From: Betaproteobacteria bacterium
GTDB taxonomy: Bacteria > Pseudomonadota > Gammaproteobacteria > Burkholderiales > SG8-39
Length of the DNA stretch: 64,000 nucleotides
NCBI GenBank assembly: GCA_031391405.1
Contig: JANMUI010000779.1
Location: 2,127-66,126 of the forward strand
Direction of reading: 5' to 3'
Shown here: positions 1 to 64,000 of the stretch, one piece after another
Numbering within the stretch: position 1 is the first letter of the stretch
Layout of the letters: the number at the start of each line of letters is the position of its first letter
The notes under the pieces: model-generated
Told to the model about the DNA's origin: nothing
What the model saw: only the letters and a program-made list of their open reading frames with translations
Database searches by the model: none
Program-made: the position numbers and the translations under genes

Positions 1-2211
1 TTTCAACCGCTAACCGCGCCCGGGTGGTGGGGGATGTTGACCGACGAGCGAACCTTGCTCGTCCTCTTCATGGCCGCCGGGAGTTTTCTGTTCTTCTATC
101 TGTATCTGGGCAAAGCCCTGCGTGACTTGGATCCGTCCCGCGCCGTTCCCGAGCGGGTTCGTTCGGCACTCGACACGCTGGCCGAAGGCCTACTGGTGAT
201 CGATCTCAACGGTCACATCGTTCTCGCCAACCAGTCATTTGCGGCCCTCGTCGGGCGCGCCGCCGACGCATTGCTGGGCCGTTCGGTAACGGACCTTGCG
301 TGGTCGCATCCCGACGGCACTGCGCTGCAGCCGGAAAGTCTTCCATGGGTATTGGCACTTGCGACCGGGGTTCCCCAGCGCAATTCGATGATCAAGCTGC
401 GCGACGGCGAGGACAAGCAGCGCTCGTTCCTCGTGAACTGCTCGCCTGTCCTGGGCAGCGGTGGCCGTCACGGCGGAGTCCTGATCAGCTTTGACGATGT
501 GACCCAGCTCGAACAGCAGGAAGTCGAACTGCGCGAGTCCAAGCGCGCCGCCGATGCCGCGAACCAGGCGAAGAGTGAGTTTCTCGCGAACATGAGCCAT
601 GAGATTCGCACCCCGATGAACGCGATCCTCGGGTTCACCGAATTGCTCCGTCGTGGTCACCATAAAAATGAGCAGGAGCTCCAGAAATACGTCAACACGA
701 TCCATTCAAGCGGAAAGCACCTGCTCGAGCTGATCAACGATGTTCTGGACCTGTCCAAAGTGGAATCCGGACGTTTGGAATTCGAGCGCATCCGGTGTGC
801 ACCCCAACAGATCGTGAGCGAGGTCGTCGAGGCGCTCAGCGCCAAGGCGATGGAGAAGGGAATTGCGCTCGCCTTCGTATGCGAGGGCTTGATCCCGCGA
901 ACCATTGAGACTGATCCGTCACGCCTGCGGCAGATCCTGACCAACCTGGTCGGCAACGCAATCAAGTTCACCGAGGCGGGCGGTGTCAAGATCGTCGCAC
1001 GGATGCTCCCGGGCGGCGACGAAACGTCTGCAGACCATGGGACCGAACGCGCACGTTTCGCCATCGACGTCGTCGACAACGGCATCGGGATTCCTGAGGA
1101 CAAATTCGCGTCTATTTTCGCGCCGTTCGTGCAAGCAGAGAACTCGATTACGCGCAGGTTCGGGGGGACCGGCCTGGGACTTACCATCAGCCGCCGTCTC
1201 GCGCGGGCGCTGGGGGGCGACATTGCCGTGCGTAGCCGGGTGGGCGAGGGAAGCACATTCACCTTGACTGTTGCGACCGGCCCATTGGAGGGCGTTGACC
1301 TGGTTCGCCCCGAGGAGATCACGAGGATCAACGATTCGACATCGGCGACGATCGCCAATCGCTGGCGCTTTCAACCAGCCTGCGTTCTCGTCGTCGACGA
1401 CGGAAACGAGAATCGCGAGCTCGTGCGGGTCGTCCTCGAAGACGCTGGTCTCTCAATCGAGGGCGCGGAGAACGGTCAGGTCGCCGTGGAAAAGGTCCTC
1501 ACCGGATCGTTCGACCTGGTCTTGATGGACGTTCAAATGCCGATCATGGATGGACTCACGGCGACACGCCTGCTGCGCGCGCGAGGACTGCAGATCCCGA
1601 TCATCGCGCTCACCGCAAATGCGATGAAGGGCTTTGAGCAGGAGTTGGCCGATGCCGGGTTCACCGCCTACCTCGCCAAGCCAATCGACTTAGACCTCCT
1701 GGTGCGGACGCTGACCAATTACCTTGGCGCAGAGGAGCTTCCGATCGATCAATCCGACTTCGCCTTCGTTGCCGAGTTCCCGCAGGCGATCAACGGCTCC
1801 AAGACGAGCGCGCCGGTTTCACGGGGCGAGCCCGTGCGGTCACGTTTGGCCGGGAACAGGCGCCTCAGGCCCGTGATAGTGCGATTCATCGACCGACTCG
1901 AAGAGCGCATGCGCGCCATCGAGGATGCGTGGAGCCGGAAGGACGTCCGGCAGGTGGGTGAAATTGCGCACTGGCTCAAGGGCGCAGCAGGTTCAGTGGG
2001 GTTCGATGCATTTACCGAGCCGGCGCAGCAGTTGATGGAACACGCGCGAAGTGGAAAAAGCGACGCCATTGAAGCGGCCCTATCGGTTCTCCAGTCGCTA
2101 GCGGCGCGAGTGGTCGGGCCAGACGACGTTCCACCAATCGCCGCAATTGAGGCCCTTGATGGTCGAGTGGCTGCGCGACATGCCCCTAGCCTTACAGACT
2201 CCTCGTATTAA
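1..2211 (+). CDS. Hybrid sensor histidine kinase (TM-PAS-HisKA-HATPase-REC-Hpt), probably 5'-truncated by the window edge
   Basis: The frame is open from base 1 with no upstream stop, and the first ATG is at 34. Translated bases 1-33 (FQPLTAPGWWG) still align with the paralogous module of the 6368..7933 protein. H-box SHEIRTPMN; HATPase boxes DNGIGI and GGTGLGL; REC (VLVVDD, DLVLMDVQMP, AKP); Hpt HWLKGAAGSVGF. Confidence 0.9.
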   Translation, partial: FQPLTAPGWWGMLTDERTLLVLFMAAGSFLFFYLYLGKALRDLDPSRAVPERVRSALDTLAEGLLVIDLNGHIVLANQSFAALVGRAADALLGRSVTDLAWSHPDGTALQPESLPWVLALATGVPQRNSMIKLRDGEDKQRSFLVNCSPVLGSGGRHGGVLISFDDVTQLEQQEVELRESKRAADAANQAKSEFLANMSHEIRTPMNAILGFTELLRRGHHKNEQELQKYVNTIHSSGKHLLELINDVLDLSKVESGRLEFERIRCAPQQIVSEVVEALSAKAMEKGIALAFVCEGLIPRTIETDPSRLRQILTNLVGNAIKFTEAGGVKIVARMLPGGDETSADHGTERARFAIDVVDNGIGIPEDKFASIFAPFVQAENSITRRFGGTGLGLTISRRLARALGGDIAVRSRVGEGSTFTLTVATGPLEGVDLVRPEEITRINDSTSATIANRWRFQPACVLVVDDGNENRELVRVVLEDAGLSIEGAENGQVAVEKVLTGSFDLVLMDVQMPIMDGLTATRLLRARGLQIPIIALTANAMKGFEQELADAGFTAYLAKPIDLDLLVRTLTNYLGAEELPIDQSDFAFVAEFPQAINGSKTSAPVSRGEPVRSRLAGNRRLRPVIVRFIDRLEERMRAIEDAWSRKDVRQVGEIAHWLKGAAGSVGFDAFTEPAQQLMEHARSGKSDAIEAALSVLQSLAARVVGPDDVPPIAAIEALDGRVAARHAPSLTDSSY

Positions 2212-2221
2212 AAGCCATTCT

Positions 2222-4039
2222 ATGACTGAGAGCACTACCATGAAGATGACACCTACGGTATCCACCGGAGCGGCGGCAGATGGGCAGCTTGTTGACCGGG
2301 AGGACTTGGTAACTCTCGCGAAGGCTACGGTCATGATGGTCGACGACGATCCGATCATGATCGATGCCGTGGAGGCCTTCCTCGGTGAGGCCGGATTTGA
2401 CGCGTTCATTTCCACGACCGATCCGGAGCAAGCGCTGGCAATGATTCGATCGAACAAGCCGGATGTGGTCTTGCTCGATCTGATGATGCCTATACTCTCC
2501 GGATTCGATATTTTGGAGCGCATGCGCGCGGACGCCGAGTTTCGGTACGTGCCGGTCATCGTATTGACATCGTCGAGCTTCTCGGAGACGAAGACGCGGG
2601 CGCTCGAATTGGGTGCGACGGATTATCTCGCGAAGCCCGTGGACCCAAGCGAGCTGATTCTGCGCCTACGCAATACACTCGCATTCAAGGCCTATCAGGA
2701 CCAGCTCGCCTACTACGATACGCTGACGGGATTGCCCAATCGGAAAATGTTTCTCGAGCGTCTAGATTCTGCGCTCAAGCGGGTCCATGGTTCAGGACGG
2801 TCGTGCGCATTGCTGAACTTCAATATCGACCGGTTTCGGCAGATCAACGATACCCTTGGCCATCGCACCGGCGACGAGCTGCTTCGCGCCGTGGCCCACC
2901 GACTCGAGGAGAGCTTGCGCGCTGGAGATGCCGTGGGCCGTCTTATCGAAGGCGAGTCCCGCGTAAGCATGTCGCGGGTCGGCGGAGACGAATTCTCCTG
3001 CCTGGTCGTTGAATTGAACCAAGCGCCGAACGCTGCAGCCATCGCCCGTCGAACGCTTGCCTTATTCACCGAGCCGTTCCTGATCAACGGTCACGAGCTG
3101 TTCGTGACGGGGAGCATCGGCATTGCGGTCTATCCCAACGACGGGGCAGCGAGCGATCTGTTGATGAAGAACGCCAACGCGGCGATGTCCAACGCGAAGC
3201 GGCAAGGTGGCAACCGATTTGTCTTCTACTCGAATGAAATGAATGCCCGTTCTCTGGAGCGGTTGACGCTCGAGAACCGGCTGCGCAATGCGCTCAGCCG
3301 TGGCGAGCTGATCCTCCACTACCAACCAAAGGTCGACGTCACGAGCGGGCGGATCGTTGGTGCAGAAGCACTCCTGCGTTGGCAGAGCCCGGAGCTTGGC
3401 ATGGTGTCGCCTGGAGTGTTCATTCCGCTCGCGGAAGAGACAGGCCTGATTCTGGCGATCGGGGAATGGGTTCTCTTTTCCGCTTGCCGGCAGAGCAAAG
3501 CACTTCAAGAAGCTGGACACGGGATTGTGCCGATTGCCGTCAATGTATCCAGCGTCCAGTTGCGCGGGAAAGAGTTGTTGGCTTCGATATCGACCGCTCT
3601 CGAGGAAACCCGCCTGGATCCCCGATCCCTGATCCTCGAGCTCACCGAGAGCATGTTGATGGACAACGCGAAAGGAGCAGTCGATGTCATGCGTGCGATC
3701 AAGGCGCTTGGCGTGCAGATCGCGCTCGATGATTTCGGCACAGGCTACTCGTCGCTCGCTTACCTGAAGCAGCTTCCGTTGGACGAGTTGAAGATCGATA
3801 AGTCCTTTATCGATACCGTGACGACCGATTCGCGCGACGCTGCCATCGTGTCGACAGTAGTCGCCTTGGCGCACGGCCTCGGTTTGAAAGCGACAGCGGA
3901 GGGCGTCGAAACCAAGGCTCAGCTTGCGATGCTCGGTCGCCTCAAATGTGACCAATACCAAGGATTCTTGTACAGCAAGGCAGTTCCGGCGGAACGCTTT
4001 GCCGAGATCGCCGCGCAGCAGCTCTGCACGACAGACTAG
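2222..4039 (+). CDS. Response regulator with GGDEF and EAL domains (REC-GGDEF-EAL)
   Basis: ATG at 2222, whereas the ORF opening at 2147 overlaps the upstream gene. REC (VMMVDDD, DVVLLDLMMP, AKP); GGDEF (RVGGDEFSCL); EAL-domain motifs EALLRW, ELTES, DDFGTGYSSL, KIDKSF, EGVET. Confidence 0.92.
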   Translation: MTESTTMKMTPTVSTGAAADGQLVDREDLVTLAKATVMMVDDDPIMIDAVEAFLGEAGFDAFISTTDPEQALAMIRSNKPDVVLLDLMMPILSGFDILERMRADAEFRYVPVIVLTSSSFSETKTRALELGATDYLAKPVDPSELILRLRNTLAFKAYQDQLAYYDTLTGLPNRKMFLERLDSALKRVHGSGRSCALLNFNIDRFRQINDTLGHRTGDELLRAVAHRLEESLRAGDAVGRLIEGESRVSMSRVGGDEFSCLVVELNQAPNAAAIARRTLALFTEPFLINGHELFVTGSIGIAVYPNDGAASDLLMKNANAAMSNAKRQGGNRFVFYSNEMNARSLERLTLENRLRNALSRGELILHYQPKVDVTSGRIVGAEALLRWQSPELGMVSPGVFIPLAEETGLILAIGEWVLFSACRQSKALQEAGHGIVPIAVNVSSVQLRGKELLASISTALEETRLDPRSLILELTESMLMDNAKGAVDVMRAIKALGVQIALDDFGTGYSSLAYLKQLPLDELKIDKSFIDTVTTDSRDAAIVSTVVALAHGLGLKATAEGVETKAQLAMLGRLKCDQYQGFLYSKAVPAERFAEIAAQQLCTTD

Positions 4040-4176
4040 CCTTGGAACCCGTTTCAAGATGTGGCTGTTTCGGTCACTCTGAAACGGCCCCTTCACGCTC
4101 AGCCGGCCCGTTTATCGACCCTAGAACCATGTTATCGACCAGCGGTGAGCTGACGGTGTTGCAGGCGAATCGGTAG

Positions 4177-6363
4177 CTATTTGGAAGTCACTTTGGGTCG
4201 AGGCGTCGTCGGCACGTCGCGCGACGACCACTTCTCCAATATCGTGGCCAAGGCTTTCTTGGTCATCGGTTTGCTCAGGAAATCATCCATGCCGGCACTG
4301 GTGCAGGCGTTTTGGTAGTCGGTGAATGCGTGTGCCGTCAAAGCGATGATTATCTGGCGATACCCGCTGCCTGCCTCATGCTTGCGTATCTCGCGCGTGG
4401 CCTCGAGCCCGTCCATCACCGGCATCTGACCATCCATGAGCACGAGGGCGAAGCGCCGCTGCCGGCATAGGGCAACCGCTTCTTCCCCGTTGCCGACTAC
4501 TGTGACACGCGCACCGAGCGATTCGAGCATCCCCGTGACGACCCGCGCATTCACGGTATTGTCCTCGGCGACCAACACGTCGATCGCGCCCTCTGCGCCC
4601 ACTGCGTCTTCCTGCCCGTCGACCGTAGCGGGAGCGGTGGGTCGCCTATCCGCAGTTGCATCGCTCTTAACCGCACCGCCTGACGTGGATTTCGCAGGCG
4701 CGGCGGTCGAACTGAGAACGCGCTGCGTCGAGACTATCGGGCGCTTGAGGGCATCTTTTCCAACCGGCGCTGCGTTGAACGATGCCTTCGTCCCGATCGG
4801 GAGCCGGACGGCAAACCAGAACGTCGAACCGCGGCCGAGTGCACTTTCCACGGCGAGCTCACCGTCGAAGAGGCTGACGATCCGGCTCGAGATGGCAAGC
4901 CCCAATCCCGTCCCGCTGTATGCACGGGTCATGCTGCCATCGGCTTGAGAGAACGCCTGAAAAATCTCGCGCTGCTTGTCCGCTGGGATGCCGATACCGG
5001 TATCGCGCACCGCGAACCGCAGCGCCGTCATCGAATCACTGCCGCCGGTGCGCGTGACCGAGATCGTAATCGAGCCGTGCTCGGTGAACTTAAGCGCGTT
5101 GCCGACAAGATTGATCAGCACCTGCCTGAGCCTGAGCGGATCATCTTTGACTACCGCGGGTACCTCGGGTCCCACTTGGGCGTTGAGCGCCAGACCGATC
5201 GCACGTGCGCCCTCGGTGAACATGTCGGTGATGCTATGAATAAGGTCTCGGACTGCGAACTCGACCGAGGCGAGCTCGATCCGGCCCGCTTCGATCTTCG
5301 AGAAATCCAGGATGTCATTGATGGCACCAAGCAGGGTCACGCCCGAGGAGTGGATCGTCTCGGCCAACTTGCGCTGGCGCTCCTCGAGGTCGGAGTCGAG
5401 CAGTAGCTCGGCCATGCCGAGCACGCCATTCATCGGGGTGCGGATCTCATGACTCATATTCGCCAGGAACTGCGACTTGAGCTTGTTCGCCGCTTCGGCT
5501 GTTTCCTTCGCGAGCTTGAGCTCCTGCGTGCGCTTCTCGACTTTGGTCTCGAGGTTCGATTGATAGGCAAGCACTTCGGTGCGCGATTCGCGCAGCCGCA
5601 CCGCCATTTGATTGAATGCCGCGGAGAGATCCTGCAACTCGTCGCGCGTCTTCAAGGTTACGATTGCGTCAAGATTGCCTTGGGCGATCGCGCGCGTCGC
5701 CTTGGCGAGCTGATCGATCGGCGCGACCAGCCGTCGCGTGAACCAGACGACGATCACGCTGCCGAGCAAGATCACGAGAAGCGCGCTGACCCCTACGACC
5801 GCGAGGAAGTTCAGGAACTGGTCGCGGATTCGCACCTCGCTTACCGCTACACGCACGTAGCCATCGATCACCAGGGGTGCTGCCATCGCCTCCCGCGCGG
5901 TGGGCGCAGCGTCGTTGGGGGCGCCCGCCTTGGGGCTTCTGACCGGCACGATAATTTCGTGATAGCGCACGCCGCTGGCAGTCACGCCGGCCATGGTCTG
6001 GTGCGAAACTGCACCGGTTGGCCAAGACTTTGGCGCTTGTTGGGACGAAAATCCCTCGCGGGGGCCCGACGCTGTTACTACTTGACCTACTGCGTTGTAA
6101 AGCGCTACGTAGATCACATCGGATTGCTGTGCCGCCGAGCGGACTATGAGGAGTGGCTCCGAGCGCGCCTCGCCCGACAGGTGCGGTCCGCTCAGTTGCG
6201 CCACCATGCGTGCGAGCTTGGTGGCCTGACCGATAAGTTGTGCTCGTCCTTCTTGGAGCTCCGTGTACACCGAGACGGTCCCAACGCCTAGTGCCGCCAG
6301 CAGCGACAGGGCGGCGAACAACAGTCGCAGCTTCAACTCTATGCGCATTGTGCGATTGGCCAT
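4177..6363 (-). CDS. HAMP-containing hybrid sensor histidine kinase with C-terminal REC
   Basis: ATG at 6363 ([11 protein letters not shown]) lies 4 nt after the stop of the upstream gene; extending to 6555 would overlap that gene. Architecture is TM, periplasmic region, TM, then HAMP ([18 protein letters not shown]). H-box [10 protein letters not shown]; HATPase DTGIGI and GTGLGL; REC ([19 protein letters not shown]). Confidence 0.9.
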
Positions 6364-6367
6364 GGCG

Positions 6368-7933
6368 TTACCCCGCACTCGATTCTGCGGCCGCGGTATC
6401 CGCGGCGGTCGCGTGCGTTTCTTGGTCCTGCTCGACCGATTCGCCAGCCCGGCAGACGCGATTGCGCCCCCCACGTTTGGCGCGGTACAGCGCCTGGTCA
6501 GCCGCCTCGATGGCCTGAACAACGCCGGTCGTGTCATCAAGCGTTGCCACACCAAGGCTGGCCGTAACGTGGAATCCAGGTATTTCCCGAATGGCGGGCC
6601 CGCACTGCTCGTCGATCGCTCGCCTTATCCGCTCGGCGACGATGGCTGCCTGCGCGAGGTCGGCGTTCGGCAAGCCGACGCAGAACTCTTCACCCCCATA
6701 GCGGCAGATCACGTCTTTGGTGCGCGATGCCGTCACGAGCTTCTTCGCGACTTCCTGAATTACACGATCACCTGTCGCGTGCCCGTACGTGTCATTGACC
6801 GATTTGAAGCGGTCGATGTCGAGGATCAAGAAGCTGAGCGGCGTCCCGCCTCGCCTCGACTCCACCAGCGCCGCCTCCATCTGCTCGAAGAATGCGCGCC
6901 GGTTGAGACATCCGGTGAGAGAGTCGCGGGTCGCCAGGCGCTCAAGCGCCTCGTTCTTCTGTGCGATCTCGTCGCGCGAAATGGCAAGCTCGACCAGCGT
7001 TTCGCGCAGCCGCTCGTTCGAGCGGTGCAGCTCGGTGACATCGTTCATGGTCACCATGCAACCTCGCACGGAGCCGCCGGGATCTCCAATCGGCGCGCAA
7101 TTGATGATGAGTTTCCTGCTGATACCGGAATCCGTTGCGATCTCGATCTCGTGCCCCATCGTCGGCACTTGTTCGATCATCGTTTGTACCCAAGGATGGC
7201 GGTGTGAATCGTCGGGCAGGTATTCGGCCAACCAGTGGAGCGTCGAGAGGCGCTTGCCGGTCAGATCGAGGCCGTCATTACCGTGCAAGGCGCGAAACGC
7301 ATTGTTCGCAAGTAGGATGCGCCCCCGCGAGTCGAGCAGTACCACCGCCTCGGCCATGACGTCGTAGGCAAGGCGCACGCGCTCCGGAATGACTGCGGAA
7401 GGATCCAGTCGAAGCAACGCGCGCCGCATGTAGAGCCAATAGACGAGTATGCCTCCCAGCGAAACGAACAAGATCGTGATCCAGAGCGGCTCGGTCAGCG
7501 CGCGGCGGAACGCGTTCCGCGGGTCCGGAACGTAGGTCATCTCGAACGTGCCCCAGCGATCCGTTCCGAACGTAAGGGGCACGACCACGTGGGTCAAGGT
7601 GGAGCGGTCATTGCGCGTTTCTGACCAGGCATCCTCATGGTCTCCAGCCTGGGCCACCAACGTCTGATCGGCGCGACGCACCGCAATGGAGCGCACTTCG
7701 TTGCTGCGCTGCCGCAGCGCCTCCAGGGATTGCTCCAGTGCGAGACGGTCGCCGAATTGCATCAGCGTGGCCACTTGCACGGCCATGCCCTCGCTCACCG
7801 ACTTCCGCACCTTCATCATCTGCGATGTGCGGTCGGGCAATACATTGAAGACGGTATCGGCGATGACGATCAGGAAGTTGGTCAGGAAGACCAATCCCAA
7901 GGTGATCTGCAGGGTGGGGCCGATGCGTCTCAC
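6368..7933 (-). CDS. Membrane-bound PAS-GGDEF diguanylate cyclase
   Basis: GTG start at 7933 overlaps the stop of the upstream small ORF (GTGA). Two TM segments flank a ~120-aa periplasmic region, followed by a PAS-like segment. GGEEF is at 6683..6697, with an RxxD I-site (RTKD) five residues upstream. Confidence 0.9.
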
Positions 7934-8301
7934 GCTCGACTCACGGGCCTGTGAATGTCCGCAGCGCGTTCATCGAGCACCATGGCGGCGGCCTGCTCCT
8001 CCAACTCGGCCTGATCGCCGTGCGAGGCATTCGGGATGCGCGCTGGGGGTGGCTCGTCCTCCTCTTCGCGCTCCACGATCGCCAGCAAGTCCACATGCCG
8101 CCAGATCGGCAGGCCCATCACCAGCAGCGAGGTCCAGCCGCTCGAGCGCACCAACCACAACAGCGCACCTGCGACCAGCACTGAGCTGGCCAACCATAGC
8201 GGGTCATTTGTCAATCCTTCGCGCTCGCTCGAATGATTGTGTCGCCAATGGACTCCGACGGTTTGCGCCACCAGGGGCCGCGGCCAGCGGATCGTTGCCA
8301 T
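7930..8301 (-). CDS. Small membrane protein with acidic C-terminal tail (hypothetical)
   Basis: ATG at 8301 overlaps the 3' end of the giant gene by 98 nt; an in-frame TTG at 8214 is an alternative start. Hydrophobic stretch LWLASSVLVAGALLWLV...WTSLLVMGLPIW is followed by EREEEDEPPP...AELEEQ. The stop overlaps the GTG start of the cyclase gene. I see no recognisable family. Confidence 0.5.
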   Translation of the reverse strand: MATIRWPRPLVAQTVGVHWRHNHSSEREGLTNDPLWLASSVLVAGALLWLVRSSGWTSLLVMGLPIWRHVDLLAIVEREEEDEPPPARIPNASHGDQAELEEQAAAMVLDERAADIHRPVSRA

Positions 8302-11251
8302 CTGTTGGGACCGGCGCGCCGATCAACGCGTCACCCGAGTCTCCGCTCGACGCACTGCTCACTGTCGGACCAACCGTTGTGGTTGGGCCGACTACGGCGG
8401 CCAAGGCCGTACTGCTCAGGCTCTCGGCAGTGCCCTGCGCATCGGTGTAACCCACGATCACCCGTATCTGATCGCCCACGTCGGTGGCGGTGAGCAAATA
8501 GATTGACGCAGTGGCCCCGCTCAGGTTGATCCAAGTCACGCCATCGGCGGAGCGCTGCCATTGGAAGCTGACGGCGCTCAGACCGTCAGCGTCGCCAATG
8601 GTGGAAGTGTCCGCGCTGAGCGATTGCGCTTCGGTGGCTGTGCCAATGAGGGCAACCGCACCGGTGGGCGCATCGTTGACGTTGGCGACCGCTGCGGTTT
8701 GGGCACTGGTGAGCGGGCCTTCGGGCGTACCCTGTCCATCGGTGTAGCGCACCTGTACCGAAATCTGCGTGCCGACATCGGCGTCTCCTAACGTGAAGGT
8801 GTTAGCCGTCGCACCCCCAATCGCGATCCCGTTCCTCAACCACTGGTAGCTGAAGACGCCTACGCCATCGACATCCGCGATGCCCGCGGAGGTAGCCGTC
8901 AAGATCTGGTCTTCGCTCACGGTTCCAGTAATCGTTGGCATCCCGGCAGGCGCATCATTGACCGCTGTCACATTGACGGTGAGCGTGTTGGGCGCGGCGT
9001 CGAACGCATTCGACTGATCGCGCACGCTGAAGGTGAAGCTCGCGTAGCCCGCGCCGGTGGCATTCGCGGCCGGCGTGAACACCAGATTGCCCGCGGCGAG
9101 CTGAGCAGTGGTGATCACGTCGCCCGCGTTCACTGCAACGCCTGACAACGTGAGTGAACCCGCGACCGGAACCGAATCGATACGCACCGCTAAGATGCTG
9201 TCGCCCGCGTCCACGTCGGTGAAGCCGAAGGTGGCCGAGGCGAAGGTGTAGGCGGTGTCTTCGTTCGTCGTGACGGTGGCGTTGGTGCCCGCGGGCGCAT
9301 CGTTCACCGCGGTCACATCCACCGTCAACGTGTTCGGCGCGGCGTCATACACACTCGACTGATCGCGCACGCTGAAGGTGAAGCTCGCGTAGCCCGCGCC
9401 GTTGGCATTGGCCGCGGGCGTGAAGACGAGGTTGCCGGCGGCGAGCTGCGCGGCCGTGACCACCTGCCCGGCCGAGACCGCCGCACCGGAGAGCGTGAGC
9501 GAACCCGCGCCCGGAACCGAGTCGATGCGCACCGCCGAGAGGCTGTCACCCGCATCCACGTCGGTGAAGCCGAAGGTGGCGGCAGAGAAGGTGTAGGCGG
9601 TGTCTTCGTTGGTCGTGACGGTGGCGTTGGTGCCGGCGGGCGCGTCGTTCACGGCGGTGCCAGTCATCGCCTTGCTGCCGGTCACGGCCGCCGCGACGCT
9701 GACGCTGGTGGCGATGGTGAAGTTGCCGTTGAAATTGGACGCTGGGTTGAACGTCACGCCGGCCAGCAGGGTGTTGACGTTGGCCAGGGCGCCGCTGGCG
9801 GTCCACACGCCGGTGCCGGCGACATATGTGGAGGTCACCGCACCGGAGGTGGCGGTACTCAGGCTGCCGGCGGCGGTGTTGGACAGGGTCAAGGTCGCCG
9901 TGACGCTGGCGCTGTCGACGTCGCTGATCACGATGTCGGTCAGGTTCAGCGCGGTGTCTTCGGTATAGGTTTGGGCCGCACTCAGATTGGTGGCGCTGGG
10001 CGCGGCGTTGGTAGACTCGATCAGGCGAAACGCCATGTCCTTCGAGCCATCGTCCGTGCCATCGCCGGGGTTGATCTTGGCGCCGGTCGTGTAGGTGCCC
10101 GAATCGTGTACGCCGACATACACCTTGCCACCGTCCGTGCTGCTTTCGATGCGAATGAAATAGTTCTGGTTGTCATTCAGCGTCGCGGTGCTGCTCAGGC
10201 TGATCGTTACCCACGCCTCGGTGGTTCCCAGACTCGAGCTCGCGATCGTTCCGCTGGCGATGATCGCGCCGTTGTAGGTCGAGCGCAACGACACGGTGAT
10301 GTTCTGCGCCGAGGTATCGCTGGCACCGTAGAGCACCAGGCCGATCTTGTCGACGGTGTAAGTCGCCGTCGGGCTGTCGTACCGAACCTTCATGATCTGC
10401 GGCTGACTCGACTTGACCTCGTACGCTTGGTCGCCCATGTTGCCAAACGTGGGCTCGTACGAGTGGATCGTGGTGTCGGCCAACAGGCCAAGCCACTCGT
10501 GTTGTGCCTCAGCGCTCACGGCCACGCCCGTCTCGATGCTTCCCTGCGAAATCTCCAGCTGCCAGTCACCGCCCAGCGACTCGTGCCCGGTCGCATCGAC
10601 ACTTGCCGCGACGTCCGCACCCGTCAGGCGCGCGAGGTGTTCCACGAATGCTTGCCCGGCCGTGCCCTGCGCCACGTCGCAACCATAGATCAGCAGGTCG
10701 GCATCGGCGCTCAGCGCCTCGCGCCAGCTCTGCAGCTCGGTGGCGCGGGCCTCCAGCGCACTCGAGTCGAGCGTCGTGTTTCCGAGTTGCAGCAGCCCGG
10801 GTCGGCCGTGCGAGACGATGTGGATCGCGGCAACATCCTTCTGGTCAGCGAGCGCTTCGTTGATCTGCGCGATCCCATCGCGACTCGCGTCGATGAGAAT
10901 GATCTCTATGGTGCGTTCGCTGCGGGCATTGGCGGTGATATCCGCGACGAGCTGTTCGGCGTTCGGTATGCGTGCATCGACGAACACGATCTCGCGGGAG
11001 CGCTCTTCCTGCAATGAGAAGACTGCGAGCGAGGCGTGCTGAGCATTGACGGTGCTCTCATCGATTTGACGCACCTCACCTTGGAGGGCAGCTTCCGGGG
11101 CAGGCGCGGCGACCGGATTGAGATCTCCCGAATACAGAATGCGCGGCTCGAGCTCCTCGATGGTGGCCGAGGGCGCCTCCTCAGCGTTGGGGCGCCCCAG
11201 GTTCTTCAGCCAGCGGAAAATGCCCATACCATTCTCTCCGCGTCGTGTCAT
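8204..11251 (-). CDS. Giant DUF4347-type N-domain / cadherin-like repeat surface protein (putative adhesin)
   Basis: ATG at 11251 overlaps the stop of the upstream adaptor (ATGA). An alternative ATG at 11227 has GGAGAG upstream. N-terminal LEPRILYSG motif at 11126..11152. DUF4347-like block (EIVFVDARIPN...IHIVSHGRPG...LLIYGCDVAQG...GGDWQLE). A beta-rich middle domain follows, then repeated VNDAP...FTDVD...GYASFTFSVRD modules and two FQW/YQW...GAT...DVG...YTD.QGT modules. No Sec-type signal peptide and no GGxGxD RTX repeats are evident. Confidence 0.85.
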   Translation of the reverse strand: MTRRGENGMGIFRWLKNLGRPNAEEAPSATIEELEPRILYSGDLNPVAAPAPEAALQGEVRQIDESTVNAQHASLAVFSLQEERSREIVFVDARIPNAEQLVADITANARSERTIEIILIDASRDGIAQINEALADQKDVAAIHIVSHGRPGLLQLGNTTLDSSALEARATELQSWREALSADADLLIYGCDVAQGTAGQAFVEHLARLTGADVAASVDATGHESLGGDWQLEISQGSIETGVAVSAEAQHEWLGLLADTTIHSYEPTFGNMGDQAYEVKSSQPQIMKVRYDSPTATYTVDKIGLVLYGASDTSAQNITVSLRSTYNGAIIASGTIASSSLGTTEAWVTISLSSTATLNDNQNYFIRIESSTDGGKVYVGVHDSGTYTTGAKINPGDGTDDGSKDMAFRLIESTNAAPSATNLSAAQTYTEDTALNLTDIVISDVDSASVTATLTLSNTAAGSLSTATSGAVTSTYVAGTGVWTASGALANVNTLLAGVTFNPASNFNGNFTIATSVSVAAAVTGSKAMTGTAVNDAPAGTNATVTTNEDTAYTFSAATFGFTDVDAGDSLSAVRIDSVPGAGSLTLSGAAVSAGQVVTAAQLAAGNLVFTPAANANGAGYASFTFSVRDQSSVYDAAPNTLTVDVTAVNDAPAGTNATVTTNEDTAYTFASATFGFTDVDAGDSILAVRIDSVPVAGSLTLSGVAVNAGDVITTAQLAAGNLVFTPAANATGAGYASFTFSVRDQSNAFDAAPNTLTVNVTAVNDAPAGMPTITGTVSEDQILTATSAGIADVDGVGVFSYQWLRNGIAIGGATANTFTLGDADVGTQISVQVRYTDGQGTPEGPLTSAQTAAVANVNDAPTGAVALIGTATEAQSLSADTSTIGDADGLSAVSFQWQRSADGVTWINLSGATASIYLLTATDVGDQIRVIVGYTDAQGTAESLSSTALAAVVGPTTTVGPTVSSASSGDSGDALIGAPVPTDGNDPLAAAPGGANRRSPLATQSFERARRIDK
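8969..9658 (-). repeat. Two near-identical tandem 345-bp (115-codon) coding repeats inside the giant gene
   Basis: TAVNDAPAGTNATVTTNEDTAYTF... recurs at protein residues 570, 685 and 800. The DNA of 8969..9313 and 9314..9658 aligns with only scattered substitutions. Confidence 0.85.
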
Positions 11252-12309
11252 TTCGCGGCGACGGGTCGCAGCGACGAATGCGCAGGGAGGGCGCCCGACG
11301 TGGCGCGAGCGCCTGATGTTGGGGCGGCTGTCTCGGGCAATTTCAGTCCCAGGTCGACCTTGCATCGCAGCCCGGCGGGCAAGGCGGCGTCGGGATTGGG
11401 CAGCTCGAGACGTACGCGAAACGTACTGCTCGCCGCATCGATGACGCGATCGACGGTCTTGACCGTGGCGGTGCGTTCTTGCCGGTCCAGCAACTCGGGG
11501 ACGACAGTCGCCTTCTGGCCCGCCTTCACCTGCCCGAACGCGGTCGCCGGCACGAGCACGTCGACGCGCAGCGGATTGATGCTGGCGATGCGCATCACCG
11601 GTTTGTCGTCGACGCGCTCTCCCACCGATGCGAAGCGATCCACCACCACACCGGAAATCGGCGCGCGGATGGTGCGCATGTTCAACTGCGCGACCGCGAG
11701 GTCGACTTCCTTTGTCGCCGCCGTCCGCTTCTCCCGGACCTGGTCCGTGCGCCCTTCCGCAACCTGCACCTCGGTGCGCTGTTTGTCCAGATAGGTCTGC
11801 GAGACGAAGCTCTTCTCGTACAACTCGTTGGCACGGCCGAGCTCGCGGTGCGCAAACGCCCGCGAGCTTTGCGCGGCAGCAAGCTCACCGGCCTGCGCGG
11901 CACGCTCACGGGCAAGGGCAAGCGATGCGCGTTCGACGTCGGCATGCAATTGCGCGACGACTTGGCCCTGCTTCACGATGTCCCCGCGTTCGGCCCAAAG
12001 CCGCTCGATCACCCCGACGAGCGCGAGCGCCACGCCCAATAAGGAGGGCGTCAATCCGCGACTGCGTAACATCCGCTGCACTCGCGCTACCGAATCCGAC
12101 CAAGACCGCGCGGACCCCTGGCTGAAACGGGTCCGCGCGTTCGCGAGCGATCGCGACACGGGCCGCGGCAACCGACGGGATTCAGCAGCCGAACAGGCGT
12201 CACCCATTAACCGCGCCAAACCGTGAAGCCGGCCGTGCGAGTCGTCGACTTCCCGCTCGGGATATGCGCTCCAGACGAGTCCGGGAGAAGGGAGTGTCCG
12301 TGCGCTCAT
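11248..12309 (-). CDS. HlyD-family periplasmic adaptor (membrane fusion protein-like)
   Basis: ATG at 12309 overlaps the stop of the upstream gene (ATGA). Arg-rich cytoplasmic N-terminus, one TM (LTPSLLGVALALVGVI), then GDIVKQGQVVAQL, a coiled coil, RTIRAPISGVVVDRFASVGERV and a beta-barrel segment. Confidence 0.8.
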   Translation of the reverse strand: MSARTLPSPGLVWSAYPEREVDDSHGRLHGLARLMGDACSAAESRRLPRPVSRSLANARTRFSQGSARSWSDSVARVQRMLRSRGLTPSLLGVALALVGVIERLWAERGDIVKQGQVVAQLHADVERASLALARERAAQAGELAAAQSSRAFAHRELGRANELYEKSFVSQTYLDKQRTEVQVAEGRTDQVREKRTAATKEVDLAVAQLNMRTIRAPISGVVVDRFASVGERVDDKPVMRIASINPLRVDVLVPATAFGQVKAGQKATVVPELLDRQERTATVKTVDRVIDAASSTFRVRLELPNPDAALPAGLRCKVDLGLKLPETAAPTSGARATSGALPAHSSLRPVAAK

Positions 12310-14468
12310 CGCTCGAAATGCCGCAAGAAGGTGCGTCGCGTGAGCAGCTGCAGCTGTTGGGCAAGCGTTGCTTCACCGTGACGAAAAGTTACGAGCACGC
12401 GCACGCCAATGGGCGCCGCCATGGCATGGGCCAACCGCAGATCGAATTGGAACCAGGCCTCGAGCGCGGTCTTCCCGCTCTGATCGCTGGAATCGGTGGC
12501 GATGCTGCCGCCGCCCGGCTCACCCATCGCCTCGCTCGGGAGCTCACGTGCCGCCTGTGGAATCTCTCGCTCGATGCGAGCGCTATGTGCGGCCCCGATC
12601 TCGTTTGCGAGACGGACATGGATCTCACCAGGCCGCTCGCGCACCAGCGCCACATCTTCGTTGCGCACAAGCACGCGCACGAGCGGGGCGTCCTGGACGA
12701 GGACGTGACCGAACACCTCACCTTGTTCGACGAATCGGCCGGGGGCATCCTGGGCGCGGTCCAGCGCAGCCGCCCCGCTGCGTTCCGCCCGCACGCTCAG
12801 CGCCTCGTTCTTTTGCTGGAGTCGCCGCTGCTCAGAACGCAACTGGTCGATCTTGTCAGGGAGCACTGCGACGCGCATCGGTTCTGTTTCGTATCGCACC
12901 GCGCGCTCGACGGCGTGCTGCTTGAGCGAGGCGCTGACGCGCTCGAGGTCGACCGGAAGCTGATCGTTCGCAAGTTGTGCAATCACCGCGCCCCCGGAAA
13001 CGGGTTCGCCATCGCGCGCCTCAAGTTTTTCGATGAACCCTTCCACGCCCGCGCGTACCGTTGCATCGTCGGGGAGCCAGACGATTCCCGGCGCGTAAGT
13101 CACTTGCGGCAGCGGTACGGCGAAGACCGCGCCGACGACGGCCGTCAAGAGGGCGAGACCGAGGGCGACGGCGCGCCCACGCTGACCGACCAGCTCGCGC
13201 GAATCGACCATATAGACGAGCGCCCGCAATACCGGCCATACGATCAGCAGAACGGCACCAATCGCTGCGACAGAGAGCGCTGTGGCGGCATTGAACTGCG
13301 CGATCACCAGCACGAAGAACGCGAACAGCAGGCACCGATAAACCCACGCGAGCGGCGCATACAGGATGAGCCAAGGGCGCTCGCCGTACTCGAGCGCCGG
13401 TGCGCCGATGCGTCGCACGCCGATGAGGTGCCGCTTCGCCAGATGACGCCAATAGGTGGTGCTGCGTGCCGCGAGATTGGGCAACTCGAAGAGGTCGCAC
13501 AGCACGAAGTAGCCATCGAATCGGAGCAAGGGATTGCCGTTGACCAGCAATGTGGAGACACCCGCTGTGAGCGCCACTGCGAAAGCGAGATCACGAAGCC
13601 ATCCGCCGTCGGCCGCGAGCCACACGACGAGCGCCACAGCGGCGATCACCAGCTCGACCATGATGCCGGCTGCGGCGACTGCCGCGCGCTCCCACTTTTC
13701 GGGGAATGCCGTGGACGCCGAAGCGTCCACATACGGCACCGGCGTCAGGAAGAGCAAGGTCACGCCCATTTCGCGTACATCCCCACCGAACGCTTTGACT
13801 GCGAACGCGTGGCCGAGCTCATGGAGGACCTTGATACAGGGATAGGCGATCCATAACGCGAGGAGCATGCCGGTCGTTGGCAGCTGAGCGGCCGCGAAAG
13901 CGGAGAGCTCGCGTGCGTTGATCATCCAGAGCAGGAGGCCAAGCAGCGCCGTGAGCGTGAACACCACGGCAGCGCCTCGGCTATACATCCAGCGTACATA
14001 GCCCACGGTGTGCGAAATGAACGTGTCCGGATCCCACAGCGGGACACGAAACGCGAGCGGATTGAGGGCGCTCTCCCCACGGCGGCGGCGGGACCGATCG
14101 CCGCGTTTGACGATCGCCGCGGCGTCCGGTGTAACGTCGGCCACGATGAGATTCGCCTCGAACGCCTGGCTGAGGATGCGAATGGCCTCACCTTGCGAAA
14201 TTGCGTGTTCGCCATCGATCTTGACGCGCGCGTTCCATACCTCGTCGACCGTCCGCTGCCCGTCGCAGGAGGCGACCAGACGGTATGCCAGCTGGTTGAA
14301 TCGATGGTGGCGTCCGGAAGCGGGATCGGAGAAGACGTACCACCGTGCGCCGCGAACGATCTGTCGGCTGACCTTGACGCCCGGGCGGACACGCGGACGT
14401 AACTGGGCGACCCGGTACCAGTCCGGAGAGTGGAGGGATGCACGCCTGTTCACGCGAGCGCTCTCCAC
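12306..14468 (-). CDS. Fusion protein: PqqD-like N-domain + M50 (site-2-type) zinc metalloprotease + C-terminal HlyD-like adaptor region
   Basis: GTG at 14468, or GTG at 14453 forming GTGA with the upstream stop. N-terminal segment is RWYVFSDPASGRHHRFNQLAYRLVASCDGQRTVDEVW. HELGH at 13809..13823, plus a second M50 motif GNPLLRFDGY, with multiple TM helices. The C-terminal 260 aa carry a lipoyl-like hairpin, a coiled coil and a barrel. Confidence 0.85.
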   Translation of the reverse strand: MESARVNRRASLHSPDWYRVAQLRPRVRPGVKVSRQIVRGARWYVFSDPASGRHHRFNQLAYRLVASCDGQRTVDEVWNARVKIDGEHAISQGEAIRILSQAFEANLIVADVTPDAAAIVKRGDRSRRRRGESALNPLAFRVPLWDPDTFISHTVGYVRWMYSRGAAVVFTLTALLGLLLWMINARELSAFAAAQLPTTGMLLALWIAYPCIKVLHELGHAFAVKAFGGDVREMGVTLLFLTPVPYVDASASTAFPEKWERAAVAAAGIMVELVIAAVALVVWLAADGGWLRDLAFAVALTAGVSTLLVNGNPLLRFDGYFVLCDLFELPNLAARSTTYWRHLAKRHLIGVRRIGAPALEYGERPWLILYAPLAWVYRCLLFAFFVLVIAQFNAATALSVAAIGAVLLIVWPVLRALVYMVDSRELVGQRGRAVALGLALLTAVVGAVFAVPLPQVTYAPGIVWLPDDATVRAGVEGFIEKLEARDGEPVSGGAVIAQLANDQLPVDLERVSASLKQHAVERAVRYETEPMRVAVLPDKIDQLRSEQRRLQQKNEALSVRAERSGAAALDRAQDAPGRFVEQGEVFGHVLVQDAPLVRVLVRNEDVALVRERPGEIHVRLANEIGAAHSARIEREIPQAARELPSEAMGEPGGGSIATDSSDQSGKTALEAWFQFDLRLAHAMAAPIGVRVLVTFRHGEATLAQQLQLLTRRTFLRHFER

Positions 14469-15949
14469 AGCATGCGGCGCAGCCAGTTGGCGGCACGATG
14501 TGTCCAGATCCCGATGAGCCGCCGCTCCTCGATATCGATCTTCGCCACGCCCTGCAAGCCCGGTCGCAATCCACCAACCTGATCTGCCTCATTGGGTGCG
14601 ACGTGTGCCTCCGCTTCGAAGAAATTCCAGCCGTCGCGCGCCATTGCGATGGGGGCGACGCGGGTGAGTTGCAGGTCGAATGGCCTGGTCGTTTCGGCGG
14701 CGAACAGCACGCGCGCGCGCTGGCCGACGCGAACGGCGCCGACATCCTGCTCATCGACCTCGAGGATCACGCGATATTCATTCGCCGGGGCGACCACCAT
14801 CAGGATTTGCCCGCGCTTGACGGGCGCCCCGATCGATTGGAGCAGATCGCCCTTGATCACGACGCCATCGATGGGCGCCTGGAGGCGAGTGCGTGCGAGG
14901 CGTTGCAGGACCAACCCGAGCTCCGTGCGTGCCTGATCGTGCTTCGCCTTGGCGATCACGATGCTGGCGGCATCGTCCTTGCTCAGCGCTTCGCGATATT
15001 GCTTGTCCAGCTGTGCCATCTCCGCTTCCCACTTGTCCCGCTCGAGCGCAAGGTCACGGTCCTCGAGTGCGGCCAATGCCTGACCGATTTTTACGGCCTG
15101 CCCCGGCCGTACGTGTACGTCGCGGAGGAATCCGTCCACGGGCGCCGCGACGACACGCTCGATTGCACCCTCGATGTGCGCCGGTGCGGTGATGCGAAAG
15201 GTGACCGGCCACATTGCCGCGCCAATCGCCAATGCCAGCATCGCGAGAAAAATAAACTTGCCGGGCGATGATGCGACCCCGTGCAGCCGCTGACCGCGCT
15301 TAGCTAGCAGATCCTCCCAGCGGCGCGCCAACGAATCATCGACCCGATGCTTCAGTGCGAGGACCGGTCCGACGAACAGTGCGACGTCCTGTGCCAGTCG
15401 AACCGCTTCGGCGTTGAATCCCTTTTGACCCTCGAGCAGCACCGCGCCCAGCAGTCGATCGCGATCCGCGATCGGCACGGTGCAGATCGCTGCGCGCGCG
15501 CTGCTCTCCGAGAGGCGCGCATGAGCGAGGGTTACCTTTGGCGAGGACCCCTGCGGCGTTGGATGGACGATGGTCGTCCGCTGATCGAGTGACTCCTCCA
15601 TCGCCGCACCGATGATGCGAACAAGGCTCTGCCGCTCGCGGAAATCCCCGGTATTGGAGATTGCCGCGATCGCGATTCGACCCTTGCGAATAAAGCCAAT
15701 GCTGACGCGATCGCATCCGAGCATCGAGCACAACTCGGTCGTGACGGCGCTTGCCGCCACTTGGAATCGGGCGTGCGAGAGGGCTCGCGCCTGAAGCGCG
15801 AGGACCGTGCCAATCCGCGCCATGCGCTGCTGCGTGCGCGCGGCGGGCGGTGGCTCCCCGGGTGGGCCGGACGCGTGCGGCCGCGGTGAAACGGGCGGCG
15901 CGACGCGCTTGGTCTGGTCGTCGGTGGACGTACTCTCTAGGGCGAGCAA
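14450..15949 (-). CDS. GAF-domain protein fused to HlyD-family adaptor
   Basis: The ORF opens with TTG at 15949; ATG at 15823 (MARIGTVLAL) is an alternative start. GAF-like N-domain (LGCDRVSIGFIRKGR...LLGAVLLEG). TM (FIFLAMLALAIGAAMW), then PVDGFLRDVHVRPGQAVKIGQALAAL, a coiled coil and RLQAPIDGVVIKGDL. Confidence 0.8.
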   Translation of the reverse strand: MLALESTSTDDQTKRVAPPVSPRPHASGPPGEPPPAARTQQRMARIGTVLALQARALSHARFQVAASAVTTELCSMLGCDRVSIGFIRKGRIAIAAISNTGDFRERQSLVRIIGAAMEESLDQRTTIVHPTPQGSSPKVTLAHARLSESSARAAICTVPIADRDRLLGAVLLEGQKGFNAEAVRLAQDVALFVGPVLALKHRVDDSLARRWEDLLAKRGQRLHGVASSPGKFIFLAMLALAIGAAMWPVTFRITAPAHIEGAIERVVAAPVDGFLRDVHVRPGQAVKIGQALAALEDRDLALERDKWEAEMAQLDKQYREALSKDDAASIVIAKAKHDQARTELGLVLQRLARTRLQAPIDGVVIKGDLLQSIGAPVKRGQILMVVAPANEYRVILEVDEQDVGAVRVGQRARVLFAAETTRPFDLQLTRVAPIAMARDGWNFFEAEAHVAPNEADQVGGLRPGLQGVAKIDIEERRLIGIWTHRAANWLRRMLWRALA

Positions 15950-16117
15950 TTTGGGCGTGCGATCTTCCCCGCGATGGCGGGACTCGCCCGTTGGCCTCCC
16001 TATTCGACCCGGGCCGTTGGGCAGGCGGTGTCGCGACTAAGGGTAATCGGGGTGCCCAATTCGGAGCGCGCGCGGTCGATCGCATCCGTCCGTGATCGAA
16101 CTCACGCTCGCACGGCG

Positions 16118-16190
16118 GGCTTCGACAAGCCTGTCCGGAGCCCTTCGACAGGCTCAGGACACGCTTGTCGAAAGGCTCAGCCCGAACGGA
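16118..16190. repeat. REP-like intergenic palindromic element
   Basis: The element reads cttcgacaagcctgtccggagcccttcgacaggctcaggacacgcttgtcgaaaggctcagcccgaacgg. It contains the inverted repeat agcctgtc/gacaggct and repeated ttcgaca(a/g)gc units. It lies in the 349-bp gap upstream of the GAF-HlyD gene. Confidence 0.5.
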
Positions 16191-16298
16191 CTCTCACGGT
16201 CCGATGGGTTGGCTGAGGCAGGTTACTGATCTGGAAGTCGCTGGCCCGCCTCGATTCGTGTCCGATCATCCGGCTGCTGGCGCGGCGCTAGGTCCGGG

Positions 16299-17018
16299 CT
16301 ATGCGAGCCTTCCACTGTCGGGGAGATTGATCTCGTCGAGCCATGCGATGACTTCATCGAGGCTCTTCACGATGTGATCCGGCCGTGCCGATCCGGTCCA
16401 TTCGGCGCCGGAACGATTGACCCAGATTGCTTTGAGTCCGGCGGCTAGCGCACCCTCGACATCGAGCTCGGCATCGTCGCCGATATGCAGAACCTCACCC
16501 GGTTCGCAGCCGAGTCGTTCGCATGCCGCGTGAAACATCCGGATATCGGGTTTGCCGAAACCGAGCTCTGCCGCGGACAACGCGCCGACGAAATGCCGGC
16601 CAAGACCCGTGCGATGAATATCCGCGGTCCCGTTCGATAGCGCGAAGATCGGATACCGCGCACCGAGTGCAAGGAGAGCGGGCATCGCATCGTCGAACAA
16701 CTCGACCTCTTGTCGCGCGGCATCGAACACTGCATACGCTTGATGCGCTTTGGCCGGGTCATCGCCCACCGAAGTCAGTGCATGGGCAATGGCGGTGCGT
16801 CGAACATGCCCGATGTCGCTGCGACGATGGGGTGCCACTTGCGCGATGATCTGGTCGCGCAGGATTCGCATCGTAGCCGGTGGAAAACGCTCGGCAACCG
16901 CCGGTGCATGCGCGAGCATCCACGCCGTTAGTGCGGCTTCGGCTTTCGCGATGACCGGGCCGACCGGCCACAGCGTTTCGTCGAGATCAATGGTGATGGC
17001 GCGAAGGGTGGCGGTCAT
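16299..17018 (-). CDS. HAD-superfamily hydrolase
   Basis: ATG at 17018 overlaps the upstream stop (ATGA). Motif I is ITIDLDETLW; the later motif is HIGDDAELDVEGA. Confidence 0.8.
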   Translation of the reverse strand: MTATLRAITIDLDETLWPVGPVIAKAEAALTAWMLAHAPAVAERFPPATMRILRDQIIAQVAPHRRSDIGHVRRTAIAHALTSVGDDPAKAHQAYAVFDAARQEVELFDDAMPALLALGARYPIFALSNGTADIHRTGLGRHFVGALSAAELGFGKPDIRMFHAACERLGCEPGEVLHIGDDAELDVEGALAAGLKAIWVNRSGAEWTGSARPDHIVKSLDEVIAWLDEINLPDSGRLA

Positions 17019-17845
17019 GAACGTATTGTCGCAGGGTTGGACGGAACGGTAGCGATCCATCCCTCGATCGGATCGACATCCGGCGGGAAGCCGAAATGGT
17101 CGTGCCTGCGTGCGAGCGACCAGGCGGCCTGCAATGCCGCAAGCACGGCATCGAGGCGATCACCGCTCGGGTCGTGGATGAGCGTGGCGAGCAGGTTGCA
17201 GTCGGCCGCCATCCGAATGCCGAATGGTCCACCGTTATTGACCAGTTCCGAAACCATGCTCGCGCGCGCTTGGCGACGGGCAGGGGTCTGCCTGGCCCGC
17301 TCGTCCGACTTGTACGACTCGCGCGTCATGGCGCGCGCCGAAAATCCCGGATAGGCTTCGATCACGATTCGGTCGGGGTCGCCGTCGTGCACGCCGGGAA
17401 TCGAGACGCCGGCCGCGAGCAATCGAGGCGCCGCCTCCAGAAACATGAGCCCGACGGGCGGATTGACCAGCTTGAGCGGGCTATGCGAGCCGGCGGGATG
17501 ATCGGTTGCACGGTGCGCATAGCGCCGGCCGATCGGGCGACTTTCGCGATACCGGTCGAGCGCCGCGCGAAAGCCGGACCGGCCAAGCGATGCGCAGTGA
17601 CGCACCAGCGCCGGCCACTCGCCTGGCCAATCGAGATCGCGCACCGCTTCGCGCGGTAAGCCGAACGGTGCGTCGATGCCCGCAATCCACGGACCCGGCC
17701 GCGCGAGAATCTGTTCGAATGCCGCGAAGTCATCGGCGAGCTCGATCACATCGAGGGCGAATGAGTTGCCTTGCAGGTGACCCACGGCAATCGTGATGGG
17801 CTTAGTGCGCCGGGGCGCGGAGGTGAAATCCACGCCGAGCACCAT
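17015..17845 (-). CDS. DUF429-like protein (predicted RNase H-fold)
   Basis: ATG at 17845 (MVLGVDFTSAP); the ORF opens at a TTG at 17863. The family assignment is from overall pattern recall and has not been searched. Confidence 0.6.
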   Translation of the reverse strand: MVLGVDFTSAPRRTKPITIAVGHLQGNSFALDVIELADDFAAFEQILARPGPWIAGIDAPFGLPREAVRDLDWPGEWPALVRHCASLGRSGFRAALDRYRESRPIGRRYAHRATDHPAGSHSPLKLVNPPVGLMFLEAAPRLLAAGVSIPGVHDGDPDRIVIEAYPGFSARAMTRESYKSDERARQTPARRQARASMVSELVNNGGPFGIRMAADCNLLATLIHDPSGDRLDAVLAALQAAWSLARRHDHFGFPPDVDPIEGWIATVPSNPATIRS

Positions 17846-17905
17846 GAATGGCTGGTGCGGCAATGCCGGATACCGATCGAGGGCGAACCGAATCGGTTGC
17901 GCGAA

Positions 17906-18877
17906 TCAATCGATTTGGGCGCCGGACTCTTTAACGATCTTCGCCCATTTCGGCAATTCGTCTTTGACGAGCGCGGCGAACGCCTCTGGTGTATTGCTCA
18001 GCACTTCGGCGCCTTGCTGCGCGAGTTTGTCTTGGAGGTCACTCGCATTGAGCGCTTTGATCGTCTCGGCGTGAATGCGGGTGATGAGCGCCTTGGGTGT
18101 TCCGGCGGGAGCGAAGATGCCGTACCACGGCGTCGTCCCGAAGCCCGGTAGCGTCTCGCTCATCGCCGGTGCATCGGGCAGGAATCGGGTGCGCTTTTCA
18201 TTGGCCACGCCGATCAAGACAAGCTTGCCTGCCTTCACGAAAGAGATCACCGACGGCATACTTTGAAACGCGATCGGCACGCGGCCTGCCATCACGTCAG
18301 TGGCCGAGGCGGAGGCGCCCTTGTAAGGAATGTGCAGGAGATTGATGCCCGCCTGCGTCTTCAACATTTCCCCGAGCAGATGGTTCGGCGTGCCGTTGCC
18401 GGCAGACGCATAGGCAATCTCGCCCGGTTTGGCTTTCGCGAGTGCGATCAGCTCCTTCAATGTCTTGGCAGGAAACGACGGGTTGGCCACCAGTAAATAC
18501 GCGGACGTGGCGACCGGCGTGATGGCCTCGAAGTCCTTCACCGGATCGAAGCCCGGATTCTTGTAGAGCGCCGGGTTCACGGTGTGCGCACTGTTCACGG
18601 TGAGGAGCAGCGTGTAACCATCACGCGGCGCCCGCGCGACCAGCGCCGTACCGATATTGCCGCCCGCGCCGGGTCGATTCTCGATGACGAATTGCTGGCC
18701 GAGATTCTCGGTGAGCTTCTGCGCGATGATTCGCGCGATCGCATCATTGGCGCCACCCGGTGCCTGCGGAACAACGACGGTGACTGGTTTGATCGGGTAC
18801 TTGTCATCGGCGAGGGAGGGTGCGGCGAGCGACCCGAGCAGTGATGCACACAGAACGATTCGAAGCGAAATTCGCAT
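17906..18877 (-). CDS. Bug-family (TctC-like) tripartite tricarboxylate transporter substrate-binding protein
   Basis: ATG at 18877 gives the signal peptide MRISLRIVLCASLLGSLAAPSLA. Hallmark sequence VVPQAPGGANDAIARIIAQKLTENLGQQFVIENRPGAGGNIG. Confidence 0.9.
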   Translation of the reverse strand: MRISLRIVLCASLLGSLAAPSLADDKYPIKPVTVVVPQAPGGANDAIARIIAQKLTENLGQQFVIENRPGAGGNIGTALVARAPRDGYTLLLTVNSAHTVNPALYKNPGFDPVKDFEAITPVATSAYLLVANPSFPAKTLKELIALAKAKPGEIAYASAGNGTPNHLLGEMLKTQAGINLLHIPYKGASASATDVMAGRVPIAFQSMPSVISFVKAGKLVLIGVANEKRTRFLPDAPAMSETLPGFGTTPWYGIFAPAGTPKALITRIHAETIKALNASDLQDKLAQQGAEVLSNTPEAFAALVKDELPKWAKIVKESGAQID

Positions 18878-18920
18878 GCTGGTTATTTCCAAAAATTGTG
18901 AAGAGTAGAGATGGAACCAC

Positions 18921-19090
18921 AGAGGACGCAGTGGACGCAGGGGAAAAACGGGGAAAACGGTGAAGGGTGAAGGGTGAAGGGTGGAGGGAATTGGCGTTTC
19001 CCGTTTCTCCTTTCCCGTTTCCCTGCTTTCCGCTTCCGGTTTCTCGTTTCCCTGCTTTCCGCTTTCCGTTTCCCGTTCCGCCTTTCCTCT
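18921..19090. repeat. Strand-asymmetric low-complexity repeat block (purine-rich arm then pyrimidine-rich arm)
   Basis: ggacgcag occurs twice. gggaaaa(a)cg occurs twice. ggtgaag occurs three times plus ggtggag (18959..18986). The 19-nt cgtttccctgctttccgct occurs twice (19016..19034 and 19045..19063). The block is intergenic between the UbiD-family gene and the Bug-family gene. Confidence 0.75.
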
Positions 19091-19116
19091 ATGTCCCCTG
19101 CTTCCTCCGTGGCTCA

Positions 19117-20562
19117 TCAACCGGATTTCAGCCACGACATGCCATCGATCGGTTCGCTCGACAACGCGGCGCGATCCAACGTCACGGGATTGAATTGTGC
19201 CCTGGCGAAGCGACTTCCCTCCCCATACGGCACGGTCGCATCGATGCCGAGTTTTGCCCGAATGCCGTTGTTGCCGATCCGCACATACTCGTGACCACGC
19301 GCGCCCGGAACGAGCACCAGATCGCGCGATGCCTCCATGCGCGTGGCAAGTGCGTATTCAACGTCGAGCGGATTGCGAATATCGATATCGTCGTCGACCA
19401 CGGTCACCAGATCGAGATCCTTCAAGGTGGCGAACGCGACCATCATGGCGTTGCGCTGAAAGCCTTCATGCTGCGGGCTCGTTTTGCGGATGCTGATTAC
19501 GGCATGGAAGCGATGCAAGCCGCCGGCCGTCATTTCCACATCAAGCACGATCGGTACGGCAGCGTGAAGCGCCTTCAACAGACTTGCCTCCATGACGTAT
19601 TTGCGCAGCATCACCGTTTCGCGCCCGGTGCCGTTGATCGCGTGATAGATCGGCTGATTGCGATGGGTGAGGGCGGTGATGTCGAACACCGGCGCATCGC
19701 CCGCAGGCGATAGATAACCGATGAACTCGGCGAATGGGCCTTCCCGCACCTGGATGTCGGTGCGGATCACCCCTTCCAGCACGATTTCGGTGTCGGCGGG
19801 GACGAAGAGATCCTGGGTCAACGCCTTCACCACCGGGAGAGGGCGACCCGCCAGGGCACCGGCCACGGCAAGCTCGTCCGCACTTTCGGGCATCTGTGCG
19901 CCCATCGTTCCTGCTGTGTAGTGCAAGCCGATATCGGTGCCGATACATACGACGATCGGCAGCGGTTGGGCCTTCTTGGCGGCGCGTTCGTAGGCGATCC
20001 GCAGATGCCGCCCATAGTCGAGCTTGATCGCCGTGCGACGCGGGCCGATGAGCTGCAGGCGGTGATAGGAGGCGTTGTAGACGCCGGTTTCGGGGTCGCG
20101 CACGATCACGATGCCGGCGGTGATGAATCGCCCGCTATCGGCTTCGGTGTGACGCATCACCGGCAGCACGCGGCCGATATCGAAATCGTCGCGATGAACA
20201 TTCTCCTGCGCCGGCCCGTCGGCAACCAGCACCGGTGGCAGCGGCGTGTCGAGCGCGCGTGAAAACAGTTGGCGGATGCCGCGATAGTCGATGCCGAACG
20301 CAGCCTCGCAGTTCGCCTGGCTCGCAAGGAAATTTCCGAAGACGGGCATCGAAAATCCGTCGACATCGGGGAACAGGAGTGCGGGTCCGCCATCCAGTCT
20401 GGACATCAACGAGGCAATCTCGAATTCTGTGTTGACGCGCCGCCGGTACGCCTGGATCCGGCCGGCCGCCTGCATGCGCTTCAGCGCGGAACGGAATCGT
20501 GTATCAATGATCGGCGTGCCGTCCGGCCGCGCCGTCATTAGGCTTTCGTCGACGACTCGCAT
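19117..20562 (-). CDS. UbiD-family (prFMN-dependent) decarboxylase
   Basis: ATG at 20562 (MRVVDESL). Family-typical blocks include PALLFPDVDGF, RFITAGIVIVRDPETGVYNASYHRLQ, EGPFAEFIGY and VVDDDIDIRNPLDVEYALATR. Confidence 0.85.
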   Translation of the reverse strand: MRVVDESLMTARPDGTPIIDTRFRSALKRMQAAGRIQAYRRRVNTEFEIASLMSRLDGGPALLFPDVDGFSMPVFGNFLASQANCEAAFGIDYRGIRQLFSRALDTPLPPVLVADGPAQENVHRDDFDIGRVLPVMRHTEADSGRFITAGIVIVRDPETGVYNASYHRLQLIGPRRTAIKLDYGRHLRIAYERAAKKAQPLPIVVCIGTDIGLHYTAGTMGAQMPESADELAVAGALAGRPLPVVKALTQDLFVPADTEIVLEGVIRTDIQVREGPFAEFIGYLSPAGDAPVFDITALTHRNQPIYHAINGTGRETVMLRKYVMEASLLKALHAAVPIVLDVEMTAGGLHRFHAVISIRKTSPQHEGFQRNAMMVAFATLKDLDLVTVVDDDIDIRNPLDVEYALATRMEASRDLVLVPGARGHEYVRIGNNGIRAKLGIDATVPYGEGSRFARAQFNPVTLDRAALSSEPIDGMSWLKSG

Positions 20563-20773
20563 AAACTCTCCACTGTAGGAACCTGCGCGGCGGACCGCAC
20601 AGGTTCCTGACGGCTGGCGCTGCATGGCGCAATTAGCGTGAACACCGCAGACTATGATGCCAAGATGATGCCAAGGCAACTTGCCTCGGCAAGCAATGGT
20701 TCAACCAAATAAAATCGCGTCAGCTTATAGGATTCTGCGCGGTCCGCCGCGCAGAATCCTCGGAGTTTCCATC

Positions 20774-22237
20774 ATGCTCAGGTCAGGTGCTGAACATCTC
20801 GAGCGGCTGCGGGATGGCCGCATCGTATACATCGGTGCAGAACGCGTTACGGACGTGACCACGCATCCGGCCTTTCGCAATGCCGCGCGCTCGATTGCCG
20901 ACATCTACGACATGAAGGCGGATCCGGCCAATCGCGATGTCATGACCTTCACCGAAGGCGACAAGCGCTACAGCGGATACTTCCTCCGCGCCCGCACGAA
21001 AGACGATCTTGCAAGGCGAACTGCGATCCATCGACGCATTGCCGATCTGAGTTACGGCATGTTCGGGCGCTCGCCGGACCATGTCGCGAGCTTCGTGACC
21101 GGCATGTCGACCAACGCCGACGTGTTTGGCCGGTACGCCGGCAACCTGTTGAAGTATTACAAATACATGCGCGAGAACGATACCTACGCGTGTTATGCAG
21201 TGATCCCGCCGCAGGCCGCGCGCAATCCGGAGTTCTATCAACGCCAGAACATCCCGATTCCGACTCTGCGCGTGGTGCGGGAGGACGATGACGGCATCGT
21301 GGTCTCGGGCATGAAGATGCTGGCGACCGGTGCGGTGTTGGCCGATGAAATATGGGTGGGCAACCTGATTCCGCTCGCACCGACCCAGCTCGCCGAATCG
21401 GTCACCTGCGCGGTGCCGTGCAACGCCAAGGGCCTCACCCTGTGGTCGAGGAAGCCGCTCGAACGATCGGCCGAGAGCGAGTTCGAGAGTCCGCTCACCT
21501 ATCGTTTCGATGAAACCGATTCGATGGTGATGTGCGACAACGTCAAGGTCCCGTGGGAGCGGGTGTTCGTGCATAACGATGCGGTGCTCGCGCGCGATAT
21601 CTATATCAAGACCCCCGCGCACTGCTATGGCAACCATCAATCGAACGTGCGTTTCCATTCGAAGATGCAACTGATCGTTGGCCTGGCGAGCAAGGTGACG
21701 CAGGCGTCGGGCGCCGATCAGGTACCCGCAGTGCGCGAGACGCTCGGTCGGCTCGCAGCGCTCGAGGCGATGCTCGGATCGTGCATAGCCGGCCAGATTC
21801 AGGACGCGGAAGCGTGGCCCGACGGATTCAAGACTTTCAATCGACGCTACATGTACGCGGGGCTCAATTTTTGCACCGAAGGTCATTCGGCGCTGATCGA
21901 TTGTTTGCGGGAGCTCTGCGGCGGAGGCGTATTTCAGATGCCGGCGGACATCACCGTCATGCACGATGAAGCGCTGCGTGCCGACTTCGAAAAATTCTGG
22001 CAGACCCCGCAGATGGGCGCGGTCGATCGCATGAAGCTTTTCAAGCTGGCATGGGACCTCGTCGGGTCGGAGTTCGCGGGCCGCCATCAGCAATACGAGA
22101 AGTTCTACGCGGGGGCCTCGTTCATCATCCGCAATCACAGCTTTCGCGAGGCGCCGTGGGAGCACTACCACAAGGTCGTCGACGATCTGCTCGCAAGCTA
22201 CGATGTGCCCGCGCCGGACGAAGTGCGGCGGCGCTAG
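20774..22237 (+). CDS. HpaB-family flavin-dependent aromatic monooxygenase (4-hydroxyphenylacetate 3-hydroxylase family oxygenase component)
   Basis: ATG at 20774. N-terminus is GAEHLERLRDGRIVYIGAERVTDVTTHPAFRN, and length and overall pattern fit the family. Confidence 0.85.
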   Translation: MLRSGAEHLERLRDGRIVYIGAERVTDVTTHPAFRNAARSIADIYDMKADPANRDVMTFTEGDKRYSGYFLRARTKDDLARRTAIHRRIADLSYGMFGRSPDHVASFVTGMSTNADVFGRYAGNLLKYYKYMRENDTYACYAVIPPQAARNPEFYQRQNIPIPTLRVVREDDDGIVVSGMKMLATGAVLADEIWVGNLIPLAPTQLAESVTCAVPCNAKGLTLWSRKPLERSAESEFESPLTYRFDETDSMVMCDNVKVPWERVFVHNDAVLARDIYIKTPAHCYGNHQSNVRFHSKMQLIVGLASKVTQASGADQVPAVRETLGRLAALEAMLGSCIAGQIQDAEAWPDGFKTFNRRYMYAGLNFCTEGHSALIDCLRELCGGGVFQMPADITVMHDEALRADFEKFWQTPQMGAVDRMKLFKLAWDLVGSEFAGRHQQYEKFYAGASFIIRNHSFREAPWEHYHKVVDDLLASYDVPAPDEVRRR

Positions 22238-22248
22238 GCATTGAATCC

Positions 22249-23022
22249 ATGCTGAGCAAGCTCGCGGCAATGATCGTCGCAATGTCGATCGCGCTGTGTT
22301 GGTGGGCCGCCTCCCCGGTGCAGGCGCAGCAGACCAAGCCCGATCCGTCCGCGGCGAATCTGCCGGCTGGAGTGTTCCCGAACGAACGCATCGTGGTCGG
22401 CGGCCTTGCGCGGCTGTTCCGGCTTGTCGTGCCGAGTGCGGTCAACGGGGGCAAGGCAGTTCCCCTGGTCTTCGCCTTTCACGGACTCGGTGATACCAAG
22501 GATCGCTTCGCCCAGTATTCGCGATTGGACGAGCTCGCCCAGAAACAAGGCTTCGTGCTCGCGTATCCGAACGCCCGCGCGCTGTTCTGGCCGCTCACCG
22601 GCGAGTGGGCGCGCGACGATCTTGCCTTCTTCGATGCGCTTTATGCGCAGCTCACGCTTGGCTACAACATCGATCCGAATCGGGTATTTCTGATCGGCAA
22701 TTCCAACGGTGCCTACTTCAGCCACTTGTTAGCCATGCAACGGGCGGATCGGATCGCCGCCATCGCGGTGCATTCGGGCGGGCTAGGCGTGGTTGTCCCG
22801 GGATCGGGTCAGGCGGCGCATCGGTACGCGGTCTTCGCGGTGCATGGTGCCGTCGATCCGGTTGTGCCGGTGAGCGAGAGTCGCAGGGTGCGCGATGCGT
22901 ATCAAAGCGCCGGGCATGTCGTGGAATATCTCGAGATCGCCGGACACGATCACCGCTGGGCCGGCCACATGGACGTTAATACGCGAATGTGGACGTTTCT
23001 ATCGGCGCATCCTCGACCTTGA
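22249..23022 (+). CDS. Secreted alpha/beta-hydrolase esterase (PHB-depolymerase/LpqC-like family)
   Basis: ATG at 22249 gives the signal peptide MLSKLAAMIVAMSIALCWWAASPVQA. PLVFAFHGLGD is present, as is the nucleophile elbow GNSNG. Confidence 0.75.
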   Translation: MLSKLAAMIVAMSIALCWWAASPVQAQQTKPDPSAANLPAGVFPNERIVVGGLARLFRLVVPSAVNGGKAVPLVFAFHGLGDTKDRFAQYSRLDELAQKQGFVLAYPNARALFWPLTGEWARDDLAFFDALYAQLTLGYNIDPNRVFLIGNSNGAYFSHLLAMQRADRIAAIAVHSGGLGVVVPGSGQAAHRYAVFAVHGAVDPVVPVSESRRVRDAYQSAGHVVEYLEIAGHDHRWAGHMDVNTRMWTFLSAHPRP

Positions 23023-23593
23023 GCGCTTCGCCCGAGACCATCGATTCCTTGAACCAGCGCTCGAATTCCCGCAGCCGCGCGGTAGGACGCAGCGCGAGGC
23101 GTTGGTAGTTGTCGCATGCGCGGACCAGCATCCAGAGGCCTGCGTCGTCGAGGTCCGCGGTCAGCATCGCGGGTGATTGGCCGATGCTGTCCTGGGATTG
23201 CAGATGCGATCTGTTCTTTTCGCTGATGAACGCATGCCATGCGGACCCATTCCGAGCGATGAAGTCCTGCACGATTGCGACGGTGCAATGATCGTCGTCG
23301 ATGCTGGCCGTGTCGCCACGCGCGACGAGGACCTTGGCGAGCATCTCCTCGGCAGCGCGAGCCAGTATGAGGACAGCGGTTGCGCTTCGTCCGGCCAAAA
23401 ACAGCTCGACTGCGACATCGAGCTGTTCGCAGGCGAGGTGGAGCCTCTGATGAGTCTGCTGGGGCACGAGCCTGTCTCCCTTGGAAGTGAGCGCGTCGCC
23501 GTGGCAGACGACGCATGGGAGCAATAGTGCGATCGGCGGGTCTTCGGCGAGACGATCGCCTCGGATGCTAGGACCGGCGCAGATCCATTGCAA
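22976..23593 (-). CDS. Hypothetical all-alpha protein
   Basis: This frame has consistently G/C-rich third codon positions, for example across LARAAEEMLAKVLVARGDTASIDDD. Competing frames are Arg-rich artefacts. The start is uncertain because the ORF opens at TTG 23593. The 3' end overlaps the convergent esterase gene by 47 nt. Confidence 0.5.
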   Translation of the reverse strand: MQWICAGPSIRGDRLAEDPPIALLLPCVVCHGDALTSKGDRLVPQQTHQRLHLACEQLDVAVELFLAGRSATAVLILARAAEEMLAKVLVARGDTASIDDDHCTVAIVQDFIARNGSAWHAFISEKNRSHLQSQDSIGQSPAMLTADLDDAGLWMLVRACDNYQRLALRPTARLREFERWFKESMVSGEALKVEDAPIETSTFAY

Positions 23594-23675
23594 TCAGCTT
23601 CCTGTAACAAACCGATCGGCGGTAGCCGTGAGCCCGACCAATGGTAACCAATGGTGGACCAGCGGCGCCGCTGGA

Positions 23676-25502
23676 CTACGCCTCGGTTTCCACCGTTCGG
23701 GCGGCGCGTTTGCGCTCATGCGCCAGCAGATGGCGTTTGCGCATGCGAATCGACTTTGGTGTCACTTCGACCAGTTCGTCGTCCTGGATGAACTCCACCG
23801 CGTATTCGAGCGTGATCTGCACCGGCGGGATGAGGACGATGTGCTCGTCTTTGCCCGAGGCGCGCACGTTGGTGAGCTTTTTCTCTTTGATCGGATTGAC
23901 GACGAGATCGCTGTCACGGCTATGGATGCCGACGAGCATCCCTTCATAGAGTCGCTCGCCGGGTGCTACGAACAGGCGACCACGATCCTGCAGGAACCAG
24001 AGCGCATAAGCGACCGCGTCGCCTTGAATCGCCGAGACCAGCACGCCGTTCGTGCGGCCCGGGATGTCGCCCTTCCACTGGCCGTAATCCTCGAACAGAT
24101 GGCTCATGACGCCGGTGCCGCGGGTGGCGTTGAGGAATTCGTTCTGAAAGCCGATCAGGCCGCGAGCAGGGATGCGATAGTCGAGGCGCACGCGCCCTTT
24201 GCCGTCCGGGACCATGTCGACCAGATCACCACGCCGCCAGCCAAGCGATTCCATGACCGCCCCCTGATGCGGCTGCTCGACATCGAGCGTGAGCAATTCG
24301 TAGGGCTCGCACAACACGCCGTTGATGGTGCGGGTGATGACGCGCGGGCGACCCACCGCGAGCTCATAGCCTTCGCGGCGCATGCTCTCGATGAGGATCG
24401 TGAGATGGAGCTCGCCGCGTCCTGAGACCATGAAGACGTCGGCATCCGCGGTTTCTTCGACGCGAAGCGCCACATTCGTGTGCAGCTCGCGGTTAAGACG
24501 TTCGCGAATCTGCCGGCTGGTGACGAACTTGCCTTCGCTGCCCGCATAGGGCGAGCTGTTGACCTGAAAACTCATCGTCAAGGTCGGCTCGTCGACCGCG
24601 AGCGGTGGCAGGCCCTCCTGGGCGTCGACGGCGCAAATCGTGTTGCCGATTTCGATGCCTTCGATTCCGGTGACCAGCACGATGTCGCCGGCCGCGGCCT
24701 CGTCGATGGTCGCGCGCTCCAGGCCTTTCATCGCATACACGAGGCCGATCCGCGCTTTGCTGAGAAGTTTTTCGCCCTGCATGACCGCGACATCGGACCC
24801 GGGACGGATGCGCCCGCGACGAATGCGGCCCACCGCGATACGTCCGACATAGCTCGAATAATTCAACGCGCTCACCTGCAATTGCAGGGGTCCATCGATG
24901 CCTTCATCGGTGGGTGCGGGAACGCGCGCAAGGATCGTGTCGAGCAGCGCCTTCATGTCCGGTTCGCGGGTATCGGGCCTGTTGGAAGCCCAGCCTTCGA
25001 GGGCGGAGGCGTACACCACCGGAAAATCGAGCTGATGCTCAGTCGCGCCAAGGTTGTCGAACAGATCGAAGGTCTTGTTGATCACCCAGTCGGATCGGGC
25101 GTTGAGGCGATCGACCTTGTTGATGACGACGATCGGCGCGAGGCCCTGCGCCAGGGCTTTCTTGGTCACGAAGCGTGTCTGCGGCATCGGACCTTCGACC
25201 GCATCGACCAGCAGCAACACGCCATCGACCATGCCGAGCACGCGCTCGACTTCGCCACCGAAATCGCGATGGCCTGGTGTGTCGACGATGTTGATGCGAA
25301 CGCCGGCATGGTCGATCGCGCAGTTCTTCGCGAGAATGGTGATGCCGCGTTCGCGTTCCAGATCGTTCGAATCCATCACGCGTTCGACGACGCGTTCATG
25401 GGCGGCAAAGGTGCCGGTCTGTTGCAGGAGCTTGTCGACCAGTGTGGTCTTGCCATGATCAACATGCGCGATGATGGCGATATTACGGATGAGGCGAGGC
25501 AT
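23676..25502 (-). CDS. typA: Translational GTPase TypA/BipA
   Basis: ATG at 25502. N-terminus is [22 protein letters not shown], with [14 protein letters not shown] and NKVD; the protein is ~608 aa. Confidence 0.95.
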
Positions 25503-25698
25503 ACGAGACCCGGAAGGCGATGGAATCCAAAGGACCTCGATGGAATGCGGCAGGCATACTGCGAGGGAGGCCGGCATTATACGGACGGGAGCCCCGGAAT
25601 AGCACCGAAAAAAGGAATCCGGACGAAAATACTTCCGATTCGGCGGGTTCGTCCCAATATCGCAGCTTTCCCTCCCGTTTTTCTTCTTCGAGTACGCC

Positions 25699-26529
25699 AT
25701 GCAATCAATGCCGAGCCTTTTCCTTTCCCACGGCGCGCCGACGACGGCGATCGATCCGGGTCCCACCGGTGCGATGTTCGCGCGCTTAGGTGAGCGCCTG
25801 CGAAGACCGCAAGCGATTGTCATCGTGTCGGCGCACCACATGACCGCGGTGCCGGAAGTGGGAACGGCTCCAACGCCTGACACCATCTACGACTTTTCGG
25901 GGTTTCCACCGGCGCTCTATCAGATCAAGTATCCGGCGGTGGGTGCCGCGGATCTGGGTGAGCGCGTCGCAGGCCTGCTCCGTGACGCCGACATCGATGT
26001 ACGGATCAATTCGAAGCGGGGGCTCGATCACGGCGCCTGGGTGCCGCTCCTTCATATGTTTCCCGACGCGGATATTCCGGTTGTGCCGCTATCGATCCAG
26101 CCGCAGATGGATGCGCGTCACCACTTCGCGGTCGGCCGTGCGATCGCATCGCTGCGGGACGAAGGTGTCCTCGTGGTCGGCTCCGGAAATCTCACCCACA
26201 ACTTGCGCGACATTCAACGCTGGGAGCGCGATGCGGGGACTACCCCTTACGTTACCGCGTTCCAGACCTGGTTCGCTGACCACTTGGCCGCGCGTGATAT
26301 CGATGCCTTGCTCGAGTGGCAGGTTCATGCACCGCATGCGGCGCGAGCGCACCCGACCGACGATCACCTTTTGCCGATCTTCGTTGCGCTTGGCGCGGCA
26401 GGCGCCTCGACTGCAACGCTACGCTTGCACGACGATGTGACCTACGGCGTGCTCGCGATGGATGCGTTTGCGTTTGGCGATGCGGGGGCAAACTTCGAAG
26501 GGCTAGCGATCTCCGCGGCGGACGGCTAA
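25699..26529 (+). CDS. Class III extradiol dioxygenase (YgiD / 4,5-DOPA dioxygenase-like)
   Basis: N-terminus is MPSLFLSHGAPT, followed by IVSAHH, LDHGAWVPL and GSGNLTHNL. Confidence 0.85.
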   Translation: MQSMPSLFLSHGAPTTAIDPGPTGAMFARLGERLRRPQAIVIVSAHHMTAVPEVGTAPTPDTIYDFSGFPPALYQIKYPAVGAADLGERVAGLLRDADIDVRINSKRGLDHGAWVPLLHMFPDADIPVVPLSIQPQMDARHHFAVGRAIASLRDEGVLVVGSGNLTHNLRDIQRWERDAGTTPYVTAFQTWFADHLAARDIDALLEWQVHAPHAARAHPTDDHLLPIFVALGAAGASTATLRLHDDVTYGVLAMDAFAFGDAGANFEGLAISAADG

Positions 26530-27692
26530 TCCGATCGCGTATTGAGTGCTTTACCCACGGCTTCGAGCAGTTTTGCGAAGGCATCTTCGAATTGGAGGAC
26601 ACCGTCTTTCAAAAGCGTCGCGGTGACCGCATCCAGCGAAATGCCGAGTGCGCCGAGCTCCGCCATCGCTTGCTTCGCTTCCGCCAGTTTCTCTGAAAGG
26701 CTCGCACGCACCAGACCGTGGTCGCGAAACGCCTTGAAGGTCGCGGGCGGCAAGGTGTTGACCGTGTTTGCCCCGATCAGCTCTTCTACATAGATGACAT
26801 CGCGATACGCGGGATTCTTCGTTCCGGTGCTCGCCCAGAGTAATCGCTGCGGACGGGCGCTTGCGCGCGCCAGCGCCTGCCACCGCGAGCCGGCAACGAG
26901 ATTCTGATAGTGCTCGTAGGCAAGCTTCGCATTGGCGATCGCGATCCGGCCGAGGAGCGCGGACGCACGTGCGGCGGCCGCATCACCCGATTTGACCAAC
27001 GCGTCCAGTTTCGCGTCGATCGCGGCATCGATGCGGCTCACAAAAAAACTTGCGACGCTCGCTATGCCGCTGACAGGTTGCCCCTTTTTCGCGCGCTCTT
27101 CGAGGCCGCCTAGATAGGCTTCGGCCGCTTTCTCGTACGCCGATCGCGCGAAGAGGAGGGTGACATTGACATTGAGGCCTTCGGCAATCAACGCGCGGAT
27201 CGCGGGAATGCCTTCAGGCGTCCCTGGCACCTTGATCATGAGGTTCGCCTTACCGACCTGCCGCCAGAGGCGCAGCGCCTCATCGATCGTGCCCGCGGTG
27301 TCGGATGCGAGATTGGGCGAGACCTCGAGACTGACATAGCCATCCAATCCATTCGTGCGCGCGTACACCGGGTGAAGCGCGTCCGCCGCTTCGCGAATAT
27401 CCCGGATCGCGAGCTGCTCATAGGCGGTTTTGGTATCGCGCCGGTCACCCGAGAAGTTGCGGAGGAATCCCTGATACGCCGGATCGGTTGCGACCGCGCG
27501 CTCGAAGATGGCGGGATTGGACGTCAAGCCTGCGAGGCCGTCCTTCGCGATCATCTTCGCGAGATCTCCGGATTCGATCAGGTCGCGCCGGATGTAATCG
27601 AGCCAGATCGATTGACCGGCTGCTCCAAGCATAACGAGAGGATTGTCGGCATTGCGCTGCGTCGTCGCGACGCCGTTTTGCGTGGTGCTCAT
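26526..27692 (-). CDS. tal: Transaldolase
   Basis: ATG at 27692. Blocks GQSIWLDYIRRDL, GLTSNPAIFE, YVSLEVSP and MIKVPGT. Confidence 0.9.
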   Translation of the reverse strand: MSTTQNGVATTQRNADNPLVMLGAAGQSIWLDYIRRDLIESGDLAKMIAKDGLAGLTSNPAIFERAVATDPAYQGFLRNFSGDRRDTKTAYEQLAIRDIREAADALHPVYARTNGLDGYVSLEVSPNLASDTAGTIDEALRLWRQVGKANLMIKVPGTPEGIPAIRALIAEGLNVNVTLLFARSAYEKAAEAYLGGLEERAKKGQPVSGIASVASFFVSRIDAAIDAKLDALVKSGDAAAARASALLGRIAIANAKLAYEHYQNLVAGSRWQALARASARPQRLLWASTGTKNPAYRDVIYVEELIGANTVNTLPPATFKAFRDHGLVRASLSEKLAEAKQAMAELGALGISLDAVTATLLKDGVLQFEDAFAKLLEAVGKALNTRSD

Positions 27693-27824
27693 TGTTCGAG
27701 CCTCCAGGGCGAGGGGAAAGGAATCCGCGCATAGTACGCCCGCGCTCATGACACGACGATGCGCGTTCCGACCGGGTCGTAACCAAGTTGTCACTAGATT
27801 GCCATTGCGCGGCATAATTTAGGC

Positions 27825-28352
27825 ATGACCAGCGAATCCAGGCATTTCGACGCCGTTCTGCCGGCGCCATTCGGTGCGGTCGGCATTCGAACGTCGGCCG
27901 GAACGGTAAGCGAGATTACATATCTGCCGAAGTCGGCTCGTACTGTCGCGCCCAAGAACGGCTTGTCGGAGCGCGTTGCACGGCAAATCGAGCGTTATCT
28001 GGTCGATCCAAAGTATCGATTCGATCTCCCACTTATGATCGGGGGAACGCCATTCCAACGGCGGGTATGGGATGCGCTCAAGGCGATTCCGGTCGGCGAG
28101 CTGATGACCTACGGAAGCGTTGCCCGCCAATTGCGTTCGAGTCCGCGCGCGGTGGGGCAAGCGTGCGGCGCGAACCGATTGCCGATCGTCATCCCATGCC
28201 ATCGCGTCGTGGGTGCGAGCGATGTGGGTGGATTCGCACATCATAGTGATGGATATCTGATTACGACCAAGAAATGGCTACTCGCGCACGAAGCGCCGGC
28301 GTGCAAGGGCGATCTCGTCAGTCCGAGGCGGGCACCGACCGCGCCGGCTTGA
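27825..28352 (+). CDS. ogt: Methylated-DNA--protein-cysteine methyltransferase
   Basis: Active-site IPCHRVV is present, with YGSVARQL upstream of it. Confidence 0.9.
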   Translation: MTSESRHFDAVLPAPFGAVGIRTSAGTVSEITYLPKSARTVAPKNGLSERVARQIERYLVDPKYRFDLPLMIGGTPFQRRVWDALKAIPVGELMTYGSVARQLRSSPRAVGQACGANRLPIVIPCHRVVGASDVGGFAHHSDGYLITTKKWLLAHEAPACKGDLVSPRRAPTAPA

Positions 28353-29251
28353 CGCCGGCAGACGCCCATCTGGTCGACGCGTTCAGCGACACGCTCTGGC
28401 TGGAAGATGGCCTGTCACGAAATACCCTTGAAGCCTATCGGCGTGATCTCGAGATGACGGGGGTCTGGCTGGCATCGCGGCGCTCCTCGATCACCAATGC
28501 AACAGAGGCCGATCTGTTGGGCTATCTCGCCTATCGCTACGCGCAGGCGGCGCGACCGCAGGCAAGCACGCATGCGCGCCTGATATCGAGTCTGAAGCGT
28601 TTCTATGCGTACGCAATACGCGAACGAAAGATCGCGGTGGATCCGACGATCAAACTCGATCCGCCGAAGCGCACGCCCCGGTTTCCGAAAACATTGTCGG
28701 AAGCGGATGTCGAGGCGCTGCTCGCCGCACCGGACTTGGCATCGTCGCTCGGCGTCCGCGACCGGGCCATGCTCGAGCTCCTCTATGCCACCGGGTTGCG
28801 CGTCTCGGAGTTGGTGACGATCAAATCCGTGCAGGTCGCCCTCGATATGGGCGTGGTACGGATCATCGGCAAGGGATCAAAGGAACGCCTCGTGCCGATG
28901 GGTGAAATCGCCTCGGACTGGGTCGATCGTTATGCGAAGACGGCGCGCGCGGCGCAACTGCGCGGCGCCGCATCCGAGTATCTGTTCGTAACGGCGCGGC
29001 GGGCGCCGATGACCCGTCAGGCCTTCTGGCATCTCATCAAGCGATACGGTGCCGCGGCGATTCCCGAAAAGCGTCTTTCACCGCACACGTTGCGCCACGC
29101 GTTCGCGACCCATCTCATCAACCATGGGGCCGATTTGCGGGTGGTGCAGATGCTCCTCGGTCATGCGGATATTTCCACGACGCAGATCTACACGCATGTC
29201 GCGCGCGAACGGCTCAAGCAGTTGCACGCAAAGCACCATCCGCGGGGATAG
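28274..29251 (+). CDS. xerD: Site-specific tyrosine recombinase XerD
   Basis: N-terminal block is FSDTLWLEDGLSRNTLEAYRRDLE. Catalytic region contains ATGLRVSELV, HTLRHAFATHL, LLGHADISTTQIYTHV. An in-frame TTG at 28349 forms TTGA with the ogt stop and is an alternative start. Confidence 0.9.
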   Translation: MATRARSAGVQGRSRQSEAGTDRAGLTPADAHLVDAFSDTLWLEDGLSRNTLEAYRRDLEMTGVWLASRRSSITNATEADLLGYLAYRYAQAARPQASTHARLISSLKRFYAYAIRERKIAVDPTIKLDPPKRTPRFPKTLSEADVEALLAAPDLASSLGVRDRAMLELLYATGLRVSELVTIKSVQVALDMGVVRIIGKGSKERLVPMGEIASDWVDRYAKTARAAQLRGAASEYLFVTARRAPMTRQAFWHLIKRYGAAAIPEKRLSPHTLRHAFATHLINHGADLRVVQMLLGHADISTTQIYTHVARERLKQLHAKHHPRG

Positions 29252-29275
29252 CGACACACGCACGCATCGCGACAT

Positions 29276-29689
29276 TCAACGCTTGAACAGCACCGCGTCG
29301 AGCGAAATGCTGCCGGGACCGGCTAGCAGAATCGCGAGCGGAATCACAAGGTAGAGAACGCCCGAGTCCCAGGTGTGGACGCCGGGTCGTGCAAAGGGCT
29401 CTTTCTTGCGGAAGATAAGCTCTTGCGTCGCGACCACATAGAAAATCACGAGGCCCAGCGCGGCCGGAAAGGTCGCGAAGCCGAGCACGAGGCAAACACC
29501 CCCGGCGATTTGCACCACCATCGCGATCCATGCAAGCCACTGTGGCAGACCATGGTCGCCGGCGAAAAGATGCACCTTGCCGACCTTATTGATCCCGTGC
29601 ACGAATGAACCGATTCCCACTGCGAGGCGTAGCACGAGCAATCCAGCATCGACATGCGCGGCGTTCCACGCGAGCAACTGTCCCATCAT
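29276..29689 (-). CDS. DoxX-family membrane protein
   Basis: ATG at 29689 (MMGQLLAW). Four hydrophobic helices are present. The longer ORF to 30079 is an Arg/Ser-rich artefact. Confidence 0.75.
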   Translation of the reverse strand: MMGQLLAWNAAHVDAGLLVLRLAVGIGSFVHGINKVGKVHLFAGDHGLPQWLAWIAMVVQIAGGVCLVLGFATFPAALGLVIFYVVATQELIFRKKEPFARPGVHTWDSGVLYLVIPLAILLAGPGSISLDAVLFKR

Positions 29690-29855
29690 GACTCCCCGCT
29701 TCGGTCGGCCCTTGCGTATTCTGGATTGGTCGCGCCGGGCTCGGGCCGAATGTAGCATGGCGGGCGATCGCCTCTGACGCGCGCGCGCCAATCTCGCGAT
29801 CCAATAGAATCGGCGCGACTCGGCACTTGAACTGCAACTCGGACTGATTCGAAAC

Positions 29856-31076
29856 ATGCTCAACGATGCATTGCAAGGGACGCGCGTCCTCGACTTCGCG
29901 CAGGTCGGCGCGGGCCCCTGCGCTGCCATGCTGCTTGGCGATATGGGTGCCGAGGTCATCAAGATCGAACCGTTTGATGGCGATATCGGCCGCAAGCTCG
30001 GGCCGCCGTTCCAGAATGGCGAGAGTACGACTTCGATGGCGCTCAATCGGAACAAACGATCGATTGCGGTCGATCTCAAACATCCGGAAGGCGTCGCGTT
30101 GATCCACCGGATGGCTGCGACGGCCGATGTGGTTGTGGAAAGCTTCCGGCCCGGTGTGATGGACAGACTAGGCGTCGGATACGAAGCGCTTGCACGAATT
30201 CAGAAGAGAATCGTCTACTGCTCGGTCTCAGCGTATGGACAGAGCGGTCCATGGCGCGACAAGCCGGGTGTCGATGGCGTTCTGCAGGCAGTATCGGGAC
30301 TCATGAGCATCATCGGGCAGGACGGCCAGGCGCCGTGCAAGGTGCAGATCCCGGCGGTCGATATGACCACCGGGTTTCTCGGGGCGCTGGCGATCGTGAG
30401 CGCCTTGCACACGCGCAATCGCGAAGGGAAGGGCGGGCAGCTCGATGTGAACATGTACAACTGCGCGCTGATGTTCCAATCGACCGGCATTGCGAGCTAT
30501 TTGTCGAGCGGCGAATTTCCCGCCAAGACAGGCAGTGCCGCGCCGTATTCGGCGCCGAATGAAGCCATTCCGACCAAGGATGGATGGATCATGATCGCCG
30601 CTTATCATGCGGATCGGTGGAAGGCGCTCTGCCTGTTGATGGGGCAGCCAGAGCTAATCGACCATCCGGAATTCGCCGACAGTCCGCGGCGCGTTGCCAA
30701 CCGGGCGAAGATGGTGGCGCATCTTGCGAAAACCTTTTGCACCAAGACCACCGCCGAATGGCAAGGGCTGCTCGAAGCATGCGACATCATTGCCGCGCCG
30801 ATTGCCGATTATGATGCGGTGACGACCTCACCGCAGGTCGCGCACAATAATGCGATCGTCACGATGAAGCATCCGGTTGCCGGCGAGGTGCGGATGCCCG
30901 GTTTTCTGCTCGGGGATCGCGATTCAGCGGTGCGCGTTCATACGCCGCCGCCGGTGATCGGCGAGCACACGCGGGAGATTCTTGCATCATTCGGTTACGC
31001 GGGCGGGCAGATCGATGCGCTCCTCGCCTCAGGCGCCGTCAAACAATGGAATGGCGCGTACGCGCCTGTTAAATAA
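29856..31076 (+). CDS. Family III (CaiB/BaiF-type) CoA-transferase
   Basis: N-terminus is LQGTRVLDFAQVGAGPCAAMLLGDMGAEVIKIEP, followed by NRNKRSIAVDLK. Confidence 0.9.
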   Translation: MLNDALQGTRVLDFAQVGAGPCAAMLLGDMGAEVIKIEPFDGDIGRKLGPPFQNGESTTSMALNRNKRSIAVDLKHPEGVALIHRMAATADVVVESFRPGVMDRLGVGYEALARIQKRIVYCSVSAYGQSGPWRDKPGVDGVLQAVSGLMSIIGQDGQAPCKVQIPAVDMTTGFLGALAIVSALHTRNREGKGGQLDVNMYNCALMFQSTGIASYLSSGEFPAKTGSAAPYSAPNEAIPTKDGWIMIAAYHADRWKALCLLMGQPELIDHPEFADSPRRVANRAKMVAHLAKTFCTKTTAEWQGLLEACDIIAAPIADYDAVTTSPQVAHNNAIVTMKHPVAGEVRMPGFLLGDRDSAVRVHTPPPVIGEHTREILASFGYAGGQIDALLASGAVKQWNGAYAPVK

Positions 31077-31086
31077 AGGACCGATC

Positions 31087-32073
31087 ATGCCCAAGTTCAA
31101 CGCAGTGCGGCTGTTCAACGAAAACGGACGACGCCAAAGTCGCGAGGTCATGCTCGACATCGACGATCTCGATCCGGGCGACGTGGTCATCAAGACGCGC
31201 TTTGCCGCTGTGAACTTCAAGGACGCGCGTGCGGTCAGCGGCGAGGGCAATGTCATCAAGCGTTTTCCGTGTATCCCCGGCATCGAAATGTCGGGTGTCG
31301 TCGCATCGTCCGCGGATTCGCGCTTGCGCGAGGGCGATCGGGTGACGGTCCAGGGCGGTGCCGAATTCGGTATTCGCCACGACGGTGCCTACGCGGAGTA
31401 CGTGCGGGTCCCCGCTGCATGGGTGCATCCGGTCACGGCGGAATTCGATGCGTTCACGACGATGGCGCTCGGTATCGGCGCGTACACGTCATCCTTTGCG
31501 ATCGAACGCATGCTGGCGCTCGGGGTCACACCAAAACACGGGCCTGTTGCGGTGACCGGCGCGACAGGCGGATGCGGAAGCTTCGCGGTCGATATTCTCG
31601 CGGGGCTTGGATTCGAGGTGGTTGCAATCACCGGCAAGGCAAGCGAAGCGGACTATCTGCGATCAATCGGTGCCGCACGGGTCATTGGCCGGGACGAAGT
31701 GGCGGGCGGCCCGAAACCGCTGGAGGAGCAGCGCTGGGCCGGCTGTATCGACACGGTGGGCGGGGCGCCGCTGGATGCGATCCTGCGCTCGCTGAAAAAA
31801 GGCGGCGTAGTGTGCGCATTCGGAAACGCGGCGGGCGAAACGTTCACCACGTCGATCTATCCATTTATCTTGCGCAGTGCCATGTTGGTGGGCATCAACG
31901 CGAACCATCCGGTGAATGAGCGCGGGACCGCGTGGTCGCGTCTGGCTACCGACATGAAGCCGCGGCACTTGGACAGGATCATTCAGACAATTCCGTTCGC
32001 GCAATTGAAGCCGTATTGCGATCAGTTGATCGGCGGGGGCGCGCGCGGCCGAACGGTGGTGCAATTCGATTAG
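31087..32073 (+). CDS. YhdH/AcuI-family NADPH:quinone / acrylyl-CoA reductase
   Basis: ATG at 31087. Blocks VVIKTRFAAVNFKDARA, IPGIEMSGVV and VTGATGGCGSFAV. Confidence 0.85.
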   Translation: MPKFNAVRLFNENGRRQSREVMLDIDDLDPGDVVIKTRFAAVNFKDARAVSGEGNVIKRFPCIPGIEMSGVVASSADSRLREGDRVTVQGGAEFGIRHDGAYAEYVRVPAAWVHPVTAEFDAFTTMALGIGAYTSSFAIERMLALGVTPKHGPVAVTGATGGCGSFAVDILAGLGFEVVAITGKASEADYLRSIGAARVIGRDEVAGGPKPLEEQRWAGCIDTVGGAPLDAILRSLKKGGVVCAFGNAAGETFTTSIYPFILRSAMLVGINANHPVNERGTAWSRLATDMKPRHLDRIIQTIPFAQLKPYCDQLIGGGARGRTVVQFD

Positions 32074-32130
32074 TACCGGCGTCTCGCGCAGCGCCGGTTA
32101 CAGATGGAAGCCCGACTGGTGGCGATCAAT

Positions 32131-33915
32131 TCAACGTGCGCCTGCCGAGGCGAACATGCGCGATCGTTGCGTGTCCGCGCTCTCCGCAACGACGTCGGCG
32201 CTGCGATCGACTTCCGCGATGGCGGCTAGATGGCGGGCCGCGAGATACGCGAATGTCATCGCCGGCCCTAACGTGGTGCCCGGCCCCGGATAGGCGCCCT
32301 TCATGACCGAAGACATGTCCGCGCCGCAAGCGTAGAGACCGGGGATGGGCGCACCTTCGTCGTTCAGGACCCGCGCATGCTCATCGGCCCGCAGACCGAC
32401 ACTGGTCGATAGATCGGACGGATACACCGTCACCGAGTAATAGGGTCCTTTGCCGATTGCACGCACACAGGGATTCGGTTGAACTGCCGGATCGCCATTG
32501 TGTCGATTGAGCTCGGTTGAGCCCTTGCCGAATTCCGGATCCTCGCCATGGATTGCATGTAGGTTGTAGCGCGACACGGTGGTTGCAAGCGAGGCAGCGT
32601 CGACACCGATCGCGCGCGCAAGCTCTTCGAGCGTCTTGCCGTGCTTGAGATAACCCATTGCGACATAGCCGCCGAGATTTCGCGTCTTCGGATAGATGAG
32701 CCCAAGGCCGTAGTCCCGAATGAACCGGGCGTCGCACACGAGATGTGCCGGGATGGTCTTGGTGCGCCGATGGTTCGCATACATTGCGAGCACGAAATCA
32801 TGATATGAGTCGGCTTCGTTGGTGAAGCGCCTGCCGCTCGCATCAACTGCGATCAGGCCGGGTTTGGCACGATCGAGAATGATATGCGGGTAGCGTGCGG
32901 TCGTGCCGTCGGATCGCTTCATCACCGATACCGGCACCCAGAATGTCGGGGTAACGTGATTGGTATCGATCGCGGCCCCCTCGCTCACGGCGACCCGTAT
33001 TGCCTCAGCAGTGTTGCCGTCGAATCCCGCCGTTGCATCTGCAAGCGGTTGCGGAAAATACTTGGCGCGCAACTCCGCAGATCCGCCGAAGCCGCCGGTG
33101 GCGAGCACCACACCTTTGCGAGCGCGGATGTGGCGTCTGCCGTCGAGGTGTTTCACGGTCGCGCCGATGACGCGGCCCCGATCCATCACCAGCGCATCGA
33201 GCGACGTCTCATAGAGAATGGGAACGTTGCGTTGCCTGAGGCAGTAGAACAGTCGCGCAACCAGCGCGTTGCCCATGACAAGGCGCGTACCGCGCCGGAA
33301 TTTCATGCGATCGGAGAGGTAACGGCGTAACAGACCACAAGCATGTTTGAATGCGCCGATCGAAGCGAACGGATGCAGGAGCGGCGCGATGTCGTCCTTG
33401 CCGACCATCATTCCGCCAAGCGGCATGAATTCGCGGATCGGGGCGCGCACCCGATCGAAATCGCTGCCGAGCAGCGTCCCATCAAAGACGGGCGGAGTAA
33501 GCGCGCGACCGGCGATCACCGCGCCCGGCACGTCAAATCGGTAGTCGGGATGACGCGCGACCAGGATGAATCGTAGCGCCTCGGTGTGTTGGGCGAAGAA
33601 CTCGAGCATCTTTGGGCCGGCGTCGAGAAAGGCTCTCAGCGGCGCGGATTTGACCGCTTCGGGAATCAGTCCCGCAAGATAGCGATCGACGTTTTCCCGC
33701 GAGTCGGAAGGTTGGCCGGTCAACGCGCTTGGCGTGAGCGGAATCCAGATCGTGCCGGCAGAGGTGGAGGTGGTGCCGCCGACTTGATCGGTCTTCTCAC
33801 AGAGCAACACCGACATGCCAAGAATGGAGCAGGCGAGGGCGGTCGACATGCCGCCGCATCCGCCACCGAACACGACCACATCGACTTCTTCGTCCCAATG
33901 CCGTTTGAGGGTCAC
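32131..33915 (-). CDS. FAD-dependent oxidoreductase (KstD / fumarate-reductase flavoprotein-like)
   Basis: Dinucleotide fold is VDVVVFGGGCGGMSTA...EKTDQVGGTTSTSAG. I place the start at GTG 33915. The ORF opens at GTG 33996, but that would overlap the divergent ybaK start. Confidence 0.8.
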   Translation of the reverse strand: MTLKRHWDEEVDVVVFGGGCGGMSTALACSILGMSVLLCEKTDQVGGTTSTSAGTIWIPLTPSALTGQPSDSRENVDRYLAGLIPEAVKSAPLRAFLDAGPKMLEFFAQHTEALRFILVARHPDYRFDVPGAVIAGRALTPPVFDGTLLGSDFDRVRAPIREFMPLGGMMVGKDDIAPLLHPFASIGAFKHACGLLRRYLSDRMKFRRGTRLVMGNALVARLFYCLRQRNVPILYETSLDALVMDRGRVIGATVKHLDGRRHIRARKGVVLATGGFGGSAELRAKYFPQPLADATAGFDGNTAEAIRVAVSEGAAIDTNHVTPTFWVPVSVMKRSDGTTARYPHIILDRAKPGLIAVDASGRRFTNEADSYHDFVLAMYANHRRTKTIPAHLVCDARFIRDYGLGLIYPKTRNLGGYVAMGYLKHGKTLEELARAIGVDAASLATTVSRYNLHAIHGEDPEFGKGSTELNRHNGDPAVQPNPCVRAIGKGPYYSVTVYPSDLSTSVGLRADEHARVLNDEGAPIPGLYACGADMSSVMKGAYPGPGTTLGPAMTFAYLAARHLAAIAEVDRSADVVAESADTQRSRMFASAGAR

Positions 33916-33983
33916 GATGATTGGCCTTTCATGATTCCGGCATGATACGCGGGTCGTCAATGATCTCGAATCGGCGCATCCGT

Positions 33984-34475
33984 ATGGGCCGTCCACCGCG
34001 TGTCTCCGAAACCCCTGCGACCCAGTTCCTGCGCAAGCTGGGAATCTCTTTCACCGAGCACGTGTTCGAGTACGTCGAGCACGGCGGCACCCGCGTCGGC
34101 GCCGAGGCACTTGGCGTCGATGAGCATCTGTTGGTGAAGACACTGATCATGGAAGACGAAAGAAAGCAGCCGCTCGTTGTGCTGATGCATGGCGATCGAA
34201 CCGTGTCGACGAAAAACCTCGCGCGACAGGCCGGCCGCAAGGCGATCGAGCCGTGCAGACCCGATGTCGCAGAGCGGCATACGGGTTACCAGATCGGCGG
34301 AACGTCGCCGTTTGGGACGCGTAAGCGCCTTCCTGTGTTCGTGGAACGATCGATCCTCGATTGCGGGAAGATCTACATCAATGGCGGGCGGCGCGGCTAC
34401 CTGCTGGGTATCGATCCAAGAGTGCTCGAACGCGTCCTCGCATCGACACCGGTTGATGTGGCGCTGGCCGACTAA
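33984..34475 (+). CDS. ybaK: Cys-tRNA(Pro)/Cys-tRNA(Cys) deacylase YbaK
   Basis: ATG at 33984. Blocks TPATQFLRKLGISFTEHVFEY, KTLIME and GYQIGGTSPFG. Confidence 0.8.
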   Translation: MGRPPRVSETPATQFLRKLGISFTEHVFEYVEHGGTRVGAEALGVDEHLLVKTLIMEDERKQPLVVLMHGDRTVSTKNLARQAGRKAIEPCRPDVAERHTGYQIGGTSPFGTRKRLPVFVERSILDCGKIYINGGRRGYLLGIDPRVLERVLASTPVDVALAD

Positions 34476-34483
34476 GCCGACCG

Positions 34484-34924
34484 CTACGGTGAAGTGTCGG
34501 AATCGGCGAATGGATTCGATCCGCTCGGCCATTCGTTCGACTGCCACTGTCGAGCGGGCGTCGCGGGCGCCGTCACCGCCGATCGCTCGATCGATATCCC
34601 GACCCGCGAGGCGTTGCGGAGGATGCCGAGTTTCGCGATCGTGATCCGGACATGCGGGGATGCGAAGTCCTTGAGGAGGAGGTTCGCAATCGCTTCTGCC
34701 ATTTCCTCGACGAGTCCGAAGCGCGTTTGCGCGAGCACGTCAGCAATTCGGTCCGCGACTACCGCATAATCGATCGTGTCGCTCACCCTTCCCGAAGTGA
34801 AGACCCGATTGGTCGGCAACGCCATTTCGAGATCGATCTCAACCGGCTGTGTCGTCGTACGTTCACGTCGGTAGATCCCGATTTGCGCATCGACGCGCAA
34901 ACCGCGGATGAAGACAATGTCCAT
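34484..34924 (-). CDS. folB: Dihydroneopterin aldolase
   Basis: ATG at 34924. N-terminus is [22 protein letters not shown], with DTIDYAVV further on. There is a ~30-aa C-terminal tail beyond the usual domain. Confidence 0.85.
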
Positions 34925-35048
34925 GATTGACGTAGGGGCGACAAATGTGTGGAGGAATTCCGCAGTTGACACAACGGAGCGCAGTGCTAATTCCGACGAA
35001 TGGTCGATTAGAGCCGACGAGACGTACAATCAAGGCCCCCCTTGGAGG

Positions 35049-35711
35049 ATGTTGATGGGTAACGCCGTCCTTGTCATTGTCGCTTATTTGGTCGGGTCGC
35101 TTTCGTTCGCGGTGATCGTCAGCAAAGCGTTCCGGCTACCCGATCCGCACTCGTATGGATCCGGAAACCCGGGCGCAACCAACGTCTTACGGACTGGAAA
35201 TCGAGCCGCGGCACTCCTGACGCTGTTTGGCGATGCCCTCAAAGGATTCGTCGCGGTGATCGGGACGGCCTTGCTTGCCCCACATTTCAATCTCCCCGAG
35301 GAAACCATCGCGCTCTCTGCCCTTGCCGTTTTCCTAGGCCACCTGTTCCCTATATTTTTCCGGTTCAAGGGGGGGAAAGGTGTGGCGACGGCCGCAGGGA
35401 TTCTTTTTGCCATTCATCAGTGGCTCGGCCTGCTGACCTTGGCCACCTGGCTGGTGATTGCAGTGTTCTTCCGCTATTCATCACTTGCAGCGCTGATCGC
35501 CGCGATCTTTGCACCGTTCTTCACGTTTTTCCTGATCAAGTCGAGCGCAATGCTGGTCGCGGTGAGCGCCATATCACTGCTGCTTATCTGGCGCCATCGG
35601 GCGAACATCCGAAAGCTGTTGGCAGGCGAGGAAATCCGGATCGGCGAGAAAAAGTCCGAGGACGGCGAATCGAATCGGGGTGAGCCGAGCGCAGGCGGAA
35701 AGTCGGCCTGA
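35049..35711 (+). CDS. plsY: Glycerol-3-phosphate acyltransferase PlsY
   Basis: ATG at 35049 or 35055. Blocks [28 protein letters not shown] and [10 protein letters not shown]. Confidence 0.9.
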
Positions 35712-35764
35712 AAGAGTGGGCTCGCGCATCACGCCGGAGTTCTGGCGGGACGCAGGTCGCTCCT

Positions 35765-36820
35765 TTACGCGGTAACGGATCCGAGATCCCAGCGCGGTCG
35801 AACCTCGAAGACCGCGGAATTCGCAGCGGTCCAACCCAATGCAAGTCGCCGCGCTCCGGCGTAGGCAATCATCGCGCCGTTGTCGGTGCAAAGTTCAATC
35901 TCGGGGTAATGTGCCTGGAAGCGATGATGGGCGCCTGCGCGATCCAGCGCTTCTCGAAGTTGTCGATTCGCGCCGACGCCGCCGGCAACCACCAGATCCC
36001 GGATACCGGTCTGCAAGAGCGCCGCGCGCGACTTTGCGACGAGGATATCCACGACCGCCTGCTGAAATTCTGCGGCCATATCGGCCTTTTGGTCGGATCC
36101 GAGGCTTTGGCCTTTGATGCGGGTGAGCACGGCTGTTTTGAGTCCTGCAAAGCTGAAGTCGAGGTCGCCGCTTTTCAGCATTGGTCGTGGCAGCTGATAC
36201 CGTCCCGGGGTTCCATTGCGAGCGAGGGCCGAGAGCGCGGGCCCCCCCGGATAACCGAGTCCGAGCATTTGAGCAGTCTTGTCGAAGGCCTCGCCGGCGG
36301 CGTCGTCCAGCGTTTCTCCCAGCAACTCATAGGTGCCAACTTCCGTTACGCGCATCAACTGCGTGTGCCCGCCCGAGACCAGCAGCGCGACGAACGGGAA
36401 GGTTGGCGGCCGCGAAGAGAGTAGCGGGGACAGCAAATGTCCCTCGAGATGGTGGATCGGGATAGCGGGAATGCCAAGCCCCATGGCGAGCGAGGCCGCG
36501 ACGCTTGCGCCAACGAGCAAGGCGCCGGCAAGGCCCGGTCCGGCGGTGTACGCGACGGCGGACAGGCTTTGTAAGTCAGTGTTTGCTTCCGACAGAACGT
36601 GGCGCACTAGCGGAACGATCCGCCGAATGTGGTCACGCGACGCCATTTCCGGTACCACTCCGCCATAGACAGCGTGCATCTCGACTTGCGAGTGGATCGC
36701 CTGCGCCATGATCCCGCGGTGCGTGTCGAAGATTGCAATGCCCGTCTCGTCGCACGAGGTCTCGATGCCAAGGACAGTGAGCGGCGGCGAAGCCTCGTTT
36801 CGAGAAGGCGAATGGAGCAT
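35765..36820 (-). CDS. tsaD: tRNA N6-adenosine threonylcarbamoyltransferase TsaD
   Basis: ATG at 36820. Blocks [24 protein letters not shown] and VSGGHTQL. Confidence 0.93.
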
Positions 36821-36940
36821 GGTGATCTCGAGGATGGCGGCGGGCAAGGCGTGGATCGTATTATTGAAAGGCAACGGTTGCCCAGTATCCAGCATACTAG
36901 TTATACTCACCGGCTTTCCTCATCACTCCCTCGAGGCTCC

Positions 36941-37153
36941 ATGCCGACTGTACGCGTCAAGGAAAACGAGCCGTTCGAAGCGGCCCTGCGTCGATTCAAA
37001 CGCACCGTAGAGAAGACCGGCTTGCTCACTGAATTGCGCGCGCGCGAGTACTATGAAAAGCCCACGACCGAACGCAAGCGCAAGCTCGCTGCCGCGGTCA
37101 AGCGCCACTACAAACGCATTCGCAGCCAGCAACTGCCGCCGCGGATGTATTAG
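36941..37153 (+). CDS. rpsU: 30S ribosomal protein S21
   Basis: ATG at 36941. The product is [48 protein letters not shown], 70 aa in total. Confidence 0.97.
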
Positions 37154-37373
37154 TAGCAGGGGTGTAAAGCGATCCCGCCGCCCTGGCCCGGCGGGTGTGC
37201 ACAGCAGGACCAAGCAGTCCAAAACGCAGTGGTCGATGATGTCGTCCGCTGCGCTTTTTCGTTTACGCCTTTCCGGACCGACTTGATTCGTTCGTGCCAT
37301 AACGGCGGCGAGGCCGCGGACAAGCCGCAGACGAAGATCCGACTGTCAAACTGCCTCAATGGAGATTGCTGCG

Positions 37374-37820
37374 ATGTCCCTTAAAGCCCGCATGACCGAC
37401 GACATGAAGTCCGCCATGAAGGCGAAGGATGCGCCGCGGCTATCCGCCATCCGTCTCCTTCTTGCAGCGCTCAAACAAAAAGAGGTGGATGAGCGCGTCG
37501 AGCTCACCGACGCCGATGTCCTCGGGATCATCGATAAAATGCTCAAGCAGCGCCGCGATTCGATCGCTCAATACCAGGCGGCAGGGCGCCAGGATCTTGC
37601 AGATGTCGAGGCATTCGAGATCGAGGTTCTGACTACATATATGCCCCAGCAACTTTCCGACGCTGAGGTTGCGCAGTCTATCGCCGACGCAATCGCTGAA
37701 ACCGGCGCTCAGGGCGCGAAAGACATCGGCAAGGTCATGACATTGCTCAAGCCCCGGCTCGCCGGCAAGGCTGATCTGGCGAAGGTATCCGGGCTCGTCA
37801 GGGCGAAGCTCGCGGGCTGA
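37374..37820 (+). CDS. GatB/YqeY domain protein
   Basis: ATG at 37374. N-terminus is MSLKARMTDDMKSAMKAKD, with LRLLLAALKQKEVD following. It sits in the conserved position between rpsU and dnaG. Confidence 0.85.
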   Translation: MSLKARMTDDMKSAMKAKDAPRLSAIRLLLAALKQKEVDERVELTDADVLGIIDKMLKQRRDSIAQYQAAGRQDLADVEAFEIEVLTTYMPQQLSDAEVAQSIADAIAETGAQGAKDIGKVMTLLKPRLAGKADLAKVSGLVRAKLAG

Positions 37821-37927
37821 ATCATGTTCCCCACAAGGAACTCCAAACCGAGTTCCTTGTGCGGCCACCGGCTTGCTAGACTCGTCGTTGTCACCGCGCA
37901 TCGCAGCCGACCGCGGCGGCCCGTAGG

Positions 37928-39796
37928 GTGTCTCAATCCCAAGATCAAACGTGTGGATGGATCCGATTGATCACGGAGTCGTTCAAGCAGGAACTCCTCG
38001 CGCGCGTCGACATCGTCGATGTGATCGATGCGCGCGTGCCGCTGAAAAAAGCGGGCGCTAACTACTCGGCACGTTGCCCATTCCACACGGAGAAGAGTCC
38101 GTCATTCTCGGTCAGTCCGACCAAGCAGTTCTATCACTGCTTCGGCTGCGGCGTGCACGGCAATGTCATCGGCTTTCTGATGGAATATGCGGGACTCGGT
38201 TATGTTGAGGCGGTGAGAGAGCTCGCCGAGGGTGTCGGAATGAAGATGCCCGCCTTCGAGCCGAGGCCCGATTCACCGAAGACCGACGCGCCGGTGGCCG
38301 CTGACCTCTTCGAATTGATGGCCAAAGCGACACAGTTCTATCGAGACCAACTCAAGGTGAACAGCACCGCCATCGATTATTTGAAAGGCCGTGGGCTGAG
38401 CGGACCGATCGCGGCCCGCTTCGGGATCGGCTACGCGCCTGGGGGATCGCAGGCGCTGCGCACGGCCTTCCCCGAGTACGAAGCTAAGGGTCTCGTCGAG
38501 TGTGGCTTGGTCATCGAGGGGGAAGGCGGGCGGCGGTACGATCGATTTCGCGATCGCATCATGTTTCCGATCATCAATCAGCGCGGCCAGGTCGTCGGAT
38601 TCGGTGGCCGGGTCATTGGAGCGGGCGAGCCGAAGTACCTCAACTCTCCGGAAACCCCACTATTCGAAAAGCGGCGAGAACTGTACGGACTGCGCGAAGC
38701 CCGGGATGCGATCCGCAAGGAGGGCCGGGTCGTTGTGGTCGAAGGGTACATGGACGTGGTTGCCCTCGCGCAGCATGGCATCGGCAATGTCGTGGCCACC
38801 CTTGGGACCGCAACCACCCCGAATCATCTGCTCAAGTTGCTCCGACAAGCGGATGAAATAGTGTTTTGCTTCGACGGCGACGCGGCCGGCCGCAAGGCCG
38901 CGTGGCATGCGCTCGACGTGAGCCTCGGCTGTATCCCGGATGGAAAGACCATGCGCTTCCTGATGCTCTCAGCCGAGCACGATCCAGACAGTTTTGTGCG
39001 CGCCGAGGGCGCCGATGCCTTCCGCGCCATGACCGCCGCGGCCGCGCCTCTGTCGGAGTTTCTGACGAGCGAATTGGCCCGTCGGAGCCCGAATTCCACC
39101 GCGGAGGGGCGCTCGCGATTCGTAAATGAAGTCAAGCCGCTACTGCAAAAGATGGTCGCGCCTGTGCTTCAACTGCAACTCGTCCGGGAAGTTTCTCGTA
39201 TCGCCGAGATCTCGGAGCAGGACCTCGGCCGATTATTGGGAATGCAGACCGCCGCCGCACGGAACGGTCCGACCTTGCGGTCTGATGGTCCGCGTTGGCG
39301 ATCAGGGAACGACTCCAACCCGAACGAGCGCCCACGTGCCACGCTGATTCCTTTACGGCGGTTGGAACGCACCATATTGCAATGTGTCATGGCGCGTCCT
39401 GAACTTGCGGCGAGGGAAGTGTTCGAATATGAATCGAGCGACTACCCGGAGGGGCATGCCTTGGCGGCAGTGCTTGCATCATTGCGTGAGGATCCGGTAT
39501 CGACACAAGGTCTGATCGAGCGATTTCGGGACACGGAACATGCGCCCATCCTGGACGCGGTATGCGCGGACCTGCTGACCTTGAACCTTCCGGAAGACGA
39601 GATCGAGGCCCATCTCAAACACGCGCAAATGAAAGTCCAGCTCGAGCGGATCCAGGCCCGCCTGGTGGCCCTTACGGCGCCGGCGCAGACATCGACCGCC
39701 GCCGAACGATCTTCGCAAGGGGAACAAGTGCTTGATCTGCTGCAGCGGAAAGACGAGCTTCAGCGCGCCTTGAGAGGGAGTGATGGCATGATATAA
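37928..39796 (+). CDS. dnaG: DNA primase
   Basis: Zinc ribbon is CPFHTEKSPSFSVSPTKQFYHCFGCGVHGN; TOPRIM is VVVEGYMDVV. The ORF opens at GTG 37928. TTG at 37967 (xITESFKQELLARVDIVDVI) matches typical primase N-termini better. Confidence 0.93.
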   Translation: MSQSQDQTCGWIRLITESFKQELLARVDIVDVIDARVPLKKAGANYSARCPFHTEKSPSFSVSPTKQFYHCFGCGVHGNVIGFLMEYAGLGYVEAVRELAEGVGMKMPAFEPRPDSPKTDAPVAADLFELMAKATQFYRDQLKVNSTAIDYLKGRGLSGPIAARFGIGYAPGGSQALRTAFPEYEAKGLVECGLVIEGEGGRRYDRFRDRIMFPIINQRGQVVGFGGRVIGAGEPKYLNSPETPLFEKRRELYGLREARDAIRKEGRVVVVEGYMDVVALAQHGIGNVVATLGTATTPNHLLKLLRQADEIVFCFDGDAAGRKAAWHALDVSLGCIPDGKTMRFLMLSAEHDPDSFVRAEGADAFRAMTAAAAPLSEFLTSELARRSPNSTAEGRSRFVNEVKPLLQKMVAPVLQLQLVREVSRIAEISEQDLGRLLGMQTAAARNGPTLRSDGPRWRSGNDSNPNERPRATLIPLRRLERTILQCVMARPELAAREVFEYESSDYPEGHALAAVLASLREDPVSTQGLIERFRDTEHAPILDAVCADLLTLNLPEDEIEAHLKHAQMKVQLERIQARLVALTAPAQTSTAAERSSQGEQVLDLLQRKDELQRALRGSDGMI

Positions 39797-39856
39797 TTTG
39801 GGGTTATTTTCAGCGTTTCCCGTTTAACCGCGGTACGTCTCACTTCAGGAACGACG

Positions 39857-42214
39857 ATGGTCAAACCCAAGGCGAAATTGAAAGCGAAATCCGCCGCCGC
39901 CAAGAGGCCGGCACACACGCAGGCGAAGAAGACCAAACCCGCGCCCAAGCCGGTGAAGCGTGCCCAATCCAAGCCCGCCGCGAAGTCTCGCCCGCTAACG
40001 AAGGCGAAGGCGCCGAAGAAACCCGAGCTGTCGCGCGTCGCGAAAAAGCCCAAGGAACATCCGAAGCTTGCTGGCGTGAAGGTCAAAGCGCCGACCCAGC
40101 AAAAAATCAACAAGAAAGAAAAGACCAAGACTTCAGCCCATGAAGTGAAGGTTGAGAAATCCGTTTCCCAGGTCAAAGGCGCGCCGCAGGGCCGTGGCGA
40201 AAAGGCCCTTGCCCCTGTCAAGGCAACCGACAAGTCGGCCAAACCGGCGGTGGTTGTCATGAAGGATCGCGTGCGGGCGATCGCCGAGGAATTGGCGCGG
40301 GAAAAGGAAAAGAAGCGCAAGAGCAAAGGCGAGGATCGTCTCACTGCAGCGGAATTGAAACCCGAAGATACCGAGGCCCGCCGGACCCGCCTCAAGAACC
40401 TGATCAAGCTGGGCAAGGAGCGCGGGTTTCTGACCTACGCCGAGATCAACGATCATTTGCCCGATGACATGGTCGACGCCGAGCAGATCGAGTCGATCAT
40501 CACCACGTTCAACGACATGGGAATCCAGGTCTACGACGTCGCGCCCGATGCCGAGCAGCTGATCATCAATGAGAACGCCCCCGCCCCGGTATCCGACGAG
40601 GACGTCGAGGAGGAAGCCGAAGCCGCGCTGTCGACCGTCGATCCGGAATTCGGCCGCACCACGGATCCGGTGCGCATGTACATGCGCGAAATGGGCTCGG
40701 TCGAGCTGCTGACGCGTGAAGGCGAGATCGAAATCGCGAAACGGATCGAAGAAGGCCTGAAGCACATGATCCAGGCCATCTCGGCATGTCCCACCACGAT
40801 CACCGAGATCATCGAGCTCTGGGCCAAGGTCGATCGGGGTGACATGCGGATCGATGAGCTGGTCGACGGCCTGCACGATCCGAATGCCAAGGACGAAGCG
40901 GCTGCTGCGCTGGCCGAGGAAGAGGCCGACGCGGACGCCGATGACGCAGAAGAGGAAGAAGATGTCGATGATGGCGGCGCTGCGCTCGCCGCGAGCATGC
41001 TGCAGCTCAAGCAGGATTCCGCGCCGCATTTCGAGCGCATCGTCCGCCTGTCCGCAAAGCTCAAATCCGCGCTGACTACATACGGTCACAAGAGCAAGGA
41101 GTACGTCAAGGTCCGCGATCAGATCGGCCAGGAATTGATGGAAATTCGCTTCACCGCGCGGATCATCGAGCGGCTGTGCGATACCGTCCGTGGCATGGTC
41201 GATCAGGTACGTCGGCACGAGCGCTCGATCCTCGATTTCTGCGTCGAGAAAGCCCGCATGCCGCGGCCCCATTTCATCAAGGTGTTTCCGGGCAACGAGA
41301 CCAATCAGCGCTGGGTCCGCAACGAGATCGCCTCAGAGGCTCCCTATAGTACGGCGCTCATTCGGCTGGAGCCCAATATCCTCGAGCAGCAGCAAAAGCT
41401 AATGGACATCCAGCGCCACATCTCCATTCCGCTGCGCGAATTGAAGGACATCAACAAACAGATGTCCACCGGCGAGGCGAAGGCCCGGCGCGCCAAGCGC
41501 GAGATGACGGAGGCGAATCTGCGGCTGGTTATCTCGATCGCAAAGAAATACACCAATCGTGGACTGCAGTTCCTGGATCTCATCCAGGAGGGCAACATCG
41601 GATTGATGAAGGCGGTCGATAAGTTCGAGTACCGGCGTGGCTACAAATTCTCGACGTATGCGACCTGGTGGATTCGCCAGGCGATTACACGATCGATCGC
41701 GGATCAGGCACGCACCATCCGTATTCCGGTGCACATGATCGAGACCATCAACAAGATGAATCGCATTTCGCGGCAGATCCTCCAGGAAACCGGCCAGGAG
41801 CCCGATCCGGCGACCCTTGCCGTCAAGATGGAGATGCCCGAGGACAAGATCCGCAAGATCTTGAAGATCTCGAAGGAACCGATCTCGATGGAGACACCGA
41901 TCGGCGATGATGACGATTCACATCTTGGTGATTTTATCGAGGACACCTCCACCGTCGCGCCGAACGATGCGGCGATGTACTCATCGCTGCGCGACGTGAC
42001 GAAGGATGTGCTCGATTCGTTGACGCCACGTGAAGCGAAGGTGCTCAGAATGCGCTTCGGCATCGAGATGAATACCGATCACACGCTGGAAGAGGTGGGC
42101 AAGCAGTTTGATGTCACCCGCGAACGCATTCGTCAGATCGAGGCGAAGGCACTGCGCAAGTTGCGCCACCCTTCGCGTTCCGAGCGGCTCAAGAGCTTTC
42201 TAGATCAGAATTGA
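39857..42214 (+). CDS. rpoD: RNA polymerase sigma-70 factor RpoD with long Lys/Ala/Pro-rich N-terminal extension
   Basis: Region 2 contains [50 protein letters not shown]. Region 4 contains [34 protein letters not shown] lies upstream of the ATG. Confidence 0.97.
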
Positions 42215-42240
42215 GCCGGTAAGGATGGTGGAATGATGAG

Positions 42241-42270
42241 ACGCCCCGACGCTGGGGCGTTTCGTTTTTC
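42241..42270 (+). terminator. Rho-independent terminator after rpoD
   Basis: The stem is acgcccc / ggggcgt with loop gacgct, followed by ttcgtttttc. Confidence 0.7.
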
Positions 42271-42377
42271 TGCGCTGGACGACGTACGAAAAATGCAGCA
42301 GACGATCCGATGCCTCCCCGGCACTGCGACGCGATCGTGCAGGACCATCTCCGATTGGTGAAAGGACAGACCACGAC

Positions 42378-43751
42378 ATGACGAGCTTCGACTTCGATCT
42401 ATTTGTGATTGGAGCGGGATCAGGCGGCGTACGTGCCGCGCGCGTGGCGGCCGGGTTCGGCGCCCGCGTCGGCATCGCCGAGGACTATCGCGTCGGCGGG
42501 ACCTGTGTGATCCGCGGCTGTATTCCGAAGAAATTGCTCGTCTACGCGTCCCATTTCCATAAGGATTTCGAAGACGCGCGCGAGTATGGTTGGACCGTTG
42601 GTGCGCCCACCTTCTCATGGCCTCGGCTCATCGCCAACAAGAACAAGGAGATCGCGCGCCTCGAAGGCATTTACGGGCGGCTGCTCGATGGCTCGAAGGT
42701 CAAGCTTTACAAGGCGCGCGCGCGATGCATAGACGCGCATACGCTCACTGTCGGTGCCGAGCGCATCACCGCCAAGACGATACTGGTCGCAACGGGCGGG
42801 TGGCCTGTGATGCCCCGGCTGCCCGGCATCGAGCACTGCATCAGCTCCAACGAGGCGTTCGACCTTCCCGAGCTGCCGCGGCGCGTATTGATCGCGGGTG
42901 GTGGATACATCGCTGTCGAATTCGCGGGCATCTTTCGCGGGTTGGGTGCGGAGGTGACCTTGTCGTATCGCGGTGAGCAGGTCTTGCGCGGCTTCGACCA
43001 TGATGTGCGAACGACGCTGCAAGCCGAGCTGCGCAAGAAGGGGATGCATCTCGAAATGCCGACCGTCGTCTCGACGGTTGAGAAAAGCGCGAACGGATCG
43101 CTGATTGCGACATTGCGCAACGCGAACGACACGAAGCGGCTCGAATGTGATGCAGTGATGTTTGCCACGGGGCGCGCACCGAATACCGCGAATCTCGGTC
43201 TGCGCGAGCTCGGCGTCGTGCTCGACGACGAAGGCGGGATTCGCGTGGACGAGTTCTCCCGCACGAATATCGACAACATCTTCGCGGTTGGTGATGTCAC
43301 CCACCGATACGCATTGACGCCGGTCGCGATTCGCGAGGGCCAGGCCTTCGCGTTGACGGTGTTCGGAAACACGCCAACGCCGATCGATCACGAAACGATC
43401 CCGACTGCGGTATTCAGCCAACCCCCGGTTGGGACGGTTGGGCTCACCGAAGAAGCCGCGCTAAAGCGGCATGGCAGCGTGGACATCTACAAGACGGATT
43501 TCAAGGCGCTCAAACACACCTTGTCGGGCCGTGACGAACGAACGCTGATGAAGCTCATCGTCGAACCGAAAACCGGGCGTGTTCTCGGCGCGCATATGGT
43601 CGGAGCAGATGCGCCGGAGATCATTCAAGGCGTGGCAATCGCCGTCAAGGCGGGACTCACCAAGGCGCAGTTCGATGCGACTTGTGCGATCCATCCCTCC
43701 GCGGCGGAGGAATTCGTGACACTGAAGGAACAGCGAACGGTCACCGCTTGA
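42378..43751 (+). CDS. gor: Glutathione-disulfide reductase
   Basis: N-terminus is FDLFVIGAGSGGVRAAR; the redox-active site is GGTCVIRGCIPKK. Length is ~457 aa and the C-terminus carries HPSAAEEF. Confidence 0.88.
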   Translation: MTSFDFDLFVIGAGSGGVRAARVAAGFGARVGIAEDYRVGGTCVIRGCIPKKLLVYASHFHKDFEDAREYGWTVGAPTFSWPRLIANKNKEIARLEGIYGRLLDGSKVKLYKARARCIDAHTLTVGAERITAKTILVATGGWPVMPRLPGIEHCISSNEAFDLPELPRRVLIAGGGYIAVEFAGIFRGLGAEVTLSYRGEQVLRGFDHDVRTTLQAELRKKGMHLEMPTVVSTVEKSANGSLIATLRNANDTKRLECDAVMFATGRAPNTANLGLRELGVVLDDEGGIRVDEFSRTNIDNIFAVGDVTHRYALTPVAIREGQAFALTVFGNTPTPIDHETIPTAVFSQPPVGTVGLTEEAALKRHGSVDIYKTDFKALKHTLSGRDERTLMKLIVEPKTGRVLGAHMVGADAPEIIQGVAIAVKAGLTKAQFDATCAIHPSAAEEFVTLKEQRTVTA

Positions 43752-43798
43752 GCGTTGGGTATTCGCGGCGACCCCATGGCGGGGGCTTGGGAGGATCG

Positions 43799-44208
43799 AT
43801 GATGTGGTGTGCGACTAACCGTCATGGCGGTCCCAAGCGGGCTCAACTTGCGTCCAAGTTGATCGCGCTGTGCTTGGCTGCCGTCGCTCAAGCGTCCTGG
43901 TGCCAGGAATCGCAGTATCCAAACAAATCGATTCGTCTAGTCGTGGCGTTCGCGCCCGGTGGTATCGCCGACACGATAGCACGCGTGGTCGGCCAAAAAT
44001 TGAGTGACCGATTCGGGCATCCGATGATCGTCGAAAACCGCGCCGGCGCGGCGAGGCGCTCCGACTATCCGACGTCAAGGAGCGCCTCACCGCGACGGGA
44101 TTCGACCCTCATGCAACCAACGCGACCGATTTCGCCGCCTACGTGGCGAAAGAGGTCGATAAATGGGCACGCGTAATCAAAGCGACCGGATTCAAGCCGC
44201 AGCTTTGA
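43799..44208 (+). pseudogene. Bug-family (TctC-like) binding-protein remnant with large internal deletion and frameshift
   Basis: One frame encodes the N-terminus: signal peptide plus IRLVVAFAPGGIADTIARVVGQKLSDRFGHPMIVENRAGAA. From about 44050 another frame encodes only the extreme C-terminus, LSDVKERLTATGFDPHATNATDFAAYVAKEVDKWARVIKATGFKPQL, followed by a stop. About 200 central codons are missing. Confidence 0.7.
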
Positions 44209-44210
44209 GC

Positions 44211-45083
44211 TCAGGCGGCTATCGCGGCTTCCGACGGATTGACCATCGTTGCTACATTTTCGAGGCCGGCCTCATTGAGTCCAAGCTCCGCGCTGACCAG
44301 GGCTTTCCCGGCTTCCCACTCGCGGTGGGGCTCCCCGGTACTGTGAAGCGACTGAATCTGATCGGCAAGGATGCCGATGGCAATGAGGCGTGCGGAGGCT
44401 TGGGGCGGCTTCAAGAGACCCGATGCAATACTCGCCACGTCATGGTGATAGAGAATTGCTTGGCAGATCACGTCCGACAAATGCCAGCTTTGCGCCAGGA
44501 CCGCGCCGATCTTCGCGTGGTTGACGGGATAGCGAACGTCCTCTTCATCGGCGATCGTGGCTTCCGGTCGCACGCTCTCTCCGGTGAAGAGACCTGAGTA
44601 GTCGGAGTAATTGACGAGCATGACGGCCTGCCCGCAATCGCGAAACAGTCCAAACGTATTGGCGACGTGTCGATCGATCTGGATGAATGTCGGCGCGAGT
44701 GCAGCGCTGTATGTTGCCGCCCCGGCCGAGTTGCGCCAGAACGCTTCAATCAATTTGGATGAACTGACCGGAAAAGAGCGCTTGAGCAGCAAGCTCGAGA
44801 CGAGCATGGCGGTCGCTCGCATGCCTAACACTGAGAAGGCGTTCTGCACAGTACCCACTTTCGATTTCAATCCGAACATCGAAGAATTGGCGGTCTTCAG
44901 GACCGCACCGGCCAAGCCGGGATCAGACCCGATCAGATCCGAGAGCCGGCGCATGTCCGCATCGTCCTTCCTCATCTCCTGCATGAACTCGAGAACGATC
45001 TTGGGGCACGGCGGAATACCAATTTCCCGGACGATCTTCTCGGTTTCTGGGTCGATGCTGATCGGGGTAGTTTGCGTGGTCAT
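44211..45083 (-). CDS. HDOD-domain signalling protein
   Basis: ATG at 45083 has GGAG upstream. Characteristic block is LSDLIGSDPGLAGAVLKTANSSMFGLKSKVGTVQNAFSVLG, followed by a later HH-containing helix region. Confidence 0.85.
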   Translation of the reverse strand: MTTQTTPISIDPETEKIVREIGIPPCPKIVLEFMQEMRKDDADMRRLSDLIGSDPGLAGAVLKTANSSMFGLKSKVGTVQNAFSVLGMRATAMLVSSLLLKRSFPVSSSKLIEAFWRNSAGAATYSAALAPTFIQIDRHVANTFGLFRDCGQAVMLVNYSDYSGLFTGESVRPEATIADEEDVRYPVNHAKIGAVLAQSWHLSDVICQAILYHHDVASIASGLLKPPQASARLIAIGILADQIQSLHSTGEPHREWEAGKALVSAELGLNEAGLENVATMVNPSEAAIAA

Positions 45084-45520
45084 CGGTATCTCCAGGAGGC
45101 GGGTGAGATTCGGTTGGTCGAGAGCTCACCCACCGGTACCATCGGTCAGGAGACCGATCCGCTGAGATTCCCAGGATCGATCGGCGCCGAAGAATTAACG
45201 ATCGCGACCAATCAGAATCGCCACCGCATCCTGAGTCGGATCAGATCCCCGGGCGAATGGCCCAGACGCTTGATCGAGTCCTTGCATCTACCAGATTGAT
45301 TCGCCAAGGTCGGTCGAGTCATGAGACTACGAGTACGATTCCGTGTATAGTGCCGCCCCTGGACTATCAGTCGCGGCATCCGGTTAGCGCACCAAGTCCC
45401 ATCGCGGTTGTTCTCGCATCATTCTCGAACTCCCCCGAATAATCCACTCAGCAGTTTCGTCTGCCTGAACCGGTTCTGATGGCACCTTGTGCCATCGCAG
45501 GCTGATTTCAGGAGATCTTT

Positions 45521-46834
45521 TTGACTATTGCATTTGCAGACCTCGGTCTGTCGACCGAGCTTATGCGCGCCGTTTCCGAACAAGGTTACGCGCAACCCAC
45601 TCCCGTTCAAGCCAAAACTATTCCGATCGTTCTCGAAGGCCGTGATCTGCTCGCGGCCGCACAGACCGGTACGGGCAAGACCGCAGGATTCGCGCTACCG
45701 ATCCTGCACCGCCTCGCTGCAAATCCGATCCCGCGCACACCGAAGCGCATCCGAGCGCTCGTCCTGACGCCTACGCGCGAGCTCGCAGCCCAAGTCGAAT
45801 CCGCGTTCCGAGCCTACGGCAAGCACTCGCGTTTGCAATCCACCGCTGTGTTCGGCGGCGTGAGCATCGGCGGACAAATCCAGGCGCTGCGACGCGGTGT
45901 GGAAATCCTTGTTGCGACACCTGGACGACTGCTCGACCATGTCCAACAGCGGACGGTCGACTTGAGCAAGGTCGAGATCGTGGTGCTGGATGAAGCCGAT
46001 CGCATGCTCGACATGGGGTTCATCCACGACATGCGCCGAATCCTCAGCCTGTTGCCCAAAGAACGGCAATCGCTGCTTTTCTCGGCCACATTCACGTCGG
46101 AGATCCGTACGCTCGCCGGCTCGCTTCTCGCCAACCCTTCGGTAATCGAGATCGAGCGACGCCGTGATACGTCCGATTTGATCAAGCAGCGCGTTCATCC
46201 GGTTGCGGTCGGTCGCAAACGCGAGTTGCTCGCGCACCTTGTGACCGCAGGCGATTGGCGGCAGGTCCTTGTCTTCACCAAAACCAAGCACGGTGCAAAC
46301 CGCCTCGCGGAACAACTCGAGAAGCAAGGCATCGACGCTACTGCCATTCACGCCAACAAGAGCCAGTCGCAACGCACCAGGGCGCTCGATGAATTCAAGC
46401 GTGGGGACGTTCGTGTCCTTGTTGCAACCGATATCGCGGCGCGCGGACTGGATATCGAAGCCTTGCCCCATGTGGTCAATTTTGATCTGCCGAATGCACC
46501 CGAGGATTACGTTCACCGGATCGGGCGGACGGGACGCGCGGGCCTGTCAGGTGAGGCGATATCGTTCGTCGCGCCCGAAGAGCGCCGATTGCTTTCCGGG
46601 ATCGAAAGGTTGATGTCGCGGCGCATCGATAGCGAGATTATTCCCGGGTTCGAGGTGACTCACGAGGCGAGCACCGACCGCCGGCCGCAGATTCCGGCCA
46701 ATCGCCCGAATCAATCACGCAAGACGAGTCGTGGCGCCGATACCCGTACGCATCGCGGCCCAACGAACATAATTCGCGCTACCAAAGCAAAGGGAGTTAC
46801 TCATGGAAATCTTCGTCGGCAACCTCGCCCCTGA
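45521..46834 (+). CDS. rhlE: DEAD-box ATP-dependent RNA helicase (RhlE-like)
   Basis: TTG start at 45521 has AGGAG upstream. Q-motif region is FADLGLS...GYAQPTPVQ. Further motifs are [21 protein letters not shown] and [10 protein letters not shown]. Confidence 0.9.
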
Positions 46835-47072
46835 AGTCACCGAAGCCGAGTTGCTCGAGCTGTTCAAGGCGTTCGGACAGGTGAAATCCACCGAGATCAA
46901 GCGGGAAATGTTCACCGGCACGTCCAAGGGTTTCGGTTTCGTCGAGATGCCGGGCAAGTACCACTCGATCGCGGCGATCAACGCATTGAACGGCAAGGAT
47001 CTGCACGGGAAACCCTTGCGCGTGAACGAGGCACAGTCGCGAACCGGCGGGCGTCCACGCGGGAGGCGCTGA
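46803..47072 (+). CDS. RRM-type RNA-binding protein with RG-rich tail
   Basis: RNP-2 is IFVGNL and RNP-1 is KGFGFVEM. The tail is [16 protein letters not shown] lies upstream. The gene overlaps the rhlE 3' end by 32 nt. Confidence 0.85.
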
Positions 47073-47116
47073 GCGATCGAATAGCGGCGGCTCGACCGAG
47101 ACCGCCCGCCCCAGAC

Positions 47117-49201
47117 TCAGAGCGCGATCACTATATTGCCGCCAGTGTCGAGCCTGGCGCGGGCCTCCGGAGGAATCACGCAGGTCGCATCGTATTCCTC
47201 GACAATCACCGGACCAGAGCGGCCTGTTGCGAGATCCGAGCGGCGCAGTATCGGAGTTTCGATCCAACCGTGCCGGGCACCGAAATAAGCCCGCCTTGGC
47301 GCTGGTGGAACCGGTTCCTCCCGCGTTGACGTTACCTTCTCGGGAACGCTGGCACCCGGCCGCAGCCCCTGACCGACAACCTGAATGGCCACCAGCTCGA
47401 CAGGTTCGTCCGGGCCGGCGCGATGCCCGTATGTCTTCTCATGTTCCTTGCCGAACGCCTCTTCCAGATACGCAACCATCGTATCGTCGATACGTCCCGC
47501 CGGTACCGAGACACTCAATTCAAAGCTCTGTCCGGCATAGTGAAGCGACGCGGTGCGGTGAATGCGTACGCTCTCGCCGTTGAACCCCTCGGTCGCGAGT
47601 TGGCTTGCTGCCTGATCCGCCAACCCATTCCAGGCGAGGTCGATCTCGCGCAGGTCTGCATTGCGAAGCAGGCGTCTGAATGTTCGCGCGTAATGGTGCT
47701 CGACATCGGCGTAGAGCAGCCCGAAGGACGAGAACAGGCCTGCGGACGGCGGCACGACCACACTCGACATACCAAGCGAACTAGCCATCCCACACGCGAA
47801 AAGCGGCCCATTGCCGCCGAACGCAAACAGCGCGAACTCCCGCGGATCGCGCCCGCGTTCGGTGGACACCGACTTGATTGCGCGGATCATGTTCGATGCC
47901 GCGATCTGATGCGCTCCATAGGCGGCCTGTTCGCTCGACATGCCAAGCGGCCGGGCGATCGTTTCCTGAAAAGCATCGCGTGCCTTGGCTGCGTGGAGCT
48001 TCAATGCGCCGCCGACGAGGTGATGCGGATTGATGTAGCCCAGCACGACATTGGCATCCGTGATGGTCGGGACTGTTCCGCCGGCGTTGTAGCAGACCGG
48101 ACCGGGGTGCGCCCCGGCACTCTCCGGGCCGATTTGCAAGGAGCCGCCCGCGTCGATCCAAACCAGGGATCCACCGCCTGCGCCCACTTCCGCAAGATCG
48201 ATGGCAGGCACCTTCAACGTATAGCCCGCACCCGTCAGGAGACGCGAGCCGATCATGATGCCGGCCCCAACCGAATACTCGCTTGCGCGGGTCACGACGC
48301 CGTCTTCGACCATCGATGCCTTCGCGGTGGTGCCGCCCATGTCGAAGGTGATGATCTTCGGCAGGCCCTTTGCGCGCGCAAGGGCCTGCGCGCCGACCAC
48401 GCCGCCGGCCGGCCCGGACTCGATGATGTTCATCGGACGCTCAGCCGCGGCAATATCGGTGGTGAGGCCGCCGTTCGATTGCATAAGCAGGAGCCGCGCC
48501 GGAATCCCCGCTTCGTCCAACCCACGTCGAAGGGCTCGCAGATAACGTGACGCTGTCGGCATCACGTAGGCGTTCACGACTGTGGTCGAGGTGCGCTCGT
48601 ATTCCTTGATCTCCGGAAGCACTTCGCACGAGACACTCAGCAGCAGATCGGGGGCCTTGCGCCGAACGATCTCCTTGATCACCAGCTCATGCGACGGGTT
48701 GGTGAACGAGTTGAGCAGGCAGATCGCGATCGCTTCCACCTTCTCCGACAGCAGCGCATCGACCTGTTGTTCGGCGTCTGCTGCATCGAGCGCGCGCTCG
48801 ACCTTGCCGCGAAAATCGATGCGCTCGTCCACAACGCGACGAAGATAGCGCTCGACGAGTGCGACCGGTTTGGTCCAGCCGATATCGTAGAGACGCGGCA
48901 TACGCAAGGTGCGGATCTCGAGTACGTCGCGAAAGCCTTTGGTGGTGATCAGACCGACGCGCGCCCCTTTGTGTTCGAGAATCGCGTTCGAGGCGACGGT
49001 GGTCCCATGGCGAATCTCTTCAATCGCCTTGCCACCTAGCGATTGTTCGCGAAAAACCTCGGTCAGCCCCTCGACAATCGCCCGCGCATAGTTATCGACA
49101 CTCGATGAAATTTTCTTGGTGTGAACGCTGCCATCGGATCCGAGCAAAACGATGTCGGTGAACGTTCCACCAATATCGACGCCAACGCGATAGGTGATCA
49201 T
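47117..49201 (-). CDS. hyuA: Hydantoinase/oxoprolinase family protein, A (beta) subunit
   Basis: N-terminus is YRVGVDIGGTFTDIVL, with later blocks TFDMGGTTAK and AFGGNGPL. Length is ~694 aa. Confidence 0.9.
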   Translation of the reverse strand: MITYRVGVDIGGTFTDIVLLGSDGSVHTKKISSSVDNYARAIVEGLTEVFREQSLGGKAIEEIRHGTTVASNAILEHKGARVGLITTKGFRDVLEIRTLRMPRLYDIGWTKPVALVERYLRRVVDERIDFRGKVERALDAADAEQQVDALLSEKVEAIAICLLNSFTNPSHELVIKEIVRRKAPDLLLSVSCEVLPEIKEYERTSTTVVNAYVMPTASRYLRALRRGLDEAGIPARLLLMQSNGGLTTDIAAAERPMNIIESGPAGGVVGAQALARAKGLPKIITFDMGGTTAKASMVEDGVVTRASEYSVGAGIMIGSRLLTGAGYTLKVPAIDLAEVGAGGGSLVWIDAGGSLQIGPESAGAHPGPVCYNAGGTVPTITDANVVLGYINPHHLVGGALKLHAAKARDAFQETIARPLGMSSEQAAYGAHQIAASNMIRAIKSVSTERGRDPREFALFAFGGNGPLFACGMASSLGMSSVVVPPSAGLFSSFGLLYADVEHHYARTFRRLLRNADLREIDLAWNGLADQAASQLATEGFNGESVRIHRTASLHYAGQSFELSVSVPAGRIDDTMVAYLEEAFGKEHEKTYGHRAGPDEPVELVAIQVVGQGLRPGASVPEKVTSTREEPVPPAPRRAYFGARHGWIETPILRRSDLATGRSGPVIVEEYDATCVIPPEARARLDTGGNIVIAL

Positions 49202-49213
49202 GTTGAGGTCCCT

Positions 49214-51001
49214 TCAGCGCGAATGCCGGATGGGATCGTCCCGTTGCACTTTCGGGACTTCCTGCCAGTCGCGTGCCGCGCGGATCGCGGCGCGCGCCGA
49301 TCGTGTGGCCACCTCGTCAACCGACCATCGTCCGGTGTCGACAACCACGCCGTAATCGTTTTTCGCTTTGGCGACTGAAAGCAATTCGTTGCGCACATCC
49401 TTCAACACGCTGGCCGGCTCGCGCAGGAGCGGATCGCCCCAACCACCGGCGCCCGCCAGCACATGGCGCAGGATATCGCCGCGCTTGACGTTCATCGTGA
49501 ATTTGCTTGGCAGCACGCGGTTCTCGTCATCGGGATTGAGATAGTTCTCCGAGGGTCTGCCGGGATTCCCGCCGTACAAGCCGAACGGGCGATGGTCGCG
49601 TCGATCGGAGCGGACCTGCAGCACGCCTTCGACTTCATTGAATCGGTAATCGCGTTTGAACGGTACCCCGCCTCGATACTGACCGGCACCGGCTTTGTCC
49701 GGAACGAACTCGTACGCGAGGAGTGAGATCGGGTGCTCCGCTTCGGTGACTTCAATCGAGTGCGACGCCATATTCGCGAACATGTGGGAATTGCCGTCGA
49801 GCCCATCGGCCCATGGACGTGCGCCCCAGGCGCCGCAGGTGAAATCGACATAGACAAAGGGTTTGCGATTCGCGTAGTAGCCGCCGATCGAGACCCCGGT
49901 ATTGCCACCGTCACCCGCCGCCTTCACTTTGTCGGGAAGCATCATCGCGAGCACGCCGAACATGCAATCGACCATTCGGAATCCGGTCAGTCCGCGTGCG
50001 GCGCATGCGGCCGGCAATACGCCGTTCCCGACGGTGCCGGGTGGACAGATCACGTCGATTGCCCGAAACACACCTTCGTTATTGGGGATGCCTTGAGGCA
50101 GCACCGATCGCACGCCCGTGTACGAGGCGGCTTTGGTGAAGGAAAGCGTATTGTTGATGGCGCCCTTGACCTGCGGATGGGTCCCAGTCCAATCGACAAC
50201 AACCTGCGTACCGCGCTTGCGAAGCGTGACGAACAATCGAATCGGCTTGCCATAGTCGATGCCGTCATCGTCGATCCAGTCCTCGAATGTCCACTCGCCA
50301 TCCGGGAGCTTTGCGATCGCTGCGCGCGTGAGGCGCTCGGCATAGTCGATGGTCTCCTGCATATACGATTTCGTCGCCGCGACGCCGTACTTCGCCACGA
50401 GGTTGGCGAACTGCGTTTCGGCGATATGGCACGCGGCCAATTGCGCGCGCAAATCACCGGCGACCTGTATCGGCAAACGCACGTTCTTCTCGATGAACGT
50501 CATGATCGTCTTGTTCAGCTTGCCCGCCTCATACAATTTAAGCGGCGCAATGCGAAGGCCTTCTGCGTAGATCTCAGTGGAGTCGGAGGCGTTCGAGCCC
50601 GCAACCCGACCGCCGACGTCGCTGTGATGGCAAACGGTGCATGCGAACGCCAACCGCTCTCCGTCGTGGTAAAGAGGCTTGAATATGAAAATATCGGGCA
50701 GATGCATACCGCCATCGAACGGATCGTTCATGATGAATACGTCGCCTTGCGCCATGTCATCGGCGTAGTGGCGCATGATGGATTCCATCGCGGTTGGGAC
50801 CGATCCAAGGTGTCCCGGCAAAGTGAGCCCCTGCGCGACCAGCTTGCCGTTCGCGTCGGCGAATCCCGTCGAGTAATCCATGTTGTCTTTCAACACACCG
50901 GAATAGGTGGTTCGATAGACGGTCAGCGCCATCTCATCGGCAATCGAGAAGATCGCGTTCTTGAAGAGCTCGAACGTAATCGGATCGCGAACGTCGGACA
51001 T
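49214..51001 (-). CDS. hyuB: Hydantoinase B/oxoprolinase family protein
   Basis: ATG at 51001 has AAGGA upstream; the ORF opens at GTG 51028. Blocks DPITFELFKNAIFSIADEM, LPDIFIFKP and GGGWGDP. Confidence 0.9.
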   Translation of the reverse strand: MSDVRDPITFELFKNAIFSIADEMALTVYRTTYSGVLKDNMDYSTGFADANGKLVAQGLTLPGHLGSVPTAMESIMRHYADDMAQGDVFIMNDPFDGGMHLPDIFIFKPLYHDGERLAFACTVCHHSDVGGRVAGSNASDSTEIYAEGLRIAPLKLYEAGKLNKTIMTFIEKNVRLPIQVAGDLRAQLAACHIAETQFANLVAKYGVAATKSYMQETIDYAERLTRAAIAKLPDGEWTFEDWIDDDGIDYGKPIRLFVTLRKRGTQVVVDWTGTHPQVKGAINNTLSFTKAASYTGVRSVLPQGIPNNEGVFRAIDVICPPGTVGNGVLPAACAARGLTGFRMVDCMFGVLAMMLPDKVKAAGDGGNTGVSIGGYYANRKPFVYVDFTCGAWGARPWADGLDGNSHMFANMASHSIEVTEAEHPISLLAYEFVPDKAGAGQYRGGVPFKRDYRFNEVEGVLQVRSDRRDHRPFGLYGGNPGRPSENYLNPDDENRVLPSKFTMNVKRGDILRHVLAGAGGWGDPLLREPASVLKDVRNELLSVAKAKNDYGVVVDTGRWSVDEVATRSARAAIRAARDWQEVPKVQRDDPIRHSR

Positions 51002-51368
51002 CGGATTATCCTTTGCGAGGGGTGTCACTTACGGCCAAAGTATAAGGCGTGGTGATCGGGAACGGAAACACGCACCGGCGCGCATACTCCGGCAGGGCCT
51101 GTCCGTCGCCGCCCGCGGCGGGGCGCTTCGCAATCGATTCGGCACCGACCCGATGTTCGGACACTCCGGGCGTACCGGACGTTCCGGATGTTCAACAGTC
51201 CGATGCGTGACAACATCACGGCGCGACGGCATACTGGTTAGATGAATAGCCGCGGCCTGAGAGGGACCGGCAACGCATCGCGCCGTGTGTCCGACCAAGG
51301 TGAGAACGGTTTGATGGTACTGGTGTGCGCGATCGACTACCCAACAAGCTCAAACGAAGGAACATTCG

Positions 51369-51914
51369 ATGGCAACCCTTAAGAATCTGCCCAGACGGAA
51401 AGTGCGGGTCCGGGGATTTGGAACCTTCATGGTTCCGCGGCATATTCAAAGGATCGATATACACGAAGAGGACAAGGCCGGCACGCACGGCTGGCAGGTG
51501 CGATGGGACGGGACGAAGTTCTTCAGCGATGCGTCCAATGGCAAGCGTGACCCGACGGGATCCCTTGCGCGCTCCGAGCGATACCTGCGCACGATCTATA
51601 CCGGGCCCCGTCCTCGGTTACGCGAGACGGAACACAAAGACAAGAAACATCGAACCGGCATTGCAGGCGTTCAGTTGGCTTATCGGCGCCGCAAGGACAG
51701 GCAGATTGCGGAGGTGTATCTGCGGGTCAATCCTCCCCGGCAAGGTGGCGCCCCGCGCAGCATCTATGTCGGCACCGAGAACACCATCACACAGCTCCGC
51801 ATGCGCCTCGCGCTCAAGAAGGCGCGCGCGATGCGCGATTCGATGCGAGTCGAGTACCTCGCACATTTGGCACGTGGCGGCGCAGTAGGACCGGTCGCGA
51901 CAAGAGGAAAATAG
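51369..51914 (+). CDS. Hypothetical basic protein, possibly two AP2-like DNA-binding repeats
   Basis: ATG at 51369. GTHGWQVRWDGTKFF and TGIAGVQLAYRRRKDRQIAEVYLRV...SIYVG...ALKKARAMR loosely resemble AP2/integrase-type DNA-binding modules. I see no firm family. Confidence 0.45.
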   Translation: MATLKNLPRRKVRVRGFGTFMVPRHIQRIDIHEEDKAGTHGWQVRWDGTKFFSDASNGKRDPTGSLARSERYLRTIYTGPRPRLRETEHKDKKHRTGIAGVQLAYRRRKDRQIAEVYLRVNPPRQGGAPRSIYVGTENTITQLRMRLALKKARAMRDSMRVEYLAHLARGGAVGPVATRGK

Positions 51915-51949
51915 CGGTTCGCTTGATGCGCCATTTCGGCATCGCAGTC

Positions 51950-52178
51950 AGCGCTTTGCTCCCATACGATCACCCAGGTCGCCAAACTGCCGCGATTGCA
52001 CAAGCTATCGCCAAAGCTATTGCCAATAGAGTTGGCGCACGCGCATCTACGCCGCATCGAGGAGATCAACCCTCAAATCGATGCATTCATCGCGGTGACC
52101 ACTTCGCTTGCACACGATCAGTCGAAGGCGGCTGAACGCGAGATCGCGACGGAACGCCACCGCGGCATGATCCGCTGA
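51950..52178 (+). pseudogene. N-terminal fragment of an amidase-signature (GatA-like) enzyme gene
   Basis: TAAIAQAIAKAIANR is in one frame and ELAHAHLRRIEEINPQIDAFIAVTTSLAHDQSKAAEREIA in the next. A stop occurs at the point where the catalytic core should begin. Confidence 0.55.
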
Positions 52179-52601
52179 TCCGGCGTTCTCGCGAATCGAG
52201 GTACTCGCAGCGAATCCGCATTACACGGACGATTCCCTTGCGAGTCGTTGCTGTGATGTCCCGTTCGCATACTGCGAGGGCACGGCATGGGCGTTCGGGA
52301 ATGATCCCGCCTGAAGTCGAATTCGTCGCCGCACTTCCTCTGCCAATTCGGTCACCCTCCTTGAGGGGCCTGCGCGCGGTCGCGTCGCTTGATTGGTCCA
52401 AATGCGCGGTCGCATCGCCGCACGAACGTGATGTGCAACCAAATTGTTCGTGACTTATGCGATGAGACGCGTCCGATCGACAGCCCGAAAGTGGCGTGCG
52501 TCACGCTGACTGCGGCTTCGATTGTCGTTCGCATGGCGGGCCGTCAAGGAAAGGAGGGGCACGCCGATATTAAATTTACACCCCGATGAGAATCACCGAC
52601 C

Positions 52602-52940
52602 GTGGAACAGAAAGCAGACAACAACGGCAATGACGTGAAGAACGTCCCGCGTGACGCCAGATTCGCATTCGTATCGGCGTTCGGGATCAAGCCGCAGAAC
52701 CTGCGCGAATTGCACGTCTACAGCTGCGTCGGAAAGCTGGAGGAATTTCCCAAGAAGGTTGGGGAGCTGTTGCGCAAGCTCTACATCAACGGCTCAGCCG
52801 TCGGGGAAGGAATTATGGCACTCGTCAACCGTGGACGATTGCTCAACGAAGGCGAGGCGATTTACGTCGCCGTGGAGCGGGACGAAGTAACCAACAGGAA
52901 CCGGACCATCGCGTTTCTGGATCGTCACCGCCCCTGCTAG
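52602..52940 (+). CDS. Hypothetical small protein
   Basis: GTG start. Third codon positions are G/C-rich throughout. A strong terminator follows directly. I see no recognisable family. Confidence 0.55.
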   Translation: MEQKADNNGNDVKNVPRDARFAFVSAFGIKPQNLRELHVYSCVGKLEEFPKKVGELLRKLYINGSAVGEGIMALVNRGRLLNEGEAIYVAVERDEVTNRNRTIAFLDRHRPC

Positions 52941-52969
52941 AAGGGCTCACAGGGAGGGGAGCGTTTTCG

Positions 52970-52996
52970 GGGCGGCTTCGGCCGCCCTATTTTTTT
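52970..52996 (+). terminator. Rho-independent terminator
   Basis: The stem is gggcggc / gccgccc with loop ttcg, followed by tattttttt. Confidence 0.8.
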
Positions 52997-53011
52997 CCTT
53001 GTCCGCGCCGA

Positions 53012-53842
53012 TCAACCTGCTTCCAGACTATCGATGAGGCGCGTCTTACCGAGGCGCGCAGCGCTCAGAATCACCATCGATTGATCGGCTATCGAAGGTA
53101 CTTTGAGGTCCGCACACCTTCGTACCGTGATGTAATCGACTTGCCATCCGCGCCCTTGCAGCAGTGCCGCAGCCTTTCCTTCAAGCATTGAAAGGTCACG
53201 CTCGCCTGCGCCGACTGCCGTGTTGATCTGACGCATCACCCGCTGCAGATGCGGCGCTTCATCGCGCTCGGTCGCCGTGAGGTAATTGTTTCGCGACGAG
53301 AGTGCGAGGCCATCTTCGGCTCTCACCGTCGCGACAGGAACGATGTCGATCGGCATGTTCATTTGGCCAACCATCCGTTCGATCACGCGCAACTGCTGAT
53401 AGTCCTTCATGCCGAATATCGCTTGCTCGGGCTGTACGATATTGAAGAGCTTCGAGACGACGGTAGCCACCCCCCGAAAGAATCCGGGGCGAAGCTCTCC
53501 CTCGAGGATGTCCGCCAGCTCGACGCTTGGCATGACGAAGTAGTCCTGCGGGACGGGGTAGAGTTCCTTTTCGTCGGGTGCAAAGACGTAGTCGACGCCT
53601 TCGCGCGCAAGGGCCGCGCAATCGACCGCGAAGGTGCGCGGATAGCGGTCAAAATCTTCTCTCGGACCGAATTGCAGGCGATTGACGAAGATGGACGCAA
53701 CGACGATGCGGCCGCGCCGGCGGGCTTCGCGAACGAGTGCGACATGGCCTTCGTGCAGATTGCCCATGGTCGGCACGAAGGCAACGCCGTTACGCCGTGC
53801 CAGCAGCCCGCGCATGGCGGAAACCGAATCAACGACCTGCAT
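53012..53842 (-). CDS. panC: Pantoate--beta-alanine ligase
   Basis: ATG at 53842 has GGAGGA upstream. Blocks VPTMGNLHEGHVALV, SIFVNRLQF and RPGFFRGV. Confidence 0.95.
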   Translation of the reverse strand: MQVVDSVSAMRGLLARRNGVAFVPTMGNLHEGHVALVREARRRGRIVVASIFVNRLQFGPREDFDRYPRTFAVDCAALAREGVDYVFAPDEKELYPVPQDYFVMPSVELADILEGELRPGFFRGVATVVSKLFNIVQPEQAIFGMKDYQQLRVIERMVGQMNMPIDIVPVATVRAEDGLALSSRNNYLTATERDEAPHLQRVMRQINTAVGAGERDLSMLEGKAAALLQGRGWQVDYITVRRCADLKVPSIADQSMVILSAARLGKTRLIDSLEAG

Positions 53843-53857
53843 CGTGTCCTCCGGTGG

Positions 53858-54382
53858 CTACTTACTTCGCTCCACGCGCGCGACGCGCTGCGCGATACAA
53901 CGCGCGACGAGCGCCGATGCGGCACCTTGCCCTGGAATGACAATGCCGGGGCAGAGCTCGATAAGCGGGATCAAAACGAATGCGCGCTCATGCATCCGCG
54001 GATGGGGAAGCGTCAACGTCGGCGACGATAGTAAGGCATTTCCGTACAGCAGGAGGTCCAGGTCGAGCGCCCGTGGTGCGTTGCGAAACGATCGAATCCG
54101 GCCGAAATGCGTCTCGAGCGACAAGAGCCTTTCGAGCAAGGTCTTTGGTTCGAGACTTGTTTCGATCGCTGCCACGGCGTTGATGAAGGGCGGCTGATCG
54201 AGGTAGCCCACCGGGTCCGACGAGTAGAGTGATGATCGCGCGATCAGACGTGTGTTCTCGAGGTGCGGTAGCGCATCCAGTGCCCGATCGATCGTATTCT
54301 GCGCGTCGCCGAGATTCGCACCGAGACCAATATAAGCGGTGGCCGAACCGTGCTTCAAGCTAGGTCGATGCGTCCGAACCAT
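53858..54382 (-). CDS. folK: 2-amino-4-hydroxy-6-hydroxymethyldihydropteridine diphosphokinase
   Basis: Blocks AYIGLGANLG, FINAVAAIET, RALDLDLLLYG and LPHPRMHERAFVLIPL. The start is either ATG 54382, which overlaps the pcnB end, or TTG 54358 just after the pcnB stop. Confidence 0.85.
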   Translation of the reverse strand: MVRTHRPSLKHGSATAYIGLGANLGDAQNTIDRALDALPHLENTRLIARSSLYSSDPVGYLDQPPFINAVAAIETSLEPKTLLERLLSLETHFGRIRSFRNAPRALDLDLLLYGNALLSSPTLTLPHPRMHERAFVLIPLIELCPGIVIPGQGAASALVARCIAQRVARVERSK

Positions 54383-55727
54383 CGCCCGGTGCGGCGGCCG
54401 GTGGCTCTCCGGCCCCTTGCGTGGATTCGCGGACGGGCTTGCGCCGGCGCCGCCTGCGTGGCTTGTCGGCAAGCGAGCGTGACGGCGAGAGCATCGCGCT
54501 CCGCTCCCCATCGCTTGCGTCCTGGAATCTGGTCCACCAATCGACCAACTCTTGTTGCGCCTCACCGCTCGCCGCTCTGAGGGCAAGGAAATCGTAGCCT
54601 GCCCGGAATCGTGGATGCTCGAGCACGAGCATCGCGCGCTTTCCGGTGCGATTCTCGAGCCGCGGCTGCAGCACCCAGATCTCTCGCATCGTTGCGGTAA
54701 ATCGCCGTGGAATCGCGAGCTTCTCGGTCTGCATCTCGAGGATTTCGTCCATCGCCGCCATCAGCGATGGAATCGTGCGCTCGCCATCTTCCTCGTTGGC
54801 TTTCCACGCGGCCAGGACTTCGTGCCATAGCAGCGCCGCGAGGAGGAACGCGGGTGAGACACCTTTATCGGCGCGTATCCGGTCGTCGGTTTGTTGCAGC
54901 GAGAGATTCACGAATTTCTCGCCGAGGGGCTGCTCGAGTATCACATCGAGCAACGGCAACATGCCGCGATGCAGACCCTCCTGCCTGAGACGGTGAACGC
55001 ATGCATAGGCGTGTCCGGACAAGAGGAGCTTTTGCATTTCATCAAAGAGGCGCGCCGCCGGGACGTTTTCGACCAGCGGCCCGAGGCGATCGATCGGCTC
55101 ACGGGTCTTCGGATCGATCTGGAAGCCTAGCTTTGCGGCGAATCGCACCGCGCGCAACATTCTGACCGGATCCTCCCGATACCGCGCCTCGGGATCGCCG
55201 ATCATGCGGACGATCTTGCGGCGCAAGTCAGCCGCGCCGCGGTGATAGTCGAGCACGGCCTCCTTGGTCGGGTCGAAGTAGAGCGCATTGATGGTGAAGT
55301 CGCGGCGTGCGGCATCCTGGGCGCGTGTCCCGAAGACGTTGTCGCGCAAGACGCGCCCGTGCTCATCGGTTTCCGACGGCGTTTCGGCCCGAAAGGTCGA
55401 TACCTCGACCGTTTCATCCCCGAACATCGCATGCACGATCTTGAAGCGGCGTCCGATCAGTCGCGAGCGGCGAATATGGCGATGGACCTGATCGGGCGTC
55501 GCATTGGTGGCGACGTCATAGTCCTTTGGATGCACGCCCAGCATCAGATCGCGCACTGCGCCCCCGACCACGTACGCCTCGAAGCCGGCATCGGTCAGCG
55601 TCTCGCATACCTTGCGCGCACCATTACTGATCGCATCGCGGCGAATGCCGTGCTTCTCGAATGGCAAAACGTCCGGCTCCGTACCGTCCTGGAGTCGAAA
55701 AACCTTGCGTATCAGCCTTTTGATCAA
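54360..55727 (-). CDS. pcnB: Poly(A) polymerase I
   Basis: TTG start at 55727 overlaps the stop of the upstream ABC ATPase gene. Blocks YVVGGAVRDLMLG, DYDVATNA, RDFTINALY and the leg domain. Confidence 0.92.
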   Translation of the reverse strand: MIKRLIRKVFRLQDGTEPDVLPFEKHGIRRDAISNGARKVCETLTDAGFEAYVVGGAVRDLMLGVHPKDYDVATNATPDQVHRHIRRSRLIGRRFKIVHAMFGDETVEVSTFRAETPSETDEHGRVLRDNVFGTRAQDAARRDFTINALYFDPTKEAVLDYHRGAADLRRKIVRMIGDPEARYREDPVRMLRAVRFAAKLGFQIDPKTREPIDRLGPLVENVPAARLFDEMQKLLLSGHAYACVHRLRQEGLHRGMLPLLDVILEQPLGEKFVNLSLQQTDDRIRADKGVSPAFLLAALLWHEVLAAWKANEEDGERTIPSLMAAMDEILEMQTEKLAIPRRFTATMREIWVLQPRLENRTGKRAMLVLEHPRFRAGYDFLALRAASGEAQQELVDWWTRFQDASDGERSAMLSPSRSLADKPRRRRRRKPVRESTQGAGEPPAAAPGDGSDAST

Positions 55728-56485
55728 CGGGGGAAAGGTCCGAAGTCGGGGCCCGAAGTGGGCCAGTCCAGCCGGCAGCCGTAGAGTTGCTCGACCGCCG
55801 ATCGAGTAACGACCTTTGAAACGGGCCCCAGTTCGAGGCGGCCCGCATCATACATCAAGAGGGCGTGGCTACAGTGCCGGAGAGCGTATGTGGGATCGTG
55901 AAGCGTGCAGACTACAGTACCACCATCCATTGCGTGCGCGGAAAAGAGTGTCATCACAAGAATCTGCTGCGCCAGATCGAGATGATTGAGCGGCTCATCC
56001 AGCAGCAGCAGATCGGGCGCCTGCGCGATGAGTTGGGCAATCCTTGCGCGCTGTCGCTCGCCGCCCGAAAGGGTTCGAAATCGCCTTGATTGGAGGCCGG
56101 TCAGCCGCAGTGCGTCGATCGCCTCCGCGATGCGCAGTTCATCATCCGATGTGCGCTTTGCAAGCCAGCCCCGGTGTGGCATGCGCCCAAGCTCGACATA
56201 GTCCCGCACCGATCCCCAGTAATCCGCTGATTCGTCCTGGAGCAGCACGCCGATGCGAAGCGCCAAATCCCGGCGCACCCAGTCGTGCACCGGCTTGTCA
56301 TCCAGCAGCACACTGCCGAGGCGAGGTACCTCGAGCGCGGCGAGGGTGTGCAACAGGAGAGATTTTCCGGCGCCGTTGGGGCCGAGAACCGCCCAGCACT
56401 CGCCGGGACCAATCGTCCAGGACGTCGACTGTACCAACACCCGATCGCCGATCTGGATGGTGAGATCCTTGATTCTGAGCGTCAT
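55724..56485 (-). CDS. ABC transporter ATP-binding protein (iron-chelate/cobalamin importer type)
   Basis: ATG at 56485 overlaps the permease stop (ATGA). Walker A is GPNGAGKS, the signature is LSGGERQR and Walker B is LLLLDEP. Confidence 0.88.
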   Translation of the reverse strand: MTLRIKDLTIQIGDRVLVQSTSWTIGPGECWAVLGPNGAGKSLLLHTLAALEVPRLGSVLLDDKPVHDWVRRDLALRIGVLLQDESADYWGSVRDYVELGRMPHRGWLAKRTSDDELRIAEAIDALRLTGLQSRRFRTLSGGERQRARIAQLIAQAPDLLLLDEPLNHLDLAQQILVMTLFSAHAMDGGTVVCTLHDPTYALRHCSHALLMYDAGRLELGPVSKVVTRSAVEQLYGCRLDWPTSGPDFGPFPR

Positions 56486-57495
56486 CGCGATCGACCGATG
56501 AGCCACAACAGGACCGGGACGCCGATCGCGGCGGTCGCCACGCCGACTGGAATTTCAATCGGCGCGGCGACCGTGCGCGCAATCGTGTCGGCGATCGCAA
56601 GGAGGATGCCACCCCCGAGGACCGAGAGCGGAATGAGCGCGCCGTGGTCATGCAGGCCGAGGAGGCGAAACACGTGCGGAACGGCGATGCCGACGAATCC
56701 GATCGCACCCGCCTCGAGAACCGCCGTCACCGTTGCGATCGAGGCGCAAAGAAACGCGATCGACTGGGTCCAGCCGACGGATACACCTAGCAGCCGTGCT
56801 TTCGTGGCGCCGAGCGCCAAGGCATCGAGGCCCGCTCGCAGTGCGATGCAGGTGGTCGTCAGCACTATCAGTATGACGGCCGACTGCCGTGCGTCACTCG
56901 AAGCCGATAAATCGCCCATCAGCCAAAACAGCATCCCTTGCACCTGTCCTGCGGGAGAAATCGTCAGGATGAGGGCGACGAAGGCCCCGCACGCCGAGGC
57001 CAGACCAACACCGGCCAGCAGCACACGATAGAGGTCCCAACCCGATGTTCTTGCCGCAAAGGCGATGAGAATCGCCGACACGATGCAGGCGCCGAGCAGA
57101 CCGAACGCCCCAATGAAGTAAGGACCCAGTCCGAGGAGCATTGCAAGCAGTCCGCCCACGGAGACGCCACCCGATACGCCCAACACATACGGATCGGCAA
57201 GTGGATTGCCAAGCAGCGTCTGGAGCAGCACGCCGGCCAGGGCGAGCAGCCCGCCCGTGACGAAGGCAGCGCACACGCGGGGCATGCGATGACCCCAGAG
57301 AATTTCCCGATCGATGACTGCACCATCGCCCCGGAGCGCCGCAAACCATTCGGCGGCTCCAAGCTCCACGCTGCCGAACAGGGTGGCGAACACGATCACC
57401 ACCGGCGCCGCGCAAAGCAATGCGAGGATCACCGCACGGCGAGACACGGCAGGCACGCTCAGGGGTGCGCCTGGTGAAGTGAAATGATGGGCCAT
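56482..57495 (-). CDS. FecCD/BtuC-family ABC importer permease
   Basis: The protein is multi-pass and hydrophobic. Family-typical blocks are LLGNPLADPYVLGVSGG and GAIGFVGIAVPH. The start at ATG 57495 is tentative because it overlaps the upstream gene by 37 nt. Confidence 0.85.
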   Translation of the reverse strand: MAHHFTSPGAPLSVPAVSRRAVILALLCAAPVVIVFATLFGSVELGAAEWFAALRGDGAVIDREILWGHRMPRVCAAFVTGGLLALAGVLLQTLLGNPLADPYVLGVSGGVSVGGLLAMLLGLGPYFIGAFGLLGACIVSAILIAFAARTSGWDLYRVLLAGVGLASACGAFVALILTISPAGQVQGMLFWLMGDLSASSDARQSAVILIVLTTTCIALRAGLDALALGATKARLLGVSVGWTQSIAFLCASIATVTAVLEAGAIGFVGIAVPHVFRLLGLHDHGALIPLSVLGGGILLAIADTIARTVAAPIEIPVGVATAAIGVPVLLWLIGRSR

Positions 57496-58133
57496 CCGCG
57501 CGCCGATGCCATGGCCGCGAGACGCTCGTCCGGGTCCACGGCGACCGGATGGCTCACGCGCTCGAGCAAGGGCAAGTCGTTGGCCGAGTCGCTGTAGAAC
57601 CAGACGGCGCGAAAACTGGCGAATGTTCGCCCGAGACTTTGCAGCCATTGCTCGACGCGTACGATCTTTCCTTCCCGGAATGACGGCGTTCCGGTCGGCC
57701 TTCCGGTGAACCGACCATCGATCTCTTCGATTTCGGTGCCGACCAGATTCGGAATGGCCAGGCGTTCCGCGATTGGGCGGGTGATAAACGTGTTGGTGGC
57801 CGTCACGATCGCGAGCGTGCGGTCCTTGGTTCGATGCGCCTCGATCAACGCGAGCGCTCTGGCGGCGATCATCGGCTCAACGGTGCGCTCCATGAACTCG
57901 CGATGCCATGCGTCCAACTGGGCGCGGGGGTGCAAGGCGAGTGGTGCCAACTGGAAATCGAGGAACTCCAGAATGTCGAGAGTCCCGGCCTTGTAACGCT
58001 CATAGAACTCGAGATTGCGCGCTTCGTAGGTCTCGCGTTCGATTACACCTTTGTCGATCAGAAATTGCGCCCAGGCATAGTCGCTATCGCCGTTGAGGAG
58101 GGTGTTATCCAGGTCGAACAGGGTCAGTTCCAT
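57459..58133 (-). CDS. HAD-IB family hydrolase (SerB-like fold)
   Basis: ATG at 58133. Motif I is LTLFDLDNTLL, followed by IVTATN and YSDSANDLPLL. Confidence 0.8.
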   Translation of the reverse strand: MELTLFDLDNTLLNGDSDYAWAQFLIDKGVIERETYEARNLEFYERYKAGTLDILEFLDFQLAPLALHPRAQLDAWHREFMERTVEPMIAARALALIEAHRTKDRTLAIVTATNTFITRPIAERLAIPNLVGTEIEEIDGRFTGRPTGTPSFREGKIVRVEQWLQSLGRTFASFRAVWFYSDSANDLPLLERVSHPVAVDPDERLAAMASARGWPIISLHQAHP

Positions 58134-58815
58134 CGGCGGTTTTGGCTGGTGAGGGTCGGAGAATCTGTCGTACGAGCGCCAAGGTCGGCGGGCGCTTGGT
58201 CGATAGCGAGTAACGATCCAGTGCATCGATGACCGCGATCAGCATGCCCATATCGCGATCCGTGCGAGCGAGAAGGTATTGAATGACCTCGTCAAGGTCG
58301 GGCAGACCGCGTGCAATGGCGTGCGCGCGCAACGCGGCGTGTTTTTCAGCGTCGGAAAGCGGGACGACCTCGAACACGATCCCCGAACCGAAGCGGGTGC
58401 GGACATCTTCCCGCGCATTGAGTGATCCGGGTGGACGATCGGCGGCAAGGAGAATCGCATCGCCGCTTCGTCGTGTGAACCACTCGAACATCGCTTGCTC
58501 GCCTGCGGGGCTCAAGCCGTCGATATTGTCGATCGCGAGAAGGTCCAGTGGTGCGTCCAACAGTGATTCGACATGCAGTGTTCGTGCATCAAAATATGCG
58601 GCCGGGCGCCCTGCGGCTGCTACCGCATCGACGACTGACCTCAGCAGGTGCGTGCGGCCGACGCCCATCGGGCCCCAAAGATAAAGCACGCGGTGCGGAA
58701 GGCGACCGTCGACGAGCATTCGGAGCGCCTGCAGCGCCGACGCGTTGCCGCCCGCGACGAAGCTCGCGAGGGTCGGCGCCGGTGGTGCGGCCAACTCCAG
58801 AATGAACTGTTCCAT
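58105..58815 (-). CDS. hda: DnaA regulatory inactivator Hda
   Basis: P-loop-like block is LYLWGPMGVGRTHLL, followed by DLLAIDNIDGL and an arginine-finger region. The start is ATG 58815 or 58839. Confidence 0.85.
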   Translation of the reverse strand: MEQFILELAAPPAPTLASFVAGGNASALQALRMLVDGRLPHRVLYLWGPMGVGRTHLLRSVVDAVAAAGRPAAYFDARTLHVESLLDAPLDLLAIDNIDGLSPAGEQAMFEWFTRRSGDAILLAADRPPGSLNAREDVRTRFGSGIVFEVVPLSDAEKHAALRAHAIARGLPDLDEVIQYLLARTDRDMGMLIAVIDALDRYSLSTKRPPTLALVRQILRPSPAKTADGTDPVRPG

Positions 58816-58898
58816 CTTTCCAGTAGAATCCTTCGGCATTGCGGATGGCACTCTAGCAGGCTGCAACTATCGCGGGCATCTTACGAGCGGAACACGCA

Positions 58899-59954
58899 TT
58901 GACCACCTCCAATTCTGGCTCGCGGGCGAGCGGCCTGTCGTATCGAGACGCCGGTGTCGACATCGACGCGGGCGATGCATTGATCGAACGTATCAAACCC
59001 CTCGCGAAGCGTACGATGCGCCCGGAGGTGCTGGCCGGCATCGGCGGGTTCGGTGCGCTTTGTGCGATTCCGAAGAAGTATCGTGAACCGATCCTCGTAT
59101 CGGGCACCGACGGCGTCGGCACCAAACTGAAGCTCGCATTCGCCCTTGCCAAACACGATACCGTCGGCATCGACCTCGTGGCGATGAGTGTCAACGACGT
59201 GCTCGTGCAAGGGGCTGAGCCGCTCTTTTTCCTGGACTATTTCGCCTGCGGGAAACTCGATGTCAATGTCGCCGCTGATGTGGTCGGTGGCATCGCGCGC
59301 GGTTGCGAAATGGCCGGATGCGCCTTGATCGGCGGGGAAACCGCTGAAATGCCAGGCATGTATCCGGAGGGCGAATACGATCTCGCTGGCTTCGCCGTCG
59401 GTGTGGTCGAGCGCAGCGTCATTCTCGATGGGCGTGACATCGGCGCGGGCGATGCCATCATCGGTCTCGCATCGAGCGGTCCGCATTCGAACGGTTATTC
59501 GATGGTGCGTCGAATCCTTCAGGACACGCGATCCGACCTTGCGCAGCCATTCGAGGGCCGAACGCTCGGTCAATGCCTGTTGGAACCGACACTGATCTAT
59601 GTGAAGTCGATCCTCTCGCTCCGTGAGGCCATGCCGGTGAAGGGCCTTGCGCATATTACCGGTGGCGGGCTGCTGGAGAATATTCCTCGTATTCTTCCCG
59701 CGGGCACCATGGCCGCGCTGAAGCGTGCGTCGTGGCCTTCGCTCCCCATCTTCGCGTGGTTGCAAGAGGCGGGAAATGTTGCCGACAGCGAAATGCATCG
59801 CGTCTTCAATTGCGGAATCGGCATGGTCGTTGTCGTGGCCGGCGGTGAGGTTCAGAATGCGCTCGATTCGCTCCGTTCGAACGGTGAGACCGCGTATCGG
59901 ATCGGCACGATTCAAGCGAATCATTCCGGATCGGCGCCAGTCACGATCGATTGA
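58899..59954 (+). CDS. purM: Phosphoribosylformylglycinamidine cyclo-ligase
   Basis: TTG start. Blocks [28 protein letters not shown] and DYFACGKL. Confidence 0.95.
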
Positions 59955-60112
59955 GCGCTGATGCCCTGCGCGCAGCGTTTATCGCGATCACTCGGGCGAT
60001 GAGTTAATCCGCGGGCGTTATAGGTTCGAGTGGTAGAATTTTCGACGCCTGATCCCGACATTTCAGACCAGGATTCTTCGCCAACTCCTTCGGACGGTGC
60101 ATTGCGTTTCCC

Positions 60113-63100
60113 ATGGCCGAGCCGCGCTTCATACATCTTCGCCTGCACACCGAGTTTTCCGTCACCGACAGTGTCGTACGGATAGACGACGTCGTCGCAC
60201 GCGCCGCCCAGGATGGCATGGGGGCGTTGGCCATTACCGACTTGTCCAACATGTTCGGGATGACCAAGTTCTACAAGGCCGGCCGGGCAGCGGGCGTGAA
60301 GCCGATTCTCGGCGCAGACGTCTGGGTCACCAATGATATTGACCGCGACAAGCCGTCCCGCATGCTCCTCCTGTGCCGGTCGAAGGCGGGCTATCTCAAT
60401 CTGTCGAAACTGTTGTCGGATGCATGGATCTCGAATCGGCATCGTGGGCGCGCTGAGCTCAGGCGCGACTGGATAGCGGGACGCGCTGATGGATTGATCG
60501 CCCTTTCCGGCGGGGCGAATGGAGACGTCGGTGCCGCCTTGGCGGCGGGCAATGACGTTACCGCCGTGAAGCTTGCAAAGAGTTGGGCGCAGATTTTCGC
60601 CGACAGCTACTACCTGGAGCTTCAGCGCGCCGGTGCGCCCGGTACCGAGGAGTACATCGAAGGTGCGCTTGCGGTCGCCGGCCGCCTGGGCATTCCGGTG
60701 GTTGCGACGCATCCGGTGCAGTTTCTCGATCCGGGTGAGTTCAAGGCGCATGAAGCGCGCGTTTGCATCGCCGAAGGCTATGTGCTGTCCGATCAGCGCA
60801 GGCCCCGTCTGGTTACGCCCGACAGTTATTTCAAGTCGCAGCAGGAAATGGTCGATCTGTTCGCCGACATTCCGGAAGCATTGGCGAATGCCGTGGAAAT
60901 CGGTCGGCGTTGCAATCTTGTGCTGGAGCTTGGCAAACCGAAGCTCCCCCTCTTTCCGACGCCGGCCGGTATCACCCTCGATGATCATCTGGTGCGTGAG
61001 GCAGAGGCAGGTCTCGTCAAGCGCCTGGAGCAGCTCTATCCCGATCCCGAGCAACGTTCCGCACAAACATCGCGTTACGCCGATCGCCTCGCGTTCGAAT
61101 GCAAGACCATCATCCAGATGGGCTTCCCGGGATACTTCCTGATCGTGGCCGACTTCATCAATTGGGCCAAGTCGAACGGCGTGCCGGTTGGGCCGGGGCG
61201 AGGCTCGGGTGCCGGATCGCTCGTCGCCTACTCACTTGGTATTACCGATCTCGACCCGCTGCGTTACGACCTGCTTTTCGAGCGGTTCCTGAATCCCGAG
61301 CGTGTGTCGATGCCGGACTTCGATATCGATTTCTGCCAGGATGGCCGCGATCGCGTCATCGAGTATGTGCGCGGAAAGTACGGCAAGGAGTCCGTCTCGC
61401 AGATCGCGACCTTCGGCACCATGGCGGCCAAGGCGGTCGTGCGCGACGTCGGCCGGGTCATGGACTGGGGCTATGGCCGCACTGACGAGCTCGCGAAGCT
61501 CATCCCGTTTCAGCCGGGCAAGCTGATTACCCTCAAGATGGCCCGCGAGATGGAGCCGCGCCTGGCCGAACGCGAACGGGACGAAGAGGACACGCGCGAG
61601 CTCCTCGCCTTGGCCGAACAACTGGAAGGCCTCACCCGCAATGTCGGGATGCACGCAGGCGGCGTGCTCATCGCACCGGGCAAATTGACCGACTTCTGTC
61701 CGCTCTATGCAGCAGAAGGATCGAACAGCGTCGTCTCCCAGTTGGACAAGGATGACGTCGAAGCGATCGGGCTGGTCAAGTTCGACTTTCTCGGCCTGAC
61801 CACGCTCACGATCCTCGATTGGACGCTTCGTTTCATCAAGCGGCTCGATCCGATGAGCACGGTCGCACTCGATGCGTTGCCGCTCGACGATCCGGCGTCG
61901 TACAAGGTGTTTCAGAACGCCAATACCAGTGCGATCTTCCAGTTTGAATCACGCGGCATGCGCGATCTGTTGAAGCGCGCACGGCCCGATCGATTCGAAG
62001 ACATCATCGCGTTGGTGGCCCTCTTCCGGCCTGGTCCGATGGATCTCATCCCGGACTACATCAAACGCAAGCATGGCCTCGAATCGGTGATCTACCCGGA
62101 CGCGCGTCTCGAACCGATCCTCGGATCGACCTATGGGATCATGGTCTACCAGGAACAGGTCATGCAGATCGCGCAATCGATCGGCGGCTACTCGCTCGGC
62201 AGCGCCGATCTTCTGCGGCGCGCCATGGGCAAGAAGAAGCCCGAGGAGATGGCCGAGCATCGCGGCCAGTTCGTCGACGGCGCGGCGAAGAACGATGTGT
62301 CCGCGCCGAAGGCGAACGAGCTCTTCGATCTGATGGAGAAGTTCGCGGGCTACGGTTTCAACAAGTCCCACGCGGCTGCGTATGCCTTGGTCGCCTATCA
62401 GACCGCGTATTTCAAGGCGCACTATCCCGCGGCGTTCATGGCGGCGAACCTGTGCGCGGTGATGGACGACACCGATAAGGTCCGCCAGTTCTACGACGAC
62501 GCGCGCGAGAACGGTCTGGTCGTCCTGCCGCCCGATATCAACGCAAGCGAGTACCGGTTCATGCCGGTGGACGCGAAGACGATTCGCTACGGGATGGGCG
62601 CCGTCAAGGGATCGGGCGAGTCCGCGATCGGCGCGATCGTGAAGGCGCGTGAAGCCGGGCCGTTCGTTGATCTGTTCGATGTATGCGGGCGGGTCGATAA
62701 GCGGATGGTCAATCGCCGGACGCTCGAGTCACTGATTCGTGCCGGCGCGTTCGACTCGCTCGACACCCATCGTGCGCGGTTGATCGCATCGGTCGGAATC
62801 GCGATGGAGGCCGCCGAGCAGGCGGTGGCCGGCGCCATGCAGGTGAGCCTGTTTGGCGATGATCCGGGTGCGGCGCAGGCGATCCCGCTCGTCGATGCTC
62901 CGCCCTGGGGCGAGCGCCAGCGGTTGCAGGAGGAAAAGACCGCGCTCGGCTTCTACCTGAGCGGACATCCGTTCAACTTCTATCGCAAGGAAATCGGCGG
63001 GATCGTTCGTACGCGTTTGGCGGACCTCGCGCCGCGCAACGAGCCGGTACTCCTTGGCGGAATGGTGGTCTCGGCGCGCACGCAAATGACCCGTCGGGGA

Positions 63101-63538
63101 CGCATGTCGATCGTTCTCATCGACGATGGCACCGCCCAGCTCGAAGTGTCAGTATTCAACGAGCTCTTCGAGCAGTGCCGCGACACGATTCGCGAGGATC
63201 ACCCGATCGTGGTGCAAGGCAAGGTTCAAAAGGACGATTTTTCGGGCGGGATCCGGGTGACGGCGGAGTCCATCTACGACCTGGCGACCTTACGCGGGCG
63301 TTTCGGCCGGGAGCTCAAGCTGTCGATGAACGGAGAGGCCGATGCGCAAAAACTCGCCCGCCTGCTCGGACCCTATCGCAATGGCCTGCTGCCGGTGCAG
63401 GTGCGCTACCAGCGCGGTGATGCAATCTGCGAGGCGCGTCTGGGTGATGCATGGAAAGTCTCGCCGGACGAAACGCTGATCAGTGCATTGACCGATTGGC
63501 TGACGCCGGAAAACGTTGAAATCGTGTACGCGAGCTAG
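60113..63538 (+). CDS. dnaE: DNA polymerase III alpha subunit
   Basis: The PHP domain begins FIHLRLHTEFS. The polymerase core contains GPGRGSGAGSLVAYSLGITDLDP and MPDFDIDF. An OB-fold C-terminus is present, and the protein is 1141 aa. Confidence 0.98.
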   Translation: MAEPRFIHLRLHTEFSVTDSVVRIDDVVARAAQDGMGALAITDLSNMFGMTKFYKAGRAAGVKPILGADVWVTNDIDRDKPSRMLLLCRSKAGYLNLSKLLSDAWISNRHRGRAELRRDWIAGRADGLIALSGGANGDVGAALAAGNDVTAVKLAKSWAQIFADSYYLELQRAGAPGTEEYIEGALAVAGRLGIPVVATHPVQFLDPGEFKAHEARVCIAEGYVLSDQRRPRLVTPDSYFKSQQEMVDLFADIPEALANAVEIGRRCNLVLELGKPKLPLFPTPAGITLDDHLVREAEAGLVKRLEQLYPDPEQRSAQTSRYADRLAFECKTIIQMGFPGYFLIVADFINWAKSNGVPVGPGRGSGAGSLVAYSLGITDLDPLRYDLLFERFLNPERVSMPDFDIDFCQDGRDRVIEYVRGKYGKESVSQIATFGTMAAKAVVRDVGRVMDWGYGRTDELAKLIPFQPGKLITLKMAREMEPRLAERERDEEDTRELLALAEQLEGLTRNVGMHAGGVLIAPGKLTDFCPLYAAEGSNSVVSQLDKDDVEAIGLVKFDFLGLTTLTILDWTLRFIKRLDPMSTVALDALPLDDPASYKVFQNANTSAIFQFESRGMRDLLKRARPDRFEDIIALVALFRPGPMDLIPDYIKRKHGLESVIYPDARLEPILGSTYGIMVYQEQVMQIAQSIGGYSLGSADLLRRAMGKKKPEEMAEHRGQFVDGAAKNDVSAPKANELFDLMEKFAGYGFNKSHAAAYALVAYQTAYFKAHYPAAFMAANLCAVMDDTDKVRQFYDDARENGLVVLPPDINASEYRFMPVDAKTIRYGMGAVKGSGESAIGAIVKAREAGPFVDLFDVCGRVDKRMVNRRTLESLIRAGAFDSLDTHRARLIASVGIAMEAAEQAVAGAMQVSLFGDDPGAAQAIPLVDAPPWGERQRLQEEKTALGFYLSGHPFNFYRKEIGGIVRTRLADLAPRNEPVLLGGMVVSARTQMTRRGRMSIVLIDDGTAQLEVSVFNELFEQCRDTIREDHPIVVQGKVQKDDFSGGIRVTAESIYDLATLRGRFGRELKLSMNGEADAQKLARLLGPYRNGLLPVQVRYQRGDAICEARLGDAWKVSPDETLISALTDWLTPENVEIVYAS

Positions 63539-63828
63539 ACCGTCGGCCGCAATCCAAAACGGCCGATTTCGATGCCGGGGGATGTGAGCTCACTCACCGC
63601 CACCTGGTCAACACGGGCCCCGCGCGGGCCGCGCCGCGCCCATACCAGCATCGCCTGGAGATGCTCCTCGTTACCGGCGACGACTGCCTCGACACTGCCG
63701 TCGCTACGGTTACGGACCCAGCCGCGGGCGCCCACGCGATTGGCTTCGACGACCATCGCATCGCGAAATCCGACGCCCTGCACCAAGCCGGTAATGCGCA
63801 GATTTTTGACGAGCTGGATTGTGATCAT
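63535..63828 (-). CDS. acyP: Acylphosphatase
   Basis: The motif VQGVGFR is present, followed by GWVRNRSDGSVEAVV. The start is ATG 63828 or GTG 63834. The stop overlaps the dnaE stop region. Confidence 0.85.
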   Translation of the reverse strand: MITIQLVKNLRITGLVQGVGFRDAMVVEANRVGARGWVRNRSDGSVEAVVAGNEEHLQAMLVWARRGPRGARVDQVAVSELTSPGIEIGRFGLRPTV

Positions 63829-64000
63829 GATCACTTAATTTGCCGTCTCGAAAGGATTGTGTCAATGACGCCACCGTCACGGAAACGCGCTGAATTGCCG
63901 CTCGGTAGCAGTCTTTGACATTCAGGGCTGCCGACCTACCGGGTGAACCAGGCCGTCGCGGCCTCGCCGTGGAGCTCGACTATCGCGCCGATGCTGGCGA

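Follow-up and report, generated by a model that had tools for sequence, protein, structure and literature searches.

Three neighbouring genes in the 64-kb window (the whole stretch of DNA that was analysed), g1, g2 and g3, are members of a conserved module whose four genes encode a GAF-MFP protein, an RRE-M50-MFP protein, a SecA_DEAD ATPase and a signal-peptide-bearing MFP. In the lineage of the window, illegitimate recombination at a 9-nt microhomology has removed about 1.86 kb, and with it the ATPase beyond about codon 98 and the signal-peptide region of the third MFP. Taken as a whole, the data are quite probably best explained by such a four-gene module, scarred by a deletion here, which when intact would carry out leader-guided export with a SecA-like motor. 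The leader-guided, SecA-like-driven export of LEPR-XLL proteins that we infer is probably crippled in this genome.

Organization of the locus

The three genes are consecutive ORFs on the minus strand (Table 1), encoding 499 (g1), 720 (g2) and 353 (g3, 11248-12309) residues, and the peptides cited in an earlier, sequence-only reading of this DNA are found in them. An over-extended ORF of 1053 aa overlaps g3, which is seen only when all ORFs, overlapping ones included, are analysed. The four domains named in the sequence-only reading (GAF, PqqD-like/RRE, M50 and HlyD/MFP) are upheld by profile searches and by fold models of g2. As a whole, that reading holds for the domains and genes, but neither its description of g3 nor the meaning it gave to the lack of a pump survives.

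Table 1. Positions of the features of the locus within the window
Feature	Position	Strand	Details
g1	14450..15949	(-)	cytoplasmic GAF ~15368-15760; one transmembrane helix ~15206-15280; periplasmic MFP ~14513-15205
g2	12306..14468	(-)	PqqD/RRE-like ~14133-14396; M50 core ~13119-14036; C-terminal MFP 12309-13118
g2 protease motifs	HELGH 13809-13823; NxxPxxxxDG 13512-13541	(-)	inside M50 core
SecA_DEAD remnant	12013..12309	(-)	codons 1 to ~98, which now open the g3 ORF
Deletion junction, microhomology GTCGGGGTG	12010..12019	(-)	~1.86 kb absent relative to L081 ~12445-14306
g3 proper (third MFP)	11248..12012	(-)	lacks first ~41 residues (signal peptide/lipobox region); present only as fusion
g4, candidate cargo, ~1007 aa	8204..11227	(-)	leader LEPRILYS 11129-11152; DUF4347 ~10481-10990; cadherin/Ig-like repeats
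g5, membrane PAS-GGDEF diguanylate cyclase, possible regulator	6368..7933	(-)	Pfam GGDEF 1.4e-46, PAS

The intact module in related loci

A gene for a SecA_DEAD protein of about 660 aa directly follows g2 and precedes g3 in 65 of the 69 loci with enough flank, and each locus with a shorter flank shows the start of a SecA-like gene after g2. The hosts include Burkholderiales, Bradyrhizobium, Nitrospira, Zoogloea, Planctomycetota and other groups. The full four-gene set is present in L081, a syntenic relative with 84% nucleotide identity to the window, where the order is HpaB-UbiD-TctC-DUF429-HAD-g1-g2-SecA_DEAD-MFP-DUF4347. Its SecA-like protein matches SecA_DEAD (3e-76), the preprotein cross-linking domain (7e-22) and P-loop_SecA (3e-45). 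The SecA-like proteins of the module have no match past about position 600 of 789 in SecA models, and are therefore taken as a specialised paralogue that is probably not interchangeable with SecA. Two natural loci, L050 and L067, have no SecA-like gene between g2 and g3; the motor may therefore be encoded elsewhere or be dispensable.

The module has been described independently, from genome comparison alone, by Kamneva, Poudel & Ward (2015, PLoS One; PMC4452313), who assigned no biological role to it. In their account, OEP genes adjoin the module in some genomes, and some modules have parts encoded apart; the RRE/PqqD-like domain, the cargo and the LEPR-XLL motif were not recognised there. In the three proteins that it keeps, and in their order, the window agrees with the published module: g1 is a GAF plus HlyD/biotin-lipoyl protein, g2 a Peptidase_M50 plus HlyD membrane protein, and g3 a separate third HlyD/biotin-lipoyl MFP, although N-terminally truncated, fused and devoid of a signal peptide. 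In contrast to that module, the window holds only codons 1 to ~98 of the secondary SecA_DEAD ATPase gene. A literature search for experimental follow-up on the 2015 module found none.

The deletion scar and the chimeric g3

The N-terminal ~98 residues of g3 share 70% amino-acid identity with residues 2-98 of the L081 SecA-like protein (tblastn 5.7e-34), and they keep the conserved YPER motif near the N-terminus. The remainder, residues ~97-353, aligns to residues 42-295 of the third MFP of L081 (298 aa), so that it stands for about residues 42-298 of that protein, and g3 matches Pfam HlyD_D23 (7e-18) and, above its cut-off, NCBIfam RND_mfp (4e-39). Between the window and L081, two blastn segments overlap by 10 nt at the junction, where the microhomology spans 9 nt, and the SecA remnant is joined to g3 exactly in frame, giving a single chimeric ORF. 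The description of g3 as a short adaptor in its natural form, with a cytoplasmic N-terminus rich in Arg, is thus refuted, since that N-terminus consists of the SecA-like codons 1 to ~98 left by the deletion. The same junction is found in L082, a second, non-identical assembly (Logan, SRR20217208). Over 6.46 kb, L082 and the window are set apart by 8 SNPs and a single 2-bp indel, the latter a frameshift in g1 of L082.

Because the syntenic relative and 65 of 69 loci carry the ATPase, the state without a pump is a product of deletion: the pump was lost recently, and the locus is no novel architecture that does without one. The sequence-only reading had itself allowed that the trio might regularly stand beside a pump that was lost here, and a loss has indeed occurred, although of a SecA-like motor and not of an ABC or RND pump. 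Its observation that the operon encodes no ABC pump and no TolC-type factor also agrees with the window, where no ABC or TolC/OEP gene is found among the subset of ORFs scanned with Pfam. No second SecA-like copy is found in the window by tblastn.

The stretch LTPSLLGVALALVGVIERL at the junction (residues 86-104 of g3) is marginally hydrophobic, with a Kyte-Doolittle value of 1.66, is preceded by an Arg-rich segment, and has a Val where L081 has a Glu. It might anchor the chimera with the MFP part in the periplasm, so that function here is probably, not certainly, lost.

Domains of g1 and g2

The g1 protein matches Pfam GAF (1e-8, 36.2 bits, cut-off 22.4), HlyD_3 (2.6e-16), HlyD_D23 (1.9e-13) and Biotin_lipoyl_2 (3.3e-7), and its single hydrophobic segment spans residues 224-242. 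An orthologue of g1 lies immediately upstream of g2 in essentially all of 80 related loci. Homologues of g2, about 715 aa long, are found in at least 3814 clusters and in at least 551 GTDB species.

The core of g2 has the features of a site-2 protease, both in its motifs and in its score against Pfam Peptidase_M50, which lies above the gathering cut-off (3.5e-8, 33.5 bits, cut-off 27.2). Residues H216, E217 and H220, as well as N310, P313, D318 and G319 of the S2P motif N310-x-x-P313-x4-D318-G319, are invariant in 23 of 23 homologues, and the HExxH and NxxPxxxxDG motifs both lie inside predicted helices of the model. The C-terminal MFP part of g2 itself scores only 5e-4 against Pfam HlyD_3, and all 23 family members match; in the AlphaFold model of g2 (pLDDT 80), this part matches MexA, MacA and AcrA at E~1e-9. 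Used as a query in its full length, the model returns MFP structures only, and is uninformative on the M50 and RRE parts.

The N-terminus of g2, called PqqD-like in the sequence-only reading, is marginal by sequence alone (E 0.1-0.2 for g2) and is supported by its predicted fold. Against Pfam PqqD it gives E=0.17, with matches for 13 of the 23 members (best 1.2e-4), and its profile finds PqqD 3g2b in the PDB at E=0.096, outranked by a spurious flavoprotein match. Modelled separately (pLDDT 88.5), the domain has strands at residues 23-29, 32-39 and 44-48 followed by helices at 50-57, 65-79 and 83-95, which is the three-stranded β-sheet and three helices of the winged-helix RRE fold. The top PDB matches of this model are the RRE proteins TbiB1 (leader complex), TruD, lasso B1, TigE and LynD, at Foldseek E-values of only ~1e-2. 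By this model, the N-terminus of g2 appears to fold as a RiPP-recognition element, a feature that appears to be new for the family.

Candidate cargo and other neighbours

The g4 gene lies downstream of g3, with its ATG at 11227 preceded by a GGAGAG ribosome-binding site. Its product scores 22.7 bits against NCBIfam LEPR-XLL (cut-off 17) and matches Pfam DUF4347 (1.5e-58), Cadherin_4 and Cadherin_5. Neither a Sec signal peptide nor a hydrophobic or transmembrane segment is found in it, nor does Pfam give a HemolysinCabind/RTX match; the conserved motif that resembles a signal stands in its N-terminal part. Giant proteins that lack a Sec signal and carry an N-terminal (E)LEPRxLYSA are neighbours of the module at about 20 of the 82 loci. 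The strict motif occurs 18 times in 17 loci (1.8 M six-frame residues), where about 0.02 chance matches are expected as estimated from rough residue frequencies, and every match belongs to a large ORF next to the module, in which it lies 15-60 residues past a Met; a looser motif adds four loci.

Sampling in the reverse direction gives a mixed picture. In L085, L087, L089 and L030, the gene directly downstream of the module encodes a motif-bearing DUF4347 protein, and all three motif-less DUF4347 proteins sampled (P0199, P0223, P0239) are without a full module within 10 kb. Two motif-bearing proteins, P0172 and P0237 (L088, L090), also have no complete module within 10 kb, and of the module loci, only a quarter to a third or so have a LEPR-type ORF within 10 kb. 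The adjacency of LEPR-XLL proteins and the module is frequent, not obligatory, and it appears to be new; literature searches on DUF4347 and LEPR-XLL gave incidental mentions only.

Full-length homologues of the diguanylate cyclase g5 (40-42% identity) directly follow the module in L020, L023 and L077, and an OEP gene follows g3 in nine Nitrospira loci. The window has three MFPs, and neither an OEP gene nor a DUF3467 gene is found there; the TolC gene often lies at another place in the genome. No ABC transporter is present among the subset of window ORFs scanned with Pfam, and an ORF with LSGGQ and Walker A occurs in only 3 of 80 related loci, none of them conserved.

Comparison with known systems

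A classical T1SS or an RND/MFS tripartite pump is rejected for this locus: no transporter of those classes, HlyB-type ABC transporters included, is present among the window ORFs scanned, and the cargo shows no C-terminal signal or RTX repeats. The earlier statement that the set of parts corresponds to no characterised T1SS, tripartite efflux pump or RiPP exporter is one with which we agree. The module resembles the T1SS with a peptidase-containing ABC transporter (PCAT/HlyB-type, HlyD, TolC) in its MFP adaptors, its ATPase, a protease at the inner membrane, a putative TolC-type channel, predicted recognition of an N-terminal leader and a likely giant repeat adhesin as cargo. In the module, however, the ATPase is a SecA paralogue instead of an ABC transporter, the protease is M50 and not a C39 cysteine protease, leader recognition would fall to an RRE, three different MFPs take the place of one, and the cargo is without RTX repeats or a C-terminal signal.

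The N-terminal RRE-plus-M50 architecture of g2 is homologous to that of daptide MpaP and of YydH/LiaK-type RiPP metalloproteases. Residues 25-410 match NCBIfam daptide_HExxH (NF041824) at 3.3e-45, a score of 154.9 bits that lies below the equivalog cut-off of 300, and g2 matches the YydH/LiaK epipeptide protease model at 3.7e-9. With this score, and with MFPs, a SecA-like gene and giant proteins as neighbours, g2 falls outside the daptide metalloproteases, whose clusters hold tailoring enzymes and precursors with a C-terminal Thr. In daptide biosynthesis, precursors whose leader bears the motif ELExMEAP are processed by an RRE fused to an intramembrane S2P, which serves as leader peptidase (PMC10028931); this motif resembles the (E)ELEPRxLYSA of the module neighbours. 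The RiPP clusters have neither an MFP fused to the C-terminus nor SecA-like and GAF-MFP partners, whereas the module has no tailoring enzymes and its putative substrate exceeds 1000 residues.

The Lap system (LapA/LapBCE with the LapD/LapG c-di-GMP switch) is alike in that a giant cadherin/Ig-repeat protein lies beside an exporter and c-di-GMP genes, and in a protease that acts on the N-terminal region, as it may in the module. The exporter parts differ, no LapD/LapG homologue is seen, and the c-di-GMP link of the module is gene proximity in four loci.

Proposed mechanism and alternatives

The intact module would act as an exporter across the envelope that follows the plan of a peptidase-containing T1SS with other components. 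The cytoplasmic RRE of g2 is predicted to bind the (E)LEPRxLYSA leader of the neighbouring giant DUF4347/cadherin-repeat proteins, and the SecA-like motor would drive ATP-dependent threading. The M50 core may serve as an inner-membrane platform that also removes the leader; M50 proteins are not known as protein-conducting channels. The three MFPs would form a periplasmic conduit to a TolC-type channel, encoded beside g3 in Nitrospira, and the GAF domain of g1, possibly with the adjacent diguanylate cyclase, would gate activity. Export, cargo, leader cleavage and channel are all putative, and it is put forward only tentatively that the intact module is an unrecognised, dedicated diderm secretion system (SecA-paralogue motor, RRE-M50, three MFPs and TolC) for LEPR-XLL giants. 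In the window, the motor is gone and the signal peptide of the third MFP is missing, and the system has probably lost all or much of its activity and begun to decay.

It is unlikely, if still worth weighing, that the locus remains functional, with the ATPase activity provided in trans, either by another SecA_DEAD copy in the genome or by the housekeeping SecA, and with the g3 chimera anchored in the membrane in a g1-like topology. The intact ORFs of g1, g2 and g4 in the window, the natural gaps in L050 and L067, the split-up modules of PMC4452313, and the hydrophobicity and Glu-to-Val difference of LTPSLLGVALALVGVIERL all agree with this. The uninterrupted hydrophobic run is, however, only ~13 residues, which is short for a signal anchor; the window has no other SecA-like copy, the specialised paralogue is probably not replaceable by SecA, and the g1 frameshift in L082 points to decay. 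An assembly artefact, which a junction in a short repeat could suggest, as assemblers can collapse sequence there, is the least probable explanation of the missing ATPase gene, given the identical junction in the independent and otherwise different L082 and the exact in-frame fusion. Scarcely more credible is the self-contained, GAF-gated protease-plus-adaptor machine of the sequence-only reading, one that never needed an energised transporter. Although no pump is found in the window and two natural loci have no ATPase at that position, the surviving 98 codons in g3, L081 and the 65 of 69 loci leave a machine without an energising component unsupported.

That the module matures or exports small RiPP-like peptides in the daptide manner, with the giant LEPR-XLL proteins as merely frequent neighbours, is improbable. 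The matches of g2 to the daptide and YydH/LiaK models speak for it, as does the fact that RRE domains are so far known from RiPP pathways only, but the scores are far under the equivalog cut-offs (155 versus 300 bits). In the gene tables of the loci examined, no RiPP tailoring enzymes lie inside the module, and among clustered ORFs of at least 90 aa the only conserved short neighbour family is the 114-aa DUF3467. The sole recurrent leader-like motif sits on giant proteins, and the threading of polypeptides is a task that suits a motor of SecA type in which the preprotein cross-linking domain is present.

Implications

For the window, an attractive but wrong reading is corrected: the trio only seemed to be a design without a pump, having arisen by deletion, and the chimera among its adaptors is the scar of that event. 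The module from which it derives is widespread (at least 551 species genomes from several phyla) and was previously known from the 2015 comparative genomics only. The RRE fold on the M50 subunit, together with the recurrent LEPR-XLL neighbours that have no Sec signal, leads to a testable hypothesis of secretion. If it is true, the module would be a new export route for giant adhesin-like proteins, which would explain the orphan annotations LEPR-XLL and DUF4347, and the first use of an RRE for targeting full-length proteins to secretion; the window would then be a natural knock-out of that secretion system.

Gene organization

The minus-strand run in the window consists of four genes arranged head to tail. 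The first, g1, encodes a GAF-containing membrane-fusion protein (MFP), g2 a PqqD/RRE-like domain (RRE, RiPP-recognition element) joined to an M50 protease and an MFP, g3 a third MFP, and g4 a DUF4347/cadherin-repeat protein that is the candidate cargo. A mechanical ORF list places the g4 start at 11365, but this extension runs into g3. The two hybrid histidine kinases further downstream have the domain sets HAMP-HisKA-HATPase-REC and PAS-HisKA-HATPase-REC-Hpt. The 123-aa ORF at the end of g4 contains a hydrophobic segment and has no family match; it may encode a small membrane protein or be spurious.

Features of the locus (window positions)
Feature	Position	Strand	Remarks
g1	14450-15949	minus	
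g2	12306-14468	minus	19-nt overlap with g1
g3	11248-12309	minus	start shares 4 nt (ATGA) with g2 stop
YPER motif in g3	12250-12290		SAYPEREVD
Overlap of the two window-L081 alignments	12010-12019		10 nt
Hydrophobic run at the deletion junction	11990-12060		g3 residues ~86-104
g4	11227 to 8204	minus	likeliest start (MGIFRWLK...), preceded by GGAGAG ribosome-binding site
123-aa ORF	7930-8301	minus	overlaps g4 end, abuts GGDEF gene start
PAS-GGDEF gene	6368-7933		membrane diguanylate cyclase, just downstream of g4
Two hybrid histidine kinases	4177-6555 and 34-2211		downstream, beyond the PAS-GGDEF gene

The module in related loci

The g2 family comprises at least 3814 clusters at 90% identity, nearly all with a length of about 715 aa, and is present in at least 551 GTDB species. 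Examples of hosts whose module is intact are Methylobacterium extorquens AM1 (META1p2399-2402), Aquincola agrisoli MAHUQ-54 and Bradyrhizobium. When the four proteins are mapped onto each of 80 fetched loci, g1 lies immediately upstream of g2 almost everywhere, and g3 is located about 2 kb past g2 rather than adjoining it. The gap between g2 and g3 encodes a protein of about 660 aa with SecA motor motifs. This SecA-like gene is found in 65 of the 69 loci having at least 2.1 kb of downstream flank, and its beginning is visible in every locus with a shorter flank. The proteins carry the motor domains and the preprotein cross-linking domain, and have no match past about position 600 of 789 in SecA models. 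A conserved N-terminal (A/S/G)YPER motif precedes the motor domain (e.g. L081:12151-12450); this motif is not known from canonical SecA.

Several loci have distinctive features of their own. In L050 and L067, g3 directly follows g2, without a SecA-like gene or remnant; these natural three-gene variants show that the ATPase gene of the module may sit elsewhere or be absent. In some Burkholderiales and Hydrogenophilales loci (L085, L087) the third MFP measures about 440 aa and includes an additional Cds6_C domain. A DUF3467 protein of about 114 aa (Pfam 1.7e-19) adjoins the module in 20 of the 80 loci (e.g. L053:7538-7882), from Nitrospira, Bradyrhizobium and Alphaproteobacteria, and may be a fifth module component. 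In most cases its gene shares the strand of g1 and sits a short way upstream of it; in Bradyrhizobium it is downstream on the opposite strand. The window lacks this gene. Nine Nitrospira loci have a gene for a TolC-type outer-membrane protein (OEP; Pfam 3.9e-44) after g3 (e.g. L053:14928-16496), which in L053 is followed by two genes with the LEPR motif discussed below.

Kamneva, Poudel and Ward described the intact module in 2015 (PMC4452313), as a conserved neighbourhood of secondary SecA_DEAD proteins that includes GAF-HlyD, M50-HlyD, a further HlyD and sometimes an OEP protein. They suggested that the ABC ATPase is replaced by the SecA_DEAD protein and that the membrane component might come from the M50 protein, and called the biological role completely unknown. 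Their text mentions no PqqD/RRE domain, substrate or LEPR motif. Since this report is based on genome comparison alone and no follow-up was found in the literature, this kind of system is already known, yet uncharacterised.

Deletion of the SecA-like gene

The closest long relative of the window is L081, a Burkholderiales MAG with 84% nucleotide identity. Both share the upstream gene order HpaB-UbiD-TctC-DUF429-HAD, after which come, in L081, g1, g2, the SecA_DEAD ATPase (656 aa), the third MFP (298 aa) and a DUF4347 protein. The 656-aa ATPase scores 3e-76 for SecA_DEAD, 7e-22 for the preprotein cross-linking domain and 3e-45 for P-loop_SecA. In the nucleotide alignment, collinearity ends at L081 12444 and picks up again at 14297. 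Because the two aligned segments overlap by 10 nt in the window, about 1.86 kb is missing there relative to L081, in frame and with GTCGG(G/A)GTG at both sides. The window g3 is a chimera, in which residues 3-100 have 70% identity to residues 1-98 of the L081 SecA-like protein, with the conserved YPER motif surviving, and residues 97-350 correspond to residues 42-295 of the L081 MFP. The signal peptide of the third MFP (MKRTVSMLIGFVACSHAWSATA...) is lost. What had been taken for an Arg-rich cytoplasmic N-terminus of about 90 aa in g3 is thus the SecA-like remnant.

An assembly artefact as the source of the missing ATPase is ruled out by L082, a near-identical sister locus (Logan assembly, SRR20217208) whose junction is identical to that of the window. 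Relative to the window, L082 has 8 SNPs and lacks 2 bp within g1. The two bases are lost from a GC run equivalent to window 14719-14720; the resulting frameshift of the g1 C-terminus stems either from continued decay or from a sequencing error. Behind the Arg-rich segment, the junction forms an uninterrupted hydrophobic run SLLGVALALVGVI, with Val in the window at the position of Glu in L081 (GEALALVGV). This marginal stretch might have arisen by chance, or might compensate for the loss by anchoring the chimera in the membrane.

A tblastn search of the 64-kb window recovered no second copy of the SecA-like gene, and the ORFs scanned there gave neither an OEP gene nor an ABC transporter. The sequence-only reading had described three adaptor genes without a pump as a self-contained, GAF-gated protease-plus-adaptor machine. 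The genes are real, and their most striking element, the lack of a pump, is a deletion scar; the reading as a self-contained machine is not supported, with the ATPase in 65 of 69 loci, its presence in L081 and the SecA remnant in g3 speaking against it. The window has a damaged copy of a module that is already known, though functionally unexplored.

Domain structure of g1, g2 and g3

The GAF domain of g1 exceeds the Pfam threshold (1e-8) and is followed by a single hydrophobic helix at about residues 224-242 and then the MFP domain; g3 is a clear MFP. The Peptidase_M50 score of g2 exceeds the Pfam gathering threshold. In an alignment of 23 full-length homologues with 46-84% identity, H216, E217 and H220 are invariant, as is the third-ligand motif of site-2 proteases (S2P), N310-x-x-P313-x4-D318-G319. 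The C-terminal third of g2 is the MFP, matched by HlyD_3 in all 23 family members, and an AlphaFold model of g2 (pLDDT 80) matches MexA, MacA and AcrA at E~1e-9.

At the N-terminus, Pfam PqqD gives E=0.17 for the window protein and matches 13 of the 23 members (best 1.2e-4), and the family profile matches PqqD 3g2b at E=0.096. The earlier PqqD-like assignment is therefore weak at the level of sequence and finds its support in the fold. When residues 10-125 are modelled on their own (pLDDT 88.5), three beta-strands precede three helices, and the best PDB matches of this model are RREs: leader-bound TbiB1 and lasso-peptide B1, TruD, LynD and TigE. Residues 25-410 match the NCBIfam daptide intramembrane metalloprotease model at 3e-45, under the equivalog cut-off; the daptide enzyme is an RRE fused to an intramembrane S2P (PMC10028931). 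The predicted RRE fold appears to be new for the module.

Candidate cargo

The g4 protein exceeds the NCBIfam cut-off for the LEPR-XLL domain (NF012209), lacks a hydrophobic signal sequence and contains DUF4347 followed by cadherin/Ig-like repeats. Scanning the related loci in six frames (1.8 million residues) for LE[PSQ]R[IVLM][LM][LMFY][SA][AG] gives 18 matches in 17 loci, where about 0.02 would be expected by chance, as estimated from rough residue frequencies. All 18 are at the start of a large ORF adjoining the module, 15-60 residues past a Met and behind a Lys/Arg-rich stretch. Many of these ORFs are longer than 1500 residues, and most directly follow g3 or the OEP gene; Burkholderiales, Gammaproteobacteria, Nitrospira and Methylotenera are represented among them. 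With a looser pattern, four more loci join, for a total of about 20 of 82.

In the reverse direction, 68 among 120 listed homologues of the g4 N-terminus have the motif, its median position being 17. Among the homologues sampled on long contigs, L085, L087, L089 and the L030 contig each have a motif-bearing protein immediately behind a complete module; another such protein has no more than an MFP and an OEP gene in its vicinity, and a further one has nothing within 10 kb. Three sampled DUF4347 proteins lacking the motif have no module nearby. The link between the module and LEPR-XLL cargo appears to be new. In Azospirillum thermophilum (CP029356.1; L084, 10001-11221), a DUF4347 protein with the variant N-terminal motif LEPRYVFDG precedes a cadherin-repeat protein of >5800 aa, with no module within 10 kb. 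More than one leader variant or export route may exist. The leaders on which the daptide RRE-S2P peptidase acts share a conserved ELExMEAP motif (PMC10028931), which resembles the (E)ELEPRxLYSA of the module-adjacent proteins, a likeness that is only suggestive.

Proposed mechanism

The analysis shows how the module is built, what was deleted and which folds can be assigned. Beyond this, we infer that the intact module would be a trans-envelope exporter resembling a type I secretion system. The cytoplasmic RRE of g2 would capture giant surface proteins by their N-terminal LEPR-XLL leader, and the SecA paralogue would thread the polypeptide chain. The M50 core of g2 would anchor the complex and remove the leader, and the three MFPs would link up to TolC. 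Gating of the system may fall to g1 with its GAF domain. Full-length homologues of the window PAS-GGDEF cyclase are located directly behind the module in L020, L023 and L077; together with the neighbour in the window, this hints at c-di-GMP control.

With the motor lost and no signal peptide left on the third MFP, the system in the window is probably disabled, and the g1 frameshift in L082 fits incipient decay. Against this, the hydrophobic stretch at the junction might serve as an anchor, and two natural loci have no ATPase gene between g2 and g3. What interest remains lies in the RRE fold and in the association with LEPR-XLL cargo, which render the function of the module testable.
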